Origin: Thermoanaerobaculia bacterium
GTDB lineage: Bacteria > Acidobacteriota > Thermoanaerobaculia > UBA5066
Direction: 5' to 3'
DNA: 64,000 nt
NCBI GenBank assembly: GCA_963719225.1
Contig: CAVRAY010000001.1
Span: 1,792,001-1,856,000 of the forward strand
Below are positions 1 through 64,000 of this stretch, piece by piece. Each line of letters starts with the position of its first letter. Positions within the stretch are counted from its first letter, which is position 1. The notes under the pieces are model-generated. The model ran no database searches. It worked only from the letters and a program-made list of their open reading frames with translations, and was not told the origin of the DNA. The position numbers and the translations under genes were made by a program.

Positions 1-206
1 GTGCTTCCGGGAATCACCATGAGGAAGTTCGTCCCGAGGGACTTCAGCTGGTTTTCGGCCTGCATCCGCGCGCCCTCGCCGATGCCCACCACCGCGACGA
101 CGCAGGCGACGCCGATGATGATGCCGAGAGCGGTCAGGAGCGACCGCAGCTTGTTGCGGGAAAGAGCCCGGAAGGCGACTTTGAGGATGTTCGAAGCCTT
201 GGTCAC
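1..206 (-). CDS. ABC transporter permease (MacB/FtsX family), N-terminal part; runs off the window edge
   Basis: Manual translation from GTG at 206: MTKASNILKVAFRALSRNKLRSLLTALGIIIGVACVVAVVGIGEGA, the typical MacB-type permease N-terminus; not in the ORF track. Confidence 0.85.
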   Translation of the reverse strand, partial: MTKASNILKVAFRALSRNKLRSLLTALGIIIGVACVVAVVGIGEGARMQAENQLKSLGTNFLMVIPGS

Positions 207-230
207 CGCGAGCTCCGCCCGCTCCCGCGC

Positions 231-1553
231 TCAGGCCCAGCCGGCCAGCGACTCGTCGAGGACCTTGAGCGCCTCGTCCACCTCGGCCGCGCTCACGACG
301 AGCGGAGGGGAGATTCGGATGACGTTGCCGTAAAGGCCTCCCTTGCCGATCAGGAGGCCGCGCTTCTTGGTCTCCTCGAAGAGACGGACCGCCTTTTCGG
401 GTGCCGGCGTCCGGTCCTGGATCGTCTCGTCGGCCACGAGCTCGAGACCCTGCATGAGGCCCATGCCGCGAACGTCGCCGAGCGTTTTCGGATACTTCTT
501 CTTGAGCCCGTCGAGTCCGGCGCGCAGGCGGCCGCCCATTTCGGCGGCGCGTTTCGGCGCGTCCATCTCCTCCATGACCTCGATCGTGGCGTTCGCGGCG
601 GCCGAGGAGATCGGGTTGCCGCCGAACGTCGAGATCGTGAGCGCCTTGAACGAGTCCGCGATCTCCGGCGTGGCGATCGTGACCCCGAGGGGCATCCCGT
701 TCGCGACTCCCTTGGCCATCGTCATGATCTCGGGCTCGACGTTCCAGTGCGAGATGCCGTACCACGAGCCGCCCGTGCGCCCGAAGCCCGTCTGCACCTC
801 GTCGCAGATGAAGACGCCGCCGTATTTCCGGACGATGCCGACGGCGATCTCGAAGTATTCCTTGGGCGGCGTGACGAATCCGCCGACGCCCTGGATGGGC
901 TCGGCGATGAAACCCGCGATCTGGCCGGTCGTCGTCGTCTTGATCAGCTCCTCGAGGTCCTTGGCGCAGGCGACGCCGCACGACGGGTACGTGAGCTTCA
1001 GCGGGCAGCGATAGCAGTACGGCGAGGGTGCGTGCTTGATCGCGGCGATCTGCGTCGGCACCGCGCGCCACGGCGCGTGTCCGGTGAGCGACTGCGCGAG
1101 CATCGAGCGGCCCGAGTAGCCATGGCGCAGCGCGATGATCTCCGTGCGCCCCGTGTAGACCTGCGCCATCATGACGGCGGTCTCGTCGGCCTCCGTGCCC
1201 GAGCACGTGAAGAACGACTTCTGGAGCCGCCCCGGCGTCAGCCGCGCGAGCTTCTCGGCCAGCTCGACGATCGGGAGCGTCGGATAGAGCGTCGAGACGT
1301 GGCCGAGCCGGTCCAGCTGCACCTTGACGGCCGTGTTCACCTTGTCGTTCGCGTGCCCGACGGAGATCGTCAGGATGCCGCCGAAGAAGTCGAGATACGT
1401 CTTCCCGTCGGCGTCCCGAACGCGCATCCCCTTGCCCGATTCGAGGACGACGGACTCCTTGTAGTAGTTGGCGACGGAAGGAAAGAGGTACTGCTTGTGC
1501 TTTTCGCGGACTTCGGCAGAAGAAAGAGTCTTGGTTTCGGAAATAGGGCTCAT
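231..1553 (-). CDS. Class III PLP-dependent aminotransferase (beta-alanine/alanine-glyoxylate aminotransferase 2-like)
   Basis: YLDFFGG, AEPIQGVGG, DEVQTGFGRTG, MTMAKG (PLP lysine), TFGGNP motifs; start taken at ATG 1553. Confidence 0.9.
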   Translation of the reverse strand: MSPISETKTLSSAEVREKHKQYLFPSVANYYKESVVLESGKGMRVRDADGKTYLDFFGGILTISVGHANDKVNTAVKVQLDRLGHVSTLYPTLPIVELAEKLARLTPGRLQKSFFTCSGTEADETAVMMAQVYTGRTEIIALRHGYSGRSMLAQSLTGHAPWRAVPTQIAAIKHAPSPYCYRCPLKLTYPSCGVACAKDLEELIKTTTTGQIAGFIAEPIQGVGGFVTPPKEYFEIAVGIVRKYGGVFICDEVQTGFGRTGGSWYGISHWNVEPEIMTMAKGVANGMPLGVTIATPEIADSFKALTISTFGGNPISSAAANATIEVMEEMDAPKRAAEMGGRLRAGLDGLKKKYPKTLGDVRGMGLMQGLELVADETIQDRTPAPEKAVRLFEETKKRGLLIGKGGLYGNVIRISPPLVVSAAEVDEALKVLDESLAGWA

Positions 1554-1597
1554 GAGAGGGCTCCCTTCGGCTGGCGGCAAGATATTCTCCTCTTCCA

Positions 1598-2986
1598 GTG
1601 TATTTCAAGCAGTTCTACCTGGGATGCCTGGCGCACGCGTCGTATCTCATCGGAGACGGAGGCGAGGCCGTCGTCGTCGATCCGCGCCGCGACGTGGACG
1701 AGTACATCGCCGAGGCAGAGTCGCAGGGGCCGACGATTCGATGGATTCTCGAGACGCACCTCCATGCCGACTTCGTGAGCGGGCATCGCGAGCTGGCCGA
1801 GCGCACGGGCGCCACGATCGTCTTCGGGGAAAAAGCCCGCGCCGAGTTCCCCCATCGGGCTGTCCGCGACGGAGAGGAGATCCGGGTGGGCAGCCTCGTC
1901 CTGCGCGTTCTCGCGACTCCCGGACACACGCCCGAAAGCATCTCGGTCCTCGTCCTCGACCCGGAGCCGCGCCTCGTGCTGACGGGCGACACCCTTTTCA
2001 TCGGCGACGTCGGCCGGCCCGATCTCGCGGCTTCGCCGCGAGGCCTGACGGCGGCGGACATGGCGGGGCAGCTCTACGACTCCCTTCACGGGAAGCTGCT
2101 CGCCCTTCCCGATTCCGTGGCGGTCTACCCGGCGCACGGCGCGGGCTCTCTCTGCGGCCGGAACATCTCGAGCGAGACGTCCTCCACGATCGGGGTCCAG
2201 CGCCGGACGAACTACGCGCTCCGTCCGATGCCGAAGGAAGCCTTCGTGAAGCTGATGACGGAGGACCTGCCGGAGGCGCCGGCCTATTTTCCTCGGGACG
2301 TCGAGATCAACCGCTCCGGGGCGCCGTCTCTTCCCGAGCGGCGCGCACCCGCCGCCCTCTCACACGCCGACGTCGAGCGCCTCACCGGCACGGGAGCGGT
2401 TCTCGTGGACGTGCGTCCGCCCGCGGCGTTCGGAGCGGGGCATCCCGAAGGTGCCGTGAACGTCGGCCTGGGTGGACAATTCGCCTCCTGGTCGGGCGCG
2501 CTCCTTCCGCCTGACAAGCCGCTCGTCCTCGTCACGGAGGACGAGAGCGGCGCGGAAGAAGCCGTGACGCGTCTGGCGCGCGTCGGCCTCGAAAACGTCG
2601 CAGGGTTCCTGGACGGCGGCGTCGCCGCGTGGGATGCGGCCGGGCTGCCGCTCGGGCGGATGGGGCAGATCGACGTCGCCGAGCTGAAGGCACGACTCGA
2701 CGAAGATCCGGGCCTTCGCGTTTACGACGTCCGCCGGACGCGCGAATACGCGGCGGGGCACGTGCCGAGCGCGGTGTCCGTTCCCCTCGACGAGCTCGCG
2801 CGCGAGATCGACGAGCGAGCGCCGCAGGGCCCAGTTGCGATCATCTGCGCGAGCGGCTACCGCTCGAGCATCGCGGGCAGCCTGCTCCTCCGGCGCAAGG
2901 GAGTCGAGCCGATCAACGTCGTCGGCGGCACGAATGCCTGGGTCGCTGCGGGATATCCGACGGAGGAAGAGAAGAGATTTTCTTAG
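1598..2986 (+). CDS. MBL-fold metallo-hydrolase fused to two rhodanese domains (persulfide dioxygenase-sulfurtransferase-like)
   Basis: THLHADF, TPGHTPE, TGDTLF, PAHGAGSLCG; C-terminal rhodanese with CASGYRS loop. Confidence 0.9.
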   Translation: MYFKQFYLGCLAHASYLIGDGGEAVVVDPRRDVDEYIAEAESQGPTIRWILETHLHADFVSGHRELAERTGATIVFGEKARAEFPHRAVRDGEEIRVGSLVLRVLATPGHTPESISVLVLDPEPRLVLTGDTLFIGDVGRPDLAASPRGLTAADMAGQLYDSLHGKLLALPDSVAVYPAHGAGSLCGRNISSETSSTIGVQRRTNYALRPMPKEAFVKLMTEDLPEAPAYFPRDVEINRSGAPSLPERRAPAALSHADVERLTGTGAVLVDVRPPAAFGAGHPEGAVNVGLGGQFASWSGALLPPDKPLVLVTEDESGAEEAVTRLARVGLENVAGFLDGGVAAWDAAGLPLGRMGQIDVAELKARLDEDPGLRVYDVRRTREYAAGHVPSAVSVPLDELAREIDERAPQGPVAIICASGYRSSIAGSLLLRRKGVEPINVVGGTNAWVAAGYPTEEEKRFS

Positions 2987-3101
2987 AAGGTGAATGGGGG
3001 AGAGCCGCTCGAGGAAGAGCTGCGCCGTCGCCGACTGTCAAAGCCCTACCCACCCTTCTAAGAAATTTTGCAGACCCTCACATGTCCGCTGAGACGCTCA
3101 T

Positions 3102-4487
3102 CTATGTGCGGGTCTTCCTTAGCAAGAAATTCCCTCGTCCTGGTTTCCCCAAAAACTTTCCGTTCTCGACGATCACTTCGCCGCGCGAGATCACGGTGTC
3201 CGTCGCGCCCTGGACGACGCGGCCTTCGTACGGCGTGTAGTCGACGCGCTGGTGGAGCGTCGAGGCGTTCAGCGTGATCTTGCGGTTCGGGTCGAAGACG
3301 ACGAGGTCGGCGTCGGAGCCCGGGGCGATCGTCCCCTTCTTCGGGAAGAGGCCGAAGATCTTCGCGGGCGACGTGGAGGTCAGCTCGACGAAGCGGTTCA
3401 CGGAGATGCGGTTCTCCACGACGCCGCCGTCGTAGAGGAGGGACATCCGCGTCTCGATCCCCGGGGCGCCGTTCGGAATCTTCGAGAAGTCGCCCTGGCC
3501 GAGCTCCTTCTGGCCCTTCATGCAGAACGGGCAGTGGTCCGTCGACACCGCCTGCAGGTCGTTCATCCTGAGGCCGCGCCAGAGCGCCTCTTCGTTGCCT
3601 TTCGCGCGGAGCGGCGGCGACATGACGTACTTGGCGCCCTCGAACCCGGGCTCCTCGTAGTTGGCGTACGAAAGGAAGAGGTATTGCGGGCAGGTCTCGG
3701 CGTGCATGGGGAGGCCGCGGTCGCGCGCCTCGGCGATCTTCTCGAGCGCCTCGGCGGCCGAGAGGTGGACGACATAGAGCGGCACGCCCGCCATCTCGGC
3801 CAGGCAGATCGCCCGGTACGTGGCCTCGGCTTCGGCGCGCGGCGGCCGCGTGAGCGCGTGCCACTTCGGGGCCGTGTGGCCCTCGGCGAGCGCGCGCCTG
3901 ACGAGCACGTCGATGACGTCGCCGTTTTCGGCGTGCATGCAGATCGTGCCGCCGTTCTCTCCGGTCCGGAGGAGCGCGCGGAAAATCGAGCCGTCGTCGA
4001 GCATCAGGACGCCGCGATACGCCATGAAGAGCTTGAACGACGTCACGCCTTCCTTGACGAGGACGTCCATCTCCTTCTCGACGAAGTCGGGAAGGTCCGT
4101 GATGATCATGTGGAAGCCGTAGTCGATCGCGGCCTTGCCTTCCGCCTTCTTCGTCCACGCATCGAGCGCTTCGCGCAGCGCCTGGCCTTTGTACTGGATC
4201 GCGAAGTCCACGATGGACGTCGTGCCGCCATGCGCGGCGGCGATCGTGCCGCTCTCGAAATCGTCGGCCGACGTCGTGCCGCCGAACGGCATGTCGAGGT
4301 GCGTGTGCGCGTCGATGCCGCCCGGGATCACGAGCTTGCCCGTCGCGTCGAGGACGCGGGCGTCGAGAGCGGGCGCCGTGCCGGCGGCGAAGATCGCGGA
4401 GATCGTCGAGCCCTCGACGAGCACGTCGCCGAGGTAATCGTCGACGGCCGTGACGACGCGGCCTCCCCTGATGAGAAGACGGCTCAT
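3102..4487 (-). CDS. hydA: Dihydropyrimidinase (D-hydantoinase)
   Basis: PGGIDAHTH, SFKLFMAY, HAENG, STDHCPF, PNGAPGIE amidohydrolase motifs. Confidence 0.95.
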   Translation of the reverse strand: MSRLLIRGGRVVTAVDDYLGDVLVEGSTISAIFAAGTAPALDARVLDATGKLVIPGGIDAHTHLDMPFGGTTSADDFESGTIAAAHGGTTSIVDFAIQYKGQALREALDAWTKKAEGKAAIDYGFHMIITDLPDFVEKEMDVLVKEGVTSFKLFMAYRGVLMLDDGSIFRALLRTGENGGTICMHAENGDVIDVLVRRALAEGHTAPKWHALTRPPRAEAEATYRAICLAEMAGVPLYVVHLSAAEALEKIAEARDRGLPMHAETCPQYLFLSYANYEEPGFEGAKYVMSPPLRAKGNEEALWRGLRMNDLQAVSTDHCPFCMKGQKELGQGDFSKIPNGAPGIETRMSLLYDGGVVENRISVNRFVELTSTSPAKIFGLFPKKGTIAPGSDADLVVFDPNRKITLNASTLHQRVDYTPYEGRVVQGATDTVISRGEVIVENGKFLGKPGRGNFLLRKTRT

Positions 4488-4497
4488 GCTGTGCCTC

Positions 4498-4583
4498 GCG
4501 GGGCCGGAGCCCCTCCTCCTGCTCGCGCAAACTCGCTTCGCTCAGACAGTGCGCTCGGGAGTCGGAAGGGCTCCGCCCCCCGC
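4498..4583. repeat. Intergenic imperfect palindrome (REP-like hairpin)
   Basis: GGAGCCC 4506-4512 pairs with GGGCTCC 4568-4574; GCGCA 4525-4529 pairs with TGCGC 4550-4554; loop AACTCGCTTCGCTCAGACAG. Confidence 0.55.
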
Positions 4584-4629
4584 TCGTCTTTCTTTCTAAG
4601 CAAATCTTTCTTCGTGCTCTTCGTACATT

Positions 4630-5493
4630 TCACAGCGCGACCAGCCGGTCGTACGTCTCCGGCCGCCGGTCCCGGAAGAACTGCCACGTGCGGCGGACCT
4701 CCTCGATCAAATCGAGGTCGCACGTCGCGACGACGAGCTCGTCCTTGTCTTCGCTGGCGGTCGCGAGGAAGCTGCCACGCGGATCCACGATGTACGACGA
4801 CCCGTAGAAGCGCCCGATGTTCCAGGGAGCTTCCGTCCCCACGCGGTTCGACGCCGCCACGAAATAGCCGTTCGCGACGGCGTGCGCGGGCTGCTCGAGC
4901 TTCCAGAGGTATTGCGAGAGGCCGGCGACCGTCGCCGAAGGGTTGAAGACGATCTCGGCGCCGTTCAGGCCCAGCGCGCGGGCGCCCTCCGGGAAGTGCC
5001 GGTCGTAGCAGATGTAGACGCCCACTTTCGCGTACCGCGTCTGGAAGACCGGATAGCCCATGTTGCCCGGCTTGAAGAAGTACTTCTCCCAGAAGCCGGA
5101 CGTGTGAGGGATGTGGTTCTTGCGGTACTTGCCGAGGTACGTCCCGTCGGAGTCGTAGACGGCGGCGGTGTTGTAGTAGACGCCCGCGTCCTCCCGCTCG
5201 TACACGGGCACGACGACCGCCATCCGGTATCGCTTCGCGACCTTCGCGATCGCCTCGGTCGTGGGTCCCGGCACGCTCTCGGCGGCGTCGTACCAGTGCG
5301 GGTCCTGCGACGGGCAGAAATACGGGCCGTTGAAGATCTCCTGCAATCCGAGAATCTGCACGCCCTTCTTTCCCGCCTCGTGGATGAGGGGGAGCGTGGC
5401 CTCGAGCGCCGCCTTTTGGACCTTCGAAACGGGTGCTTTGGTGTCCGAGATCGGGTTGTGAGTCTGAATCAGGCCGACCGAGACCTTTCTCAT
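4630..5493 (-). CDS. Nitrilase-family C-N hydrolase, probable beta-ureidopropionase
   Basis: E-K-C triad (LQEIF, YRKNHIP, ICYDRHFPE); adjacent to hydA. Confidence 0.9.
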   Translation of the reverse strand: MRKVSVGLIQTHNPISDTKAPVSKVQKAALEATLPLIHEAGKKGVQILGLQEIFNGPYFCPSQDPHWYDAAESVPGPTTEAIAKVAKRYRMAVVVPVYEREDAGVYYNTAAVYDSDGTYLGKYRKNHIPHTSGFWEKYFFKPGNMGYPVFQTRYAKVGVYICYDRHFPEGARALGLNGAEIVFNPSATVAGLSQYLWKLEQPAHAVANGYFVAASNRVGTEAPWNIGRFYGSSYIVDPRGSFLATASEDKDELVVATCDLDLIEEVRRTWQFFRDRRPETYDRLVAL

Positions 5494-5537
5494 TCGCCTA
5501 CGTCCTCTTTACCTTCTAAGAAATCTCCCGGTCTTTC

Positions 5538-7058
5538 TCAGAACCACCGCTCGATGACGACCTTCTGATCCGTGTAGAAGACGACGCTGTCGCGGCCGGT
5601 CGCCTTCACGTCGCCGAAGAAGCTCTCTTTCGAGCCTCCGAACGGGAAGAACGCCATCGGCGCCGCGACGCCGACGTTCACGCCGACCATCGCCGGAGGC
5701 GCCTGCATCGCGAAGTCGCGCGCGGCCTTGCCGCTCGTGGTGAAGATCGACGTCGTGTTCGCCTGCGGGTGCGCGTGGAGGAGCTCGAGCGCGCTCGCCG
5801 TGTCCGGCACGTTCACGAGCGACAGCACGGGCCCGAAGATCTCTTCGCGTCCGATGGACGACTTCGGATCCACCTTGTCGAACACCGTGGGACCGAGGAA
5901 GAAGCCCTTCTCGCGGCCCTTCACGGTATGTCCCCGCCCGTCGAGGAGGAGCTCGGCCCCCTCGGCGATCCCTTTCTCGATGTACGAGACGACGCGCTGC
6001 CGCGCGCTCTCGCGAATGACCGGACCCATGGAGACGCCGGGCTCGGCGCCGTCGCCCACGCGGATGGACTTCGCCGCCGCGACGAGACGCTCCCTGATCT
6101 CGCCGTGCGATTTTCCGATCGTGACGACGACCGAGCCCGCGAGACAGCGCTCGCCCGCGCAGCCGTAGCAGGATTCCGAGACGATGCCGATGGACTTGTC
6201 GAGGTTCGCGTCGGGCATCACGACGATGAAGTTCTTCGCGCCTCCGAGGGCCTGCACGCGTTTTCCCGCGTGAGTGCCCGTGCGGTAGACGTGTTTTGCG
6301 ACGGGTGTCGAGCCGACGAAAGACACGCCGCGGACGTCGGGGTGCTCGCAGAGGCCGTTCACGACGTCGACGCCCCCGTTCACGATGTTGACGACACCGG
6401 GGGGAACGCAGCCCTCGAGGAGCTCGTGGATGCGCTTCTGCGAAAGCGGCACGAGCTCCGACGGCTTCATGACGAACGTGTTTCCCGTCGCGACCGCGAA
6501 CGGCAGGAACCAGAGAGGCACCATGGCCGGGAAGTTGAACGGCGCGATGGCCCCGAAGACGCCGAGAGGCTGGCGGTGGACGTCGCAGTCGATGCCGCGC
6601 GCGATGTCCTCGAGGCCCGAGCCCATCATGAGCGAGGGCATGCCGCACGCGACCTCCACGCACTCGATGCCGCGCCGCACCGAGCCGCGGGCCTCGTCCA
6701 GCGTCTTGCCGTGCTCGGTCGTGACGATCCGGGCCAGCTCCTCGAAGTGCTCCTCGAGGCGGTTCTTGAAGGCGAACATGGTCCGGGCGCGCTCGACGAC
6801 CGGAGTCGCGCGCCAGGCCGGGAACGCGGCCTTCGCGGCCGCGACGGCGGCGTCCACGTCGCCCCTCGTCGAGAGCGGAGTCTTCGCGATCACCGCGCCC
6901 GTGGCCGGATTGAAGACGTCGACCGTGCCCGAGGCGCGCGCATCGACCCACATACCGCCGATGAAGTTCGAGAGGACGGGAACGGGAACGGCGTGAGACC
7001 CGGACGACAGGGCGCGATGGGTGCCGGACGTGGTCGCGGTGGGGGCGGAAGGAGCCAT
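5538..7058 (-). CDS. mmsA: CoA-acylating (methyl)malonate-semialdehyde dehydrogenase
   Basis: APFNFP, FVGST, LGGAKN, GCAGERC, EEIFGPV, GVNVGVAAP. Confidence 0.93.
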   Translation of the reverse strand: MAPSAPTATTSGTHRALSSGSHAVPVPVLSNFIGGMWVDARASGTVDVFNPATGAVIAKTPLSTRGDVDAAVAAAKAAFPAWRATPVVERARTMFAFKNRLEEHFEELARIVTTEHGKTLDEARGSVRRGIECVEVACGMPSLMMGSGLEDIARGIDCDVHRQPLGVFGAIAPFNFPAMVPLWFLPFAVATGNTFVMKPSELVPLSQKRIHELLEGCVPPGVVNIVNGGVDVVNGLCEHPDVRGVSFVGSTPVAKHVYRTGTHAGKRVQALGGAKNFIVVMPDANLDKSIGIVSESCYGCAGERCLAGSVVVTIGKSHGEIRERLVAAAKSIRVGDGAEPGVSMGPVIRESARQRVVSYIEKGIAEGAELLLDGRGHTVKGREKGFFLGPTVFDKVDPKSSIGREEIFGPVLSLVNVPDTASALELLHAHPQANTTSIFTTSGKAARDFAMQAPPAMVGVNVGVAAPMAFFPFGGSKESFFGDVKATGRDSVVFYTDQKVVIERWF

Positions 7059-7097
7059 GCGTCACCTCCAGGGGGAACGCGATTCTATGCCCGCCTT

Positions 7098-8315
7098 TCA
7101 GCTTCGCGCGAGCAGCGCAGCGACCCGGTCGAGGATCCTCTCGGCGACCTCGGCCTTCGAGAGCAGCGGCAGCTCCTCTGCCCCGCCCGCGTCGATCAGG
7201 GTGACGCGGTTCGAGTCGGAGCCGAAGCCCGAGTCCGTTCGCGAGACGTCGTTCGCGACGACGAGGGAAACGTTCTTCTCCTGCAGCTTTTTTCGCGCGT
7301 TCGCGACGAGATCGTTCGTCTCGGCCGCGAATCCCACGACGCACATGGGCTGTCCGGTCTTCGCGCGCGCTTCGGCGACGGCCGAGAGGATGTCGGTCGT
7401 GCGCTCGAGCTCGAGGACCGGCGGGCCCGCGTCCTTCTTGATCTTCTGTGCGGCAGGCCGCGCCGGGCGGAAGTCCGCGACGGCAGCCGCCATCAGCAGA
7501 GCATCCGCGCCGGCGCAAGCCTCGAGGACGGCACGCGCCATCTCTTCGGCGGATCCCACGTCGATCCGCGTCGCGCCCGTCGGCGTGGGCAGAGGACATG
7601 GTGCCGCGACGAGCGTCACCTCCGCTCCGCGGTCGAGAGCGGCCTGGGCGAGCGCGAAACCCTGCTTGCCGGACGAGCGGTTCGCGAGGACGCGCACCGG
7701 ATCGACGGGCTCCTCCGTGCCTCCTGCCGTCACGACGACACGCCTTCCGGAGAGGGGGCCGTTCCGGCCGACCGCGTGCCGGACGTGGCCCAGGATCTCC
7801 TCCGGCTCGAGCATGCGGCCGCGACCCGCGAGGCCGGAGGCCATCCGGCCCTCGGCGGGCCCGAGCACGGTGGCGCCGCGCATGTGAAGGGTCGCCAGAT
7901 TCGCCTGGACGGTGGCGTGCTTGAACATTCCGGCGTCCATCGCGGGAGCGACGAGGAGCGGGCACCGCGCCGCGAGGGCGGTCACGGTGAGGAGGTCGTC
8001 GGCCAGCCCGTGCGCGAGCTTCGCGAGGACGTCGGCCGTCGCGGGCGCGACGAGGAGGAGATCCGCGCCTTCGCCGAGGCCGACGTGCAGGACGTGCGCC
8101 TCCGCGCCCCAGAGGTCCGCGTAGGCAGGGCGCCCCGTCAGGGACTGAAACGTCAGAGGCGTGACGAACCGCGCCGCGGCGGCCGTCAGGATCGCGTCCA
8201 CCTGCGCGCCTGCCTGCGTGAGCTGGCTCGCGAGGTCGGCCGCCTTGTACGCGGCGATGGACCCGCTGACGCCGAGGAGGATTCTCTTCCCGCGGAGGAC
8301 CTCGATCGTGTCCAT
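7098..8315 (-). CDS. coaBC: Bifunctional phosphopantothenoylcysteine decarboxylase/ligase
   Basis: GVSGSIAAYKA, APATA, PAMD, TAGGT.E..DPVR..NRSSGKQG, GFAAET; ATG overlaps the coaX stop (TGATG). Confidence 0.95.
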   Translation of the reverse strand: MDTIEVLRGKRILLGVSGSIAAYKAADLASQLTQAGAQVDAILTAAAARFVTPLTFQSLTGRPAYADLWGAEAHVLHVGLGEGADLLLVAPATADVLAKLAHGLADDLLTVTALAARCPLLVAPAMDAGMFKHATVQANLATLHMRGATVLGPAEGRMASGLAGRGRMLEPEEILGHVRHAVGRNGPLSGRRVVVTAGGTEEPVDPVRVLANRSSGKQGFALAQAALDRGAEVTLVAAPCPLPTPTGATRIDVGSAEEMARAVLEACAGADALLMAAAVADFRPARPAAQKIKKDAGPPVLELERTTDILSAVAEARAKTGQPMCVVGFAAETNDLVANARKKLQEKNVSLVVANDVSRTDSGFGSDSNRVTLIDAGGAEELPLLSKAEVAERILDRVAALLARS

Positions 8316-9085
8316 CAGTCGCCCACGTTCATCTCGTGGACGAGACGCAGGCCGTCCAGGGTCAGCCACGGCGCCACGACGTCGATGGCCGTCGTCTCCT
8401 TCGCGACCGTCTCGGCGAGGCCGCCCGTCGCGACCACCTTCATCGCCGGTCCGAGCTCTTTCCGGAAGCGCGTCACCATTCCCTCCACGAGGCTCACGTA
8501 TCCGAACAGCATTCCCGACTGGATGGAATGCACGGTGTTCTTGCCGATCGCGGACGGCGGGCGCACGAGATCCACGCGGGGGAGCTTCGCCGCGCGCTGG
8601 AACAGGGCCTCCGCCGCGATGCCGATGCCGGGCGCGATGGCGCCGCCGAGGTAGTCGCCTTCCAGGGAGATCGCGTCGAAAGTCGTGGCGGTGCCGAAGT
8701 CGACGCAGCACGCCGGACCGCCGTAGAGATGGCTGATCGCGACGGCATCCACGACCCGGTCCGCGCCGACCTGCTTGGGATCGTCGTACCGGATGCGTAC
8801 CCCCGTCTTCACGCCGGCGTCCACGACGAGCGGCGTCCGGCCGAGATACCGCACCGCGGCCTCCTCGAGGACTCCCGTGAGCGGCGGCACGACCGACGCC
8901 ATGACGACCGCGTCCACGGCCTCGACCTCGAAGCCCGCGTGCTCGAGCAGGTCGTCGAGGAGCATTCCGTACTCGTCCGCCGTCCGGTTGTGAACGGTCG
9001 CGAGGCGCCACCTCGGCCCCGGCACGGCGGCGTCGTAGAGGCCGAGCGTGATGTTGCTGTTCCCGACGTCGATTGCGAGAAGCAT
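8315..9085 (-). CDS. coaX: Type III pantothenate kinase
   Basis: IDVGNS, VGADR, DFGTATT, GGAIAPG. Confidence 0.95.
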   Translation of the reverse strand: MLLAIDVGNSNITLGLYDAAVPGPRWRLATVHNRTADEYGMLLDDLLEHAGFEVEAVDAVVMASVVPPLTGVLEEAAVRYLGRTPLVVDAGVKTGVRIRYDDPKQVGADRVVDAVAISHLYGGPACCVDFGTATTFDAISLEGDYLGGAIAPGIGIAAEALFQRAAKLPRVDLVRPPSAIGKNTVHSIQSGMLFGYVSLVEGMVTRFRKELGPAMKVVATGGLAETVAKETTAIDVVAPWLTLDGLRLVHEMNVGD

Positions 9086-9924
9086 CAGGTCCCTCCGAGG
9101 ACGACGTTGTCGATGAGCCGCGTCTTTCCGATGCGCGCGGCGAGGGAGACGAGCGCGGGGCCGTGGACGCGCTCGAGCTCGGCGAGGGTTTCAGCGTCCG
9201 CGACGGAAACGTAGTCCGGCCGGACGAGCGGCTCGCCCTCGAGCGTTTTCGTCAGGACCGCGCGCAGCCGGCCGGCGTCGCGCTCGCCCGAGTGGAAAGC
9301 GGCGCTGGCGGCTTCGAGGGCGCGATGAAGCACCGGGGCCGCGCGGCGCTCGTCGGGGCCGAGGTAGGCGTTCCGGCTGCTCATGGCGAGCCCGTCCTTT
9401 TCGCGCACGATCGGGCACACGACGACGTCGACCGGAAGAGACAGATCCTCGACCATCCGCCGGATCACGGCGATCTGCTGCGCGTCCTTCTGCCCGAAAT
9501 AGGCTCGAGTCGGATGGAAGACGTTGAAGAGCTTCGCCACGACGGTCGCGACGCCGCGAAAGTGTCCGGGACGCCGGGCGCCTTCCAGCGGCGCACTCAC
9601 GTCCTCCACCGTGATCCACGTCTGGAATCCCGGCGGGTAGACCTCGCTAGCCGACGGAGTCCAGACGGCGTCCACGCCGAGCGAGGCGAGAAGTCCGAGA
9701 TCGGCGTCGAGAGCCCTCGGATAGGCGGCGAAGTCCTCCGCGGGTCCGAACTGCGCGGGGTTGACGAAGATGCTCGCCGCGACGTGCTCGTTCTCCTTCC
9801 GCGCGCGGGCCACGAGTGAGAGATGGCCTGCGTGCAGCGCGCCCATCGTCGGCACGAGGCCGAGCGACCCTTCCCGCGAAGCCCGGAACGCCCGCACCTC
9901 GGAGACCGTCGTGAGGACCTTCAT
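9085..9924 (-). CDS. panC: Pantoate-beta-alanine ligase
   Basis: PTMGALHAGH, FVNPAQF, RPGHFRGV, FGQKD, GLAMSSRN, RLIDN; start ATG 9924. Confidence 0.96.
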   Translation of the reverse strand: MKVLTTVSEVRAFRASREGSLGLVPTMGALHAGHLSLVARARKENEHVAASIFVNPAQFGPAEDFAAYPRALDADLGLLASLGVDAVWTPSASEVYPPGFQTWITVEDVSAPLEGARRPGHFRGVATVVAKLFNVFHPTRAYFGQKDAQQIAVIRRMVEDLSLPVDVVVCPIVREKDGLAMSSRNAYLGPDERRAAPVLHRALEAASAAFHSGERDAGRLRAVLTKTLEGEPLVRPDYVSVADAETLAELERVHGPALVSLAARIGKTRLIDNVVLGGT

Positions 9925-10796
9925 GCGGCGGCGCGCGCGGCGAAGAGGCGCAGCAGCGCCTCGTTCGCGGGAGTGGGAACTCCGAGGCGTGCGCCCTCGC
10001 GCACGACGGCGCCGTTGATCGCGTCGATTTCCGTGGGCGCACCCCTGAGGACGTCCTGCAGCATCGAGGAGAGGTTCGAGGCCGTGGCGCGGGCGACGCG
10101 ACGCGCCTCCGCGGCGGCGTCCGGGAAGGGAAGAGCGATTTCCTTCGCGCGCGCGACCTCCGCGACCTCGTTCGCCGCGCGCTCGAGGAGCGACAGGGCT
10201 TCGGGGCGTTCCAGGAGCTGGCCGTTCGGAACCTCCAGGATCGCGGTAAGCGCGTTGATGCCCGCGTTCACGGCGAGCTTTCCCCACGCGAGCGAAACGC
10301 CGAGAGCGGGGTCGACGGCACGCGCGTCGAGACCCGCGGAGCGAAAAAGGGCGGCGAGGGACTCGGGGCCGGCGATGTGCGTGGGGCCGTCGCCCGCCGG
10401 GCGCACGCGTCCGGGCGCGACGAGCGTCGCACCCTGCTCCGTCACGCCGAGGAGCGCTCGCGGGCCGAGCTTCTCGACGTTTCCGAGACCGTTCTGAAGG
10501 GTGAGGACGTGGCCGTCCCGGCCGGTCAACGCGGGAACCTCGCGCGCGACGCGGTCGGTCTGCCACGACTTCACGAGAACGAGGACGAGAGTCCCGGCGT
10601 CGAGCGGCGTCCCGAGGCGTACGGCCTTCACGGCGACCGCTTCTTCCGAGCCGGGAGCGTCGACGAGGATGCCGCGCGCCGCGATCGCGTCGATCCCTTC
10701 GGTCCACGTGCCGACGAGCGTGACCTCGGCCACGCGCGCGAGACGCGCTCCGAAGAAGCACGCGAGCGCTCCCGTCCCGAGGACGTGGATCTTCAT
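9921..10796 (-). CDS. panE: 2-dehydropantoate 2-reductase
   Basis: GTGALA, LQNGLG, WGKLAVN..IN, SSMLQD, TEIDAING. Confidence 0.93.
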   Translation of the reverse strand: MKIHVLGTGALACFFGARLARVAEVTLVGTWTEGIDAIAARGILVDAPGSEEAVAVKAVRLGTPLDAGTLVLVLVKSWQTDRVAREVPALTGRDGHVLTLQNGLGNVEKLGPRALLGVTEQGATLVAPGRVRPAGDGPTHIAGPESLAALFRSAGLDARAVDPALGVSLAWGKLAVNAGINALTAILEVPNGQLLERPEALSLLERAANEVAEVARAKEIALPFPDAAAEARRVARATASNLSSMLQDVLRGAPTEIDAINGAVVREGARLGVPTPANEALLRLFAARAAA

Positions 10797-10799
10797 GGT

Positions 10800-11681
10800 T
10801 CAGTGCGCCGTCTCGGCGTCCCATTCGCGCGCGATCGCCCGAAAAACGTCCTCGTCGAGCGGGTGCGCGTGGGCGGCCTCCGGAAAGCGCCCCGTGCGGA
10901 CGTCGTCGACGTAGGCGGCGAACGCCCGCGCCATCTCCTCGTGGAGATTCGCATACTGCTTGACGAACTTCGGGGCGAAGCCGTCCGTCAGTCCGAGGAT
11001 GTCGTGCGTCACGAGAACCTGGCCGTCGCATGCGGCTCCGGCGCCGATTCCGATCGTGGGGATCGAGAGACGGCGCGTGATGAGGCCGGCGAGACGATCC
11101 GGGATGGCTTCCAGCACGAGCGCGTGACAGCCGGCGTCTTCGAGGGCGTGGGCGTCCTCGACGAGGCTCCGCGCCGCGGCGGCCGATTTGCCCTGGGTCT
11201 TGAAGCCTCCGAGCTGGTTCACCTTCTGCGGGGTCAGGCCGATGTGACCCACCACCGGGATTCCCGCTCCGACGAGAGCTCGAACCGCGGGCACGACCTC
11301 GCGGCCGCCTTCCATCTTCACGGCGTTCATGCCGCCTTCCTTCAGGAAGCGGCCGGCGTTCCGCACGGCGTCGGCGACGGAGGCCTGGTACGAGAGGAAC
11401 GGCATGTCGCCGACGAGATGGGCGATCTTCGCGCCGCGCGCGACGGCCTTGGCGTGATGGAGCATCTCCTCCATCGTCACGGGCAGCGTGTTCTCGTACC
11501 CGAGGACGACCATGCCGAGCGAATCGCCCACGAGGATCGAGTCCACGCCGGCGCGGTCGAGGGCGCGGGCGGTGGGGAAGTCGTACGCGGTGAGCATCGT
11601 GATCGGCTCGCCGCGCTCCTTTTTCGCGCGAAGCGTCTGAAGTGTGATTTTCCGATGCGGGGACGGTGAGGTCGTGGACAT
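10800..11681 (-). CDS. panB: 3-methyl-2-oxobutanoate hydroxymethyltransferase
   Basis: LTAYD, LVGDSLGM, DMPFLSY, KMEGG, GHIGLTPQ, GIGAG..CDGQVLV. Confidence 0.97.
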   Translation of the reverse strand: MSTTSPSPHRKITLQTLRAKKERGEPITMLTAYDFPTARALDRAGVDSILVGDSLGMVVLGYENTLPVTMEEMLHHAKAVARGAKIAHLVGDMPFLSYQASVADAVRNAGRFLKEGGMNAVKMEGGREVVPAVRALVGAGIPVVGHIGLTPQKVNQLGGFKTQGKSAAAARSLVEDAHALEDAGCHALVLEAIPDRLAGLITRRLSIPTIGIGAGAACDGQVLVTHDILGLTDGFAPKFVKQYANLHEEMARAFAAYVDDVRTGRFPEAAHAHPLDEDVFRAIAREWDAETAH

Positions 11682-11824
11682 GGCTATCTTCTCCGTGAAA
11701 GTAAGATGCCCTTCGAAAAGATCTCGAACGGTCGACGCGTCCAGGTCGCAACCGCGATCCCGGCGCGACGAGAATCATAGACCCGTTGCGGCCGCAGGTC
11801 CACGGCCCCGCGGGAATCTTGGAG

Positions 11825-12172
11825 CTACGGCGACAAGACTCGTCGAAGCAACGACTCGAGCGCGAGACGGTCCAGCTTCTCCAATCGTCCGAGCCTTCGC
11901 AGGCGGAGACTCTTCTCGAAGGTCGCCAGGACGGGCTTGATCGTGGAAGGGCCGATCAGGCCGGCCTTCTTCCACCCCGTGATGGGGAGATGGAAGCCCG
12001 AGTCTCTCTGCACCTGGCTCGTGATGGCCATCAGTACGATGTCGGGAAGATTCTGGTTGCAGGCGGCCGAACTGACCACGACCGCGGGGCGGCGCTTGGT
12101 GCCGGCCTGATTCGTGAACGGGAAGGGGACCAGGACGATGTCGCCGAACTCAAAGCTTGTCGTAGGCGGCAT
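11825..12172 (-). CDS. PemK/MazF-family toxin
   Basis: GDIVLVPFPFT...KRRPAVVVS...MAITS signature. Confidence 0.9.
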   Translation of the reverse strand: MPPTTSFEFGDIVLVPFPFTNQAGTKRRPAVVVSSAACNQNLPDIVLMAITSQVQRDSGFHLPITGWKKAGLIGPSTIKPVLATFEKSLRLRRLGRLEKLDRLALESLLRRVLSP

Positions 12173-12371
12173 CGATCGGGTTGTCCCACACGCGGCGGAA
12201 CGAGGGCTCCGACATCTTCAGGGCAGCGCGCCGAAGCTTGTCGTCCTCGTTTTTCTGCCGGAGGAAGTCGACGAAGTCCTCCACCTCGGTCAGCCTCTCG
12301 GGAGGAAGCTCTCGGAGTTTGTCGTCGAGCGACGGCGGCCGGGGAGCACGGGAGTTGACGGCTTTCTTCAT
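12150..12371 (-). CDS. Putative antitoxin (DUF2281-like)
   Basis: LPPERLTEVEDFVDFL and C-terminal WDNP.DAAYD; overlaps toxin start. Confidence 0.8.
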   Translation of the reverse strand: MKKAVNSRAPRPPSLDDKLRELPPERLTEVEDFVDFLRQKNEDDKLRRAALKMSEPSFRRVWDNPIDAAYDKL

Positions 12372-12434
12372 CGCTCCTGATTCTACGCGCTCCGGCGACT
12401 CAGCATCGTCAGCTCGCGTGACGGCCGGCGCCTT

Positions 12435-13946
12435 TCACTGCCGGCGCACGAAGCTCCAGAATTCCTTTTCGAGGGACTTCGTATCCGTGCCGAGGGCGGC
12501 AGCGAGTGCGTCGAGGCCCGCGGGCGCGCCGAGTGCCGCGGCGCGGAGGAAGACGCGGAAACGTTCCGTGCGCGCCGGATCCCCGCCGAGAAGGAAGCGG
12601 ACGAGGAGACCGGCCTGGGTGTAAGCGTCGCGCCGCGTGCGGGCGTGGGCGAAAAGACGGGTGGCTCGCTCGAGCACCCCGGAGAGGGGCAGTCCGCGGC
12701 CAGCACGAACGCGCTCGAGGAACTCCTTCACCGTGGCGCGGGAACCTGACGAGACGCGCACCACGCGGTCGCCCGTTTTCCGTTCCGACGTGACCGAGTC
12801 GAGAGTTCCGCTCAGGAGCCGGCCCTCCGCGTCCGCCCGGCACCACGCGAGATCTTCCGACAGGCCTTCGGCGATCCACGGCGGGGCCTCCCGCGCGAAG
12901 ACCTCCTGCGACAGGAGGTGCGCCAGCTCGTGTACGACGGTCTGCCGCGTCTCTTCGGCCGTGAGTCCGGCCAGCGCCGCGGCGATTCCGCCGCCCGCGT
13001 GCCCGCGCGTGTCGAGAGTCTCGGGATCCGACCGCGGCACGTGCACGCCCTCCACCCAGACGATGCGCTGCCGGTCCACGAGGGCCGTGAGCCGCCTCGT
13101 GGCTTCTTCGAACGCCTTTGGTCCCGAGACGTCCGTCGCGTCGGACGCTTTTCCCCATGCCGCGGCTTCGGCCGCTCCGGTGCCGACGGTCCAGATGAGG
13201 AGCGGCACGCGGAGGCACCCGAGGAAGTTCCGGGCGGCCGGGGCCGGGAGCCGGCTGGCGTCCTTCGAGCCCGCGAGCAGCAGAACGACCGCTCGCGGAC
13301 GGCTGTTCGCCGAGACATCGAGGCCCGCGACCGCCACGGCGTCGGCGAAGCGGCGCTCCTCCGGCAGGCCGGGCGGGAAGACGCGCCTTCGTCGAGAACG
13401 ACCGAGATTTCGCCGGATCCCTCTTCCGACGCGACGACCTTCAAGGGAGCGCCGTTGGCGAGAAACCAGCCGCCCATCTCGCTTGCAGAGGGCAGCTTCT
13501 TCTTCTCGAAGAGGATCGGCACGGCGGTCAGTTCGGCCTGTGTCTGGTCGCGATTGAGGCCTCCGAACGTGATCTCCGCGGAGGTGGAGGTTTGTCCGGG
13601 AAACTCCAGCTCGGCCCGCAGGAAGTGGAGCTGCTCTGGGACGAACGCGGGAAGCGCGATCCGGGAAGGGTCGAGAGCGAAGCCTCGGCCAGGGACCGCT
13701 GGAGTTGATCTTCTGCAAGGTCTTTCCGATTTCCACGCCGGAGGCGTCGAAAGCGGTCGCTTCGAGGTGGTGAGGCACCGGCGAGGGACCGAAATCGACG
13801 TCGATCCGCCAGGGCTCGCCGCGGAGGCGGCCCAGCATCCGGCCGTCCAGTCGGACCTCGACGGCCGCGACCTCCTTCTCGACGGCCAACTCAACCGGAT
13901 GGACACCGCTGACGAGACCCAGGAAGATGGAGATAAACGTCAGCAT
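12435..13946 (-). pseudogene. Hypothetical protein with two compensating frame changes, fused to an HExxH peptidase-like C-terminal segment
   Basis: Protein-like sequence in the 12435..14027 frame to about 13700, then in the 12812..13906 frame (DPSRIALP...EISVVLDEGA), back to the first frame near 13385; VVHELAHLL near the C-terminus. Confidence 0.6.
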
Positions 13947-14020
13947 CCCGGCCAGATACTCATTTTCTGAGAAATCTTCATTTCCGGGGCCTGATTCATC
14001 CTCATCAGTCGTTTTTTCTC

Positions 14021-14050
14021 TTGACACACCTCATTCGTGAAACAATTCAT
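14021..14050 (+). promoter_or_regulatory. Possible sigma70 promoter of the ECF operon
   Basis: Perfect TTGACA at 14021-14026 in an AT-rich stretch; the -10 element is weak. Confidence 0.35.
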
Positions 14051-14114
14051 CCAGGTTCAACTAGGAGTACCAGACCCGTGGTCCACGCGGGCGCGGTTCC
14101 TCCAGGAGTCGTCC

Positions 14115-14741
14115 ATGGCAACGTGGGACACGACGGAAGGCATGGGGCTGACGCCGGCACTCGCTGGTGGTGGTTCGATGGCTGAAGCGTCGGTCCTGCG
14201 CGCCGTTCTCTCAGACGAGCTTCCCGTATCGGACGACGTCTCTTCGGAAGCCGCGGGCATCACTCCCGGAGAGTGGGACTGGACCGCGCTGAACAACGTG
14301 CTCCGCCCCAAGCTGATCGGCCTCGCGGTGAGGAAGTACAACTTCAGCCGCGAAGAGGCGGAAGACGCGGTTCAGACCGTCTACATGCGCGTTCTCGCGC
14401 GTGATCCGCGCGTCAAGGACCCGATCGGCTACGTGAAGATTGCGTTCCTCAACACCTGCCTGAACATTGCGATGGCGAAAGAGCGCAGCGTCCAGCAGAT
14501 GCCGGAAGAGATGGACGTGGCCGACCCGAAATGCGAGAAGGTCACGGCGCGCCTCGAGGCCGTGCGCATGGTCAACAAGGCCATCCGCAGTGCCGGGCCG
14601 AAGTGCAAGCGCATCGTGCGGCTCTACTTCGGGCAGGAATACAGCCTGGCCGACATGACGAAGGCCACGGGCTACTCCAAGAAGACCGTGTGGAAGCGCA
14701 TCTGGGGCTGCCTCGACAAGATGCGTAAGGTGCTCGCGTGA
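14115..14741 (+). CDS. ECF-type RNA polymerase sigma factor with an acidic N-terminal extension
   Basis: Region 2 EEAEDAVQTVY; region 4 YSLADMTKATGYSKKTVWKRIWGCLDKMR; AGGAG SD at 14104-14108 before ATG 14115. Confidence 0.85.
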   Translation: MATWDTTEGMGLTPALAGGGSMAEASVLRAVLSDELPVSDDVSSEAAGITPGEWDWTALNNVLRPKLIGLAVRKYNFSREEAEDAVQTVYMRVLARDPRVKDPIGYVKIAFLNTCLNIAMAKERSVQQMPEEMDVADPKCEKVTARLEAVRMVNKAIRSAGPKCKRIVRLYFGQEYSLADMTKATGYSKKTVWKRIWGCLDKMRKVLA

Positions 14742-16174
14742 GCGCGGAGCTCCGGGCTGTGTCTTCGCACCCCGAGCAGTGGGAGCTCTTCGAGCTCGTG
14801 ACCGAAGGCTCGACCGAGCTGAATGCGCACGTGAAGGCGCACGTCGTCGCCGGCTGCCCGTCGTGCGGCAAGCACCTCGACGACATCCGCACGCTCTCGA
14901 GGGCGCGCGAGATGAAGGAAGAGTTCGACGCCTTCTTCGACGAGCTGCCCCAGGACGACGCCCCGCCCTCCGAGCGCGAGGAGTTCCTCCTCAAGTTCAA
15001 GAAGAAGAACCGCCCCGCCGACCGCCTCGGCCGCCTCTCCCACGACGGCCGCCAGCTCGCGGCGGAAATCGTGAAGGCGGTTTCGGAAGAAGGGCTCGAC
15101 AAGGCGAAGGAGCTGCTTGGGAAGATCGAAGCGGACCCGAGCCGCGGGTACGCGTACCTGTATGCATGCCAGCTTGCAGCGCCGAAAGCTTCCAGTAATC
15201 CTGCGATGTATGTTGAGTTCGCAAAGTGTGTCGCAGAGTCCACGCGTAGCCTTCCCTATCTCGTTGAAAAGGGGCCAGCTCAACCCGTGTGCCGCGAACA
15301 GGTGCTCGGAGAGGCCGGGCTTTTGGAGTCAAACGCTCTGAACTTCCTCGGAGAGCCAACCGCAGCGCGAAAGGCGGCACAAAAAGCGCGCCTGAGTTTC
15401 GTCGAGGCCAACGAGGACAGTTTCGCTCTCGCGCTTGTGGATTATTTCGAAGGGTCAGCGGCCACGTTCGAGGGCGACTTCAATGCAGCCTGGAAGCTCT
15501 TGAAGGCCGCGCGTGCGGAGTTCCAGATCTTTGGGCAGGAGAACTGGCAGGGCCGAAGCGACGCCTCACTCGGAACGGTGATGCTCGGTAGGGGCAAGAA
15601 CGAGTCGGCCGTGTATTTCTTCGAAAGTGCGTTGCGGAACCTCCATCCGGTACTCGACGAAGCAGCTTACGCGAATACGGTGATCAACCGCGGTGCTTCG
15701 CTGGTGAGTCTCGGCCGCCTGGACGCGGCGAAGTCTGCTTTCGCCAAGGGCCTCGTGTTTGCTCGTCGCCTGAATCTCAAGGTCGGGCTCTTCATCATTC
15801 GTTACGGTCTTGCGACAATCGAGCTGCTCCGGAATCATCCTACGAAGGCGTTGGACCTCTTCCAGCGAATTCGCGAGGATGCGAGACGCGAAGGCTTCTC
15901 CGCGCGTGTCCTCTCGGCTGATCTTCGGATCGCCGAGTGCCTGGGTCGACTTGGACGTGCCGAAGAGATGACCGAGTGCTTGAGCGAACTCCGTAATTCG
16001 GAGTTGATAGGTGTTGCGGGCTTTGATTCAGGCCTCCGTGAGCTCTTCGCTACCGTGGATCAGGAAGCGGTTTCGACCGATCTTCTGGCGCATGTCGCCC
16101 GGTTCGTTGAGGGCCACGATCGCGGTTCGCGCGCTGCTTACAAACCATACCGTCTGGTTGCGAACGGAAGTTGA
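14738..16174 (+). CDS. Soluble zinc-binding anti-sigma (ZAS) domain fused to TPR-like helical repeats
   Basis: H...HVVAGCPSC motif; repeated TPR-like helices (ALVDYFEG, SDASLGTV, TVINRGAS, IRYGLATI); GTGA overlap with the sigma stop; no obvious TM helix. Confidence 0.8.
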   Translation: MSAELRAVSSHPEQWELFELVTEGSTELNAHVKAHVVAGCPSCGKHLDDIRTLSRAREMKEEFDAFFDELPQDDAPPSEREEFLLKFKKKNRPADRLGRLSHDGRQLAAEIVKAVSEEGLDKAKELLGKIEADPSRGYAYLYACQLAAPKASSNPAMYVEFAKCVAESTRSLPYLVEKGPAQPVCREQVLGEAGLLESNALNFLGEPTAARKAAQKARLSFVEANEDSFALALVDYFEGSAATFEGDFNAAWKLLKAARAEFQIFGQENWQGRSDASLGTVMLGRGKNESAVYFFESALRNLHPVLDEAAYANTVINRGASLVSLGRLDAAKSAFAKGLVFARRLNLKVGLFIIRYGLATIELLRNHPTKALDLFQRIREDARREGFSARVLSADLRIAECLGRLGRAEEMTECLSELRNSELIGVAGFDSGLRELFATVDQEAVSTDLLAHVARFVEGHDRGSRAAYKPYRLVANGS

Positions 16175-16251
16175 TCGTTCTCTAAACATCGTTCATAGAC
16201 AGGGGGCCGAGGTGCCATGAACCGGGTACCTCACATGATTTCTTTTAAGAG

Positions 16252-16295
16252 GGGGGTCAAAGGTGTGCCCCCGTCTGTCCGTGTATATAGCCCAC
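16252..16295 (+). promoter_or_regulatory. ECF-type promoter motif, copy 1
   Basis: GGGGGTCAAAG-N12-CTGTCC-N8-AGCCCAC, repeated with identical spacing at 16627-16670. Confidence 0.7.
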
Positions 16296-16361
16296 AGCTG
16301 GACAACCACAGCACTAACCAATTGTTGGTGATCCGTTAGCGCGGAGCACCAGGAGGACGTA

Positions 16362-16487
16362 ATGAGAGAGTTCGATTGTGAGTTCAGCTTGTTTTCATAT
16401 TTCATTGATCTACTTGGACTTAAGGGTAGTTCCTCGGAGGACGCGTCCGGCACGTGCAACATCAACGCCGGACCCATCGGCGCCTGA
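16362..16487 (+). CDS. 41-aa small peptide MREFDCEFSLFSYFIDLLGLKGSSSEDASGTCNINAGPIGA
   Basis: AGGAGG at 16351-16356, 5 nt before ATG; downstream of promoter copy 1; followed by hairpins; below the ORF-track cutoff. Confidence 0.75.
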   Translation: MREFDCEFSLFSYFIDLLGLKGSSSEDASGTCNINAGPIGA

Positions 16488-16511
16488 CAACTAATTCCCA
16501 ATAACTAACCA

Positions 16512-16569
16512 ACAGGCTGGCTTGGCTAGCCCTGTGCAAGGTGTGTTTGCGCGTGAAATCGCGCGTTTT
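16512..16569 (+). terminator. Hairpins downstream of the peptide gene (possible terminator)
   Basis: ACAGGCTGGC-TTG-GCTAGCCCTGT (16512-16535), then GCGCG-TGAAAT-CGCGC-GTTTT. Confidence 0.4.
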
Positions 16570-16626
16570 CGTGTTCTTGGCTGGTCAGTGCCCCGAATTG
16601 GGTACTCGAAAAAAAATCTTTGGTAA

Positions 16627-16670
16627 GGGGGTCAAAGCTGCGTGGCGGCCTGTCCTTACTATTAGCCCAC
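16627..16670 (+). promoter_or_regulatory. ECF-type promoter motif, copy 2
   Basis: Same three blocks and spacings as copy 1, 375 bp downstream, with an A-tract upstream. Confidence 0.7.
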
Positions 16671-16739
16671 CCTTAGACGAACCCTCGCCCAAGCTGGTGG
16701 ACATTCGAGCAAATGAAGCCGCTGGTTCCCCTTGGCCGC

Positions 16740-16865
16740 TCACGCCGGCGCCGAGGCGGATGTCTCCGCCCCTCGCCCCGCGTACCGCGCGATGCCGTTT
16801 CCGAACGACCAGCTCTCCTTCGGGACCTCGACGAGGTTCACGAGGACGTCCTCTTCCCTGAACCC
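16740..16865 (-). pseudogene. 3' remnant of a tautomerase-family gene
   Basis: Manual translation: REEDVLVNLVEVPKESWSFGNGIARYA...stop; catalytic Pro1 N-terminus missing. Confidence 0.7.
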
Positions 16866-16927
16866 AGCGTAAACGCCCCCACGGTCCGATACGATCCAGC
16901 GACCGCCAGCGCGTATCATCGCTTTGG

Positions 16928-17170
16928 ATGCCGACCGTTCTTCGAGATGGTCCCTGGCGCTTCTACTTCTTTAGTCACGAACCGAATGAACCTCCTCACA
17001 TCCACGTTGACCGCGATGATTTGTCGGCCAAGTTCTGGCTCGGACCAGTGGCTCTCGCACGTAATTTCGGATTCAGTGCGAACGAGTTGCGACGGCTCGA
17101 GGCAATCGTGAGGGAGCGCGAAACGTCTTTCCTGGAGGCATGGTATGGGTATTTTGGCCAGCAGCTCTGA
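16928..17170 (+). CDS. DUF4160-family putative toxin
   Basis: MPTVLR.GPWRFYFFSHEPNEPPHIHV...AKFWL. Confidence 0.88.
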   Translation: MPTVLRDGPWRFYFFSHEPNEPPHIHVDRDDLSAKFWLGPVALARNFGFSANELRRLEAIVRERETSFLEAWYGYFGQQL

Positions 17171-17414
17171 CGAACGAGTCACGGGAGTGAGCGTGACGGA
17201 CGATGCCCTCACTGTGTCGCTCGGCGACGGTCGCGTGATTTCCGTGCCTTTGGCATGGTATCCGCGCCTTCTTCACGCGACGGTCGATCAGCGCGCGCGC
17301 TGGCAGGTGAGCGCAGGTGGGTATGGTATCCACTGGCCAGAGATCGATGAAGACCTCTCGGTCGAGGGGCTTCTCAGGGGCGCTCCGGCTCCGCGAACGA
17401 CCGTGAAGGTCTAG
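17145..17414 (+). CDS. DUF2442-family putative antitoxin
   Basis: L.DGR.ISVPLAWYPRL, GIHWPEIDEDLSVEGLL. Confidence 0.88.
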   Translation: MGILASSSDERVTGVSVTDDALTVSLGDGRVISVPLAWYPRLLHATVDQRARWQVSAGGYGIHWPEIDEDLSVEGLLRGAPAPRTTVKV

Positions 17415-17419
17415 GTACC

Positions 17420-17812
17420 TCACACCAGCTTGTGACCCGCGCGCTGGAGCGCGGCAATCGCCTGGTTCAGGTGGATCTTCTTGACGAGGATGTAGTCCGT
17501 GTCGAACGTCGAGAGGGCGAAGAGGCTGATCTCGGCCTCCGCGAGGGGCTTCGCGAAAGAGGCGAGGACGCCGATCGCGTCGGGCGGGAAAGGGCCGTGG
17601 AGCTTCAGGATAGCCCAGCCGCGCGCGACGCGCAGGTCGAGGCCGTCGAGGACCGGGGGAAGGCGCAGCTCGTCGCAGACGATCGAGAGTTCGTCGTCGG
17701 CCCGGGTGATCGACGTGAAGGCTTTGCCGGCCCAGGCCGGAAGGGGAGCTTTCGCGGACAGGCGGCAGATCGCATAGGAGCCGGGGATCACGGAGAAACG
17801 CTGACCACGCAT
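17420..17812 (-). CDS. ACT-domain protein
   Basis: SITR..DELSIVC, LAEAEISLFALSTFDTDYILVK. Confidence 0.85.
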   Translation of the reverse strand: MRGQRFSVIPGSYAICRLSAKAPLPAWAGKAFTSITRADDELSIVCDELRLPPVLDGLDLRVARGWAILKLHGPFPPDAIGVLASFAKPLAEAEISLFALSTFDTDYILVKKIHLNQAIAALQRAGHKLV

Positions 17813-17825
17813 CTTTCCCGTCCGT

Positions 17826-18254
17826 TCACGCGAACGGATTCCGAACGCGAATCGCTCCGAACGACTGCCCGGCGTTGAGGTCTTCCGACCAGATCGTCGC
17901 GCAGCGGAGCTGGCTGGCGCTCTGCAAGATGAGGGCGTCCCAGAGGGAGATACGTTTCTTTCGATGGAGGTCGATGGCCGCGAGGACGTCCGCGCGAACG
18001 GGTTCGTGAAGAGTCCATTGCGAAAGGTCCTCGATCAGCGCGGCGGCTCCCGCTGCCGGCATCGGCTTCGACACCTTGCGGGTGATCGTGACGTAGAGCT
18101 CCTGCAGGACCTGAAGGCTGAGACAGCCCTGCCCGGAGCGCCACAGGCCGGCGACGAGCTCGCGTGCCTGCTCAGCTTTGGCCCCTGCGCCTCCGTCGTA
18201 GGCGTAAACCAGGACGTTCGTGTCGACGAATTCCCGGACCGGTTCAGCGCTCAT
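17826..18254 (-). CDS. PIN-domain (VapC-like) toxin
   Basis: FVDTNVLVYA, QVLQE, SLWDALI, WSEDL. Confidence 0.9.
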   Translation of the reverse strand: MSAEPVREFVDTNVLVYAYDGGAGAKAEQARELVAGLWRSGQGCLSLQVLQELYVTITRKVSKPMPAAGAAALIEDLSQWTLHEPVRADVLAAIDLHRKKRISLWDALILQSASQLRCATIWSEDLNAGQSFGAIRVRNPFA

Positions 18255-18492
18255 GGAGCGAGCCGCGGGTCCACGTGACCTGGCCCCGTGTGCCGAGGTT
18301 CAGAGGCCGCTTCAGCCGCGCGAGCGCGCGCTCGCGAGCCGCGGCATAAGCGTCCTCACGCTCGACGATCTCTTCCAGCATTCCGGCGAGAAGGGCCGAG
18401 ACGGAGGTCTGCCGCTCGACCGCGAGGATCTTCACCTTCCTGAGAACGGGCTTCGGAAGCGCGAGCGTGATGTTCTGGATGGGCTCTTTCAC
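18244..18492 (-). CDS. RHH-type antitoxin
   Basis: QNITLALPK.VL.KVK..A....SVSALL; C-terminal WTR.SLHER; overlaps the PIN gene. Confidence 0.82.
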   Translation of the reverse strand: MKEPIQNITLALPKPVLRKVKILAVERQTSVSALLAGMLEEIVEREDAYAAARERALARLKRPLNLGTRGQVTWTRGSLHER

Positions 18493-18513
18493 GCGAAAGA
18501 GTGTACCACGCGT

Positions 18514-19197
18514 TTACGTGACTTTCGGTCCTTGCTCGGCCTGGCCCATGTGGTGCTTGATCATCTCGCCCTCGGCGATGTAGATGGCCTCCTCGCCGAT
18601 GTTCGTGGCGAGGTCGCCGACGCGCTCGAGGTTCTTCGAGACGCTCATGATCTCGATCGAGGCGCTGATGAGCGCCGGGTTCTCGGCCATGTAGGTCAGG
18701 AGCTCGCGGATGATGGACTTGTTCTTCTCGTCGAGGATGTCGTCGCGCTTGCAGACGTCGAGGGCGAGCGCGCTGTCTTTCCGGATGAACGCGTCCAGCG
18801 ACTCCTTCAGCATGCCCCGCGCGATCTCGGCCATGTGGGGGATGTCGATCCACGGCTTGAACGGGCGGAAGCGGGAGAGGCGCTCGGCGCTCTCGGCGAT
18901 GTTCACGGCGTGGTCGCCGATCCGCTCGAGGTCAGCGTTGATCTTGAGGGCCGACACGAGGAGGCGCAGGTCCCCCGCGACCGGCTGCTGCGTGGCGAGG
19001 AGGTCGATGGCGTCCTCGTCGTTCCTGATCTCCATCTGGTCGATCACCTTGTCGCGCTCGATGACCTTCCGCGCCTTCGCGGCGTCGGCCTCCACGAGCG
19101 CCTCGACCGCCAGGCGGATCTGGTTCTCGACCTCGGCGCCCATGCCGATGAGCTGCCGGCGCAGGCTCTCGAGCTTCTCGGAAAAATGTTCTTTCAT
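18514..19197 (-). CDS. phoU: Phosphate signalling protein PhoU
   Basis: QQPVAGDLR, DLERIGDHA.NIAE, LERVGD.ATNI. Confidence 0.96.
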   Translation of the reverse strand: MKEHFSEKLESLRRQLIGMGAEVENQIRLAVEALVEADAAKARKVIERDKVIDQMEIRNDEDAIDLLATQQPVAGDLRLLVSALKINADLERIGDHAVNIAESAERLSRFRPFKPWIDIPHMAEIARGMLKESLDAFIRKDSALALDVCKRDDILDEKNKSIIRELLTYMAENPALISASIEIMSVSKNLERVGDLATNIGEEAIYIAEGEMIKHHMGQAEQGPKVT

Positions 19198-21023
19198 GAG
19201 GTCTCCTTGGTGCGTTCCAGGGCGACGTCGCGCGGCACCGCCGCCGGCAGCGTGACGGTGAAGCGGCTGCCCTTGCCCGATTCGGACTCCACGCGGATCG
19301 TGCCGCCGTGGAGGATGAGGAGGTGCTTGACGATCGCGAGCCCGAGGCCCGTGCCCGGGACGGACTTCGCGCGGGACGGATCCACGCGGTAGAAGCGCTG
19401 GAAAATGCGGTCCTGCTCGGTGCGCGGGATGCCGATGCCGCGATCCACGACGTGGACGACGACGAAAGACGTGTGCCCGGGGCCGATCGGTATTCCACCC
19501 TCGGCGAGGACGTCGACGCGCTGGCCGGCGGAAGAGAATTTGACGGCGTTGTCCACGAGGTTGCGGAAGACCTGCGAGAGCCGGCGGCGGTCGCCGACGA
19601 TCTCGAGATCCTCGCTCGCCTCGACGGCGACAGACACGCCGCGCGCGTCCGCGGCCGGGGCGAGGTCGCGCACGACGGAGCTGAGGAGCGGCTGCAGGGG
19701 AATGCGCTCGAGCGCCAGCGTCACGGCACCGGACTCGATCTGCGAGAGGTCCGTGAGGTCCGAGACGAGCGCCTCCATCTCCGACGACTGCCGCTCGAGG
19801 ATGCTCATGAGCCGCGCGAGGTCGGGCGGGAGGTCGCTCTCGCCGGCGAGCGTCTCGACGGCTGCGCGGATCGCCGCGATCGGGGTCCGGAGCTCGTGGG
19901 AGACGTCCGAGACGAAGCGCCGCCTCATCGACTCCGTGCGGTCGCGCTCGGTCACGTCCCGGACGACGCCGACGGCGGCGGGCTCGCCGGCCGCCTTGCC
20001 GTGGGGGACGGCGCGGACGTTCACCTCGAGGACCTGCTCGGGCGAGGTCTCCCCGCCGAGGCGGAGGACGGCCGTCTCCTCGGACGAAGACTCGCCCCGG
20101 ATCCCGGCCGCGAAGAGCCGGAGCGTCTCCGGGTCGCGCACGAGATCCACGAGCGCGTGCCGCGGAGCGCCGGCGGGCGCGCGGAGGAGGGCCAGGGCGG
20201 CCGGGTTCGCGTCGAGGAGCGCGAGAGTCCGGTCCACGACGACGAGCCCGACCGGGACCTGCTCGAAGACGGTGCGCGCGAGAAGACGCGCCCTCTCGCT
20301 GCCCTCGCGTTCCGCTGAGACGAGACGGGCGAAGCGCGCGAGCGCGAGGAAGACCTCCTGCGTCTCCTCAGATCCGCCCGCGGGCGGCACGGGGTGGCGG
20401 CCAGCCGCGGCGTCGGCGACGCCTGCGCGCACGCGCTCGAGGTCGTTCGCGTGGCGCTGGCGGATGACGATGACGAACAGCCCGACGAGGAGCCCCGCCG
20501 CGAGCGACACCTGATAGAGCGTGTCCCGGAACGGCGTCTCGAGGAGGTCGAGCTCGTTCTGGCTGACCGCGAGCCGCAGATAGCCGTACGGGGCCGCCTC
20601 CGGTCCCACCCGGCGCGCGACGTAGACGAAGGGCTCGAGAACCGTGGCGGACGTTCTCGCGCCGAAGCCGATCCCGTCTCGCCGCGCTGCGAGAACCTCC
20701 GGGCGCGAGGCGTGATTTTCGAGGCGCTCGAGGCGCTCGGGCGGGACCTCGCTGTCGCCGAGCACCGCCCCGTCGGCGGCGATGAGCGTCACGCGCGCAC
20801 CGGCCTGGCGGGCCGCCTGCAGGACCCGGTCGACGGGGTGAGACTGGGTCCTGAGGTCCCCCTCGAATTCGGGCGAAAGACGCTCGAGCTTCTCGACGAG
20901 CTCGCGCCGGCTGTTCCCTTTCACGACGGAGTCCAGAACGCGCGAGAGGGCGAATGCGAAGACGCCTCCGAGGACGACTCCGAGGAGGACCGGCACGAGC
21001 GAGCGGCGCAGGATCCGGCTCAT
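19194..21023 (-). CDS. phoR: Phosphate sensor histidine kinase
   Basis: NHASRPEV sensor, PAS, VSHELRTP, NLVDNAVKF, RFYRVDPSR...GTGLGLAIVKH; start ATG 21023. Confidence 0.9.
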   Translation of the reverse strand: MSRILRRSLVPVLLGVVLGGVFAFALSRVLDSVVKGNSRRELVEKLERLSPEFEGDLRTQSHPVDRVLQAARQAGARVTLIAADGAVLGDSEVPPERLERLENHASRPEVLAARRDGIGFGARTSATVLEPFVYVARRVGPEAAPYGYLRLAVSQNELDLLETPFRDTLYQVSLAAGLLVGLFVIVIRQRHANDLERVRAGVADAAAGRHPVPPAGGSEETQEVFLALARFARLVSAEREGSERARLLARTVFEQVPVGLVVVDRTLALLDANPAALALLRAPAGAPRHALVDLVRDPETLRLFAAGIRGESSSEETAVLRLGGETSPEQVLEVNVRAVPHGKAAGEPAAVGVVRDVTERDRTESMRRRFVSDVSHELRTPIAAIRAAVETLAGESDLPPDLARLMSILERQSSEMEALVSDLTDLSQIESGAVTLALERIPLQPLLSSVVRDLAPAADARGVSVAVEASEDLEIVGDRRRLSQVFRNLVDNAVKFSSAGQRVDVLAEGGIPIGPGHTSFVVVHVVDRGIGIPRTEQDRIFQRFYRVDPSRAKSVPGTGLGLAIVKHLLILHGGTIRVESESGKGSRFTVTLPAAVPRDVALERTKETS

Positions 21024-21733
21024 CGCGCGAACTTGTATCCCACGCCGACGACGGTCTCGATCACGCCGTCGCCGATCTTCTTGCGGAGCGAACGAATGTG
21101 GACGTCCACGGTGCGCGTCTCGATCTCGGCGGCGTAGTCCCAGAGCCGGTTCAGGATCGTCTCGCGCGACACGACGCGTCCTCCGCTCCGGATCAGGAGC
21201 CAGAGGAGGTCGAACTCCTTCTTCGTGAGATGGACGGCGTTCCCTTCGCTCTCCACGGTGTGGCGCGCCCGGTCGATGCGGAGATGGCCGTCGTCGTAGA
21301 CGTCGTCCGGCGACTGAGGAGCCGCGGCGCGGCGGAGGTGCGCCGCGATGCGGGCGAGAAGCTCCTTCATCGAAAAAGGCTTCGTGACGTAGTCGTCCGC
21401 GCCCAGCTCGAAGCCGAGCAGCTTGTCGCGCTCTTCCACGCGCGCCGTGAGCATGATGATCGGGACCCGGCGCGTCTCCTCGTGCTTCTTCAGCTCGCGG
21501 CAGATCGTGAGGCCGTCCACGTCGGGCAGGTTCAGGTCCAGGACGATCAGGTCCGGAGGGCGCACGAGAAGCTCGTCGAGGGCCACGAGGCCGCCGGCGA
21601 AACGCTCGATCTCGTACCGGCCGTCCTTCTTGAGGTTGTAGACGAGCGTGAACGCGAGGTCCTCGTCGTCCTCCACGATGGCGATCCGAGGCCGCGAGGA
21701 CGGGGCACCCGCAGGCGCCGTCTCTCCCCTCAT
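21020..21733 (-). CDS. phoB: OmpR/PhoB-family response regulator
   Basis: [37 protein letters not shown]; inside the pst operon. Confidence 0.9.
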
Positions 21734-22578
21734 CCAAATCTCCCCGTTATGTAGTCTTCAGTAGTCTTTTGCCGGGGCTTCGTGAAGATGATCTCGGTCT
21801 TGTCGAACTCGATGAGCTTGCCGAGCATGAAGAAGCCCGTCTCTTCCGATACGCGCGCGGCCTGCTGCATGTTGTGCGTCACGACGACGATGGTATAGCG
21901 CTCCTTGAGCTCGAAGATGAGCTCCTCGACTTTGCTCGTCGCGATCGGATCGAGCGCCGAGCAGGGCTCGTCCATCAGGAGGATCTCCGGCTCGACCGCG
22001 AGAGCGCGCGCGATGCAGAGGCGCTGCTGCTGGCCGCCGGAGAGGCCGAGGGCCGACGTCTTGAGGCGGTCCTTGACCTCGTCCCACAGGGCCGCGCGCA
22101 CGAGCGCCGACTCGACGCGCTCCGTGAGCTCCGAGCCGCTGAGGGCGCTGTTGATCCTCAGTCCGTAAGCCACGTTGTCGTAGATCGACTTCGGGAACGG
22201 ATTCGACTTCTGGAAGACCATGCCGACGCGCCGACGGAGGTCGACGATGTCGATGTCGGACCCGTAGATCTCGCGCCCGTCGAGAAGGACGTTCCCCTCG
22301 ACCCGCGTGTCGGGGATGATGTCGTTCATCCGGTTCAGGCACCTCAGGAACGTCGACTTGCCGCAGCCGGAGGGCCCGATGAATGCGGTCACCGACTTCT
22401 CGCGGATGGAGATCGAGATGTCGTGAAGCGCCTGGTTCGGCCCGTAGAAAAAGTCGAGATGTCGCGCCTCCATCCGGACGGGAAAGGAGGCGCTCTCTGC
22501 CGTCGCCGGGCGGGCGACGGCGGGAGCCGGCTTCACGAGGGTGTCGGCAGCTCTGTCGGGCACAGCGGTCTCCATCAT
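21730..22578 (-). CDS. pstB: Phosphate ABC transporter ATPase
   Basis: [39 protein letters not shown]. Confidence 0.97.
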
Positions 22579-23423
22579 GTGCGATGCATCCTCTCGAGGC
22601 GCTTCGTGACGACGCGGGCGAGGACCGAGAACAGGAAGACGACCGAAACGAGGACGAGCGCGCCGGCCCACGCCTGCCGGTGCCAGTCTTCGTAGGGCGA
22701 GATCGCGTACGTGTAGATCTGCACGGTCAGGGACGCGATCGGCTGCGAGAGCGTCGTCGACCAGAATCGGTTCGAGAAAGACGTGAAGAGAAGGGGCGCC
22801 GTCTCTCCCGAGATGCGCGCGAGCGAGACGAGGATCCCGGTCATGATGCCCGGGAGCGCCGCCGGGAGCATGACCGTGAAGGCGGCGCGCGAGCGGGTAG
22901 CCCCGAGAGCGAGGGCGCCTTCGCGGAGCGTCGGGGGGACGAGGTTGAGAAGCTCCTCGGTCGTCCGCGTGATGATCGGGATCATCATGAAGCCGAGCGC
23001 GATGCCGCCGGCCAGGGCGCTGAAGTGCTTGACGGGCAGGACGACGAGCGCGTACGCGAAGATCCCGATCACGATGGACGGGATCCCGTTCAGGACGTCC
23101 GCGGTGAACCGGACCGCCGTCGCGAGCCGGGATTTCGGGTATTCGGAGAGGTAGATTCCGGACACGAGGCCGACGGGAATCGCGAGGAGCGAGGCGAGGC
23201 CGATCAAGGTGAGCGTGCCGACGATCGCGTTCGCCATGCCGCCGCCCAGCTCGCCGACGGGCTTCGGCATCTTCGTGAAGAAGTCCCAGCTGAGGGACGA
23301 GAAGCCCTGCTTCAGGACGTAGAAGAAGACGAGGAAGAGTGGAACGAGCGCGAGCGCGACGGACGCGGCACAGAGCCCGACGACGGCGTTCGAGAGGAGC
23401 TTGCGCCGGGAATTGCGGCTCAA
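22575..23423 (-). CDS. pstA: Phosphate ABC transporter permease
   Basis: [26 protein letters not shown]. Confidence 0.95.
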
Positions 23424-24388
23424 GCGGCTTCACCAACCGGCAGCGCCGCCGCCTTCGGCGCCTCCACCCTGACCTCGCGGTTGACGCTCCAGATCAGGAA
23501 GCGTGACGCGGCGTTGATGAGGAGCGTGATCGCGAAGAGCACGAGCCCGATCTCGACGAGGGCGGACAGGTAGAGGTCGTCCGCGGCTTCCGTGAACTCG
23601 TTCGCGATGACGGCGGCCATCGTGTACTGCGGCGCGAAGAGCGACCAGATGACCTTCGGGCTGTTGCCGATCACCATCGTGACGGCCATCGTCTCCCCGA
23701 TCGCGCGGCCGAGGCCGAGGATGACGGCCCCGGCGACGCCGGTCCGCCCGTATCGCAAGGCGACCTGGATCGCCTCCCAGCGCGTCGCGCCGAGCGCATA
23801 AGCGGCCTCACGCTGCGTCGCGGGCACGGCCTTGAGGACCTCGCGCGCGACGGAGGACGTGAACGGAATGATCATGACCGCGAGGATCAGGGCGGCGGAG
23901 AGCATCCCGACGCCGAGCGGCGGGCCGGAGAAGAGCGGAAGGCTTCGGGCCCAGGCGGGGGTGAGAATCTCGAGCTTCCGCACGAGCGGAACGAGGACGA
24001 AGACACCCCAGAGGCCGTAGACGATGGAGGGAATGGCGGCGAGGAGCTCGGTCAGGAATGCGAGAGGAGTCCTCAGGAATCGCGGCGAGAGCTCCGAGAG
24101 GAAGATCGCGATCCCGAGCGCGACGGGCGTCGAGATCAGGAGAGCGAGAAAGGAGGAGTAGAGCGTGCCCCAGATGAACGGCAGAGCGCCGAAGTCTCCG
24201 GCGACGGGATCCCACGTCTTCGTCCTCCAGAAGTTGAATCCGAATTCCACGATCGAAAGACGCGACTCACGCCAGAGGACGAACGCGATCCCCGCGACGA
24301 GAAGCACGACGAGCGCCGCGAAGAAGCCGGTCCCGACGCGGAAACCGAGATCCTCGCCTTTCCGTCGCGGGTACGGGCTTTTCGGCAT
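23420..24388 (-). CDS. pstC: Phosphate ABC transporter permease
   Basis: [23 protein letters not shown]. Confidence 0.95.
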
Positions 24389-24412
24389 CGCGTGCTCCTC
24401 CGGATTCCGGAG

Positions 24413-25453
24413 CTAGAGTTTGATCTTCTTCAGGGCTTCCATTTCGAGGGCGACTACCTCCTTCGGAAGCGGGGCATAGCCGAGATCGGCGCAGTACTTC
24501 TGCCCTTCCGTCAGAGCCCAATGCATGAAGTCGACCATGATCTTCGCGAGCTTCTTGTCCTTCGGATTTTCGTAGAAGAGCAGCCAGGTGAAGGAGCTGA
24601 CGGGATACACGCCGGGCCCGGGCGCATTCGTGATCGAGACGCGAAAGTCCTTCGGCATGGCCTTGGCCGCGCCAGCTGCCGCCGCGGTCACGGAGTCGAG
24701 CGACGAACGGACGAATTCTCCGGCCATGTTCTGGACCGACCCGTACGAGATCTTGTTCTGGATCGCATAGATGAGCTCGACATAGCCGATCGCGCCCGGG
24801 GTCTGTTTCACGAGGCCGGCCACGCCCTCATTCCCTTTACCACCGACGCCGACAGGCCAGTTGACGGAGGTCGCGATGCCGACCTTCTTCTTCCACTCGG
24901 GAGAGATCTTCGAGAGGTAGTCCACCCAGATGTACGTCGTGCCCGAGCCGTCCGAGCGATGTGCGACGGCGATGTCCATGACGGGGAGGTTCACTCCGGG
25001 ATTCAGCTTCGTGATCGCGGGGTCGTTCCACTTCGTGATCTTGCCCAGAAAGATGTCGGCGAGGACCGGCCCCGTGAATTTCAGCTCCGCGCTGACCCCG
25101 GGGATGTTGTAGACGGGGACGTCGCCACCGAGGACGGTCGGGAAGTGGAGGATCGCGCGCGGAGCCCCGGCGAGCTGGTCGTTCGTCATCGGCCCGTCGG
25201 AAGCGCCGAAGAAGACCGTCTCGTTCGTGAGCTGGCGAATGCCGCCGCCCGAGCCGATCGACTGGTAGTTGATCTCGATGTCGGGATGGAGCTTGTGGTA
25301 TTCGTCGAACCATTTCGAATAGATGGGGTACGGGAACGTGGCTCCTGCGCCGTTGATCTGGACCTTCTGTGCCGCGGCCGGGCCGGCGGCAAAGAGGATT
25401 CCGAGGAGAGCGGGGAAAAGAGACCGGAGATTTCTTTTGAAAGTGGTATTCAT
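24413..25453 (-). CDS. pstS: Phosphate-binding protein
   Basis: GAGATFPYP, GSGGG, RSDGSGTT, GKGNEGV; alternative ATG at 25501. Confidence 0.96.
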   Translation of the reverse strand: MNTTFKRNLRSLFPALLGILFAAGPAAAQKVQINGAGATFPYPIYSKWFDEYHKLHPDIEINYQSIGSGGGIRQLTNETVFFGASDGPMTNDQLAGAPRAILHFPTVLGGDVPVYNIPGVSAELKFTGPVLADIFLGKITKWNDPAITKLNPGVNLPVMDIAVAHRSDGSGTTYIWVDYLSKISPEWKKKVGIATSVNWPVGVGGKGNEGVAGLVKQTPGAIGYVELIYAIQNKISYGSVQNMAGEFVRSSLDSVTAAAAGAAKAMPKDFRVSITNAPGPGVYPVSSFTWLLFYENPKDKKLAKIMVDFMHWALTEGQKYCADLGYAPLPKEVVALEMEALKKIKL

Positions 25454-25511
25454 GTTCGCTTTCGTCTCCTGAAGTCGGGCGCCTCGCGCCGGGCGCTTCA
25501 TGGCGCCACGA

Positions 25512-25539
25512 TGTGAGACGCGGATGAAGTTCGTGTGAA
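25512..25539 (-). promoter_or_regulatory. Pho-box-like triple direct repeat upstream of pstS
   Basis: Minus strand TTCACA-N5-TTCATC-N5-CTCACA, 11-bp period. Confidence 0.7.
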
Positions 25540-25608
25540 GACTTCCCGCAACTCTTTCTTTCTAAGAGATTTCTTTCTCTTCTTTCGTCGTTTGTCTTCG
25601 TCTTCTCT

Positions 25609-26721
25609 TCAGAAGTTGAAGAGCGTGTGAAGGGCGTAGAACTTGTTGTCGGCTTTCGCGGGCGCGAAGTTGTCGAACCTCTCCTGGGTGTAGTCCGCCA
25701 TGAGGGTGGAGACGATGCCGTGGCCGAAGTTGAACCAGTAGGCGATACCCACGATCGTGCGCTTCTGCTTCTGGTCGGTGTTCTGGTTCGGTTTGAGTTC
25801 GTCGTAGCGGATGAGGGCCTCGAGGCCGAAGGGCGTGCGTGGCGTCACCCAGACCGAGAAATCCTTCGGCTTGACCTCGGCCGAGCCGGGCGAAGCCTGG
25901 TTCGTGGCCTCGATGTACGTGAAGCCGAGGTTCACGTAGGGATGCTCGAACGTCGTGTCGACGATCCACCGGTTCTTCTTCTGGTCCTTCGCGACGTGGT
26001 CGGCGTTGTAATAGCCGGCGATTCTCCAGCCCTTCGCGACGGCGATGCCCGCGAGCGGACGCACCGAGGCGCGAACCTGGAAGCCCTTCTGGTCGTTCGC
26101 CTCGGCCTTGCTGTAGCCCTCGCCGTTGTAGATGCCGACGTGGACGTCGCCGTAGTTGTTCGGGAAGTTGACGTGGCTCGAGATCCCGAGATCGGAAGAC
26201 GTGATGAAGCCGTCCTTGTCGACCATGATCGGGCTCTGGAACCGGTAGCGATAAATGCCTTCGGCGTAGTCGATGTACGGCGTCTGCTGGAGTCCGATGC
26301 GGGCCCAGGAGCCCTTCGGCAGCCAGTCGTCCATGTTGAACTGTGCGAAGGCGTACTTGACCCGAACGGCGTAGCTGCCGGATAGCGTGCCCGTCGCGTC
26401 GGTCACGCGCACGAGGTCCGTCGTGATGCGGTACGAGAGCAGGTGGTGGAGCTGGCCGGTGATGTTGAGGTACGCGCGCGAGACGTTGAACGCGTTCGGG
26501 TTGTAGTCGCTCCCGTCGGCGTTCTTGGCGGTGGGCGAGTCCGTGTACGTGTAGTCCGCGAAGAGCGTGAATCCGACCTTGAGCGCGGGCTTGTCGTCCG
26601 GTGGGACGTAGCCGGCGGCGGGGGTGACCTGGGCGCGGGCGATTGGCGAGAGGGCGGTCACGAAGGCTGCGATCGCGACCGCGAGGACGGCGCGACGGGC
26701 GCCGATCGTCGGTTTCGGCAT
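25609..26721 (-). CDS. Outer-membrane beta-barrel, putative phosphate-selective porin
   Basis: Signal peptide (ARA-Q), aromatic-rich beta strands, terminal Phe, AGGAGG SD; directly upstream of pstS. Confidence 0.8.
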   Translation of the reverse strand: MPKPTIGARRAVLAVAIAAFVTALSPIARAQVTPAAGYVPPDDKPALKVGFTLFADYTYTDSPTAKNADGSDYNPNAFNVSRAYLNITGQLHHLLSYRITTDLVRVTDATGTLSGSYAVRVKYAFAQFNMDDWLPKGSWARIGLQQTPYIDYAEGIYRYRFQSPIMVDKDGFITSSDLGISSHVNFPNNYGDVHVGIYNGEGYSKAEANDQKGFQVRASVRPLAGIAVAKGWRIAGYYNADHVAKDQKKNRWIVDTTFEHPYVNLGFTYIEATNQASPGSAEVKPKDFSVWVTPRTPFGLEALIRYDELKPNQNTDQKQKRTIVGIAYWFNFGHGIVSTLMADYTQERFDNFAPAKADNKFYALHTLFNF

Positions 26722-26774
26722 AGAGAGTCCTCCTTCTTTCTCGGTCGGACTCTCCCGGAGCGCGATCAACGCAT

Positions 26775-26791
26775 TGCGAAGGTCAGGTAAA
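26775..26791 (-). promoter_or_regulatory. Pho-box-like repeat upstream of the porin
   Basis: Minus strand TTTACC-tgacc-TTCGCA. Confidence 0.5.
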
Positions 26792-26841
26792 TCTTGCGTG
26801 TAGAGGGTGGACGCCGGCACGACACGTCACCGGCGCGTCCT

Positions 26842-26858
26842 TTTACACGGCCTTAACG
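26842..26858 (+). promoter_or_regulatory. Pho-box-like repeat facing a non-coding region
   Basis: TTTACA-cggcc-TTAACG, nearly identical to the box at 31295-31311. Confidence 0.6.
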
Positions 26859-26877
26859 GAATCCTGTCTCGACGCTC

Positions 26878-26964
26878 AAGAAGGAGGGATATCAAGAGAC
26901 ACGCACCGGCGCGCCCCGCGCGCGCCTTCCTCCTCAGCCCCCGGGGATCCGGGGGCTCTTTTTT
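26878..26964 (+). ncRNA. Candidate Pho-regulated small RNA
   Basis: Lies between a plus-strand Pho-like box and a plus-strand intrinsic terminator, with no credible plus-strand CDS; 5' end approximate. Confidence 0.45.
26936..26964 (+). terminator. Rho-independent terminator
   Basis: AGCCCCCGG-GGAT-CCGGGGGCT followed by CTTTTTT. Confidence 0.8.
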
Positions 26965-26972
26965 GGCGGATT

Positions 26973-27200
26973 CTATGAGCGGACTGGCTCGAGCTCCGGG
27001 GAGCTCTTCCTGCGGAAGTGCTCGACCTTGCGCTTCTGCTGGCGGGCCAGGAGCTCGGGATCCCGCTCGGGGATCTTGACTTCCTGTTCGTGTTCGCAGG
27101 CTGTGCAAATGCGCATGACCGTATCGGGAGGCGGCTTCAGGAGACTCACGACCATCTGGTTGGAAGCTCTGCATGCCTCGCAGGTCCAGAGATGAAGCAT
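26973..27200 (-). CDS. Small Zn-ribbon protein (75 aa)
   Basis: CEAC...CTAC; GGAGGT SD upstream. Confidence 0.7.
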   Translation of the reverse strand: MLHLWTCEACRASNQMVVSLLKPPPDTVMRICTACEHEQEVKIPERDPELLARQQKRKVEHFRRKSSPELEPVRS

Positions 27201-27237
27201 CGGTTTTCGACCTCCGCGCGGGCGTTTATCACACGTG

Positions 27238-27265
27238 CGTGCAGGTCACGTGAAGGCCCGGTGCA
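27238..27265 (-). promoter_or_regulatory. Pho-box-like triple repeat upstream of the Zn-ribbon gene
   Basis: Minus strand TGCACC-gggcc-TTCACG-tgacc-TGCACG. Confidence 0.5.
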
Positions 27266-27396
27266 CAGCAAGATCGGAACCAGGGGAGGGCGATGAGGCG
27301 AGAGAGAGGGCGGCCAAAATCGCCTTCATGGCAACTCAGAACCCGAAGGATCGGTCCGCTGCCTCTGCTTTTCGTGTCGTGCGCCTCGGCGAGGAT

Positions 27397-27909
27397 TCAG
27401 TGCGTGCGTCCGCGCGTGTCGAGGCGCTCGCTCAACGCGAAGCCGGTCTCCGAGTCCCTTCCGAAGACATCGACGTAGGCCACGGACGGGAAAAGACCTT
27501 TCGTCGCCGAGACGAAGACGCGTGAGAGGACGGCGTTTCGGCCGTCGATCTCGGTGAGGACCTCGGCGCAGCCCTCGCGTTCGCGCAGGAGAAGCGAGCG
27601 GTTGGGAAATGCGCGCATCTTGAGTGAGAACGCACCGGGCGAGGGTCCTTGCACGGCTTCGACCCCGTAAGCGCGGATCCTCTCGAAGAAGTTCAGCCCG
27701 AGCTCGCGGCCGTCCTCGGCCTTCATGAGCCAGAAGACCCGCACCGGTTTCTTCGGATCGAGCTGGCCGTCGGCGGCGTGCACCGCCTCGTACACGACGA
27801 CGTTCGCGTTCACATTCCTCTCGACGGTGAAGAGCGGCCCGCACGCTTCGTCCGCAGACAAGGCCGGCACGACGGCGATCAGGAGAAGCGCGCCAATCGA
27901 CTTCTTCAC
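27397..27909 (-). CDS. Exported protein, DUF4833-like
   Basis: Signal peptide; LF.VERN.NAN.VVY, LDPK.PV.VFW, L...ER..AYG. Confidence 0.75.
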   Translation of the reverse strand: MKKSIGALLLIAVVPALSADEACGPLFTVERNVNANVVVYEAVHAADGQLDPKKPVRVFWLMKAEDGRELGLNFFERIRAYGVEAVQGPSPGAFSLKMRAFPNRSLLLREREGCAEVLTEIDGRNAVLSRVFVSATKGLFPSVAYVDVFGRDSETGFALSERLDTRGRTH

Positions 27910-27958
27910 GGGATCCCCATCGGGCCGGGATGGTACCTGCTCTTCGTATGATCGAGGC

Positions 27959-29197
27959 GTGAGCGGCGCCGAGAAGAACTACGAGCTCCTGGAAGGCCGC
28001 GAGGGCGTGCCGGTGAAGGCGTGGGTGAAGGGCGTGCCGTTCGAGGAGGAGGCCAAAAAGCAACTCCTGAACGTGGCGCGGCTGCCGTTCGTCTATCGGT
28101 GGGTCGCGGCGATGCCGGACGTGCACCTCGGCATCGGCGCGACGGTGGGAAGCGTGATCCCGACCGTGGGCGCGATCATCCCGGCCGCCGTCGGCGTGGA
28201 CATCGGCTGCGGAATGATGGCGACGCTGACGACGCTCGTCGCGAGCGACCTTCCGGATGATCTCAAGGGAATCCGGAGCGCGATCGAGCGCGCGGTGCCG
28301 CACGGGCGCACGAACAACGGCGGGCGCGGGGACCGCGGGGCGTGGGGAGACGCGCCGGATCCGGTCGCGGAAGCATGGAAGAGACTCGAGCCGGCCTACC
28401 GCCGCCTCCTCGACCGCCACCCTTCGCTCGACCGTGGCGCTCCGCCGGCGGCGCAGCTCGGCACGCTCGGCACCGGAAACCACTTCATCGAGGTCTGCCT
28501 CGACGAGAAGGACCGCGTCTGGTTCCTTCTCCACAGCGGCTCGCGCGGCGTGGGCAACCGCATCGGGACGCAGTTCACCGAGATCGCGAAGAAGGACATG
28601 AAAGCGGCAGGCGTGGACCTGCCCGACCGCGACCTCGCCTACCTGCCCGAAGGCACGGCGCACTTCCGTGACTACGTTGAAGGTGTCGGCTGGGCGCAGC
28701 ACTACGCCGCGACGAACCGCGTCCTCATGATGGAGCGCATCGTCGGAGCCGTGGCTTCCTCGGGAGACGTGCCGCCGTTCACGGTCGGCGGGACTGTCGT
28801 GAACTGCCACCACAACTACGTCGCGAAGGAGCGCCACTTCGGGCGCGAGGTCTTCGTGACGCGCAAGGGCGCCGTGCGCGCGGGCAAAGGGGAGCTCGGC
28901 ATCGTCCCCGGCAGCATGGGCGCGCGCTCCTACATCGTGCGCGGGCTCGGGAACCCCGAGAGCTTCGAGAGCTGCTCGCACGGCGCCGGCCGCCGGATGT
29001 CGCGCGGCGAGGCGAAGCGCCGCTTCACGGTGAAAGACCACGAGGAAGCCACGCGCGGCGTGGAATGCCGCAAGGATTCCGGGGTCATCGACGAGACGCC
29101 CGCCGCGTACAAGTCCATCGACGACGTGATGGCCGCGCAGCGCGACTTCGCCGAGCCCGTCGAGACGCTCCGGCAGGTCGTTTGCGTCAAGGGCTGA
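27959..29197 (+). CDS. rtcB: RtcB-family RNA ligase
   Basis: MPDVH.G.GATVG, VGVDIGCG, GTLGTGNHF, HSGSRG, CHHNY, SHGAGR, ETP.AYK; GTG start at 27959. Confidence 0.95.
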   Translation: MSGAEKNYELLEGREGVPVKAWVKGVPFEEEAKKQLLNVARLPFVYRWVAAMPDVHLGIGATVGSVIPTVGAIIPAAVGVDIGCGMMATLTTLVASDLPDDLKGIRSAIERAVPHGRTNNGGRGDRGAWGDAPDPVAEAWKRLEPAYRRLLDRHPSLDRGAPPAAQLGTLGTGNHFIEVCLDEKDRVWFLLHSGSRGVGNRIGTQFTEIAKKDMKAAGVDLPDRDLAYLPEGTAHFRDYVEGVGWAQHYAATNRVLMMERIVGAVASSGDVPPFTVGGTVVNCHHNYVAKERHFGREVFVTRKGAVRAGKGELGIVPGSMGARSYIVRGLGNPESFESCSHGAGRRMSRGEAKRRFTVKDHEEATRGVECRKDSGVIDETPAAYKSIDDVMAAQRDFAEPVETLRQVVCVKG

Positions 29198-29221
29198 GAC
29201 GGCAGAGTCCGAGCGCCAATC

Positions 29222-30457
29222 TCAGGCGACGGCAGGCAGGCGCGACGGCATGAGGTGCGTGCCCGGCCCGAGGCGGGCGCGGTGGCCCTGCCAGTCGACC
29301 TCGCGCGAGACGTACGGCACAACCTGCGTCGCGAGCTGAAAGAAGTCCTTGACCGGAAGCAGGAGGAGCTGCGCCGGAGTGAGGTCTGCGCGCGTCGCAC
29401 GCGCGAGGACGAAACCCTGCGCGAGCCGGAGAAGGAGGATGGCGCCGGCGGCGGCAAACGGCAGAGGCGGGAGGCCGGAGGGCCCGAGCGCCGCGCCGCC
29501 GCAGGCGAGGAGGGAAAACGGAAGCGGATTGAGGAGGAGCTCGCCCGTGTACGTCATCTTCGAGAAGGAATAGCGGATCTTTCCCCAGCGCACCTGGCGG
29601 TCCAGCGCCCGCCCGAGGGGTCTGTCGACCGTCACGTTGCGGACGACGACCGTCGAAAGTGCGATCCGAAAGCCCGCATCTTTCACGGCGCAGCCAATCG
29701 CCTGGTCCTCCGCGAGGACTTGTGCGAACGCCGCGAAGCCGCCGATCGCGTCATGGGCGGCCCGCGTCAGGGCCATGGACTTGCCCACGACGCAGGCGAC
29801 GCTTCCGGCGTCCGCGAGAACCGTGCCCGGCAGGACGAACGTGAGGAGGTGAAGGCTCTCGATCACGGCGCCGAACGACCGCGCGCCGGAGCCCGTGAAG
29901 ACGTTCGAGACGCAGCCGATCGCGGGATCGTCGAACGCGGCGACGGTCGCCGCAACGTCGTCGGGCTCGAGGCGCACGTTCGAGTCGGAAACGAAGAAGA
30001 TATCACCGCGGGCGGCGCGTGCCGCCGCGACGAGCCGCTCGACCTTCGGGTTCGAGAGCGCGATGCCGGTCCCTCCGCCCACGACGAGGCGGAACGGAGC
30101 ATCGGGAAAGCGAGCCATGACGCGCCGGGCGGTGGGCACCGCGGGATCCTCCTCGCGCTCGGCCGAGAGGATGACCTCGTACGTGACGCCCGTCAGGCGC
30201 GCGAAGGAGGCGAGGTTCTCCTCGAGGCCGTCGTCAAGCCCGGAGAGGGGCTTGAGGATCGAGACGCGCAGCGGCGTCGTGGTGAAAGCGGCCGGCAGGG
30301 AAGCGCTCGCGGCCGGCTCGCGCCGGCCGGGCGCGAAAGGGCGAGGCTTGTGTTTCCGCTTCCCGAGGAACCGGACGACGAGACCGGTCTGGACGGTCGT
30401 CAGCACGGCACCGATCGCGGCCAGGGCGAGGAGAATCGTCGTGATCATGGCGCTCAC
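29222..30457 (-). CDS. GT2/GT21 glycosyltransferase (ceramide glucosyltransferase/HpnI-like)
   Basis: SILKPLSG, NPKV, SDSNV, LAED, RQVRW motifs plus TM helices. Confidence 0.88.
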   Translation of the reverse strand: MSAMITTILLALAAIGAVLTTVQTGLVVRFLGKRKHKPRPFAPGRREPAASASLPAAFTTTPLRVSILKPLSGLDDGLEENLASFARLTGVTYEVILSAEREEDPAVPTARRVMARFPDAPFRLVVGGGTGIALSNPKVERLVAAARAARGDIFFVSDSNVRLEPDDVAATVAAFDDPAIGCVSNVFTGSGARSFGAVIESLHLLTFVLPGTVLADAGSVACVVGKSMALTRAAHDAIGGFAAFAQVLAEDQAIGCAVKDAGFRIALSTVVVRNVTVDRPLGRALDRQVRWGKIRYSFSKMTYTGELLLNPLPFSLLACGGAALGPSGLPPLPFAAAGAILLLRLAQGFVLARATRADLTPAQLLLLPVKDFFQLATQVVPYVSREVDWQGHRARLGPGTHLMPSRLPAVA

Positions 30458-31233
30458 GCGGTCGCCGGCTCGACGAAGCCGGGAATGACGGTGCAGGGGC
30501 GGAGCGGCTCGGTCTCGTCGGGGATGCGCGCCGCGACGGGGAACGGATCTGGCAGGCGCGTGATGCCGAGTCCCTTCCCGGTGCGAAGCGACGCGAGGAT
30601 CGCGTTCGGGCTCTTCTCGGCGCTCATGAGCGTCTTCCAAGCGTAGAGGTGCGGGCGGTCGTGGAAGTCGCTGTTGCCGACGTACGGGAGGCGGGCGCGC
30701 GAGACCTGCGGGAAGAGGTCCCACCGGCACGCGAGCTCCCAGAGGTCGATGAGCCGCGAGACCTCGCGCCGCTTGTTCCAGAGGTAGAACGTGTTCGCGA
30801 ACCAGTCGGACTGCTCGTTCGGATGGCAAGCCACCGTCACCGCGCCGGCTTCGCGGGCGCGGGTGAGCATCTCCTCGACTGGGCCGTCCGCCGGGACGAA
30901 GCGGTCGAGTCCGAGCGCGAGGGCGTGGGCCGAACGCTTCCCGCTGAGGGCGTTTCGCGTCAGCTCGCAGCCGGCGAGGACGACCATGCGGTGCTCGTCC
31001 CACGCGCGCCGCGCTTCCGTTTCGATCTCGGCGCGGTACGCGTCGAAGTTCTCCTTCGTGATCGACAGCCGGCAGCCGTGCGCGATCTTCCCGAGGAGGG
31101 AGTCCGTGTCGACGACGTGGTCGGTGATGGCGATGACGTCATGGCCGGTGCGCCCGAAGAGGTCTACGATCTCGGGAATCGACAGGCGTCCATCCGACCA
31201 GGTCGAATGCACGTGAAAGTCGGCCAGCAGCAT
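30454..31233 (-). CDS. PHP-domain metallophosphoesterase
   Basis: DFHVHSTWSDG, AITDH, GCE, CHP, NSDFH. Confidence 0.88.
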   Translation of the reverse strand: MLLADFHVHSTWSDGRLSIPEIVDLFGRTGHDVIAITDHVVDTDSLLGKIAHGCRLSITKENFDAYRAEIETEARRAWDEHRMVVLAGCELTRNALSGKRSAHALALGLDRFVPADGPVEEMLTRAREAGAVTVACHPNEQSDWFANTFYLWNKRREVSRLIDLWELACRWDLFPQVSRARLPYVGNSDFHDRPHLYAWKTLMSAEKSPNAILASLRTGKGLGITRLPDPFPVAARIPDETEPLRPCTVIPGFVEPATA

Positions 31234-31283
31234 GATGGTTCGCCTCCTTCCCCGCGAAAGATGGGACCCGGGGGTCGAAAGGG

Positions 31284-31311
31284 GATGAGGAAGCCGTTCA
31301 GGCCGTGTTAA
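31284..31311 (-). promoter_or_regulatory. Pho-box-like triple repeat upstream of the PHP-GT pair
   Basis: Minus strand TTAACA-cggcc-TGAACG-gcttc-CTCATC. Confidence 0.65.
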
Positions 31312-32618
31312 ATGTGCACAGATTTCTGTGCAGGGTTTTCCCGAAAGGGCCGAGAAAGGAATGACTTGCCGATTTCGCGGAAGATCCCGGCCGAAGGCCG
31401 CGGGCGGCGCTCGAAGGTCCCGGGATCGACCGCGAAAAGGCCGAACTTCGGGCCGTATCCGTCCAGCCATTCGAAGTTGTCGAGCAGCGACCAGTGAAGG
31501 TAGCCGGCGATCGGAACGCCCGCCGCCTCGGCCTCGGCGAGCGCGGCCAGGTGGGACTTCAGGAACTCGGGGCGAAACGAGTCGGCCCGGTCCGCGACGC
31601 CGTTCTCCGTGACGAGGACCGGGAGGCCGAGCGCTCCCGCGTCCCGAAGAAGGCCGGGGAAGGACGCCGGCGCGATCTCCCAGCCGTTGTCGGTGAGGCC
31701 GCGCCCATGCCGGTCGCGGTACGCGAAGCGGGTGAGGACGCGCGTCGCGGCCGGGAAGCGCACGTGCAGGCGCGAGTAGTAGTTGACACCCACGAAATCG
31801 AGCGAGCCCAAGAGCGCATCGCGGCGGCCCTTGAAACGCGTGAACGGCGGGATCCAGAGATCCCACCGCCCCGTCGTGAAGGCCTCGAGGAACGCCGTGT
31901 TGTAGAGCCGGCGCGCGTGGCGGGCGAGGAAGGCGTCGAGCGGGTTTCGCGGGCGGTCCGCGGCGAAGTCCATCATGTTGTGCGCGATGCCGATCGCCGC
32001 GCCGGGCGCCTCCTCGCGCAGGATTCCCGCCGCCTCCGCGTGCGCCGCCAGCATGTGGTCGAGGGCCAGCCCCGCGGCGCGCGGGTCGGCGAGGCCCGGC
32101 GGGATCTGGCCGTCGAGGAACCCTCCGAGGAGGAGGACGAGCGGCTCGTTGAACGTGAGGTACAGCCGCACGAGGGGAGACAGGGCGCGCGCGGTCTCCC
32201 GCGCGAAGCGCGCGAAAGCGTCGACCGAGGCCGGCGAGGTCCACGGCGTCTCCGGGTGGAACCACCGGGGATGCGTGTAGTGGTGGAGCGTCACGATCGG
32301 CTCGAGGCCCAGGGAGACGAGGCGCTCCACGAAGCGCCGGTAGCGCGCGAGCGCCGAGGCGTCGAAGGCGCCGCGGCTCGGCTCGACGCGGCTCCACGAG
32401 ACGGAGAACCGGAAGGCGTTCGCGCCGAGACCGGCGGCGAGGGCCGCGTCCTCCTCATATCGGCTCCACGAATCCGCCGCGCGCCCGCACGCGCCACCCT
32501 TCGCGCGGCCGGCGGCCTCCCAGTCCGTCCAGTCGCACGGGTCGCCGCCCTCGACCTGGTAATGGGAGACGGCGACGCCGAAAAGTCGGCGGCGGTCGGG
32601 GAACGGGAAGGCGCTCAC
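31308..32618 (-). CDS. Glycoside hydrolase family 1 (beta-glucosidase-like)
   Basis: YQVEG, RFSVSWSR, TLHHY, TFNEP, VTENG, WSLLDNFEW; start taken at GTG 32618. Confidence 0.92.
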   Translation of the reverse strand: MSAFPFPDRRRLFGVAVSHYQVEGGDPCDWTDWEAAGRAKGGACGRAADSWSRYEEDAALAAGLGANAFRFSVSWSRVEPSRGAFDASALARYRRFVERLVSLGLEPIVTLHHYTHPRWFHPETPWTSPASVDAFARFARETARALSPLVRLYLTFNEPLVLLLGGFLDGQIPPGLADPRAAGLALDHMLAAHAEAAGILREEAPGAAIGIAHNMMDFAADRPRNPLDAFLARHARRLYNTAFLEAFTTGRWDLWIPPFTRFKGRRDALLGSLDFVGVNYYSRLHVRFPAATRVLTRFAYRDRHGRGLTDNGWEIAPASFPGLLRDAGALGLPVLVTENGVADRADSFRPEFLKSHLAALAEAEAAGVPIAGYLHWSLLDNFEWLDGYGPKFGLFAVDPGTFERRPRPSAGIFREIGKSFLSRPFRENPAQKSVHI

Positions 32619-32664
32619 TTCGCGCCAAGATAACAGGGCTACGATACGGTCGAGACGATCAGGC

Positions 32665-34206
32665 ATGGCCACGAAGAACATCGCGGCGATCGACGTGGGT
32701 TCGAACTCGATCAAGCTCCTCGTCGCGCGGCACGATCCTTCGGACGCCGGCCACTGGTCCGAGGTTCTGCGCGAGAAGGAGATGGTGCGGCTCGGGCAGG
32801 AGACGCTCGTCAAGGGATCGCTCTCGGAAGAGGCGATGGCCGACGGGATCGACTGCCTCGTGCGCTACGCGGCTCTCGCGCGCGCCGCGGGGGCCGGCGC
32901 GATCACCGCGGTCGCGACGTGCGCGGTCCGTGAGGCCGCGAACGGAGACGAGTTCGTCAAGCGCGTCCGCAAGGAGACCGGGCTCCGCCTCGCGGTGATC
33001 TCCGGCGAGGAGGAGGCGCGCCTCATCACGCGCGCGGTACGCTCGGAGCTCCCGCCCTCGTGCGACCCCCTCCTGGTGCTCGACATCGGCGGCGGGTCGA
33101 CCGAAGTCATCGTGGCGAAAGGCGACCGGATCCTCCTGGCCGAGAGCCTCGATCTCGGGGCCGTGCGGTTGACGGATCTCCACGTCTCGTCGGACCCCCT
33201 CTCGGCCAGGGACGAACGCCGGCTCCGGCGCGCGGTGAGGAGCCGCCTCGAGCGTCTCGAGAAGCCGGTACGCCGCGCGAAGATCAAGACCGCCGTCGGA
33301 ACGTCGGGCACGATCCTCGCAGTCGCCACGATCGCGGCCGAGGTGCGCGGACGTTCGCCGGTCGGCGCGGGCCACCGGGCCCTCGACCGAAAGGACGTGA
33401 CGAGGATCGCGAAGCTTCTCGCGAAGTCGAATGCCAGACAGAAGCTGCACATCCCCGGGCTCGAGGCCGACAGGAGGGACATCGTGACCGCGGGCGCGAT
33501 CCTCCTCGAGGAGCTGCTCGACGCGTTCGACGTGGAATCCCTCCTCGTATCGGACCGCTCGCTCCGCGATGCCCTCGTTCTCGAGGCGCCGGCGGCTGCC
33601 GGGCGCGGGCGCAACGGGGAAGTGAACATCCGGCGTGAATCCGTCGCCCGCCTCGCGAGGCGCACGGGCCTGCCGCGCGTCCACGCCGGGCGCGTCCGGG
33701 ATCTCGCTCTCGCGCTCTTCGACCAGACGCACAGCCTGCACCAGCTCACCGCGCTCGAGCGCGAGTGGCTCGAGCACGCGGCCGTGCTGCACGACATCGG
33801 CCTGTCGGTCGCCTATCCGCGCCATCACCACCACTCCTACTATCTGATCCTGCACGGCGACCTGAAGGGGTTCACACAGGCGGAAGTCGAGCTGATCGCC
33901 CTCGTCGCGCGCTATCACCGCAAAGCCCCTCCGGACGAGGCGCACGAGCCGTTCCGGGCGCTCGACCCGTGGAAAAAGCCCGTCGTCGAGAAGCTCGCGG
34001 CGCTCCTGAGGGTTGCTGATGCCCTCGACCGCACGAATCGCGGCCTCGTCAAGCGCGTTCGTGTGACGTTGCGGGGCAAGCGGGTTCACATCGCCTTGTC
34101 GGCGCGGCAGCCGCTGGACCTCGAGCTTTGGGCGCTGAAGAAGAAAGGCCGGCTTTTCGAGAAGACTTTCGGCGTGGACCTCGTCGCACGGGCGGTTGTC
34201 GGATAA
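32665..34206 (+). CDS. ppx: Exopolyphosphatase / pppGpp phosphohydrolase (Ppx/GppA, with HD domain)
   Basis: IDVGSNS, AT.AVREA.N, SGEEEA, DIGGGSTE, LHDIG. Confidence 0.92.
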   Translation: MATKNIAAIDVGSNSIKLLVARHDPSDAGHWSEVLREKEMVRLGQETLVKGSLSEEAMADGIDCLVRYAALARAAGAGAITAVATCAVREAANGDEFVKRVRKETGLRLAVISGEEEARLITRAVRSELPPSCDPLLVLDIGGGSTEVIVAKGDRILLAESLDLGAVRLTDLHVSSDPLSARDERRLRRAVRSRLERLEKPVRRAKIKTAVGTSGTILAVATIAAEVRGRSPVGAGHRALDRKDVTRIAKLLAKSNARQKLHIPGLEADRRDIVTAGAILLEELLDAFDVESLLVSDRSLRDALVLEAPAAAGRGRNGEVNIRRESVARLARRTGLPRVHAGRVRDLALALFDQTHSLHQLTALEREWLEHAAVLHDIGLSVAYPRHHHHSYYLILHGDLKGFTQAEVELIALVARYHRKAPPDEAHEPFRALDPWKKPVVEKLAALLRVADALDRTNRGLVKRVRVTLRGKRVHIALSARQPLDLELWALKKKGRLFEKTFGVDLVARAVVG

Positions 34207-34213
34207 TCGAGAC

Positions 34214-34852
34214 GTGCTGCCCGCCATCATCGTATTCCTCGCTGCCCAGGCAGCTTCGGCGGCGCCGGCGCCCGCGCCGACGCCGACGCCGACGCCGACT
34301 CCCACCGTGACTCCCGGGACCCCCACGCCGACCCCCTCTCCGACCCCCGTCGCGGCCGCGAATCCCTATCGTCCGCGGGAGCTCTCGTCGATCGCGCGAG
34401 ACCGCCGGCTCGGACGCCTCTCGGGCGCCGGAGCCCCCGTGGTGACGACTGCCGTGCCCGAGACGATCACGTCAGGACCGTCCCCGACGCGCCGACCCGA
34501 GTTGGTGAGGGTGGAGAGCATCCAGGACAATGGCGCCGTGAACGACGGCTTCGTCTCGGTCTACGGCACGGTACGCAACACGGGCCGGGTCGCCGCGTGC
34601 CGCGTGAGGATCTTCCTGAGGCTGTTTGACGAACACGGAGTCCTGCTCTCGACCGGTGAGACGACGACCGATCTCAAGATCGTCGGACCCGGGGAGGCGG
34701 TCACGTTCGGTGGAATCGTCAGGGCCCCCGCGGGCCTGCGCGGCTCGAGGGAACGAAAACGGGATCCGCTCGTCGACGGGACCTCGACGAACTGGAAGCG
34801 CGTGGGCCGCGTCGAGGGCGAAATCACGGGTGTGAGCGAGGAGTGCTCGTGA
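34214..34852 (+). CDS. Exported Pro/Thr-rich protein with FxLYD-like Ig domain
   Basis: Signal peptide, (PT)n linker, GTVRNTG...RLFD..G....G...PGE..TF. Confidence 0.7.
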   Translation: MLPAIIVFLAAQAASAAPAPAPTPTPTPTPTVTPGTPTPTPSPTPVAAANPYRPRELSSIARDRRLGRLSGAGAPVVTTAVPETITSGPSPTRRPELVRVESIQDNGAVNDGFVSVYGTVRNTGRVAACRVRIFLRLFDEHGVLLSTGETTTDLKIVGPGEAVTFGGIVRAPAGLRGSRERKRDPLVDGTSTNWKRVGRVEGEITGVSEECS

Positions 34853-35523
34853 GCAGCGTCGCCACTGCTCTGCTCGTCCTCCTTCAGGTCGCGGCGGCGG
34901 CGCCGAACGCCACGCCCGCGCCGACTCCCACACCGACGCCCACGGCGACTCCGACGCCAGCGACGCGCGGCCTCGTCCGGCCGCGCACGCTGCAGGACGT
35001 CGCGCGGGAGAGGCGACTGAAGACGGGAGCCGACGCGAAAGGTTCACTCTCCACGATCACGCTCGGTCCCGCGCCGGGCTCGACGCCGGGCGCGACTCCC
35101 TCGGCTTCACCCGTCGCGGGCGAGGAGAAGCCGCCGATCGAGGCGCCGACCGCCTCGGACGTGCGAGTCGTGGCCGTCTCGAACGACCGGGTCGTCGATC
35201 CCGCCGGCCTCGTCCGCGTCTCGGGAACGGTCCGCAACGGCGGAGACCAGTCCGTGTGCAGCATCGCGATCCTCGTGAGGATCTTCGACAGCAAGGGCAA
35301 CTACCTCGCTTCCGCCCAGACGACGGCGGACGTGAACATCCTGCCGGCGAAGGAGACGTCGAGCTTCCACGCGAGCGTCCAGGCTCCGCCGGGGGTGCGG
35401 GGCGCACGCGTGGACCCCGACCGCCGCGACGTGACTGACGGAAGCACGACGATGGCGGGCGACTGGACGCTGCTTGGCGGCACCGAGGCGAAGGTCGTGG
35501 ACGCGGCGGCCTGTCCGAAGTGA
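34849..35523 (+). CDS. Paralogous exported Pro/Thr-rich FxLYD-like protein
   Basis: Same architecture; shared ARxRRL, GTVRN, APxGxRG, DG, W and terminal Cys. Confidence 0.7.
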   Translation: MSSVATALLVLLQVAAAAPNATPAPTPTPTPTATPTPATRGLVRPRTLQDVARERRLKTGADAKGSLSTITLGPAPGSTPGATPSASPVAGEEKPPIEAPTASDVRVVAVSNDRVVDPAGLVRVSGTVRNGGDQSVCSIAILVRIFDSKGNYLASAQTTADVNILPAKETSSFHASVQAPPGVRGARVDPDRRDVTDGSTTMAGDWTLLGGTEAKVVDAAACPK

Positions 35524-35551
35524 CGGCTAGCCCGCTTTCTCAGAAAGTCCC

Positions 35552-36013
35552 CTAGCGCGCGGGCGGCTTGGCCCTCGCGAGCAACTTCTTCGTCTGGATG
35601 TAGCCGCTGAGGATGCGCAGCGTCGCCGCCCGCGTGTTCGGGTTGCGGCTGAAGATGGCGGTCGTGGCTTCCGGACCCACGGCCTTGTTCTGCCAGACGA
35701 AGTCCTCGATGAACTTGTTCGGCTGCTCGGGTTTGCCCCACCCGTCGTAGAGGTCCTTGAGGACGCGGTCGGCCGAGGCGGAAGGCATCTCGATGAAGAC
35801 TTCCGCGAAGCGGTTCCCCCAGAACTCGTAGACGATCTTGTCGAGGGGCGCGCCTGCCCACGTGAGATCGTCGTTCGAGATCCAGCAGAATTTCGCCTCC
35901 GCGTGGTCGTCGAGGATCTCCATCCGGGGCTCCGGCACGTCCCCCCATTTCATGCCCCTGAAACCCGGCTTCATCCCGCCGCTCGCGCCGCTCTTCCCGC
36001 TGAAAAGCCCCAT
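35552..36013 (-). CDS. Hypothetical protein
   Basis: Protein-like composition (GFRGMKWGD motif) and GAGAGG SD. Confidence 0.7.
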   Translation of the reverse strand: MGLFSGKSGASGGMKPGFRGMKWGDVPEPRMEILDDHAEAKFCWISNDDLTWAGAPLDKIVYEFWGNRFAEVFIEMPSASADRVLKDLYDGWGKPEQPNKFIEDFVWQNKAVGPEATTAIFSRNPNTRAATLRILSGYIQTKKLLARAKPPAR

Positions 36014-36076
36014 CGCCTCTCCTTATGGATGGAAAAGGATAGCGCGTCCGCCCCGCCGAGGCCCGCCAGACCGCGA

Positions 36077-36334
36077 TCAGGCTCCCGTCTTCAGCGCCGC
36101 ATCGAGGAGGTCCATGTCCACGCGCGGCATCGCTTCGCCTTCCGCGTGGCGTCGGTCGACCTCCGCGCGGACGAGAGGCGCTTTCTCCGGGTGCTGCCTC
36201 AGAGAGTTCACGGCGCCGACCGTGATCGTGTACGTGCCGCAGACGGGACATCGCAACTCGATCTCGGCGGTCGCGCTGCGGGCTCCGAGCGCCGTACCAC
36301 CGCAGAGAAGACAGGCCATGTCCACGATCGACAT
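36077..36334 (-). CDS. Small Zn-ribbon hypothetical protein
   Basis: CLLC...CPVCGTY.IT. Confidence 0.65.
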   Translation of the reverse strand: MSIVDMACLLCGGTALGARSATAEIELRCPVCGTYTITVGAVNSLRQHPEKAPLVRAEVDRRHAEGEAMPRVDMDLLDAALKTGA

Positions 36335-36406
36335 GGGACACCCCCGGTGCGGGACCGATTCTCCCTCTTTTCGGGGCGGGAAGAAAAGCGCTGGGAGAAG
36401 AGGAAG

Positions 36407-36483
36407 TGGTACCCCCAGAGGGATTCGAACCCTCGATCTCCACCTTGAAAGGGTGGCGTCCTGGGCCACTAGACGATGGGGGC
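36407..36483 (-). tRNA. tRNA-Glu (anticodon UUC)
   Basis: GCCCCCA...CCACC-CTTTCAA-GGTGG...GGTTCGAATCC...TGGGGGTACCA cloverleaf with CCA. Confidence 0.97.
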
Positions 36484-36524
36484 ACCCGGGGAACCGCGGA
36501 TTCTAGCGGCTTTGGCGCCCCGCG

Positions 36525-36845
36525 TCAGTCCGGCTGGACGAATGCCTGCTCGAATCGCCTGACGACGTCGTCGATCGCCGGCTTCTCGGGCGCCGCCTTC
36601 CGCGAGAAGACCCCCGAGATCTTCTTGAGCGCCGAGGTCTTTTCCTTCGGCTGCGTCGCGCGCGCCTCGATGAGAGCCTGATGCACCTCGCGCACGATGC
36701 GGGGGTGTGGCTCGTGATCCCGGCGCGCCGCGTGTTTCAAGACCTCCGCGTTCGGGATCTTCGAGCTGCCGCTGGCGAGAAGGACGTCGAAGGCCTCGGC
36801 CGACGCCCTCAAACGGAGGCTTCGTTTCGAAGCTGAAATGCCCAT
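36525..36845 (-). CDS. Hypothetical protein between two tRNAs
   Basis: GGGGAG SD, GC-biased third positions, fills the inter-tRNA gap. Confidence 0.6.
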   Translation of the reverse strand: MGISASKRSLRLRASAEAFDVLLASGSSKIPNAEVLKHAARRDHEPHPRIVREVHQALIEARATQPKEKTSALKKISGVFSRKAAPEKPAIDDVVRRFEQAFVQPD

Positions 36846-36883
36846 ACGTTGCTCCCCGGAGGAAATCTGCTCACCCGAAAGGC

Positions 36884-36960
36884 TGGTGAGCCGTGCTGGA
36901 CTCGAACCAGCGACCCCCTGCTTAAAAGGCAGGTGCTCTAACCGACTGAGCTAACGGCCC
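36884..36960 (-). tRNA. tRNA-Lys (anticodon UUU)
   Basis: GGGCCGTTAGCTCAG...CCTGC-CTTTTAA-GCAGG...GGTTCGAGTCC...ACCA. Confidence 0.97.
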
Positions 36961-36993
36961 GCCGGCGGCGGAGTGTAGCAGGGTGATCCTCGA

Positions 36994-39006
36994 TCACGGT
37001 CCCGGCTTGATCCACCGTTGGAACCACTCCAGGTTCCGCCTCATCGCCTCCCGTTGGAGCATGGGCTCGTAATAGAGGTGCGAGCTCCGGGGATAGATGT
37101 CGAACTCGACGGTCTTGCCGAGCGCCTTGAGCGCCCGATAGAACTTCCAGGCGTTCGCGATGGGCACGCGGAGGTCGCGCTCGCCGTGCTGGATGAGGAG
37201 CGGCGTCGTCACGTTCTGGGCGAAGTTCAACGGGGAGTGCGCGAAGTACGACGCGCGGGCTTCCCAGGGCCGTTTGAAGTAGTCCGCCATGGACTCGCCG
37301 GCATCCGAAAGGAAGTACTGGTCCGCGAGATCGCTGATCGACGCGGCGGTCGAGGCGGCCTTGAAGCGCCCGGTCTGCGTGACGATCCAGTCCGTCATGA
37401 AGCCGCCGTACGACGCACCCATCACGCCGAGCCGCTCCGGATCGGCGATCCCCTTGGCGATGAGATCGTCGACGCCCGCCATGATGTCCTTGTAGTCGCC
37501 TTCGCCCCAGGCGTTCACGATCGCGCGTTGTCCGGCCTCTCCGTACCCGGCGCCGCCCCGGGGCATCGGAAAGAGCACCGCGTAGCCCGCGCTCGCCATG
37601 GCCTCGGTCGGGTAGGGATCGACCTGACCCACGGTCTGCATGAACTGCGGAAAGAGGCCGTACGTGACGCCTCCGCCCGGGCCGCCGTGGCAGTACACGA
37701 GTAGAGGCAGCTTTCGACCTGCGGTCCACCCGGGCGGCGTCAAAAGGAGTCCCCAGATCTCCATGCCGTCGAAGGACCTCCAGCGGACGGCCTTCAGCTC
37801 TCCGAGCTCGAGCTCGCGGAGCTCGGGATTGACCTCGGTCAGCTTCGTCGTGCGGCCGCTCTCCGTGTCGATCACGAAGACGTCGCCCATCGTGCGTCCC
37901 TCGACCGCCCGATAGGCGAGGTTCTGCCCGTCGCGGCTGAGGCTCGGGGAGAAATCGACGGCGCCTTTCACGCGCTCGGAGCGGCCGGTCTCGATCCACA
38001 CCCGGACGAGGGGCTGGTCGAACATGCGGTCGGCCTGTGCGAAGGGGCCGTCGTTGGTGAGGAGATAGACGGACCGGCTGTCGCGCGCCCACACGAGGTC
38101 GCCGACCCAGGCGTCCTTCGGGCCCAGCCAGACGGGAGCGGACGTGCCGCGCGCGCTCGCGACGGCGAGGCCGCGCGAAGACGTGAGCTCCGTGCGCCCG
38201 TTCGTCGAGACGAACGCGATGCGTGTTCCATCGGGGGAATACTGGGGCTGCGAGTTCATCCCGGGCCGGTCGACGACGGTCCGCGGCGCACCGCCCGCGA
38301 GAGGAACCGCGTAGAGCCGGCTCGCGTATTGCGCGGCGAATCCGGTCATGGGAGAGGCGGCATAGGCGATCTCCGTCCCGTCCGGTGCCCAGGAGAAGCC
38401 GTCCACGTAATGTCCCGCGGGCGTGAGCGCGCGCGCCGGAGCGTCGTCGAGCGGTTGCAGCCACAGCCTCGTCAACGCGTCGGGCGCGTCGACGTGGATG
38501 ACGAAGGAGCTCTCCTTGCGTCGCCGTTGCTCCTCGGCAGACGCGGGATCGCGCGTCACGTACGCCAGGCTCCTGCCGTCGGGAGCCCAGTCGTAGGCGT
38601 TGACACCCTCCGGCGCCTTCGTCAGGGCATGAGCGTCACCCCCCGACGCGGAGACCGCGAAGACCTGGGGCCTGTCCCCCGCGTAGCCGAGGAAGGAAAC
38701 GCGCTCTCCCTCCGGCGACCAGTGGAGCTTCGGGACCGGCACGCGCGGCGCGAAGATGCGGACTCCTTCCGCGATCCGGCGCGGGGATCCGCCCCGGGAC
38801 GGCACGACGTAGAGGGCCGCTTCGTGCGCGTTCTTCTCGAGCGAGGGAGTCGAGACGACGTAGGCCACACGGCTCCCGTCAGGCGAGATCCTCACGTCCA
38901 TGATCGACCGGAGCTTCATCAGGTCGTCGATCGTCACCTTCGCCGATTCCGCCGCCGCGGCGAGGGAGAGGAGCGCGACGAATCCGACCGCGGCCGCTCT
39001 CTTCAT
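36994..39006 (-). CDS. S9-family peptidase (beta-propeller plus alpha/beta hydrolase), exported
   Basis: Signal peptide, WSP/WAPDG repeats, HGGP, GASYGG, HGE.D.RV. Confidence 0.93.
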   Translation of the reverse strand: MKRAAAVGFVALLSLAAAAESAKVTIDDLMKLRSIMDVRISPDGSRVAYVVSTPSLEKNAHEAALYVVPSRGGSPRRIAEGVRIFAPRVPVPKLHWSPEGERVSFLGYAGDRPQVFAVSASGGDAHALTKAPEGVNAYDWAPDGRSLAYVTRDPASAEEQRRRKESSFVIHVDAPDALTRLWLQPLDDAPARALTPAGHYVDGFSWAPDGTEIAYAASPMTGFAAQYASRLYAVPLAGGAPRTVVDRPGMNSQPQYSPDGTRIAFVSTNGRTELTSSRGLAVASARGTSAPVWLGPKDAWVGDLVWARDSRSVYLLTNDGPFAQADRMFDQPLVRVWIETGRSERVKGAVDFSPSLSRDGQNLAYRAVEGRTMGDVFVIDTESGRTTKLTEVNPELRELELGELKAVRWRSFDGMEIWGLLLTPPGWTAGRKLPLLVYCHGGPGGGVTYGLFPQFMQTVGQVDPYPTEAMASAGYAVLFPMPRGGAGYGEAGQRAIVNAWGEGDYKDIMAGVDDLIAKGIADPERLGVMGASYGGFMTDWIVTQTGRFKAASTAASISDLADQYFLSDAGESMADYFKRPWEARASYFAHSPLNFAQNVTTPLLIQHGERDLRVPIANAWKFYRALKALGKTVEFDIYPRSSHLYYEPMLQREAMRRNLEWFQRWIKPGP

Positions 39007-39015
39007 TCGCGCAGG

Positions 39016-40350
39016 TCAGCCGACCAGGCTGGGCTTGAGCCACGTGTCGAGAGCCGTGCCCGGGCGGACGATGGTCTCCTCGCGCTTCGCTCCCGTGGAA
39101 AGGAGCGCGACGCGGGCACCGACGATCTCCTCGAGCGCCGAGACGTATTCGCGCGCACGCGCGGGCAGCGCGTCCCAGCTCTCGATGCCGGCGATGGACG
39201 TCTTCCAGCCCGGAAACGTGAGGTACTCCGGCTTCGCGCGCTCGTAGAGGTCGGCGCGCGCGGGGACGGCGGACACGGGTTTTCCGTCGATCGTGTAGCC
39301 GGTGGCGATACGGACCTCGTCGTGATCGTCGAGGACGTCGAGCTTCGTGAGAGCGATCGCGTCCAGTCCCGACACGCGCACGGCCGTCCGTGCGACGACC
39401 GCATCGAACCAGCCCACGCGCCGCGGCCGGCCGGTGACGGTGCCGAACTCGTTTCCGCGGGTCCGGATCCTCTCGCCGATCTCGTCGTTCAGCTCGGTCG
39501 GAAACGGGCCCGAGCCGACGCGCGTCGTGTACGCCTTCATGACGGCCACGACCGCGCCGAGCGCCGACGGCGGGAGCCCGAGACCCGCGCACGCGCCGCC
39601 CGGCGCGCAGGACGAGGACGTGACGAAGGGATAGGTTCCGTGGTCCACGTCGAGCATGATTCCCTGCGCGCCCTCGCAAAGGAGCTTCTTGCCCTTCGTG
39701 AGCTCGCCGTGGAGAAAGACCGACGTGTCGGTGACGAACGGCGCGAGCTTCCGGCCGCACTCGATGTACGTCTCGAGAGTCTCGTCGATCGGAGCGCCGT
39801 CGACGCCGTAGAAGTGCTTGAGCACGGCGTCGTGATGGGCGACGAGCGGCCGCGCGATCGCGGAGAACCGGTCCGGGTCCACGAGGTCGGCGATGCGAAG
39901 TCCGGTGCGGTTCGCCTTCGACTCGTACGCCGGACCGATCCCGCGCGAGGTCGTGCCGATGTTCGCGCCGCCGAGCGCCTTCTCGCGCGCCCCGTCGAGG
40001 AGCGCGTGCGTCGGCAGGATGACGTGAGCGCGGTCGGAAAGGCGAAGGTTGTCGCCGACCGTGACGCCGGCCGCGCGGAGCGAGTCGATCTCGGCGAGAA
40101 GGGCGCGCGGGTCCACGACGAGACCGTTGCCGATCACGTTCATGACGCCCGCGCGGCAGATGCCCGACGGGACGAGCCGCAGCGCGAAGTGCTTGTCCTT
40201 GAACTTGACCGTGTGGCCGGCATTGTGGCCGCCCTGGTAGCGGGCGACGAGGTCGAACGACGGGGAAATGAGATCGACGACCTTGCCTTTGCCTTCGTCG
40301 CCCCACTGTCCGCCAATGACGGCGAGAGCCGAGCCCTTTATGTGTATCAC
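39016..40350 (-). CDS. purA: Adenylosuccinate synthetase
   Basis: GQWGDEGKGK, GGHNAGHT, GTT.RGIGP.Y, EGAQG, EFGTVTGRPRR.GWFD. Confidence 0.98.
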   Translation of the reverse strand: MIHIKGSALAVIGGQWGDEGKGKVVDLISPSFDLVARYQGGHNAGHTVKFKDKHFALRLVPSGICRAGVMNVIGNGLVVDPRALLAEIDSLRAAGVTVGDNLRLSDRAHVILPTHALLDGAREKALGGANIGTTSRGIGPAYESKANRTGLRIADLVDPDRFSAIARPLVAHHDAVLKHFYGVDGAPIDETLETYIECGRKLAPFVTDTSVFLHGELTKGKKLLCEGAQGIMLDVDHGTYPFVTSSSCAPGGACAGLGLPPSALGAVVAVMKAYTTRVGSGPFPTELNDEIGERIRTRGNEFGTVTGRPRRVGWFDAVVARTAVRVSGLDAIALTKLDVLDDHDEVRIATGYTIDGKPVSAVPARADLYERAKPEYLTFPGWKTSIAGIESWDALPARAREYVSALEEIVGARVALLSTGAKREETIVRPGTALDTWLKPSLVG

Positions 40351-40487
40351 TTTTGGATTGTACCGGAGGAGAAGAGAAATTATCTGTTTCGGAGGGGAGA
40401 AGAGAAGATTTCTTAGAAGGGCGAGTGTTGGCGAAGCGATGGTGGCGCCGGGGCGGTGACTCGGGGCCGATGCGAGAATGAAGCATC

Positions 40488-42008
40488 GTGGCTCGCGTCA
40501 TCGAACTGGACGGGGACTCTCTCTCACTCGAAGATCTTTACGCCGTGTCCCGCGGCGAGATGTCCGCGGCGCTCGCGCCGCGCGCCGCGGCGCGCGTGGA
40601 TGCGGCGCGGGCCGTCGTCGATCGTGCGGTCGCGGAGAACCGCGTCGTCTACGGCGTCACGACGGGTTTCGGGAAGTTCGCCGACGTCGTCATTCCGAGG
40701 GAGAAGCTCGGGCCCCTTCAGCTGAACCTCGTGCGCAGCCACGCGGCCGGGACGGGCGCGCCGCTTTCCGCTCAGGCCGTCCGGGCGGTCATGCTGCTGC
40801 GCGCGAACTGCCTCGCGAAGGGTTTCTCCGGCGTCCGCAGGCAGACACTCGAGCTTCTCCTCGCGTGCCTCGCGAAGGGAATCCATCCCGTCATTCCCGA
40901 GCAAGGCTCGGTCGGCGCGTCGGGAGACCTCGCGCCTCTCGCGCATCTGGCGCTCGCGCTCGTCGGAGAGGGGGAAGCGGACCGGGACGGAAGACGCCTG
41001 CCGGCCGCGGAGGCGCTCCGGGCGGCGGGCCTCGAACCGGCCGTGCTCGAGGCGAAGGAAGGGCTCGCGCTCATCAACGGCACGCAGCTCACGACGGCGA
41101 TCGGCGCGCTCGCGCTCCATCGCACGCTGCGGCTTCTCAAGGCCGCCGATCTCGTCGCCGCGCTCACGCTGGACTGCCTGAAGGGCACCGACGCCGCGTT
41201 CGACCCGCGCATACACGCGGCCCGCCCGCATCCCGGACAGGTCGCGTCGGCGGAGAATCTCCGTACGCTCCTCGCGAACTCGCCGCTCCGCGAGAGCCAC
41301 CGCGACTGCGGCCTCGTGCAGGACGCCTATGCGCTCCGATGCATCCCGCAGGTCCACGGCGCGGCGCGCGACGCCGCGGCGCACGCGCGGCGCGTGATCG
41401 AAATCGAGATGAACGCCGCGACCGACAACCCGATGGTCTTCGCCGAGACGGGCACTCTCGTCTCGGGGGGGAACTTCCACGCGGCGCCCGTCGCGCTCGT
41501 GTGCGACCTGCTCACGACTTCCGCGGCCGACATGGCGTCGCTTTCGGAGCGCCGGACGGAGCGGCTCGTGAATCCCGCTCTTTCCGGGGACCTGCCGGCG
41601 TTTCTCACGCGCGACGGCGGCCTGAACTCCGGACTCATGATGATTCACGTCACCGCCGCCTCGCTCGTGTCCGAGGCGAAGTCGAGCTCCTTCCCGGCCT
41701 CCGTGGACTCGATCCCGACGTCGGCCGGAAAGGAAGACCACGTCTCGATGGGCCCGATCGCTGCCCGAAAGTTCGCGAAGAACGTCGACCTCTTCGAGAC
41801 CGTCCTCGCGATCGAGCTCCTCGCGGCGGCTCAGGCGCTGGACCTCAGGCGCCCGCTGAGGACCTCGGCGACGCTCGAGGAGCTGCATCGCCTCGTGCGC
41901 GCCCGCGTGCCCTTCTGGGACACCGATCGCCACGCGGCTCCCGCGATCGAAGGTGCGCGGGCCGTTCTGGCCGGCGACCTCGACGCCCTTCTCGCGCCGC
42001 TCCTCTGA
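40488..42008 (+). CDS. hutH: Histidine ammonia-lyase
   Basis: YGVTTGFG, GSVGASGDLAPLAH (ASG/MIO), KEGLALING, QDAY.LRC.PQVHG, SGGNFH. Confidence 0.95.
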   Translation: MARVIELDGDSLSLEDLYAVSRGEMSAALAPRAAARVDAARAVVDRAVAENRVVYGVTTGFGKFADVVIPREKLGPLQLNLVRSHAAGTGAPLSAQAVRAVMLLRANCLAKGFSGVRRQTLELLLACLAKGIHPVIPEQGSVGASGDLAPLAHLALALVGEGEADRDGRRLPAAEALRAAGLEPAVLEAKEGLALINGTQLTTAIGALALHRTLRLLKAADLVAALTLDCLKGTDAAFDPRIHAARPHPGQVASAENLRTLLANSPLRESHRDCGLVQDAYALRCIPQVHGAARDAAAHARRVIEIEMNAATDNPMVFAETGTLVSGGNFHAAPVALVCDLLTTSAADMASLSERRTERLVNPALSGDLPAFLTRDGGLNSGLMMIHVTAASLVSEAKSSSFPASVDSIPTSAGKEDHVSMGPIAARKFAKNVDLFETVLAIELLAAAQALDLRRPLRTSATLEELHRLVRARVPFWDTDRHAAPAIEGARAVLAGDLDALLAPLL

Positions 42009-42009
42009 C

Positions 42010-42798
42010 TCAAGCGCCCGAGCTGGTTGCCGCGAGGTAGCGGCGTGGAGTCGAGCCGAGCTCGCGCCTGAACATCGCGATGAAGGCGCTCGGGCTGTCG
42101 TAGCCCACCTCGAACGCAACGTTCGTCACTTTCTTCCCCTCGGCCATCAGCTCGACTGCCCGGGCCAGGCGCGCGCGCTGCCGCCATTTTTCGAACGTGA
42201 GGCCGGTTTCGGAGAGGAAGAGGCGCTGCAGGGTACGCGCGCTCGCGCCGGCCGAGCGGCCGACCCGTTCGAGCGGTTGACGCGTGCCGGTGCCCGTGGA
42301 GACGAAACGCGCCGCCCGCAGGGCGCGCGGGTCCCGAGGCAGCGGGAGCTGCAGCGGCACGACCTCGATGGCGCGGAGCTGATCCAGGAGGAGCGCGACC
42401 GCGCGCGCGTCGGAAACCAGAAAGGGGTCGAGCGCCGCAGCCTTCGACACGTACAGGATGAGCTCCCGAAGGAGCGCCGACACGTTCATCACGCGGCATT
42501 GACGGGGCAGGCGCCGGGAGAGGGGCGGCCGGAAGTAGAGGACCCGGAGGCTTCCGCCCGCCTTGATCTCCACGCGATGCCGAACGCCCGAGGGGATCCA
42601 CAGGGCGCGGTGCGGCGGGACCATCCACTCGACGAGGCGTGTCGTGACGCGCACGCCGCCGCGAGATGCGTATACGAGTCTGTCCCAGTCGCTCACGAGA
42701 TCGTTCAGCGCGCCGCCGGTCGGAAACGAGACGGACATGCAACGGATGGGAGGCTCGCCCTCTGCGACGCGAAACCCGGTCTGACGTGTTCTCGACAT
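42010..42798 (-). CDS. AraC-family regulator (cupin plus HTH)
   Basis: VPPHRALWIP, SARTLQRLF..ETG..F..WR, VGY.SPSAF...FRR..G.TP. Confidence 0.9.
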   Translation of the reverse strand: MSRTRQTGFRVAEGEPPIRCMSVSFPTGGALNDLVSDWDRLVYASRGGVRVTTRLVEWMVPPHRALWIPSGVRHRVEIKAGGSLRVLYFRPPLSRRLPRQCRVMNVSALLRELILYVSKAAALDPFLVSDARAVALLLDQLRAIEVVPLQLPLPRDPRALRAARFVSTGTGTRQPLERVGRSAGASARTLQRLFLSETGLTFEKWRQRARLARAVELMAEGKKVTNVAFEVGYDSPSAFIAMFRRELGSTPRRYLAATSSGA

Positions 42799-42865
42799 TA
42801 TCTGACACTTTAGCGCAAGCCTGACGGCGCTCCAGTGCGTATCTTTCGCGGGGCAGGAGGTCACG

Positions 42866-43426
42866 ATGGTCGCTCTGACGTCCCTCTGGAGCCCGATTCT
42901 CGTGTCGGCGGTCCTGGTCTTCGTGGCGAGCTCGATCAGCCATACGGTGCTGAATTTTCACGGCTCCGACTACCGCCGGCTTCCCGTCGAAGCCGAGATC
43001 ATGGAGCTCCTCGGAAAGCACGGAGTTTCACCGGGCGATTACCTCTTCCCGCGTCCCGCGAGTCGCGCCGAGATGAAGGAGCCATCCTTCCAGGAGAAAT
43101 GGAAGAAGGGCCCGGCGGGTCTCATGACGCTCCTGCCGGCCGGAGGGAATCCGATGGGCCGCACGTTCGCCCTGTGGTTCCTGTACTGCGCGGTGATCGC
43201 AGTCTTCGCGGGGTACGCCGCCGGCCAGGCCCTTCCGCCCGGCGCGAGCAGAGTCGCCGTGGTCCGCCTCGTCGCCGTCACCGCCTTTGCAGGTTACGCG
43301 CTCGCGCTCTGGCAGGATTCGATCTGGTACGGGCGATCCTTCGTGACCGTGCTGAAATTCACGGCCGACGCCGTCGCCTATGCTCTCCTGACCGGCGGGA
43401 CGTTCGGCTGGCTGTGGCCGAAGTGA
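42866..43426 (+). CDS. Hypothetical membrane protein
   Basis: Several hydrophobic helices; AGGAGG SD; divergent from AraC. Confidence 0.8.
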   Translation: MVALTSLWSPILVSAVLVFVASSISHTVLNFHGSDYRRLPVEAEIMELLGKHGVSPGDYLFPRPASRAEMKEPSFQEKWKKGPAGLMTLLPAGGNPMGRTFALWFLYCAVIAVFAGYAAGQALPPGASRVAVVRLVAVTAFAGYALALWQDSIWYGRSFVTVLKFTADAVAYALLTGGTFGWLWPK

Positions 43427-43433
43427 GGGAAAC

Positions 43434-43814
43434 ATGGCAGCGCCCCTGAGACACTTTGCGATCAATGCGGACGACGTCGCGCGGGCGCGCCGCTTCTACG
43501 AGGAGAGCCTCGGCTGGACGTTCCGGCCGTGGGGACCTCCCGGCTTCTACATGGTGGACATGGGCCTGCCCGGAGATCCGGTCCAGGGTTCGCTGCAGAA
43601 GCGCCGCGAGCTCGAGCCGGGCTTGAAGCTCCGCGGCTTCGAATGCACCTTCGCGGTCGACGACGTCGGGAAGGTCGCGGCCGCGGTTCTCGCGAACGGA
43701 GGCCGCGTCCTGATGGATCGCACCATCCTTCCGGGAATCGGCGAGCTCATCTTCTTTCAGGACACGGAAGGCAACGTCGCGGGCGCGATGCGGTACGACG
43801 CGAAAGCGGAGTAG
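43434..43814 (+). CDS. VOC/glyoxalase-family protein
   Basis: HFAINADD..RARRFY, FAVDDV, FQDTEGN. Confidence 0.9.
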   Translation: MAAPLRHFAINADDVARARRFYEESLGWTFRPWGPPGFYMVDMGLPGDPVQGSLQKRRELEPGLKLRGFECTFAVDDVGKVAAAVLANGGRVLMDRTILPGIGELIFFQDTEGNVAGAMRYDAKAE

Positions 43815-43823
43815 GCCCCGCCT

Positions 43824-45794
43824 TCAGCTCACGAGCGCCGACGCCAGCGCGCCGGGCAGCTCGTCCGTAGGCACGTCCAGCTCCGGAAGGGCGAGCGCGG
43901 GAAGCGCGGCGAGCGCCCGGGAAAGCCTCGTCGCAGCCGTCTGGCGCTCTGTCACGCGGTTCAGGATGAGGCCGGGCGCGGCGCCGCGGCGGGCGAGGCC
44001 GGCAGCGAGCTCCGCCGAGGTCGCGAGAGCCGAGAAGTCCATCGTCGTCGCGACGAGGAACCGGCCCCCCGACAGGAGCTTCGCCGCCTCGCGGCTCCTC
44101 TCCTTGAATCCGTCGTAGAGGCCGTCGAAAGCCCGGAAGAAGTCGGCGAGGTCCGCGAGAAAGCCGAGGCCCAGGACGCGGTCCGCGGCACGCAGCAGGG
44201 CCGCGCCGCCGCGCGACGCCTCGGAAAGAGCGCGACCGAAGAAGCCGTCGCGCCGCAGGAAGAACCGCAGGGCGTCGTTCTCGAGGAGCGTGACCATCCG
44301 CTCGGGCGCCGAGAGGAAATCGAGGCCGCGCGCCGCGGGAGGCGTGTCGAGGACGAGGAGGTCGACGTCTGGATCGGCCGCGTGCTCGTGCAGCGCCTCG
44401 ACTCCCATGTACTCGAGGACGCCCGGTAACGAATCCACGAGCCCGGAATAGAGCCGGTTCTCGTGAATCCGATCGAATGTCTCGCGGTTCGCCGTGCGCC
44501 GGAGAAGGCGCTCGAACGTGGCTTTCGGGTCGATCTGGAGCGCGAGAAGTCGTCCCCCCTTCGGGAGGCCGGGGACGTTCACCTCGGTGGGGCGGGTGGA
44601 GCGCGCGTCCCGGGCGGAAAGGCCCAGGGCCTGAGCCAGGCGGCGGGCGGGATCGACGGTGAGGACGAGGGCGCTCCGCCCGCGGCGCGCGGCCGCCAGG
44701 CCGAGAGCGGCCGCGAGCGTCGTCTTCCCGACGCCCCCCGGTCCGGTGAGGACGATCAGCTTCTCCCGGTCGAGCGCGGGAATCAGATCCAGAGTCTTCG
44801 ACCCGGGGAAAGGAGACGAGAGAAATTCTTTGCTTTCCCGAGCGGAGGCGCGGACGGTGCGCTTCGGGCGGCCTTCCCGCGTTGGCTCTGCCGCATTTTC
44901 TTCGAAGGTGCTGAGGAACGCGGAAAAAAACCGCGAAGCCTGCGCGGCGACCTGGCCGTTTCTCTCGTTCTCCTCTTCCTCTTCACCTTTCAAGGAATCT
45001 TTTCGGTGCTCTTCGGACGTTTCAACGTCGATCTCCGGAACCTCGATCAGAAGGATCGTCGTGTCCCTCTTGAGCAGAATCTCTTCTCTTCCTCCTCGTC
45101 CGACCCGATTGAGGACGACGAGAGCGGTCGTCAGATCCGCCTTCTCGCGAGCGCCGGCGATGAGCTCCTCGGTCTCCTTCGCCGCGAAGTCCTCGGGCTC
45201 GGACACCACGACGAGCGCGGCGTCCTTCGGATCGGAAAGAAGCGTGTCGAGCCATTCGGCCAGCTTCCGCACGGGCCCCGCGGGGACCGTGCCGAGCAGG
45301 GTGCGGGGGAGGGCGACGAGGGAGAGCGCATGTCCGGTCGCCGGGGCGTCCAGGACGACGAGGTCGACTTTCGGCGCGCCTCGCGACGCCTTTTTCCGTT
45401 TGAAGATTTCGCGGATCTTCCCCAGGAGAAGGAGGTCGGGGAGGCCCGGCGTCGCTCGCGTGAAGAACCGGAATGCGGGGACTGCGAGAAGCCGGTCGCC
45501 GAGGATCTTGACCGGCGACACGGACTCCACGAAGTCGGCGAGGAGGGCGTCGAAGTCCGCCGTGAGGCCGTGAAGGCGCGGGGCCAGCTCCATCTCGCGG
45601 TAGCCGGCGTGGCGCTTCCCGAAGAGGGTCGCGGCATCGCCGCGGCCGTCCGTGGAGACGAGAAGCACCGTCCGTCCGGCGTCCGCGGCCAGCTTCGCGA
45701 GCGTGGCCGCGACCGTCGTCTTCCCGACGCCTCCCTTGCCGGAGACCACGAGAAGGCGCCGGGAGAACAGAGTCTCGAAAATGGGCGATCGCAC
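43824..45794 (-). CDS. Tandem ArsA/Get3-family ATPase (two fused domains)
   Basis: SGKGGVGKTT...DAPATGH and TGPGGVGKTT...TVDPARRLA...DTPP; charged linker; GTG start at 45794. Confidence 0.85.
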   Translation of the reverse strand: MRSPIFETLFSRRLLVVSGKGGVGKTTVAATLAKLAADAGRTVLLVSTDGRGDAATLFGKRHAGYREMELAPRLHGLTADFDALLADFVESVSPVKILGDRLLAVPAFRFFTRATPGLPDLLLLGKIREIFKRKKASRGAPKVDLVVLDAPATGHALSLVALPRTLLGTVPAGPVRKLAEWLDTLLSDPKDAALVVVSEPEDFAAKETEELIAGAREKADLTTALVVLNRVGRGGREEILLKRDTTILLIEVPEIDVETSEEHRKDSLKGEEEEENERNGQVAAQASRFFSAFLSTFEENAAEPTREGRPKRTVRASARESKEFLSSPFPGSKTLDLIPALDREKLIVLTGPGGVGKTTLAAALGLAAARRGRSALVLTVDPARRLAQALGLSARDARSTRPTEVNVPGLPKGGRLLALQIDPKATFERLLRRTANRETFDRIHENRLYSGLVDSLPGVLEYMGVEALHEHAADPDVDLLVLDTPPAARGLDFLSAPERMVTLLENDALRFFLRRDGFFGRALSEASRGGAALLRAADRVLGLGFLADLADFFRAFDGLYDGFKERSREAAKLLSGGRFLVATTMDFSALATSAELAAGLARRGAAPGLILNRVTERQTAATRLSRALAALPALALPELDVPTDELPGALASALVS

Positions 45795-45805
45795 GCGCGC
45801 GAAGC

Positions 45806-46246
45806 CTATGCGAGAAGGTGCGTGAGACCTTCCGCTTTCAGGATCGCCACCCACTTCTTGTGGAAGGGCGCAACGATCGGAAGGAGGTCGAGCACTCTGG
45901 CGAGATCTCCGGTCTCGACGATGATGATCTTCCTCGCGATCGCGAGCGGAATGTTCTCCTTGCCCTGAAAGTACCGGTTCGCGACGCTCGAGGTCATCGT
46001 CATGCTGACGACGGGCTCCCAGGTGCGTCTCGCGTCGCCCCAGACCCACGTCAGGTTCCGGCCCTTCTTCGCGGTCTTTCCGTCAGCGTGGGTCACGTTC
46101 AGGACGAGCCCGGCGTCCGTGAAGACGAACCGCTGCGGCGTCTTCGTCGCGGCGAGCTTCGGGCCGATCTCGGGGTCCGACGCGAGCGCCAGAAAGAGGC
46201 GGTCGAAGACCTTCCGGAACTCTTCCTTCCCTCGAAATGGCGTCAT
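45806..46246 (-). CDS. SCP2 sterol/lipid-carrier-like protein
   Basis: MTMTSSVANRYFQGKEN.PLAIA..I...GD resembles an SCP2 C-terminus. Confidence 0.65.
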   Translation of the reverse strand: MTPFRGKEEFRKVFDRLFLALASDPEIGPKLAATKTPQRFVFTDAGLVLNVTHADGKTAKKGRNLTWVWGDARRTWEPVVSMTMTSSVANRYFQGKENIPLAIARKIIIVETGDLARVLDLLPIVAPFHKKWVAILKAEGLTHLLA

Positions 46247-46301
46247 AATCGAGGACTCTAGCAGGAGGCTGCGCGCACCGGGCCTCCGTGAAAGGGATCG
46301 C

Positions 46302-46598
46302 ATGTCCGACTCACTCTTCGACCAGCTCAAGGCCCGAGGCGAGGGATTCCTCACCGAGATCTCGAACAACCTGATGGCGAATCCCGCCTTCATCGAGGTC
46401 CTGAAGAAAGGCATCGCCGTCAAGGAAGAGGTCGACAAGCGCGTGGCCGAGACCCTGAAGGCCATGAGCGTGGCGACGCGCAAGGACGTCACGAAGCTCG
46501 AGAAGCGCCTCGAGGAGCTTCAGGCGGAGCTCGATGCCTTGAAGGCGAAAGCGGCGGCGAAGCCACGGGCGCGCAAGGCCTCCGGACGGAAGGGATAG
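46302..46598 (+). CDS. Small phasin-like coiled-coil protein
   Basis: ATRKDV.KL.KRLEEL motif plus Lys/Ala-rich tail. Confidence 0.65.
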   Translation: MSDSLFDQLKARGEGFLTEISNNLMANPAFIEVLKKGIAVKEEVDKRVAETLKAMSVATRKDVTKLEKRLEELQAELDALKAKAAAKPRARKASGRKG

Positions 46599-46605
46599 GC
46601 CCGCG

Positions 46606-47766
46606 GTGGCGGCGAAAGCCGACGTAAAGGCCCCGCGTACGCGCCGGAACGGCGCCGGCGGTCGCGTCGTTCGCTTCCCGAAGGTCGCGGAGGCGGCCGA
46701 GAAGAGGCTCAAGGTCGTCGTCACCGGCGGCAGCGGCTTTTTCGGAGAGCGCCTCGTGCGTGCGCTGTTCGCGCGGCCCGACCGTGAGGTCGTGGTTTTC
46801 GACCTCGTGCCTCCGGCGGACATGCCGGAGGTGAGACATCGCTTCCTCGACCTGAACCTGCCCTTCGCCGACGGGACGCTCTTCAAGCTTTTGAAGGAGG
46901 AGAGGCCCGATGCGATCGTCCACCTCGCGCAGCTGCGCAGCCCGTCGCGCCAGACCACCTACGCGCACGAGCTGAACGCCATCGGCGCGCTCCACGTCTT
47001 TGCGGCTTCGGGGGAGGCGAAGGTCCCGCGCATCCTGCTCGGCTCGACGTCTCTCGTCTACGGCGCGCGAGGCGACAACCCGAACTTCCTCTCGGAGGAG
47101 CACCCGCTCCGGCCGGATCCTCAGGATCGCTTCGTGGGCGACTTCGTCGAGGCCGAGAGCCACGCCCGTACCCACGTGCGCCGCCATCCGGAGTCCCGCG
47201 TGCAGATCCTGCGGTTCGTACCGCTCCTTTCACCCGACGTGCGCGATTACCGGGCCCGGCTCTTCGCGACCCCGTTCTCGTGGCAGCTCCTCGGGTACGA
47301 CCCGCTCGTGCAGGCGCTGCACCCGGACGACGCCGTGGACGCGCTCGTGCGGGCGCTCGACCGGCCGGAAGCGCAGGGGGTCTTCAACGTCGGACCCGAC
47401 GGCGTCGTGCCTCTGTCCACGGTGCGCCTGCTCTTCGGCTCGCTCGGAGTGCCTGTTCCTCACCCGCTCGGCTACGCGCTCTACGAGGCCGCGTGGCTCG
47501 CGGGAGTGGGGCTGATGCCGGGCGTCCACGCGCACTATCTCCGCTATTCCTGCGTCGTGGATGGCGAGAAAGCCCGCCGCGTGCTGGGTTTCTCGGCGAG
47601 GCACTCGACGCTCGAGGTGGTCCTCGAGACGGCACGCGCGCGGTTCGGGGCGGGACGGCTCGTGGACTTCGACGCGGTCGCCGACGCGGCCCGCTCGGCG
47701 CGCTATGCCTCCGAACAGCGCGTCCGTCCCCGGCCGCGGGCGCGTGTCCAGGGAGCCGCCTCGTGA
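46606..47766 (+). CDS. NAD-dependent epimerase/dehydratase (extended SDR)
   Basis: VTGGSGFFG, IVHLA, VYGA..DNPNFL.E, GYDP.VQ.LH. Confidence 0.85.
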   Translation: MAAKADVKAPRTRRNGAGGRVVRFPKVAEAAEKRLKVVVTGGSGFFGERLVRALFARPDREVVVFDLVPPADMPEVRHRFLDLNLPFADGTLFKLLKEERPDAIVHLAQLRSPSRQTTYAHELNAIGALHVFAASGEAKVPRILLGSTSLVYGARGDNPNFLSEEHPLRPDPQDRFVGDFVEAESHARTHVRRHPESRVQILRFVPLLSPDVRDYRARLFATPFSWQLLGYDPLVQALHPDDAVDALVRALDRPEAQGVFNVGPDGVVPLSTVRLLFGSLGVPVPHPLGYALYEAAWLAGVGLMPGVHAHYLRYSCVVDGEKARRVLGFSARHSTLEVVLETARARFGAGRLVDFDAVADAARSARYASEQRVRPRPRARVQGAAS

Positions 47767-48758
47767 GCGCCCGCCGCCATCCGTCCCCGCACCCCGCTCC
47801 GGTCCTCTCCGAGCCCGCGCGCGACGCGGGCGCGACTCCCTCGCTCCTCCCGAAGAATCCGGAGGACCTGCAGCACCTGCTCCTGGGCGAGGCCGGCCGC
47901 TTCCTCGACACGCACCCGGAATTCAAGGGTCCGCGCGCTCTCGTGGACGTCTGGAACCTCTTCCGCAACCGGTCTCGCACGTTCCTGCTCGACGACTTCG
48001 GCTACGACGAGGTCGCGGCGAAACCGTGGGCCGAGCTGTTCGATTTCCTCTACACCGTGTGGTGGCGGGTCACGCTGAACGGAGTCGAGAACGTGCCGAA
48101 CACGGGCCGTGCGCTCCTCGTCGCAAACCACTCCGGGGTCCTGCCGTGGGACGGCGCGATGGTCAAGCGCGGGATCGCCCGCGAGCACCCGGCGCACCGC
48201 ACGGCGCGCATGCTCGTCCTCGACATGTTCACGACCTTGCCCTTCCTGCAGCCGTGGCTGCGCCACATGGGAGAGGTGCGCGCGTGCCCCGAGAACGGCT
48301 CACGGCTCCTCGAGCGCGACGAGCTCGTCGGTGTTTTTCCCGAGGGCGTCAAGGGCGTCGGCAAGCTCTTCCGCGACCGCTATCGCCTCGCGCGGTTCGG
48401 CCGCGGCGGTTTCGTGCGTCTCGCGCTGCAGACCGGATCTCCGATCATCCCGGTGGCGGTCGTGGGCGCCGAGGAGATCCACCCGAATCTCACGCGCATG
48501 GACTTCATCGGCAAGCCCCTCGGCCTGCCGTACTTTCCGCTCACCCCGACGTTTCCGCTGCTGGGCCCGCTCGGCGTCCTGCCGCTGCCGACGAAGTGGT
48601 GGATCGACATCGGTCGGCCGATCGCGTTCGATCACGGGCCCGAGGTCGCCGACCGTCCGATGATCGTGAACGAGCTCGCGGATCACGTCCGGTCGACGCT
48701 CCAGACGATGATCGACTCGCGCCTCGCGCGCCGCGGGAACCTGTTCACCGGGGAGTGA
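47763..48758 (+). CDS. Lysophospholipid/glycerol acyltransferase (PlsC-like)
   Basis: ANHSGVLPWD (HX4-6D), VFPEG, PIIPVAVVGAEE. Confidence 0.9.
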   Translation: MSARRHPSPHPAPVLSEPARDAGATPSLLPKNPEDLQHLLLGEAGRFLDTHPEFKGPRALVDVWNLFRNRSRTFLLDDFGYDEVAAKPWAELFDFLYTVWWRVTLNGVENVPNTGRALLVANHSGVLPWDGAMVKRGIAREHPAHRTARMLVLDMFTTLPFLQPWLRHMGEVRACPENGSRLLERDELVGVFPEGVKGVGKLFRDRYRLARFGRGGFVRLALQTGSPIIPVAVVGAEEIHPNLTRMDFIGKPLGLPYFPLTPTFPLLGPLGVLPLPTKWWIDIGRPIAFDHGPEVADRPMIVNELADHVRSTLQTMIDSRLARRGNLFTGE

Positions 48759-48779
48759 CGGCGGAGTTTCCGGGGCCTC

Positions 48780-50084
48780 TCAGGATCTCGTACGCGTTCC
48801 CGCGTCGAGCGACCAGCGCTCGAGGTCCGCTTCGAGCGCCGCGAGGGAAGCCGTCAGGCGCGTCGAGGTGGAGCCGCTCGCCCGGTCCGCGTGGAGCTTC
48901 ACGCGCGAGAGGTCGCGAGCGCAGGCGGGACGCAGGATGAGGCCGTGCTTCGCGAAGATCCGCTGGAACCTCCTGAAGTCGGAGTCGAGGAGCGCCATCG
49001 TCGAGCGGTAGGCGTACTCCGCGATGCGGATGCGCCCGGACGTGCGCATGATGTTGGTCATGTAGCGCGGCAGGTCCTCGGGCTTCGGCTCGAAGACGAG
49101 CACGTCGGCGTCGGGAGCCTCGCGCCGGTAGCGCGTGAGGCCGTACCGCAGGCGTGAGTGGAGCGTGACGCGGAAGACCTGATCGAGGATCGTCGGCAGG
49201 CCGCGGCTGCGCAGCGGGCCCGCTTCGTCGCCGCCGAGCCGCTTGACGGCGCCCTCGGGATGCGTGATGCGGACGGGGACGAGCGGGTTCACGCAGATCG
49301 TGAGGCCGCATCTCTCGCGAAGCGCGAGGGAGATGTGCGCCGTCTTCCGCACGCCGCCGTCGATGTAATCCGTACCGCCGATGCGGACGGGTCGGTAGAG
49401 GCCGGGGATCGCGCACGAGGCCGCGACGGCTTTGGAGATCGGCACGTCCTCGAAGCCCGGAGCGCCGAACTTCGCCGTCTCGCCCGTATCGAGGTCCACG
49501 GCGACGAGGCGAAGCGTCTTGCGCAGGCGGCGGAAGTCGTTCGTGCGACCTCCCTGGGTGAGCCACTTCTGCATCCAGGACTCGAGTCCCTGGTTGTGGA
49601 AGACGCCCGAAGGCAGGAGCTGCCCGAGGGATTGCACGAGATCCGTGAGCGTCGTCTCGCGGCGGTTCTTGTAGAAATCCCAGGCGGCGTCGAGGACCGT
49701 GAACGGGGCCGTCGCGAGGCGGGTCGCGATCTCGCCGAGGTTCAGGCCGAAGAGCGCGAGGTCGTCGATGTCCGTGCGCATGCCGGCCGAGCGCGTCACG
49801 TTCCGGAAGAGGACGCCGGGCGTGACGCCGTTCGCGAGGAGGGCCGAGATGTAGGCGCCCGCCGAAACGCCCACGAAGACGTCGAAATCGGTGATCGAGA
49901 CGTTCTCGAGCCGGTCGTCGAGGGCCGCGAGGGCGCCGATCTCGTAGATCGCGCCGGTGACCCCGCCGCCGGCGCATACGATGCCGAGGCGCTTCTTGAC
50001 GGGCGACGGAAACGGCCGGAAAGACTGCTCGGAAAGAAGTCCCGCGAGCGTCTCGGTCCCGGGCGGTTGGGGGCGGCCGGCCAT
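48780..50084 (-). CDS. Patatin-like phospholipase/esterase
   Basis: AGGGVTG, GVSAG, IDGG. Confidence 0.9.
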   Translation of the reverse strand: MAGRPQPPGTETLAGLLSEQSFRPFPSPVKKRLGIVCAGGGVTGAIYEIGALAALDDRLENVSITDFDVFVGVSAGAYISALLANGVTPGVLFRNVTRSAGMRTDIDDLALFGLNLGEIATRLATAPFTVLDAAWDFYKNRRETTLTDLVQSLGQLLPSGVFHNQGLESWMQKWLTQGGRTNDFRRLRKTLRLVAVDLDTGETAKFGAPGFEDVPISKAVAASCAIPGLYRPVRIGGTDYIDGGVRKTAHISLALRERCGLTICVNPLVPVRITHPEGAVKRLGGDEAGPLRSRGLPTILDQVFRVTLHSRLRYGLTRYRREAPDADVLVFEPKPEDLPRYMTNIMRTSGRIRIAEYAYRSTMALLDSDFRRFQRIFAKHGLILRPACARDLSRVKLHADRASGSTSTRLTASLAALEADLERWSLDAGTRTRS

Positions 50085-50099
50085 CTTGTTTTTCGTAAT

Positions 50100-50129
50100 A
50101 AAAAAGGCGCCGCCTTTCGGGCGGCGCCT
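50100..50129 (-). terminator. Rho-independent terminator after the phasin gene
   Basis: Minus strand AGGCGCCGCCC-GAAA-GGCGGCGCC-TTTTTT. Confidence 0.75.
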
Positions 50130-50155
50130 CGCAGTCTATCCGATCCGGCCTCCGC

Positions 50156-50668
50156 CTACCGGCTTCGCCGCTTCGCGGGTGCCGGCTTGCGGCTCTTCAA
50201 GGCGTCGATCTTCCTGCCGAGGCCGTCGACCTTGGCCGAGAGGGAGCGGAGCTCCTTCCGCGTGGGGACGTTGAGGCTGTGGAGGCCCTTCTCGACCGCC
50301 GTGCCGACGGTCTCGGTCATGTTCTTCGCGACGCCCTCGGCCCGGCGCGCCGCCTCGGCTCCCGCCTTCTGAACGCGCACCTGGACGTCGCCGCCGACCT
50401 TGCCGGCGTTCTTGCGAAGCATCTGACCGAAGTCCCGGCCGGACTCCATCACGTCCTCCACGAACGCACGGGGGTCCTTCGCGAGAGATTCGCCGGTCTT
50501 CTTGAGATCGCGCGCGGCGACCTTGACCTTCTTTTCCGTCTGGACCGCGACGTTCTTCGCCTTCACGCTGAGGGCGTCGAAGCGGCTTCCCGCCGTCTTC
50601 AGAACTTTCTCGACGGGCGCGGGGACGTGGAACGGCAGCTTTGGAGCGGCCTTGCGTGTGGTTTTCAT
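50156..50668 (-). CDS. Phasin-family (PhaF/PhaI-like) granule protein
   Basis: Amphipathic helix; LHSLNVPTRKELRSLSAKVDGL C-terminal motif; basic tail. Confidence 0.75.
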   Translation of the reverse strand: MKTTRKAAPKLPFHVPAPVEKVLKTAGSRFDALSVKAKNVAVQTEKKVKVAARDLKKTGESLAKDPRAFVEDVMESGRDFGQMLRKNAGKVGGDVQVRVQKAGAEAARRAEGVAKNMTETVGTAVEKGLHSLNVPTRKELRSLSAKVDGLGRKIDALKSRKPAPAKRRSR

Positions 50669-51384
50669 ACGGTTCTCCTTTTCTTCAGGCGGGTGTTTCC
50701 CCGGTTGTTGCGAGGTGACGCCGCGGCGCGGCGTGGTGGCGGCTGTTCTGAGAACTTCGAGGGGAAAGCCCTCTTCGCGAGCGACTCGAGCTCGGCAAGA
50801 CGAGTCTTGAGATCATCGATCTCCTTCGCGAGGCCGGGCTGTGTGCCCGGGGTCAGCCGGCTCGCGATGTCGCGGACGCTGCCGACGATGTCGGAGAGGC
50901 TCTCGCGGAACACGAGACCGACGTCTTCGCGCAGGCGCGTCCCCTCTTCCCAGGTGAGCCGGCCCTTTTCGACGAGCCCGCCGACGATCTTCTCGACGTC
51001 CTGGCGGGCGTCCTCGAACCGGCGGGTGAGCGGGGCCAGGGTCCGGCCCAGGCGCTCGGGGCGCGAGGCGCGGCGCAGCTTCTCCGCGACGCGGGCGCCG
51101 CCGACGCGCTCGACCGCCTCGGCGACGGTTTCGGCGGCCTCGCTGCCCGCTCGCAGGAGCCGCGTCAGGGTGTCGGCGGAGGCGACGACGGGCGCGTGGC
51201 CGGACACGAGCGCGCGCGAGAGGATCTTCACCGTGATGTCCTCGCCCGTGTCCGCGTTGACGACTTCCACGCGATCCCCCTGGGAAACCGCCCGGGCCAG
51301 GTCCCCCAGCGTCACGAAACGGCGTTCACGAGCCTCGTAGAGCTTCCGGTTGCGGTATCGGACGATTCGGCGCGGATCGCTCAT
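50665..51384 (-). CDS. phaR: PhaR-type DNA-binding domain fused to a phasin-like region
   Basis: IVRY.NRKLY...RFVTL, VV...TGEDIT..IL; LVEKG.L..EEG phasin-like segment. Confidence 0.8.
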   Translation of the reverse strand: MSDPRRIVRYRNRKLYEARERRFVTLGDLARAVSQGDRVEVVNADTGEDITVKILSRALVSGHAPVVASADTLTRLLRAGSEAAETVAEAVERVGGARVAEKLRRASRPERLGRTLAPLTRRFEDARQDVEKIVGGLVEKGRLTWEEGTRLREDVGLVFRESLSDIVGSVRDIASRLTPGTQPGLAKEIDDLKTRLAELESLAKRAFPSKFSEQPPPRRAAASPRNNRGNTRLKKRRTV

Positions 51385-51394
51385 GGAACCAATA

Positions 51395-51444
51395 TGACGC
51401 GCTGCGTAATCCATGTCAAGGGAAATTTTGACGCATTGCGTCAA
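51395..51444. promoter_or_regulatory. Two TGACGC-N3-GCGT(C/A)A palindromic operators
   Basis: TGACGC-GCT-GCGTAA 51395-51409 and perfect TTGACGCA-T-TGCGTCAA 51428-51444. Confidence 0.65.
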
Positions 51445-51469
51445 TTCCCGGCCCGGCTAACATGAGGCC

Positions 51470-53152
51470 GTGCAGGGCACCCCGGCCCCGACTGCGTTCT
51501 CGCCGCCCTCCCTCCCGAGAGGGACGTCCCTGACGTGCCGTTCGTGGCTCACGGAAGCCCCGTACCGGATGCTCCTGAACAACCTCGATCCCGAGGTCGC
51601 CGAGCGCCGCGAGGACCTCGTCGTCTACGGCGGGTCGGGAAAGGCCGCCCGGAATCCCGCGTGCCTCGAGGCGATACTCGAAGAGCTTCGCCGACTCGGC
51701 GACGACGAGACCCTGCTCGTGCAGTCCGGAAAGCCGGTGGGGGTGTTCCGGACCCACGCCGACGCTCCGCGCGTCCTCATTGCGAACTCCAACCTCGTGC
51801 CGCACTGGGCGACGTGGGACGAGTTCCGGCGCCTCGAGGCTCTCGGTCTGACCATGTACGGCCAGATGACGGCGGGCTCGTGGATCTACATCGGCACGCA
51901 GGGGATCCTGCAGGGCACGTACGAGACCTTCGCGGAGGCGGCGCGCCGCGATCTCTCCTCGCCGGACGGTTCTCTCGCCCGGCGCCTCGTCGTGACGGCG
52001 GGGCTCGGCGGCATGGGTGGCGCGCAGCCGCTGGCCGCGACGATGTGCGGGGGAACGGCGCTGGTCGCGGAGGTGGACGGGGCCCGGATCGACAAGCGGC
52101 TCGCGACGCGCTACGTCGACGAGCGCGTCGACGACCTCGACGGCGGAATCGACCGCGCCCTCGCGGCGCGGGACCGCGGAGAGGCACGCTCCTACGGCGT
52201 CCGCGCGAACGCCGTGGACCTCCTCGAACGGCTCCTCGCGCGCGGCCTCGTCCCGGATCTCCTGACGGATCAGACGTCCGCGCACGACGAGCTGAACGGC
52301 TACGTTCCGCACGGCCTCCCGTACGAGGACGCGCTCCGTCTCAGGTCGGCCGACCCCGAGGCCTACCGCCGCCGCGCGATCTCCTCGATGGGAGCGCACG
52401 TGGAGGCGATGCTCGCGCTCAAGTCCCGCGGCGCGGTGACGTTCGACTACGGAAACAACCTGAGGGCCGGGGCCGAGAAGGCGGGCGTGACGAACGCGTT
52501 CGACATCGCCGGCTTCGTTCCGTTGTACATCCGCCCTCTGTTCTGCGAGGGCAAGGGGCCGTTCCGGTGGGCGGCGCTCTCGGGGGATCCCGGTGACATC
52601 GCCGAGACCGATCGGGAGATCCTGCGATTGTTCCCCGAGAACGCCGCGCTCAGGCGCTGGATCACTCTGGCGGGTGAGCGGGTCTCGTTCCAGGGGCTGC
52701 CCGCGCGCATCTGCTGGCTCGGGTACGGGGAGCGGGCCCGGGCTGGGCTCGCTTTCAACGAGCTCGTGCGCTCCGGCCGGGTGAAGGCCCCGATCGTGAT
52801 CGGACGCGACCATCTCGACTGCGGCTCCGTCGCGTCTCCGAACCGGGAGACGGAGGCCATGGCGGACGGCAGCGACGCGATCGCGGACTGGCCGGTGCTG
52901 AACGCGCTCCTGAACACCGCCTCCGGCGCGACGTGGGTCTCCTTCCATCACGGCGGCGGCGTCGGGATCGGCTACTCGCTCCACGCCGGGATGGTCGTCG
53001 TCGCGGACGGGACCGAGAAGGCCGCGGCGCGTCTCTCCCGCGTCCTCACGACGGATCCCGGCATGGGCATCGTGCGCCACGCGGACGCCGGCTATCCGGA
53101 GGCGCTCGCCTGCGCCGCGCGTCACGGGATCCGGATCCCGATGGCGCGCTGA
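51470..53152 (+). CDS. hutU: Urocanate hydratase
   Basis: [55 protein letters not shown]. Confidence 0.97.
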
Positions 53153-53160
53153 CGCACTTG

Positions 53161-56100
53161 ATGCCGCGCGCGCGCCGCACCGCCGTCTTCTGGCTGTTCG
53201 CCGCCGCGCTCGGCGCGCTCGGTCTTTCGCTCGCCGCGCGCCTCGCGCCGGCGGGTGGTGCGGCCCGGGACGCGCGCGCCGCTCTCTTTCTCGGATCGGC
53301 GGAGCGATCTCTGGAACGCGATGCCGAGACGCTTCGCCGGACCGCGGGACGGATTCACGCCGGGCGGGAATTTGCGGCCATCGCGGACGGCGGCGGCGCG
53401 GAAGTGCGTCCCGCGAAGCTTTTCTCCATCCTGGGGGAGTCGTTGCCGAAGGGGCCCGGCTGGGGGGCGGTGTTCTTCGACCGCACGAGCCGCCCGGTTG
53501 CCTGGGCGGGGGAGGCCGCGGGGCTCGAGGCCGAGCGGGGGCCTGCGACGTCGGGATACGTCACGTCCTTTCACGTGACGCGCGTGTTTCTCGGCTATGT
53601 CGCGCCGCGCGGCGAACGGGGGGCGCGCGGCACCCTCGTCGTCACGCGACGCTATCCGACCGGGATCCTCCGGCCTGACCTCATCGAGTTCCTCGCGCTC
53701 GAGGAGGGGCCGACACGCCTCCGGATGCGCGTCACGGCCTCCGAGAGGCGCGACCGGCTGCTCGCGCTCTCCCTCGAGAGCTCCGAGCCGGGACTCGCAA
53801 ACGAGGACGTGAGGCGTGCGCGGGCCTTCAGGCCCGCCCTGCTCCTGGCGTTTCTCACCATCGCCCTCGGGTGGGCGGCGAGACATCCCGTCGCCGGCTT
53901 CGTGGCCGCCCGGTGGGCCCTCCTCCTCGGAACGCCGCTCGGTGCCTCCGGGGCCTTCGCCGTCGGATGGAATCCCCCGTTCCTGCTCGGGCTTTTCGGA
54001 ACGCCCGCGGATGCTTTCCTCTCGGGCCTCGCGGCCCTCGTTCTCGCGCGATCGTTTATGGGGCGGGCACGCGGGCGGCCCGGTGGGCCGTACGGCCTTC
54101 TCCTGGCGATTCCCGTCGCTCTCGCGCCCGGTCTCCTCGGGCGAGCGGCCGCCCTTCTCGCGCCGGGTTCCTTCGACACGATGTCCCTGATTCCACCAGG
54201 GCTGCCGGACTTCTTCGTGCAGACTGGTCTTCTCGCGCTCGCGGCGGCGGTCCTCGCGTGCGCGTCGCTCCTTCCGAAGCCGGGGGCGGCGCGACGGAGC
54301 CGCATCGCGACCGCGCTGGGGCTGGCGGCGCTCGTGGCCGCACTCGCCTTCGCCGGATCGCCGTTGCATCTTCTTTTTCTGATTCTCGCGTCCGTCGCGT
54401 TGACGTTCGCGCTCGCGCGCCGGGTGCGTCCCTCTGTCCGAACCGATCTTCTCTCCCGAGCCGCGACCGCCGTGTTCGTCGTCGCCGCCTCGACGCTCCT
54501 CTTCGCGGCCGGACTCGCGGACGGGCGCCTGAGACGCGTGGACGCGGCGATCGCGAGGGCCGAGGTCCTCGCCCGAAGAGACGGCGCTGCCGTACGGGCG
54601 GAATCCGTACGGCGCTGGGAGCGCCGGGTGGCATCGCCGTCCCTGGAGCCGTGGCTCCCGGCGGGGGAGCGCACGCAGCGGGATGATCTGGCCCGCGCTC
54701 TGTGGGCGCGGGGGGCCGACGAATCGTTTCCCGAGCTCGGAGACACGCTCACGATTCGGAGCCCGGGCGGAGCCACGATGTCCTCCTTCGGCGTGATCCG
54801 ACCGGGACGCCGCACCCAGGATCTGGTCTCGCCGGCGGTCATTCCTGCGGCATTTCCGGCGGAGTTTCGCCACGTACCCTGGCCGCGGGAGCCCGAGCGG
54901 GACCCTCTCCTGTCGGCCGTCGCGTCCCGCGACGTCCCCGACCGTGTCGCCGTCGAGCGACTCGAATGGGACGCCGCCGGGCGGGCGACGGGATCGCGCG
55001 GCGACGGCATCGAGATGCCTGACCGGATTCTGGGCCGCGCCCGCCGATCCGGGGAAGCCGTCGAGACCCTCTCGACGCCGGACGGACTGCGCCGCGTACA
55101 CGTCCGGACGGCCGCCACGGGCTTCACGGGATTCGGGGCTCCGGCTGAGACGAACCTCGCGGTTGCCGGAGCCGCCGTGGCGGCGGGTGAGGCGGCGCTC
55201 GTCATCCTCGTTCCCATCCTCTTCGTCGGCATGCCGGCTCTGGGTGTCGCGTGGCGATTCCCGCGGCGTTTCTTCGCGACGTTCCGCGCGCGTCTGGTCG
55301 CGCTCGTCCTGGTCTTCGGCGCTCTTCCGCTCGCCTTGAGCGTCGTGTTCGTGCGGATCGCGCTCGAGGGCCACGCGTCGGGAGAGACGGCACGGCGCTC
55401 GCGCGACGTGGTTTCCGAAGGGAGGCGCCTCCTGGAGGGGGACGCGGCGGGCGGAGCTCTCTCTCCGGAAGCCGCGCTGAATCGCGCCGCCGCGGTCGTC
55501 GGCTGGGACCTCCTCCGCTATCGGGACGGAACGCTCGTCGCCGCGTCCCGCGCGTTACCCGTCGCGGCGGAGGTGGCGCGCGAAAGGCTTGCCTCTCCGA
55601 TCGCACAGGAGCTGGCGGAAGGACGGCCTTCGGCCTTCGCGGCGCGAGGCGCTCTCGCCTCCGGCGGTCCGCGGGTCGTGGAGGCGGCGGAAGCGGTCTC
55701 GGGGGACGGGCGTGAGGCGCTCGCGGTCGTCGTCGCCGAGGACGAGGCCGTGCGGTCCGCCGCCGACGCGCTCCTTCTGCTCTCCGTGGCGGTCGCGCTC
55801 GCGGCCGTGGGCCTCGGAGGCCGGGCGGCCCTCGCGCTCGGAGAGCCGCTCGAGGAGCTCATCGCGGCCACCGCGAACGTGGGCGAGGGACGCCCGCTGC
55901 CTCCGCTCATCCGGCCCGCCAACGTGGATCTCGCCCGCCTCGTCGACGCCTTCACCGAGATGTCCGCGCGCGTCGAGGAGCGGACGGAATCCCTGGCACA
56001 GGAGCGAGCGTCCGCCCTGGGTCTTCTCGGGAATCTCACGGCCGCCGTCTTGCTGTTTCGGCGGGGCGACGGAACCGTTCTTCTCGCGAATCCGGCCGCA

Positions 56101-57039
56101 GATCGGCTGCTTCCGGGCGGCAGCCTGGCCGAGCGGCTCGCCGGCGCCCGGTGGGTCGCTCTCCGATCGGCTCTCGAAGAGGCGATGATGCGCCCGTCGC
56201 CGTACGAGACGCGCGTGACGATTCCGGGGCCGTCGGGTGAGCGGTTCTTCCGCGTGGCGATCGTGACGCTCCCTGGAGAGGAGCGCGCCCCTCGCGTGAT
56301 CCTTCTGCTCGAAGACCTCACTGATTTTCTTCGCGCCGACAGGCTCGCCGCGTGGGTCGACGCCGCCCGCTCGATCGCCCATGACATCAAGAACCCCCTG
56401 ACGCCGATCCGGCTCGCGGCCGAGCGCCTCCGGCGCTTCGAGGTCAAGCGCGAAGCGCCGCCGACGGGGGCGATCGGAGAGGTCGCGGCGGGAATCCTCC
56501 GGCAGGTCGGAATCCTCACGGATCGGATCGGCCGCCTCGGGCGGTTCGGCGATCCTGCGGTGGTCGAGCGGCGCGTTCTGGCGCGCGCAGACGTCGCCCG
56601 CCTCCTCGACGAGGTCGCCGCCGACTTCCGGGCGCACGAAACGCTCGCGATCGAGACCGAGACGGATCCGGCCCTTCAGCCCTTCGCAGCAGACCCCTTT
56701 CTCGTCCGCGACGCGCTGACGAACTTCGTCGTGAACGCGGTCGAGGCCATCGGGACCGCGCGAGGCCGCGTCCGACTCTCCGCCCGAAACGCGGCGCTCG
56801 ACTCCGGCGAGGCCGCCGTGCGCTTCACGTGCGAGGACGACGGCCCGGGCGTCCCGGAAGACGTCGCGGGGAGGCTCTTCGAGCCCACGTTTTCGACGAA
56901 GTCCCGCGGGTCGGGGATGGGCCTCGCGGCCGTGCGACGGGCGGCGGAGCATCACCTGGGAACGGTGTTCGCGCATGCGCGCTCCGGCGGCGGGCTCGTC
57001 GTGGGCTTCACGCTCCCCGCGCTATCATCCCCTTCGTGA
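53161..57039 (+). CDS. Very large multi-TM HAMP/PAS histidine kinase (NtrY-like core)
   Basis: AHDIKNPLTPI, NFVVNA, DDGPG, FSTK..GSGMGL; many TM helices; start at ATG 53161. Confidence 0.85.
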   Translation: MPRARRTAVFWLFAAALGALGLSLAARLAPAGGAARDARAALFLGSAERSLERDAETLRRTAGRIHAGREFAAIADGGGAEVRPAKLFSILGESLPKGPGWGAVFFDRTSRPVAWAGEAAGLEAERGPATSGYVTSFHVTRVFLGYVAPRGERGARGTLVVTRRYPTGILRPDLIEFLALEEGPTRLRMRVTASERRDRLLALSLESSEPGLANEDVRRARAFRPALLLAFLTIALGWAARHPVAGFVAARWALLLGTPLGASGAFAVGWNPPFLLGLFGTPADAFLSGLAALVLARSFMGRARGRPGGPYGLLLAIPVALAPGLLGRAAALLAPGSFDTMSLIPPGLPDFFVQTGLLALAAAVLACASLLPKPGAARRSRIATALGLAALVAALAFAGSPLHLLFLILASVALTFALARRVRPSVRTDLLSRAATAVFVVAASTLLFAAGLADGRLRRVDAAIARAEVLARRDGAAVRAESVRRWERRVASPSLEPWLPAGERTQRDDLARALWARGADESFPELGDTLTIRSPGGATMSSFGVIRPGRRTQDLVSPAVIPAAFPAEFRHVPWPREPERDPLLSAVASRDVPDRVAVERLEWDAAGRATGSRGDGIEMPDRILGRARRSGEAVETLSTPDGLRRVHVRTAATGFTGFGAPAETNLAVAGAAVAAGEAALVILVPILFVGMPALGVAWRFPRRFFATFRARLVALVLVFGALPLALSVVFVRIALEGHASGETARRSRDVVSEGRRLLEGDAAGGALSPEAALNRAAAVVGWDLLRYRDGTLVAASRALPVAAEVARERLASPIAQELAEGRPSAFAARGALASGGPRVVEAAEAVSGDGREALAVVVAEDEAVRSAADALLLLSVAVALAAVGLGGRAALALGEPLEELIAATANVGEGRPLPPLIRPANVDLARLVDAFTEMSARVEERTESLAQERASALGLLGNLTAAVLLFRRGDGTVLLANPAADRLLPGGSLAERLAGARWVALRSALEEAMMRPSPYETRVTIPGPSGERFFRVAIVTLPGEERAPRVILLLEDLTDFLRADRLAAWVDAARSIAHDIKNPLTPIRLAAERLRRFEVKREAPPTGAIGEVAAGILRQVGILTDRIGRLGRFGDPAVVERRVLARADVARLLDEVAADFRAHETLAIETETDPALQPFAADPFLVRDALTNFVVNAVEAIGTARGRVRLSARNAALDSGEAAVRFTCEDDGPGVPEDVAGRLFEPTFSTKSRGSGMGLAAVRRAAEHHLGTVFAHARSGGGLVVGFTLPALSSPS

Positions 57040-58592
57040 CTCACCCGGCTTCTTGCCGGCGCGGCGCGCTCGCCGCGGGCCGTACGGCTGTCCGGTCTCT
57101 CTCCGGAATCCTCGTCGCCTCGATCCTCCTGACTCCGGCCTCGTGCCGGAAGCCACAGCCGGGGGCCGCTCCCGAAACGTCGCCGGCGGCCCCGCGCGGC
57201 GACGGTCTCTTTCTCGCCGAGGCGCCGGCTTTCGTGCCGGACGACGTCGACGCCGAGCTCGGATCGATGCGGATCGTGCGCCTCTACGTACCCGCCGCGA
57301 CGCTCTCCCGCGCGGGAATCGTCAAGCCCCTGCCGCCTCCTCCGTCGCCGCTCAAGCGGCCGCTCGTGCTGACCGTCATCGGCGAGGAGGGGGCGGCGGC
57401 GAGCGTCACGGGCCGCGGAGAGGCGATGGGCGCGGAATGGGCCCGCTCCCTGGCCCCGATCCTCGGCGACGCAAGGAGCTGGGGGACCGTGGAAGGCGTC
57501 CATTTTCACCTGTGGCCGTCGCCCGAGCTGGCCAAGGATCTCGGTGCCGCGCTCGCGTCCGCTCGGAAGGGACTCGGCGTCCCGGTTTCCGTCACGCTTC
57601 CGCCCTCGGCCGAGCCGGACAGATGGAAACCCCTCGCGGGTGCGGCAAGCGAAGCCCTCGTTCTGGCGTTCGGGCGGCGACCGGAGCTCGGAGGACAGCT
57701 CGTGAGCGAGTGGTCCGAAGAGAACGCGCGCGCTTTTCCGCTCCCGTTCCGGCTGCTGGTGGTTTTCGGCGGATACGGTTACGCGGGGGACGGGACGACT
57801 TTCGCGGGCCGCATCCTGCCGGACGGAATGATCGACGAATTCTCCAAGGATCGCGCTCTCGACTTCCACTTCGGGCAGGTCTTCTCCTCGGAGCCCGGCA
57901 CCATCTGCATCTTCAAGCCAAAGGCGGGATCGAGAGGCTCCTCCCTCGCCGCGGACGGCGGCTACGCGCGTTTCCAGGCTCTGACGGTCGGCGAGGCGCT
58001 GCGTTTCCTGGTGCGAGCGGCGCGCTGGTCCATCCCGAACCTCCGAGGGCGCGTCTTCCTCGTCGAAGGAGTGCCGAAGGACGGCCACCTGGTGGGCTAC
58101 CCGGCCGTGCGGGCTCTCCTGACCGGAAAGGCGCTCGAGGCCCGGCTCGAGGTCGAGGCGCTTCCGGGCGAATCGGGGCGCGGAAACGCGGAATTCGCCC
58201 TGCGGGTCACGAACGTAGGCCCGACGCCGACCGATCTTTCGCATTACAACAACTGGGTTCAGATCCGGGTCGACGGCGGTACGGTGGCGAGCGTGAAGCC
58301 CGGGGACTTCGACCGGTACGAGCAGCTGACTTCCGAGGCGGAGGGGTACAGGCCGACGAGCTCGAGCCGGGCCGTCGTATGCCGTCTCTTCGAGAACATC
58401 TTCGCGTCCGGCGAAAAGAACCAGTCCGGTCCGATACGCCTGTCCGGAACGCATCCGCGGGTTTTTCTCAGCTGGCACGTCACCCTGCCGGACGGGAAGC
58501 TGGTGTCCGGGCCGGAGACCGAGGCGACCGTGACGGTCCCGCCTCCGGCCGCGCCCGCACCGAAGCCGAGGCCTCGAAGCCGCAGGCGCTAG
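57036..58592 (+). CDS. Hypothetical lipoprotein
   Basis: Lipobox-like LLTPASC after a hydrophobic stretch; alpha/beta core; beta-rich C-terminal domain; GTGA overlap with the kinase stop. Confidence 0.65.
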   Translation: MTHPASCRRGALAAGRTAVRSLSGILVASILLTPASCRKPQPGAAPETSPAAPRGDGLFLAEAPAFVPDDVDAELGSMRIVRLYVPAATLSRAGIVKPLPPPPSPLKRPLVLTVIGEEGAAASVTGRGEAMGAEWARSLAPILGDARSWGTVEGVHFHLWPSPELAKDLGAALASARKGLGVPVSVTLPPSAEPDRWKPLAGAASEALVLAFGRRPELGGQLVSEWSEENARAFPLPFRLLVVFGGYGYAGDGTTFAGRILPDGMIDEFSKDRALDFHFGQVFSSEPGTICIFKPKAGSRGSSLAADGGYARFQALTVGEALRFLVRAARWSIPNLRGRVFLVEGVPKDGHLVGYPAVRALLTGKALEARLEVEALPGESGRGNAEFALRVTNVGPTPTDLSHYNNWVQIRVDGGTVASVKPGDFDRYEQLTSEAEGYRPTSSSRAVVCRLFENIFASGEKNQSGPIRLSGTHPRVFLSWHVTLPDGKLVSGPETEATVTVPPPAAPAPKPRPRSRRR

Positions 58593-59587
58593 ACGAGCCA
58601 GCCCCTCTCCAGGACGGCCTGCTCGGCGAGCCGCACCGCGAGCAGAGCCCCCGCGCGCCTCAGGTGGTCGGCCGCGAGGGTGAGCGCCACGCTCCGCCCC
58701 GACATCTCGCAGCGCAGGAGCAGCGTCTCGTCGCGCCCGGCCGATTCCACGGGTCCGGAAAGATCCTCGGGGTCGACGACGTCGAAGGCGTGTTTGTGCG
58801 CGCGGAAGAGTGCGAGAAGGGTCTCCGAATCCGGAGCCGCACCATCGAGGCGCAGCTCGACGCGCAGGAAATGGCCGTGAAACACGCCGCCGCGAGCCGA
58901 CAGAACCGCCGTGGGGAGCGGCCTCCCGAGGAGGGCCTCGAGATCCTCCCCGACGCTCTTCTCGAACGTGCCGGAGTCGGGGGGCACCCAGAAATTGAAG
59001 GCCCCCTGCGTCTCGAGGATCTCCTTCGGGAGCGGGCGGAAGGTCGCGAGCGCGAGGGCCTGCTGGAAGAGCTCGTCGAGGGCGGCCTTGCCGAGCTCGC
59101 TCACGGGGCGGTCCACCGCTGCGGTGACGCCGGCGACGGGGACGACCGTCTCGACGAGACGGATCGTCTCGGCGAGGACGAACGCGACGGGGTGAGGCGT
59201 GAGGAAGAGGTTCCCTTCCGGGAGCGTTTTCGACTCGACGCCCTCCGAAGGCACGACGAGCGGCTGGCCGTTGCGGACGCCCGAGAGATCGATCGCCAGA
59301 GCGTCGTCTTTCCTCGTCGCGAGGAAACGGGCCGTGTCGGCGGCACTTCCGCACAGGAACGCGATCCGGCTCGTCTCGAGGGCGTCGGGCGTCAGCGGGG
59401 CCACGAAGGCGACCTCGTCGTCGTCGGCGGCCAGGAGGCCCGTGTCTCCCGAGGCCTGGTGAAAGAGGTGAACGCGCGACGCGGGAAACTTCCGCTCCGT
59501 CAAGGCGGCTCGGACGTCGCGGCCGAGAAGCGTCGTCGGCTCCACGAGAGCGACGACGAGGCCTGATCCGGGCGCCGCCTGGGTCAA
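58589..59587 (-). CDS. Asd/ArgC dimerisation-domain protein, degenerate Asd homologue
   Basis: IDLSG, PVSELGK.ALDEL..Q, AFN, GVFHGH, ADHLR; lacks GxxGxxG and the catalytic Cys. Confidence 0.75.
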   Translation of the reverse strand: MTQAAPGSGLVVALVEPTTLLGRDVRAALTERKFPASRVHLFHQASGDTGLLAADDDEVAFVAPLTPDALETSRIAFLCGSAADTARFLATRKDDALAIDLSGVRNGQPLVVPSEGVESKTLPEGNLFLTPHPVAFVLAETIRLVETVVPVAGVTAAVDRPVSELGKAALDELFQQALALATFRPLPKEILETQGAFNFWVPPDSGTFEKSVGEDLEALLGRPLPTAVLSARGGVFHGHFLRVELRLDGAAPDSETLLALFRAHKHAFDVVDPEDLSGPVESAGRDETLLLRCEMSGRSVALTLAADHLRRAGALLAVRLAEQAVLERGWLV

Positions 59588-60336
59588 GCGGAGGCGTCTT
59601 TCGGTCGACCGCGCAGGAATCCGGCGAGTCGCGCAAGCGGCGCCGAGGCGGCGTACGTCACGAGCAGGCCCGCGAGCGCGTACTGGCGGAGCCACCAGAT
59701 GAGGCCGAGGACCGCGGCAAAGAGGAGGAAGTAGAGCCGCCCGCGCCGGGACTTCGTGTCGACGTCCTTGAACGACCGGTACCGGAACGTCGACACCATG
59801 AGGAACGCGAGCACGGCCGTCACGCCGAGGAAAACGGCGCGCAGCGTGTCCGTGAGCGTGGTGTCCGGCACGGCCCAGATGAGCCCGCAGAGCGCGCCCG
59901 CGGCCGACGGGATCGGCAGGCCGACGAACCAGCGCTTGTCGATGACGTGGATCTGCACGTTAAACCGGGCGAGGCGCGACGCCCCGCAAACGACGAAGAG
60001 GAACGAGACGACCAGCCCCGCGCGGCCGAAGCCCGTGAGCCCCCACCGGTAGACGAGAAATGCGGGCGCGACGCCGAAGCTCACGATGTCCGCGAGGGAG
60101 TCGAGCTGCTCGCCGAACGCCGACGTCGTCCCCGTCCAACGCGCGATGCGTCCGTCCAGGCCGTCCAGAATGGCCGCGAGGAACACGAGCTTCGCGGCGT
60201 ACTCGAAGGCGCCCTGTGTGGACGCATCGATCGACAGGTATCCGCAGAGAATGTTTCCCGCGGTGAAGAGCGCGGGCAGCGCATAGACCCCTCGGCGCAC
60301 CCCGCGCCGCGGGGCGGACGAAGGCGAATCGGTCAA
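59584..60336 (-). CDS. pssA: CDP-diacylglycerol-serine O-phosphatidyltransferase
   Basis: DGLDGRIAR...S.FGEQLDSLAD.VSFGVAP, RLARFN, FVGLPIP. Confidence 0.92.
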   Translation of the reverse strand: MTDSPSSAPRRGVRRGVYALPALFTAGNILCGYLSIDASTQGAFEYAAKLVFLAAILDGLDGRIARWTGTTSAFGEQLDSLADIVSFGVAPAFLVYRWGLTGFGRAGLVVSFLFVVCGASRLARFNVQIHVIDKRWFVGLPIPSAAGALCGLIWAVPDTTLTDTLRAVFLGVTAVLAFLMVSTFRYRSFKDVDTKSRRGRLYFLLFAAVLGLIWWLRQYALAGLLVTYAASAPLARLAGFLRGRPKDASA

Positions 60337-60343
60337 AGGGGGC

Positions 60344-60580
60344 CTAGTGGGCCGAGACGCGCGCGCGGTGCTCGCGCACGATCTCTTCCATCCGGTCTTT
60401 CAGGTGCAGTTTGTGTTTCTTCAGGCGCTTCTCCTCGATCTCTTCGTCCGTGGAGAGGAAAGTCTTCGAGGCGAGCTCGGCGAGCCGCTTTTCGTGATCG
60501 TGATGGTCACGCAGCAGGGTGCGAAATTCCTCGTTCTGGCTCGCGAGCTCGTGCTTGACCTCGTCCGTGATGGTCTGCAT
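60344..60580 (-). CDS. DUF465/YdcH-family small coiled-coil protein
   Basis: EF..L...H...EKRL..L...E.EEKRLKK.KL.LKD. Confidence 0.85.
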   Translation of the reverse strand: MQTITDEVKHELASQNEEFRTLLRDHHDHEKRLAELASKTFLSTDEEIEEKRLKKHKLHLKDRMEEIVREHRARVSAH

Positions 60581-60604
60581 CGACACCTCCTCGGGTGAAA
60601 TTGG

Positions 60605-61111
60605 TCAGGAACCGGAGTCTCCCTTCATGGCCGGGGGGCCGTCAAGGCGACGGGGCCCCGAGAGTTTCCGGACCATGACGAGAGCATCCTCTCCGTCGAA
60701 GTAATAGCGCGCGCGGCGCCCGGTCTCGGTGAACCCGAGGCCCGCGTAAAAGGCCTGCGCCCTGTGGTTCGAGACGCGCACCTCGAGGTACATCTCCTCG
60801 GCCTCGACGCGCGAGGCGAACGCGAAGACCTCATCCATGAGCGCCGAGGCGACTCCTTGCCGCCGAAAGACCGGGGCGACCGCGATCTTGTTCACGTGAA
60901 CTTCGCCCCCCGCGTAAGCGCAGAAGACGTAGCCCGCGAGGGCTCCGCCGCAAAGGGCCACGCGGTTGAACCGCCAGGGTGCTCCGATTTCGACCTCGAA
61001 GTACTCGCGCTTCCAGGGCACCGGAAAGGAAATGCGCTCGAGGTCCGCAACCCCGTCGAGGTCCGCGTGGCGCGCGTCCCGCAGCGTCAGGGGCTCCGGA
61101 AGGGCGCTCAC
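60605..61111 (-). CDS. rimI: Ribosomal protein alanine N-acetyltransferase
   Basis: LERISFP.PW, IAV.P.FRRQG, LEVRVSN..A..FY, R.RYY..GEDA. Confidence 0.92.
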   Translation of the reverse strand: MSALPEPLTLRDARHADLDGVADLERISFPVPWKREYFEVEIGAPWRFNRVALCGGALAGYVFCAYAGGEVHVNKIAVAPVFRRQGVASALMDEVFAFASRVEAEEMYLEVRVSNHRAQAFYAGLGFTETGRRARYYFDGEDALVMVRKLSGPRRLDGPPAMKGDSGS

Positions 61112-61710
61112 GGAGTTTCCGGGGCCTCCAGGCGGAACCTCTTTTCCTCGGCCGCGCTCGGCCTTCCATAGACGACGGTGTGCGCGCCGCTCCGATCGCA
61201 CGCGGCGAGACGTCCGGCGGCGGCCGCGAGCGGCAGATTCTCCCGTCCGAGATCCACGACGAAACGCCCCCGGGAGGCAGCGTCCGCTTCCACTTCGAGC
61301 CGGGAGCGGGGAGGAACCGCCTCCCCGACGCGGCCAGAGACGCGCTCGGCGGCATGGACGTCGCCCCGGCCGGCATCCAGAACGAAGACGGCGTTCGCGG
61401 GGTCGGGCCTGGCCTCGCCGGCGGCGTCGAACGTCGGAACGAGGACGAGAGAAATGCCGCGCCCCCGGGCAAGCCCGCGTGCGAACGCGAGGCCCGCCCG
61501 CAGCCCGGTGAAGGAACCAGGCCCGGAAACGACGGCGATCCGCTCCAGATCGCGGACGGTCCGGCAGGCGTCGGCGAGAAGAGCCTCCACCGCGGTCGGG
61601 AGGCTTTCGGCCGCGTTGGGAGGAAGAATCCGGACCATCTCGGAGCCGTCAGCGCCTCCGATTGCCAGAGAGGGGAAAGGCGAGGCCGTGTCGAGCGAAA
61701 GGATGAGCAT
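61108..61710 (-). CDS. tsaB: t6A biosynthesis protein TsaB
   Basis: LSLDTA, GPGSFTGLR.G, DAGRG. Confidence 0.92.
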   Translation of the reverse strand: MLILSLDTASPFPSLAIGGADGSEMVRILPPNAAESLPTAVEALLADACRTVRDLERIAVVSGPGSFTGLRAGLAFARGLARGRGISLVLVPTFDAAGEARPDPANAVFVLDAGRGDVHAAERVSGRVGEAVPPRSRLEVEADAASRGRFVVDLGRENLPLAAAAGRLAACDRSGAHTVVYGRPSAAEEKRFRLEAPETP

Positions 61711-61748
61711 CCGCCGCCTCCCCGCGATGCTAGCATCCCGGCCTCCAC

Positions 61749-64000
61749 ATGCGCGCGACGCCCATGCTCGAGCAGTACTGGGCTCTCAAGCGGGAGGCGG
61801 GTGACGCTCTCCTTCTCTACCGCCTCGGCGATTTCTACGAGATGTTCTTCGAGGATGCCGCCTACGCGGCGCCGCTCCTCGGCCTCGTCCTGACCGCGCG
61901 CCACAAGGACAGTGACGTCGAGGCTCCGATGTGCGGCATTCCCCAGCACTCCCTCGAGCCCTACCTCGCGCGGCTCGTCGCGGCGGGCAAGAAGGTTGCC
62001 ATCAGCGAGCAGACCGAGGCGCCGGCGAAGGGGCGGACTCTCGTGGAACGCAAGATCGTCCGGATCGTCACGCCCGGCACGATCGTGGACCCCGAACGCC
62101 TCGATGCGCGGCGGCCCAACGAGATGGCCGCCGTCACCTGGAACGGCGACGGCGCGGCCGTGTCCACGCTCGACCTTTCGACGGGTGATTTCGTGGTCGT
62201 GAAGCTGTCCGATCGGGCGTCCCTCACGGAGTGGTTGCTGCGCCGGATGCCCCGGGAGCTCGTCGTCTTCCCGTCCGACCGGACCGTGGCCGAGGCACTC
62301 GCGTCGTCTCTCGCCGCATCCGGGGCCGAGGCGCCGTCTCTCACCGCGTTGAGGGAAGAGTCGCCGCGGGGGGCCGGGGCCGTGGACCTCCTGAAACGGC
62401 ATTTCCGCACGGCGACTCTCGAGCCGTTCGGCCTGACCGGGGCGGGCGCGGCCGCCGACGCGGCTGCGGCTTTGCTCTCGTATGCGCGAACGACGCAGCG
62501 CGCCGACTGCGACCACGTGCGCTCGCTGCGGTCCGAGTCGCCCGACGACGGGCTCGTCGTCGACACCGTGACGGCGGGACACCTCGAGCTGTTCCGGTCG
62601 GCGCGTGACGGCGGCTCGAAGGGCACGCTGTTCTCGCTCCTGGATCGCACGGGCACGTCCTTCGGTGCGCGGACGCTCCGGCGTCTCGTCGAAAGGCCGC
62701 TCGGACGGCGCGCCGGCATCGAAGCGCGTCTGGACGGCGTCGAAGAGCTTCAGGAGGACGCGGCGCGTCTCGAGAGTCTCGCCTCGGCGTTCCGGGAGAT
62801 TCCCGATCTCCCGCGCCTCCTCGCGCGCCTCGCGGTCGGCGCCGGCACGCCGCGCGACCTGGCAGCGCTCGGGGGCGGTCTCGTGCGCGCCGGCCGTCTC
62901 GGTACACACCTCGGCGAGGCGCGGGCGCCGATTCTCGCGCCCGGCGGCGACGCCTCGCCCGAAGGGGTGCCGTTCGCGTTGGGCGAATCGATCGCGAGGA
63001 GGGTCGTGCCGGAACCGCCGCTTCATGCGCGCGAAGGTGGGATCTTTCGCGACGGCGTGGATCCCTCCGTGGACGAGGTGCGCGCTCTGCGCCGCGAGTC
63101 CGCGTCGATCCTCGCGCGCATCGAAGGGGCGGAGCGCAGCGCGCGGGGCATCGCGACGCTGCGCGTCAAGTTCAACCAGGTCGTCGGCCACGTCTTCGAG
63201 GTCCCCGCTTCGGCCCGGGCGCGCATCCCGGCGGACGCGCTCAAGAGGCAGACCCTGGCGAACGTGGAGCGCTACGCGACGCCCGAGCTCGTCGAGGTGG
63301 ACGAGAAGCTTCGCTCAGCCGACGCGCGTCTCGCGACCCGAGAGCAGGAGCTGTTTCTCGCGCTCGTTGCCGAGATCGTCGCCGAGTCCGCGCGCATCCT
63401 GGGATCCTGCGCGCGCCTCGGGCTCCTCGACGCGTTCGTCTCGCTCGCGCGCACGGCGCGGGCCGGCGGCTGGGTCCGGCCGCGGGTCGTGGACGAGCCG
63501 GTGCTCGTCGTGGAGGGCGGACGCCATCCCGTCGTGGAAGCGCTGCGGCCGCGCGAGCCCTTCGTCCCGAACGACGCTTCGCTCGGGGGCGACGGCGAGC
63601 ATCTCGTCGTTCTCACAGGCCCGAACATGGGCGGCAAGTCGACGTACCTGAGGCAGAACGCGCTTCTCGTCCTGCTCGCGCACGCGGGCTCTTTCGTGCC
63701 CGCGGTCTCGGCCACGATCGGCCTCACGGACCGCATCTTCACGCGCGTCGGCGCGTCGGACTCGCTCATCAAGGGCGAATCGACTTTCCTCGTGGAGATG
63801 GCCGAAACGGCGCACATCCTGAGGCACGCGACGGCGCACAGCCTCGTCATCCTCGACGAGATCGGGCGCGGCACCTCGACGTTCGACGGGCTCTCGCTCG
63901 CGTGGGCGATCGCCGAGCACCTCCACGACCAGGGAGTCCGGCGCGTGCTTTTCGCGACGCATTACCACGAGCTGACGGAGATGGCGCTCGTGAAGCCCGA
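61749..64000 (+). CDS. mutS: DNA mismatch repair protein MutS (partial, runs off the window)
   Basis: Manual translation: TPMLEQY...FYRLGDFYEMFFEDA, TGPNMGGKST, STFLVEM, DEIGRGTST.DG, FATHYHEL; not in the ORF track. Confidence 0.97.
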   Translation, partial: MRATPMLEQYWALKREAGDALLLYRLGDFYEMFFEDAAYAAPLLGLVLTARHKDSDVEAPMCGIPQHSLEPYLARLVAAGKKVAISEQTEAPAKGRTLVERKIVRIVTPGTIVDPERLDARRPNEMAAVTWNGDGAAVSTLDLSTGDFVVVKLSDRASLTEWLLRRMPRELVVFPSDRTVAEALASSLAASGAEAPSLTALREESPRGAGAVDLLKRHFRTATLEPFGLTGAGAAADAAAALLSYARTTQRADCDHVRSLRSESPDDGLVVDTVTAGHLELFRSARDGGSKGTLFSLLDRTGTSFGARTLRRLVERPLGRRAGIEARLDGVEELQEDAARLESLASAFREIPDLPRLLARLAVGAGTPRDLAALGGGLVRAGRLGTHLGEARAPILAPGGDASPEGVPFALGESIARRVVPEPPLHAREGGIFRDGVDPSVDEVRALRRESASILARIEGAERSARGIATLRVKFNQVVGHVFEVPASARARIPADALKRQTLANVERYATPELVEVDEKLRSADARLATREQELFLALVAEIVAESARILGSCARLGLLDAFVSLARTARAGGWVRPRVVDEPVLVVEGGRHPVVEALRPREPFVPNDASLGGDGEHLVVLTGPNMGGKSTYLRQNALLVLLAHAGSFVPAVSATIGLTDRIFTRVGASDSLIKGESTFLVEMAETAHILRHATAHSLVILDEIGRGTSTFDGLSLAWAIAEHLHDQGVRRVLFATHYHELTEMALVKP

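Follow-up and report, generated by a model that had tools for sequence, protein, structure and literature searches.

The window, by which we mean the whole stretch of 64,000 nucleotides analysed, hosts a three-gene locus in which an ECF-type sigma gene is followed by the gene of a soluble ZAS-TPR protein, and then by a bipartite motif, an AGGAGG sequence and an ORF of 41 codons. The balance tips slightly in favour of the three genes forming a peptide-controlled sigma switch, auto-inducing and probably intercellular. In the mechanism proposed, the soluble ZAS-TPR protein would sequester the co-translated sigma, and the small-ORF product would be cut to a short peptide, predicted to be INAGPIG or INAGPIGA. 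The peptide would bind in the groove of the TPR and act as a signal specific to the strain and probably passing between cells; the peptide-bound receptor would free the sigma, and the freed sigma would transcribe the peptide gene, closing an auto-inducing loop. A preliminary description of this DNA had recognized the sigma/ZAS-TPR/small-ORF arrangement, which is confirmed by ORF coordinates, gene overlap and domain searches. Homologous loci reside in Thermoanaerobaculia.

The first gene (14115..14741, + strand; ATG at 14115, stop codon ending at 14741) encodes 208 aa, and its product is, by sequence criteria, an ECF-type sigma factor. The TIGR02937 (sigma70-ECF) cut-off of 42.9 bits is narrowly passed at 43.4 bits, and Pfam matches to sigma r2 and r4 are weak. 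Among 11 orthologues the sigma is 95-98% identical, the ZAS domain 80-96%, the TPR region 62-69%. The sigma cysteines C115, C164 and C199 are conserved at 86, 99 and 100%, respectively; Mycobacterium tuberculosis SigK has a sigma-4 disulfide. A putative housekeeping-type promoter of the sigma/receptor operon, TTGACA ... TG-n-(A/C)A(C/G)AAT, is conserved upstream of the sigma gene (14021..14046, + strand). In the window-clade loci compared, TTGACA and a downstream AT-rich box persist across divergent spacers; the element was not recovered by a strict promoter scan, and the assignment is uncertain because the spacer is short. At 14738-14741 the sigma stop overlaps the receptor GTG (GTGA), and a 4-bp overlap is found in 72 of 100 full-sigma loci. 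A ZAS domain accompanies the full sigma in 99 of 100 loci. A soluble ZAS-TPR group was found neither in the main-text portions consulted of the 2021 ECF classification nor among the 16 "tetratricopeptide" entries in the available part of its supplement. An Rfam search over 13900-17000 gave zero matches.

The receptor gene (14738..16174, + strand, GTG start) encodes 478 aa. Residues 1-70 (14738..14947, + strand) correspond to a predicted HHCC-type zinc anti-sigma domain, in which H11, H35, C40 and C43 vary little or not at all among relatives. Ligand spacing in the window is H-x23-H-x4-C-x2-C, most relatives having x3 instead of x4; the window clade thus carries a one-residue insertion with respect to the class I pattern (H/C)-x23-26-H-x3-C-x2-C, and was counted as class I with this insertion allowed. 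The window N-terminus alone gave no match to zf-HC2, which is matched by 20 of 45 aligned N-termini. A profile of the aligned N-termini finds RslA (2.2e-6), ChrR (2e-5), DdvA (2.2e-4) and RsiW (0.014), in keeping with the anti-sigma-type domain read there earlier. The domain is modelled as three helices, and in a fold search restricted to it RslA (Z 5.1) and RsiW (Z 4.5), as all other matches (Z <=5.2), fall within noise. By homology, the domain in all likelihood binds its sigma. RslA, ChrR and RsiW share with the present protein the HHCC ligand set on a three-helix N-terminal domain and the overlap with the sigma gene, but at the C-terminus they have a cupin, or a membrane anchor plus outer domain, where the present protein has a superhelix of about seven TPRs. 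Some receptors devoid of ZAS still keep their own peptide genes.

Residues ~93-478 (15014..16174, + strand) are predicted to fold into a soluble TPR superhelix carrying the putative peptide groove. The match to TPR_12 (E 2.7e-9) is above cut-off, no transmembrane stretch was found in the receptor (highest 19-residue hydropathy, 1.22), and the protein can be regarded as the soluble TPR protein initially reported. No match to a CHAT domain was found in the 478 aa. The model is all-helical from ~93 to 478, with pLDDT 92.8 and about seven hairpins. Top fold matches include NprR-NprX (Z 19.8, rmsd 6.0, 311 aligned), a phage Rap (Z 19.5, rmsd 4.7, 310 aligned) and PlcR (Z 17.2, rmsd 3.4, 221 aligned). 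The best matches are generic eukaryotic TPRs, as Pins (Z 21.6), APPBP2 (Z 21.6) and LGN (Z 21.2). Designed TPRs, OGT and kinesin light chain come ahead of RapJ (2.7e-9) and RapF (7e-8). With eukaryotic or designed TPRs scoring equally or higher, a common origin with RRNPP receptors is uncertain. In NCBIfam, nine receptors gave TPR matches below cut-off only; in the ESM Atlas matches were to unnamed or TPR clusters, Acidobacteriota being the commonest source.

The peptide gene (16362..16487, + strand) lies 187 nt downstream of the receptor, and no terminator-like site was found between the two on the + strand. Its ATG is preceded at 5 nt by an AGGAGG ribosome-binding site (16351..16356, + strand) retained in orthologues. 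The 41-aa precursor includes an acidic, amphipathic, Phe-rich leader, a Ser/Gly spacer and a C-terminal signal unit ending in INAGPIGA, and the predicted mature peptide, INAGPIG(A), of 7-8 residues, maps at 16461..16484 (+ strand). The precursor of locus L088 carries the same heptamer in three copies. Of 127 receptor loci, 88 are followed by an ORF with a ribosome site and a Pro-Ile/Val/Leu tail; among 1,686 control genes, 18 are. The tail rule was formulated after the first loci had been inspected; unchanged, it was satisfied by 13 of 17 held-out loci (one repeats L009). Genome-wide, the tail was seen in only 3 of 1,400 small-ORF candidates with a ribosome site, two of them being the two peptide genes. 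Tandem units occur in 15 of 77 precursors, the unit being 7 residues long in 12, and codon differences between units are 39 synonymous vs 6 non-synonymous. Of 89 peptides, 13 have no leader and a length of just 7-10 residues (e.g., MPNGPIPS). The peptide gene stays adjacent even where it is inverted, or where sigma-4 and ZAS have been lost. No named NCBIfam family was found for 19 precursors.

The bipartite motif (family D19), GGGTCAAA-N13-CTGTC, occurs twice in the window downstream of the receptor. Copy 1 (16254..16279, within 16252-16295, + strand) is likely the -35/-10 promoter read by the sigma, ahead of the peptide gene; copy 2 (16629..16654, within 16627-16670, + strand) has no ribosome-site ORF behind. 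The core is found three times in the 4.75-Mb genome, vs 0 for the reversed pattern, and the third copy precedes a paralogous peptide gene. Occurrence of the small ORF and of the motif in homologous loci had been predicted: the motif is present 1-4 times in 28 of 29 genomes of the genus (control, 0), and of 36 copies examined, 22 lie ahead of an intact peptide ORF. All the genomic predictions examined (small ORF, motif, ZAS) thus came true. Motif type tracks sigma clade and recognition helix, a concordance confounded by descent: the sigma-4 helix is KTVWKRI in 20 of 24 type-A loci, PAVWKR[IL] in all 11 type-B loci; no defined type fits 18 of 75 full-sigma loci. Very likely, the sigma uses the motif as promoter. 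In convergent loci (genus g10, L063-L072, L082) the peptide gene relies wholly on the motif, as it does in the paralog clade, where it lies behind terminator-like hairpins. A matrix scan for a wider regulon retrieved the window copies only, and missed the paralog copy, which has a 14-nt spacer; a relaxed genome scan found no further site with a ribosome-site ORF except the paralog. Copy 2 is kept in 7 of 16 window-clade loci, the DNA downstream not being conserved, and may drive a non-coding or antisense transcript, or be a leftover. An antisense sigma-70 promoter reading (minus-strand TTGACC) was dropped on inspection by eye, because no -10 box is conserved at a fixed distance. An ORF of 40-44 aa spanning the motif (16217-16339), retained only where the promoter DNA is retained, was treated as incidental.

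Residues E192, Y236, R273, N317, E400 and R404 are conserved at predicted concave positions, groove positions having been assigned from the TPR register and not from coordinates. In the window clade (n=16), predicted groove and peptide covary with a partial r of 0.49 vs a null of 0.09 +/- 0.17, a signal matched by 7 of 1,000 random position sets. Elsewhere covariation does not reach significance: 134 of 1,000 sets equal the signal in the paralog clade, 427 in family f3 and 212 over all loci; pooling window and paralog clades, 35 of 1,000 sets are as good. The L088 receptor, whose precursor carries the window heptamer, shares with the window receptor 92% of groove positions and 68% of positions elsewhere. 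Covariation suggests that the peptide most probably binds the TPR. Another peptide is shared by loci L002 and L007. Two-domain receptors, and some of the second copies, lack a peptide gene next to them, and two-domain receptors fit a foreign peptide type better than that of their neighbour.

How the peptide may travel is less straightforward. Charge and hydropathy reveal no Sec-type signal peptide in the window precursor, which lacks a basic N-region and has a charge of -2 in residues 1-8. In sister clades, precursors are Sec-like on the sole measures of charge and hydropathy, and share the Pro-containing tail. The 97%-complete genome, which is diderm (Omp85 matches), yielded no OppC-type permease, although it contains four OPT-family loci; no dedicated exporter or protease was found among recurrent locus neighbours. 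The peptide is probably exported and re-imported.

Comparisons with known systems are instructive. The available portions of three papers (PMC10075063, PMC9765709, PMC10518010) place RRNPP-type intracellular peptide receptors in Bacillota and their mobile elements, and describe RRNPP(A) pairs as made of a propeptide of 10-100 aa, exported by Sec or, if of SHP/PrgQ type, via PptAB, and of a receptor of 250-500 aa with 5-9 TPRs. Alike are the cytoplasmic TPR protein within that size range (here 478 aa) with a small propeptide gene (here 41 aa) directly after it, the mature unit of 5-8 residues, the units repeated in precursors, the superhelix of 5-9 tandem TPRs (here about seven; fold matches at Z 17-20), and the N-terminal effector domain varying ahead of the TPR. 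In RRNPP(A) proteins, however, the N-terminus is an HTH or a three-helix phosphatase/anti-activator, whereas here it is a ZAS, with an ECF sigma as output; a diderm host, a non-Sec window precursor and no Opp permease found are further differences. DdvA of Myxococcus xanthus is, in the sections of PMC11506125 at hand, a transmembrane protein with a periplasmic TPR-CHAT region, from which the sigma is released by proteolysis. The DdvA-DdvS pair resembles the present one in the N-terminal ZAS, also matched by our profile, the TPR-containing sensor, the ECF sigma partner and the diderm host. In contrast, the present receptor is soluble, lacks CHAT and is accompanied by a peptide gene, none being described for DdvA in those sections (PMC11506125). 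The 7-10-codon ORFs adjoining the TPR receptor in family f3 loci recall the leaderless RopB-SIP peptide; yet LCPs, as outlined in the portion of PMC10518010 available, are hydrophobic over their whole length and have Rgg-type HTH regulators as targets, whereas the present peptides finish with a Pro-Ile-x tail and are encoded after an anti-sigma. The short hydrophobic non-Sec leader of the window type resembles SHP/ComS-type precursors. A search of the literature for this architecture found no description.

Rap-Phr pairs are anti-activator systems and, by analogy, release of the sigma by the peptide seems likelier than its locking. With the opposite sign, which is unlikely, the peptide-bound TPR would stabilise sequestration in an arbitrium-like negative feedback: the sigma would be active at low density, make the peptide, and be shut off once the peptide builds up. 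Peptide genes wholly dependent on the motif, as those of the convergent loci and of the paralog clade, argue for this sign, since a positive loop could not start from a fully sequestered sigma without some leak, and so does the retention of peptide genes next to ZAS-less receptors. Yet class I anti-sigma domains bind sigma without ligand, as stated for the DdvA N-terminus in the part of PMC11506125 available, and the lack of a terminator-like + strand site between receptor and peptide gene in the window means that read-through could prime a positive loop.

It is quite unlikely that the peptide, though being the TPR ligand, never leaves the cell and sets a cell-autonomous bistable switch or timer; room for such a loop is left by the non-Sec window precursor, by the failure to find an Opp permease in a diderm genome, and by the 13 of 89 leaderless peptides of 7-10 residues. 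Against it weigh the Sec-type precursors of sister clades, which share the Pro-containing tail, and the better fit of two-domain receptors to foreign peptide types; nor would a single cell easily account for the fast paired divergence of peptide and TPR behind a fixed sigma. Besides, leaderless peptides of 8-10 residues are reported, in the available text of PMC10518010, as proven intercellular, Opp-independent signals in Firmicutes. Very unlikely is, in turn, an ordinary stress-sensing ECF/ZAS pair, in which the zinc site and the sigma cysteine pair would receive a redox or metal input, the small ORF would be transcribed by the sigma for some different purpose, for instance as a secreted or membrane-active peptide, and the partner of the TPR would be another protein. 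The 99-100% conservation of C164 and C199, recalling the SigK disulfide, and the generic TPR fold fit this view, and ZAS domains sense oxidants according to the sections of PMC11506125 at hand. Unexplained would nevertheless remain the strict adjacency of the peptide gene, including inverted or sigma-4/ZAS-less loci, the association in L088 of an identical heptamer with a near-identical groove, and the tandem identical heptamers under purifying selection.

Returning to the peptide-controlled switch, it is possible, if still rather tentative, that Thermoanaerobaculia own a family of diderm peptide quorum sensing, in which diversified pheromones of 7-8 residues would reach the cytoplasm and set free an ECF sigma held by a ZAS-TPR protein, with multiple channels, cassette swapping and eavesdropping. 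If so, pheromones would be made from Sec precursors, short amphipathic non-Sec precursors, or bare ORFs of 7-10 residues; strains would hold several channels and exchange receptor-peptide cassettes behind a fixed sigma, and peptide-less two-domain receptors would be tuned to signals of other strains. A ligand-gated soluble anti-sigma would be a new mode of ECF control, and the peptide a first candidate for a social signal in a class that is largely uncultured, a diderm soil lineage, raising the question of how a heptapeptide crosses two membranes without Opp. As the likely mature peptide, the promoter, and natural cognate and non-cognate pairs have been identified, the switch can be tested without culturing the host, and sigma/receptor/peptide sets with different promoters could act as orthogonal switches. 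The tree was built with FastTree. RNA runs screened matched at <=13% of words each, and the four examined, uninformative as to expression, correspond to contigs of relatives, mostly at 80-95% identity.

The module opens with an ECF-type sigma gene (14115-14741, + strand), whose 208-aa product passes TIGR02937 narrowly and matches the Pfam region 2 and region 4 models weakly. Its stop overlaps the GTG start of the receptor gene (14738-16174, +), which encodes 478 aa with TPR_12 matches and no transmembrane stretch; the coupling of an ECF sigma to a soluble protein joining a zinc anti-sigma domain (ZAS) to TPRs, as put forward in the preliminary description, is thus confirmed. A small ORF of 41 codons (16362-16487, +) lies 187 nt beyond the receptor stop. 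The ribosome site and the duplicated motif ascribed to it are both in place, as AGGAGG before 16362 and as a 44-nt direct repeat with copies at 16252 and 16627, on either side of the ORF. The nearest named relatives come from MAGs of Thermoanaerobaculia, with 12 loci at 60-86% identity. Omp85 proteins are encoded in the genome, and the host is therefore a diderm. Cys164 and Cys199 of the sigma are kept in 99-100% of the family, Cys115 in 86%; a disulfide or metal site, acting as a second (redox) input, is possible.

The assignment of the receptor N-terminus to the zinc anti-sigma domains also stands. Among 45 aligned N-termini H35, C40 and C43 never vary and H11 hardly does; zf-HC2 is matched by 20 of them, the one encoded in the window being without match. 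When the profile was compared to structures, the best hits were RslA, ChrR and DdvA, with RsiW weaker. The ZAS motif accompanies a full sigma at 99 of 100 loci, and is absent in 11 of the 12 in which the sigma is cut after region 2. Such co-occurrence demonstrates a common fate rather than binding, since the two segments are adjacent and their joint loss is explicable by single deletions.

The downstream ORF to be expected at homologous loci proved recurrent. The scoring covered non-redundant receptor loci that have 400 nt or more of downstream sequence, and asked whether a ribosome-site ORF 6-130 aa long terminates in P-[IVL]-x(1-2) or T/S-T/S-IGG. Such ORFs follow 88 of 127 receptor genes (86/107 within the order of the window genome, 2/20 outside it), versus 18 of 1,686 control stretches downstream of long ORFs in the window genome. 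As this rule had been composed after inspection of the first loci, 20 further regions were fetched as a held-out set, and 13 of the 17 scorable ones (one repeats locus L009) obeyed it unchanged. Three of the four held-out misses belong to family f2; there, as at many failing loci of other orders, the ORFs are Sec-like, 53-75 aa long, and end in a Pro-rich tail of different pattern; the remaining misses are frameshifted loci, near misses, and second receptors devoid of a peptide gene. Similar tails end only 3 of 1,400 ribosome-site small-ORF candidates of the window genome, two of which are the window peptide and that of its paralog. On these comparative grounds the small ORF is regarded as a real peptide gene, family-wide. 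The peptide ORFs of L010/L168, L169 and L173 appear frameshifted; these could possibly be signal-null 'cheaters', though assembly error is likely at L010, where the receptor is split too.

Tandem C-terminal units occur in 15 of 77 same-strand precursors, and the unit measures 7 residues in 12 of the 15. Adjacent units differ synonymously at 39 codons and non-synonymously at 6, and third positions carry 44 of the 50 base changes; this mostly synonymous divergence fixes the predicted mature peptide at about 7-8 residues. INAGPIG is found three times in the L088 precursor, and the window precursor terminates in INAGPIGA. Peptide lengths vary (n=89): 45 are of 25-56 aa, 19 of 17-21, 13 of 10 or fewer, and 12 of 75-99. 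The longest precursors begin with basic and hydrophobic, Sec-like stretches, those of the window type have an acidic, amphipathic start lacking a Sec N-region, and the shortest peptides are bare (e.g. MPNGPIPS). In genus g10 and at L082 the peptide gene sits on the opposite strand, facing the receptor, with its own promoter. In a FastTree phylogeny of 121 TPR domains, the precursor types correspond to receptor clades.

Beyond the ZAS, the receptor is confidently modelled as an all-helical solenoid (pLDDT 92.8). In the fold comparison Pins/LGN and APPBP2 rank first (Z 21-22), followed by NprR-NprX (Z 19.8), phage Rap (19.5) and PlcR (17.2). Judging from the model, it looks like the receptors of RRNPP quorum sensing, and equally like other peptide-binding TPR proteins. 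Conserved polar residues (E192, Y236, R273, N317, E400, R404) occupy 6 of 36 concave positions, as placed by TPR register, versus 10 of 168 others.

Relative to 11 orthologues, identity falls from 95-98% in the sigma core and 80-96% in the ZAS to 62-69% in the TPR domain and 38-62% in the C-terminal cap, and GC3 drops at the same border from 0.84-0.97 to 0.66-0.79, which fits a putative swapping of cassettes behind an unchanging sigma. Among the 16 loci of the window clade, identity of the predicted peptide-binding groove predicts peptide similarity with the rest of the domain controlled (partial r 0.49), a value reached by 7 of 1,000 random position sets matched for variability. L088 carries the heptamer of the window with a sigma only 87% identical, its groove being 92% common and the rest 68%. 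The test gave 35 of 1,000 for the window and paralog clades pooled, and did not reach significance for the paralog clade (134/1,000), for family f3 (427) or for all 88 loci (212). With five locus sets tested, the support for groove and peptide changing together is real yet confined to close relatives.

Another sigma, divergent in sequence and coupled to a receptor of about 740-770 aa with a ZAS and two TPR domains, is encoded within a few kb of the main locus, without its own peptide gene, at L085:1141-3825, L087:1485-4166, L091:6684-9374 and L102:109-2832; up to three TPR domains are found in receptor P0009. In L085, L087 and L091 the last-domain groove is 83-97% identical to receptors of GTGPIGG-type peptides, versus only 67-75% to their own neighbours, a pattern that hints at reception of signals from other strains, or at a recent transfer.

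The motif, too, recurs at homologous loci. The bipartite element GGGTCAAA-N13-14-YTGTC occurs in 1-4 copies in 28 of 29 genus genomes, the reversed pattern never. The 30 loci fetched contain 36 copies: an intact peptide ORF follows 22 of them and an apparently frameshifted one follows 3, a further 7 are second copies of the kind present in the window, and the other 4 are remote from receptors. Other clades have different element pairs with similar spacing. The sigma-4 helix follows motif type: of 24 type-A loci 20 encode KTVWKRI, and all 11 type-B loci encode PAVWKR[IL], a match confounded by descent; 18 of 75 full-sigma loci fit none of the types. The motif is probably the promoter recognised by the window sigma. 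The remote copies (L163/L180, L155, L172, L175) precede, in that order, genes for an RHS/YD protein whose tip weakly resembles SitA6, a lipoprotein, a Cys-rich exported-looking protein and a ceramidase-like lipoprotein, each target seen in one genome only; all four are possible outputs. A leader hairpin, AGGCGG ... GAGCGCTC ... CCGCCT, recurs 5' of the peptide gene in several clades (L041, L045, L057, L092-L099, L141-L144), where it separates the promoter from the ribosome site; family f5 has a related GAGGGCGCCCTC. The hairpin is possibly a conserved RNA element.

The second locus of the genome (L179; contig C1:3074852-3076900) features a sigma cut after region 2, a coupled ZAS-less TPR protein, the motif of the window, and a 51-aa precursor with three ISSTPIG units. 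Being the sole full-length family member in the genome, the window sigma likely serves both peptide genes. Eleven loci are of this kind, and peptide sink and second channel are candidate roles. A conserved ORF of about 136 aa, without Pfam or NCBIfam match, lies 3' of the peptide gene in the paralog clade (L149, L156, L018, L179; 21-locus cluster), and is likely a co-transcribed output.

In the most likely scheme, the operon would be expressed from a housekeeping-type promoter with sigma and receptor at 1:1, and the ZAS would hold the sigma. The precursor would be cut after the Pro-Ile-Gly unit, and the 7-8-mer would bind the TPR groove; the change would be passed on to the ZAS, and the freed sigma would transcribe the peptide gene along with genes for a few exported proteins that differ between strains. 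That the peptide frees the sigma is our judgement, by analogy with the Rap anti-activators. Transport is the weak link. No OppC was found in the window genome, a PTR2 match is below cut-off, and none of four OPT loci and one C39 peptidase locus is a recurrent neighbour of the module. The only SBP_bac_5 matches (C1:1785803-1788118 and 2094095-2095186) reside in open frames some 1,900 codons long, outside any classical opp operon. According to PMC10518010, leaderless peptides without need of Opp are proven in Firmicutes.

Of the five RRNPP criteria in a survey restricted to Firmicutes (PMC10075063), four apply to the window module. As to the fifth, Sec export, the window precursor lacks a Sec N-region, and Sec-like precursors are seen in sister clades. 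RRNPP N-terminal domains are described as HTH or three-helix in PMC9765709, in contrast to the ZAS of the window receptor. DdvA, a ZAS/TPR-CHAT anti-sigma, is transmembrane according to PMC11506125, unlike the window receptor. Among the matches listed for the main text and supplement of PMC7826278, there is no soluble ZAS-TPR group. A literature search found no paper on such a sigma/ZAS-TPR/peptide system. A preprint on peptide/TPR signalling in Acidobacteriota may exist; a targeted literature search did not find it. The module is real and conserved, and it is probably undescribed. By analogy it would work like an RRNPP system, but it is not counted among them, given its different effector domain and an unproven common descent.

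Of 175 genomes in the order, 97 contain family matches, as do 67 of 151 class genomes, with at most six per genome; one unpublished genome (G087) is included in these tallies and supports none of the other statements. Among the best five candidates per genome in 301 phylum genomes, matches covering both ZAS and TPR occur only inside the class, those outside covering part of the TPR only. The surroundings of the module look like an insertion hot spot. Toxin-antitoxin-like pairs flank it, PemK/MazF with DUF2281 (11825-12371) and PIN with an RHH-like partner (17826-18492). The divergent upstream gene (12435-13948, -) encodes an exported-looking protein with a weak Peptidase_MA match (HELAH); its homologues align in different frames, and it is therefore frameshifted in the window, by either sequencing error or decay. 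A tautomerase gene remnant (16776-16865, -) retains the last 30 codons only (87% to L090), and a DUF4160/DUF2442 pair (16928-17414) occupies the place of the missing part.
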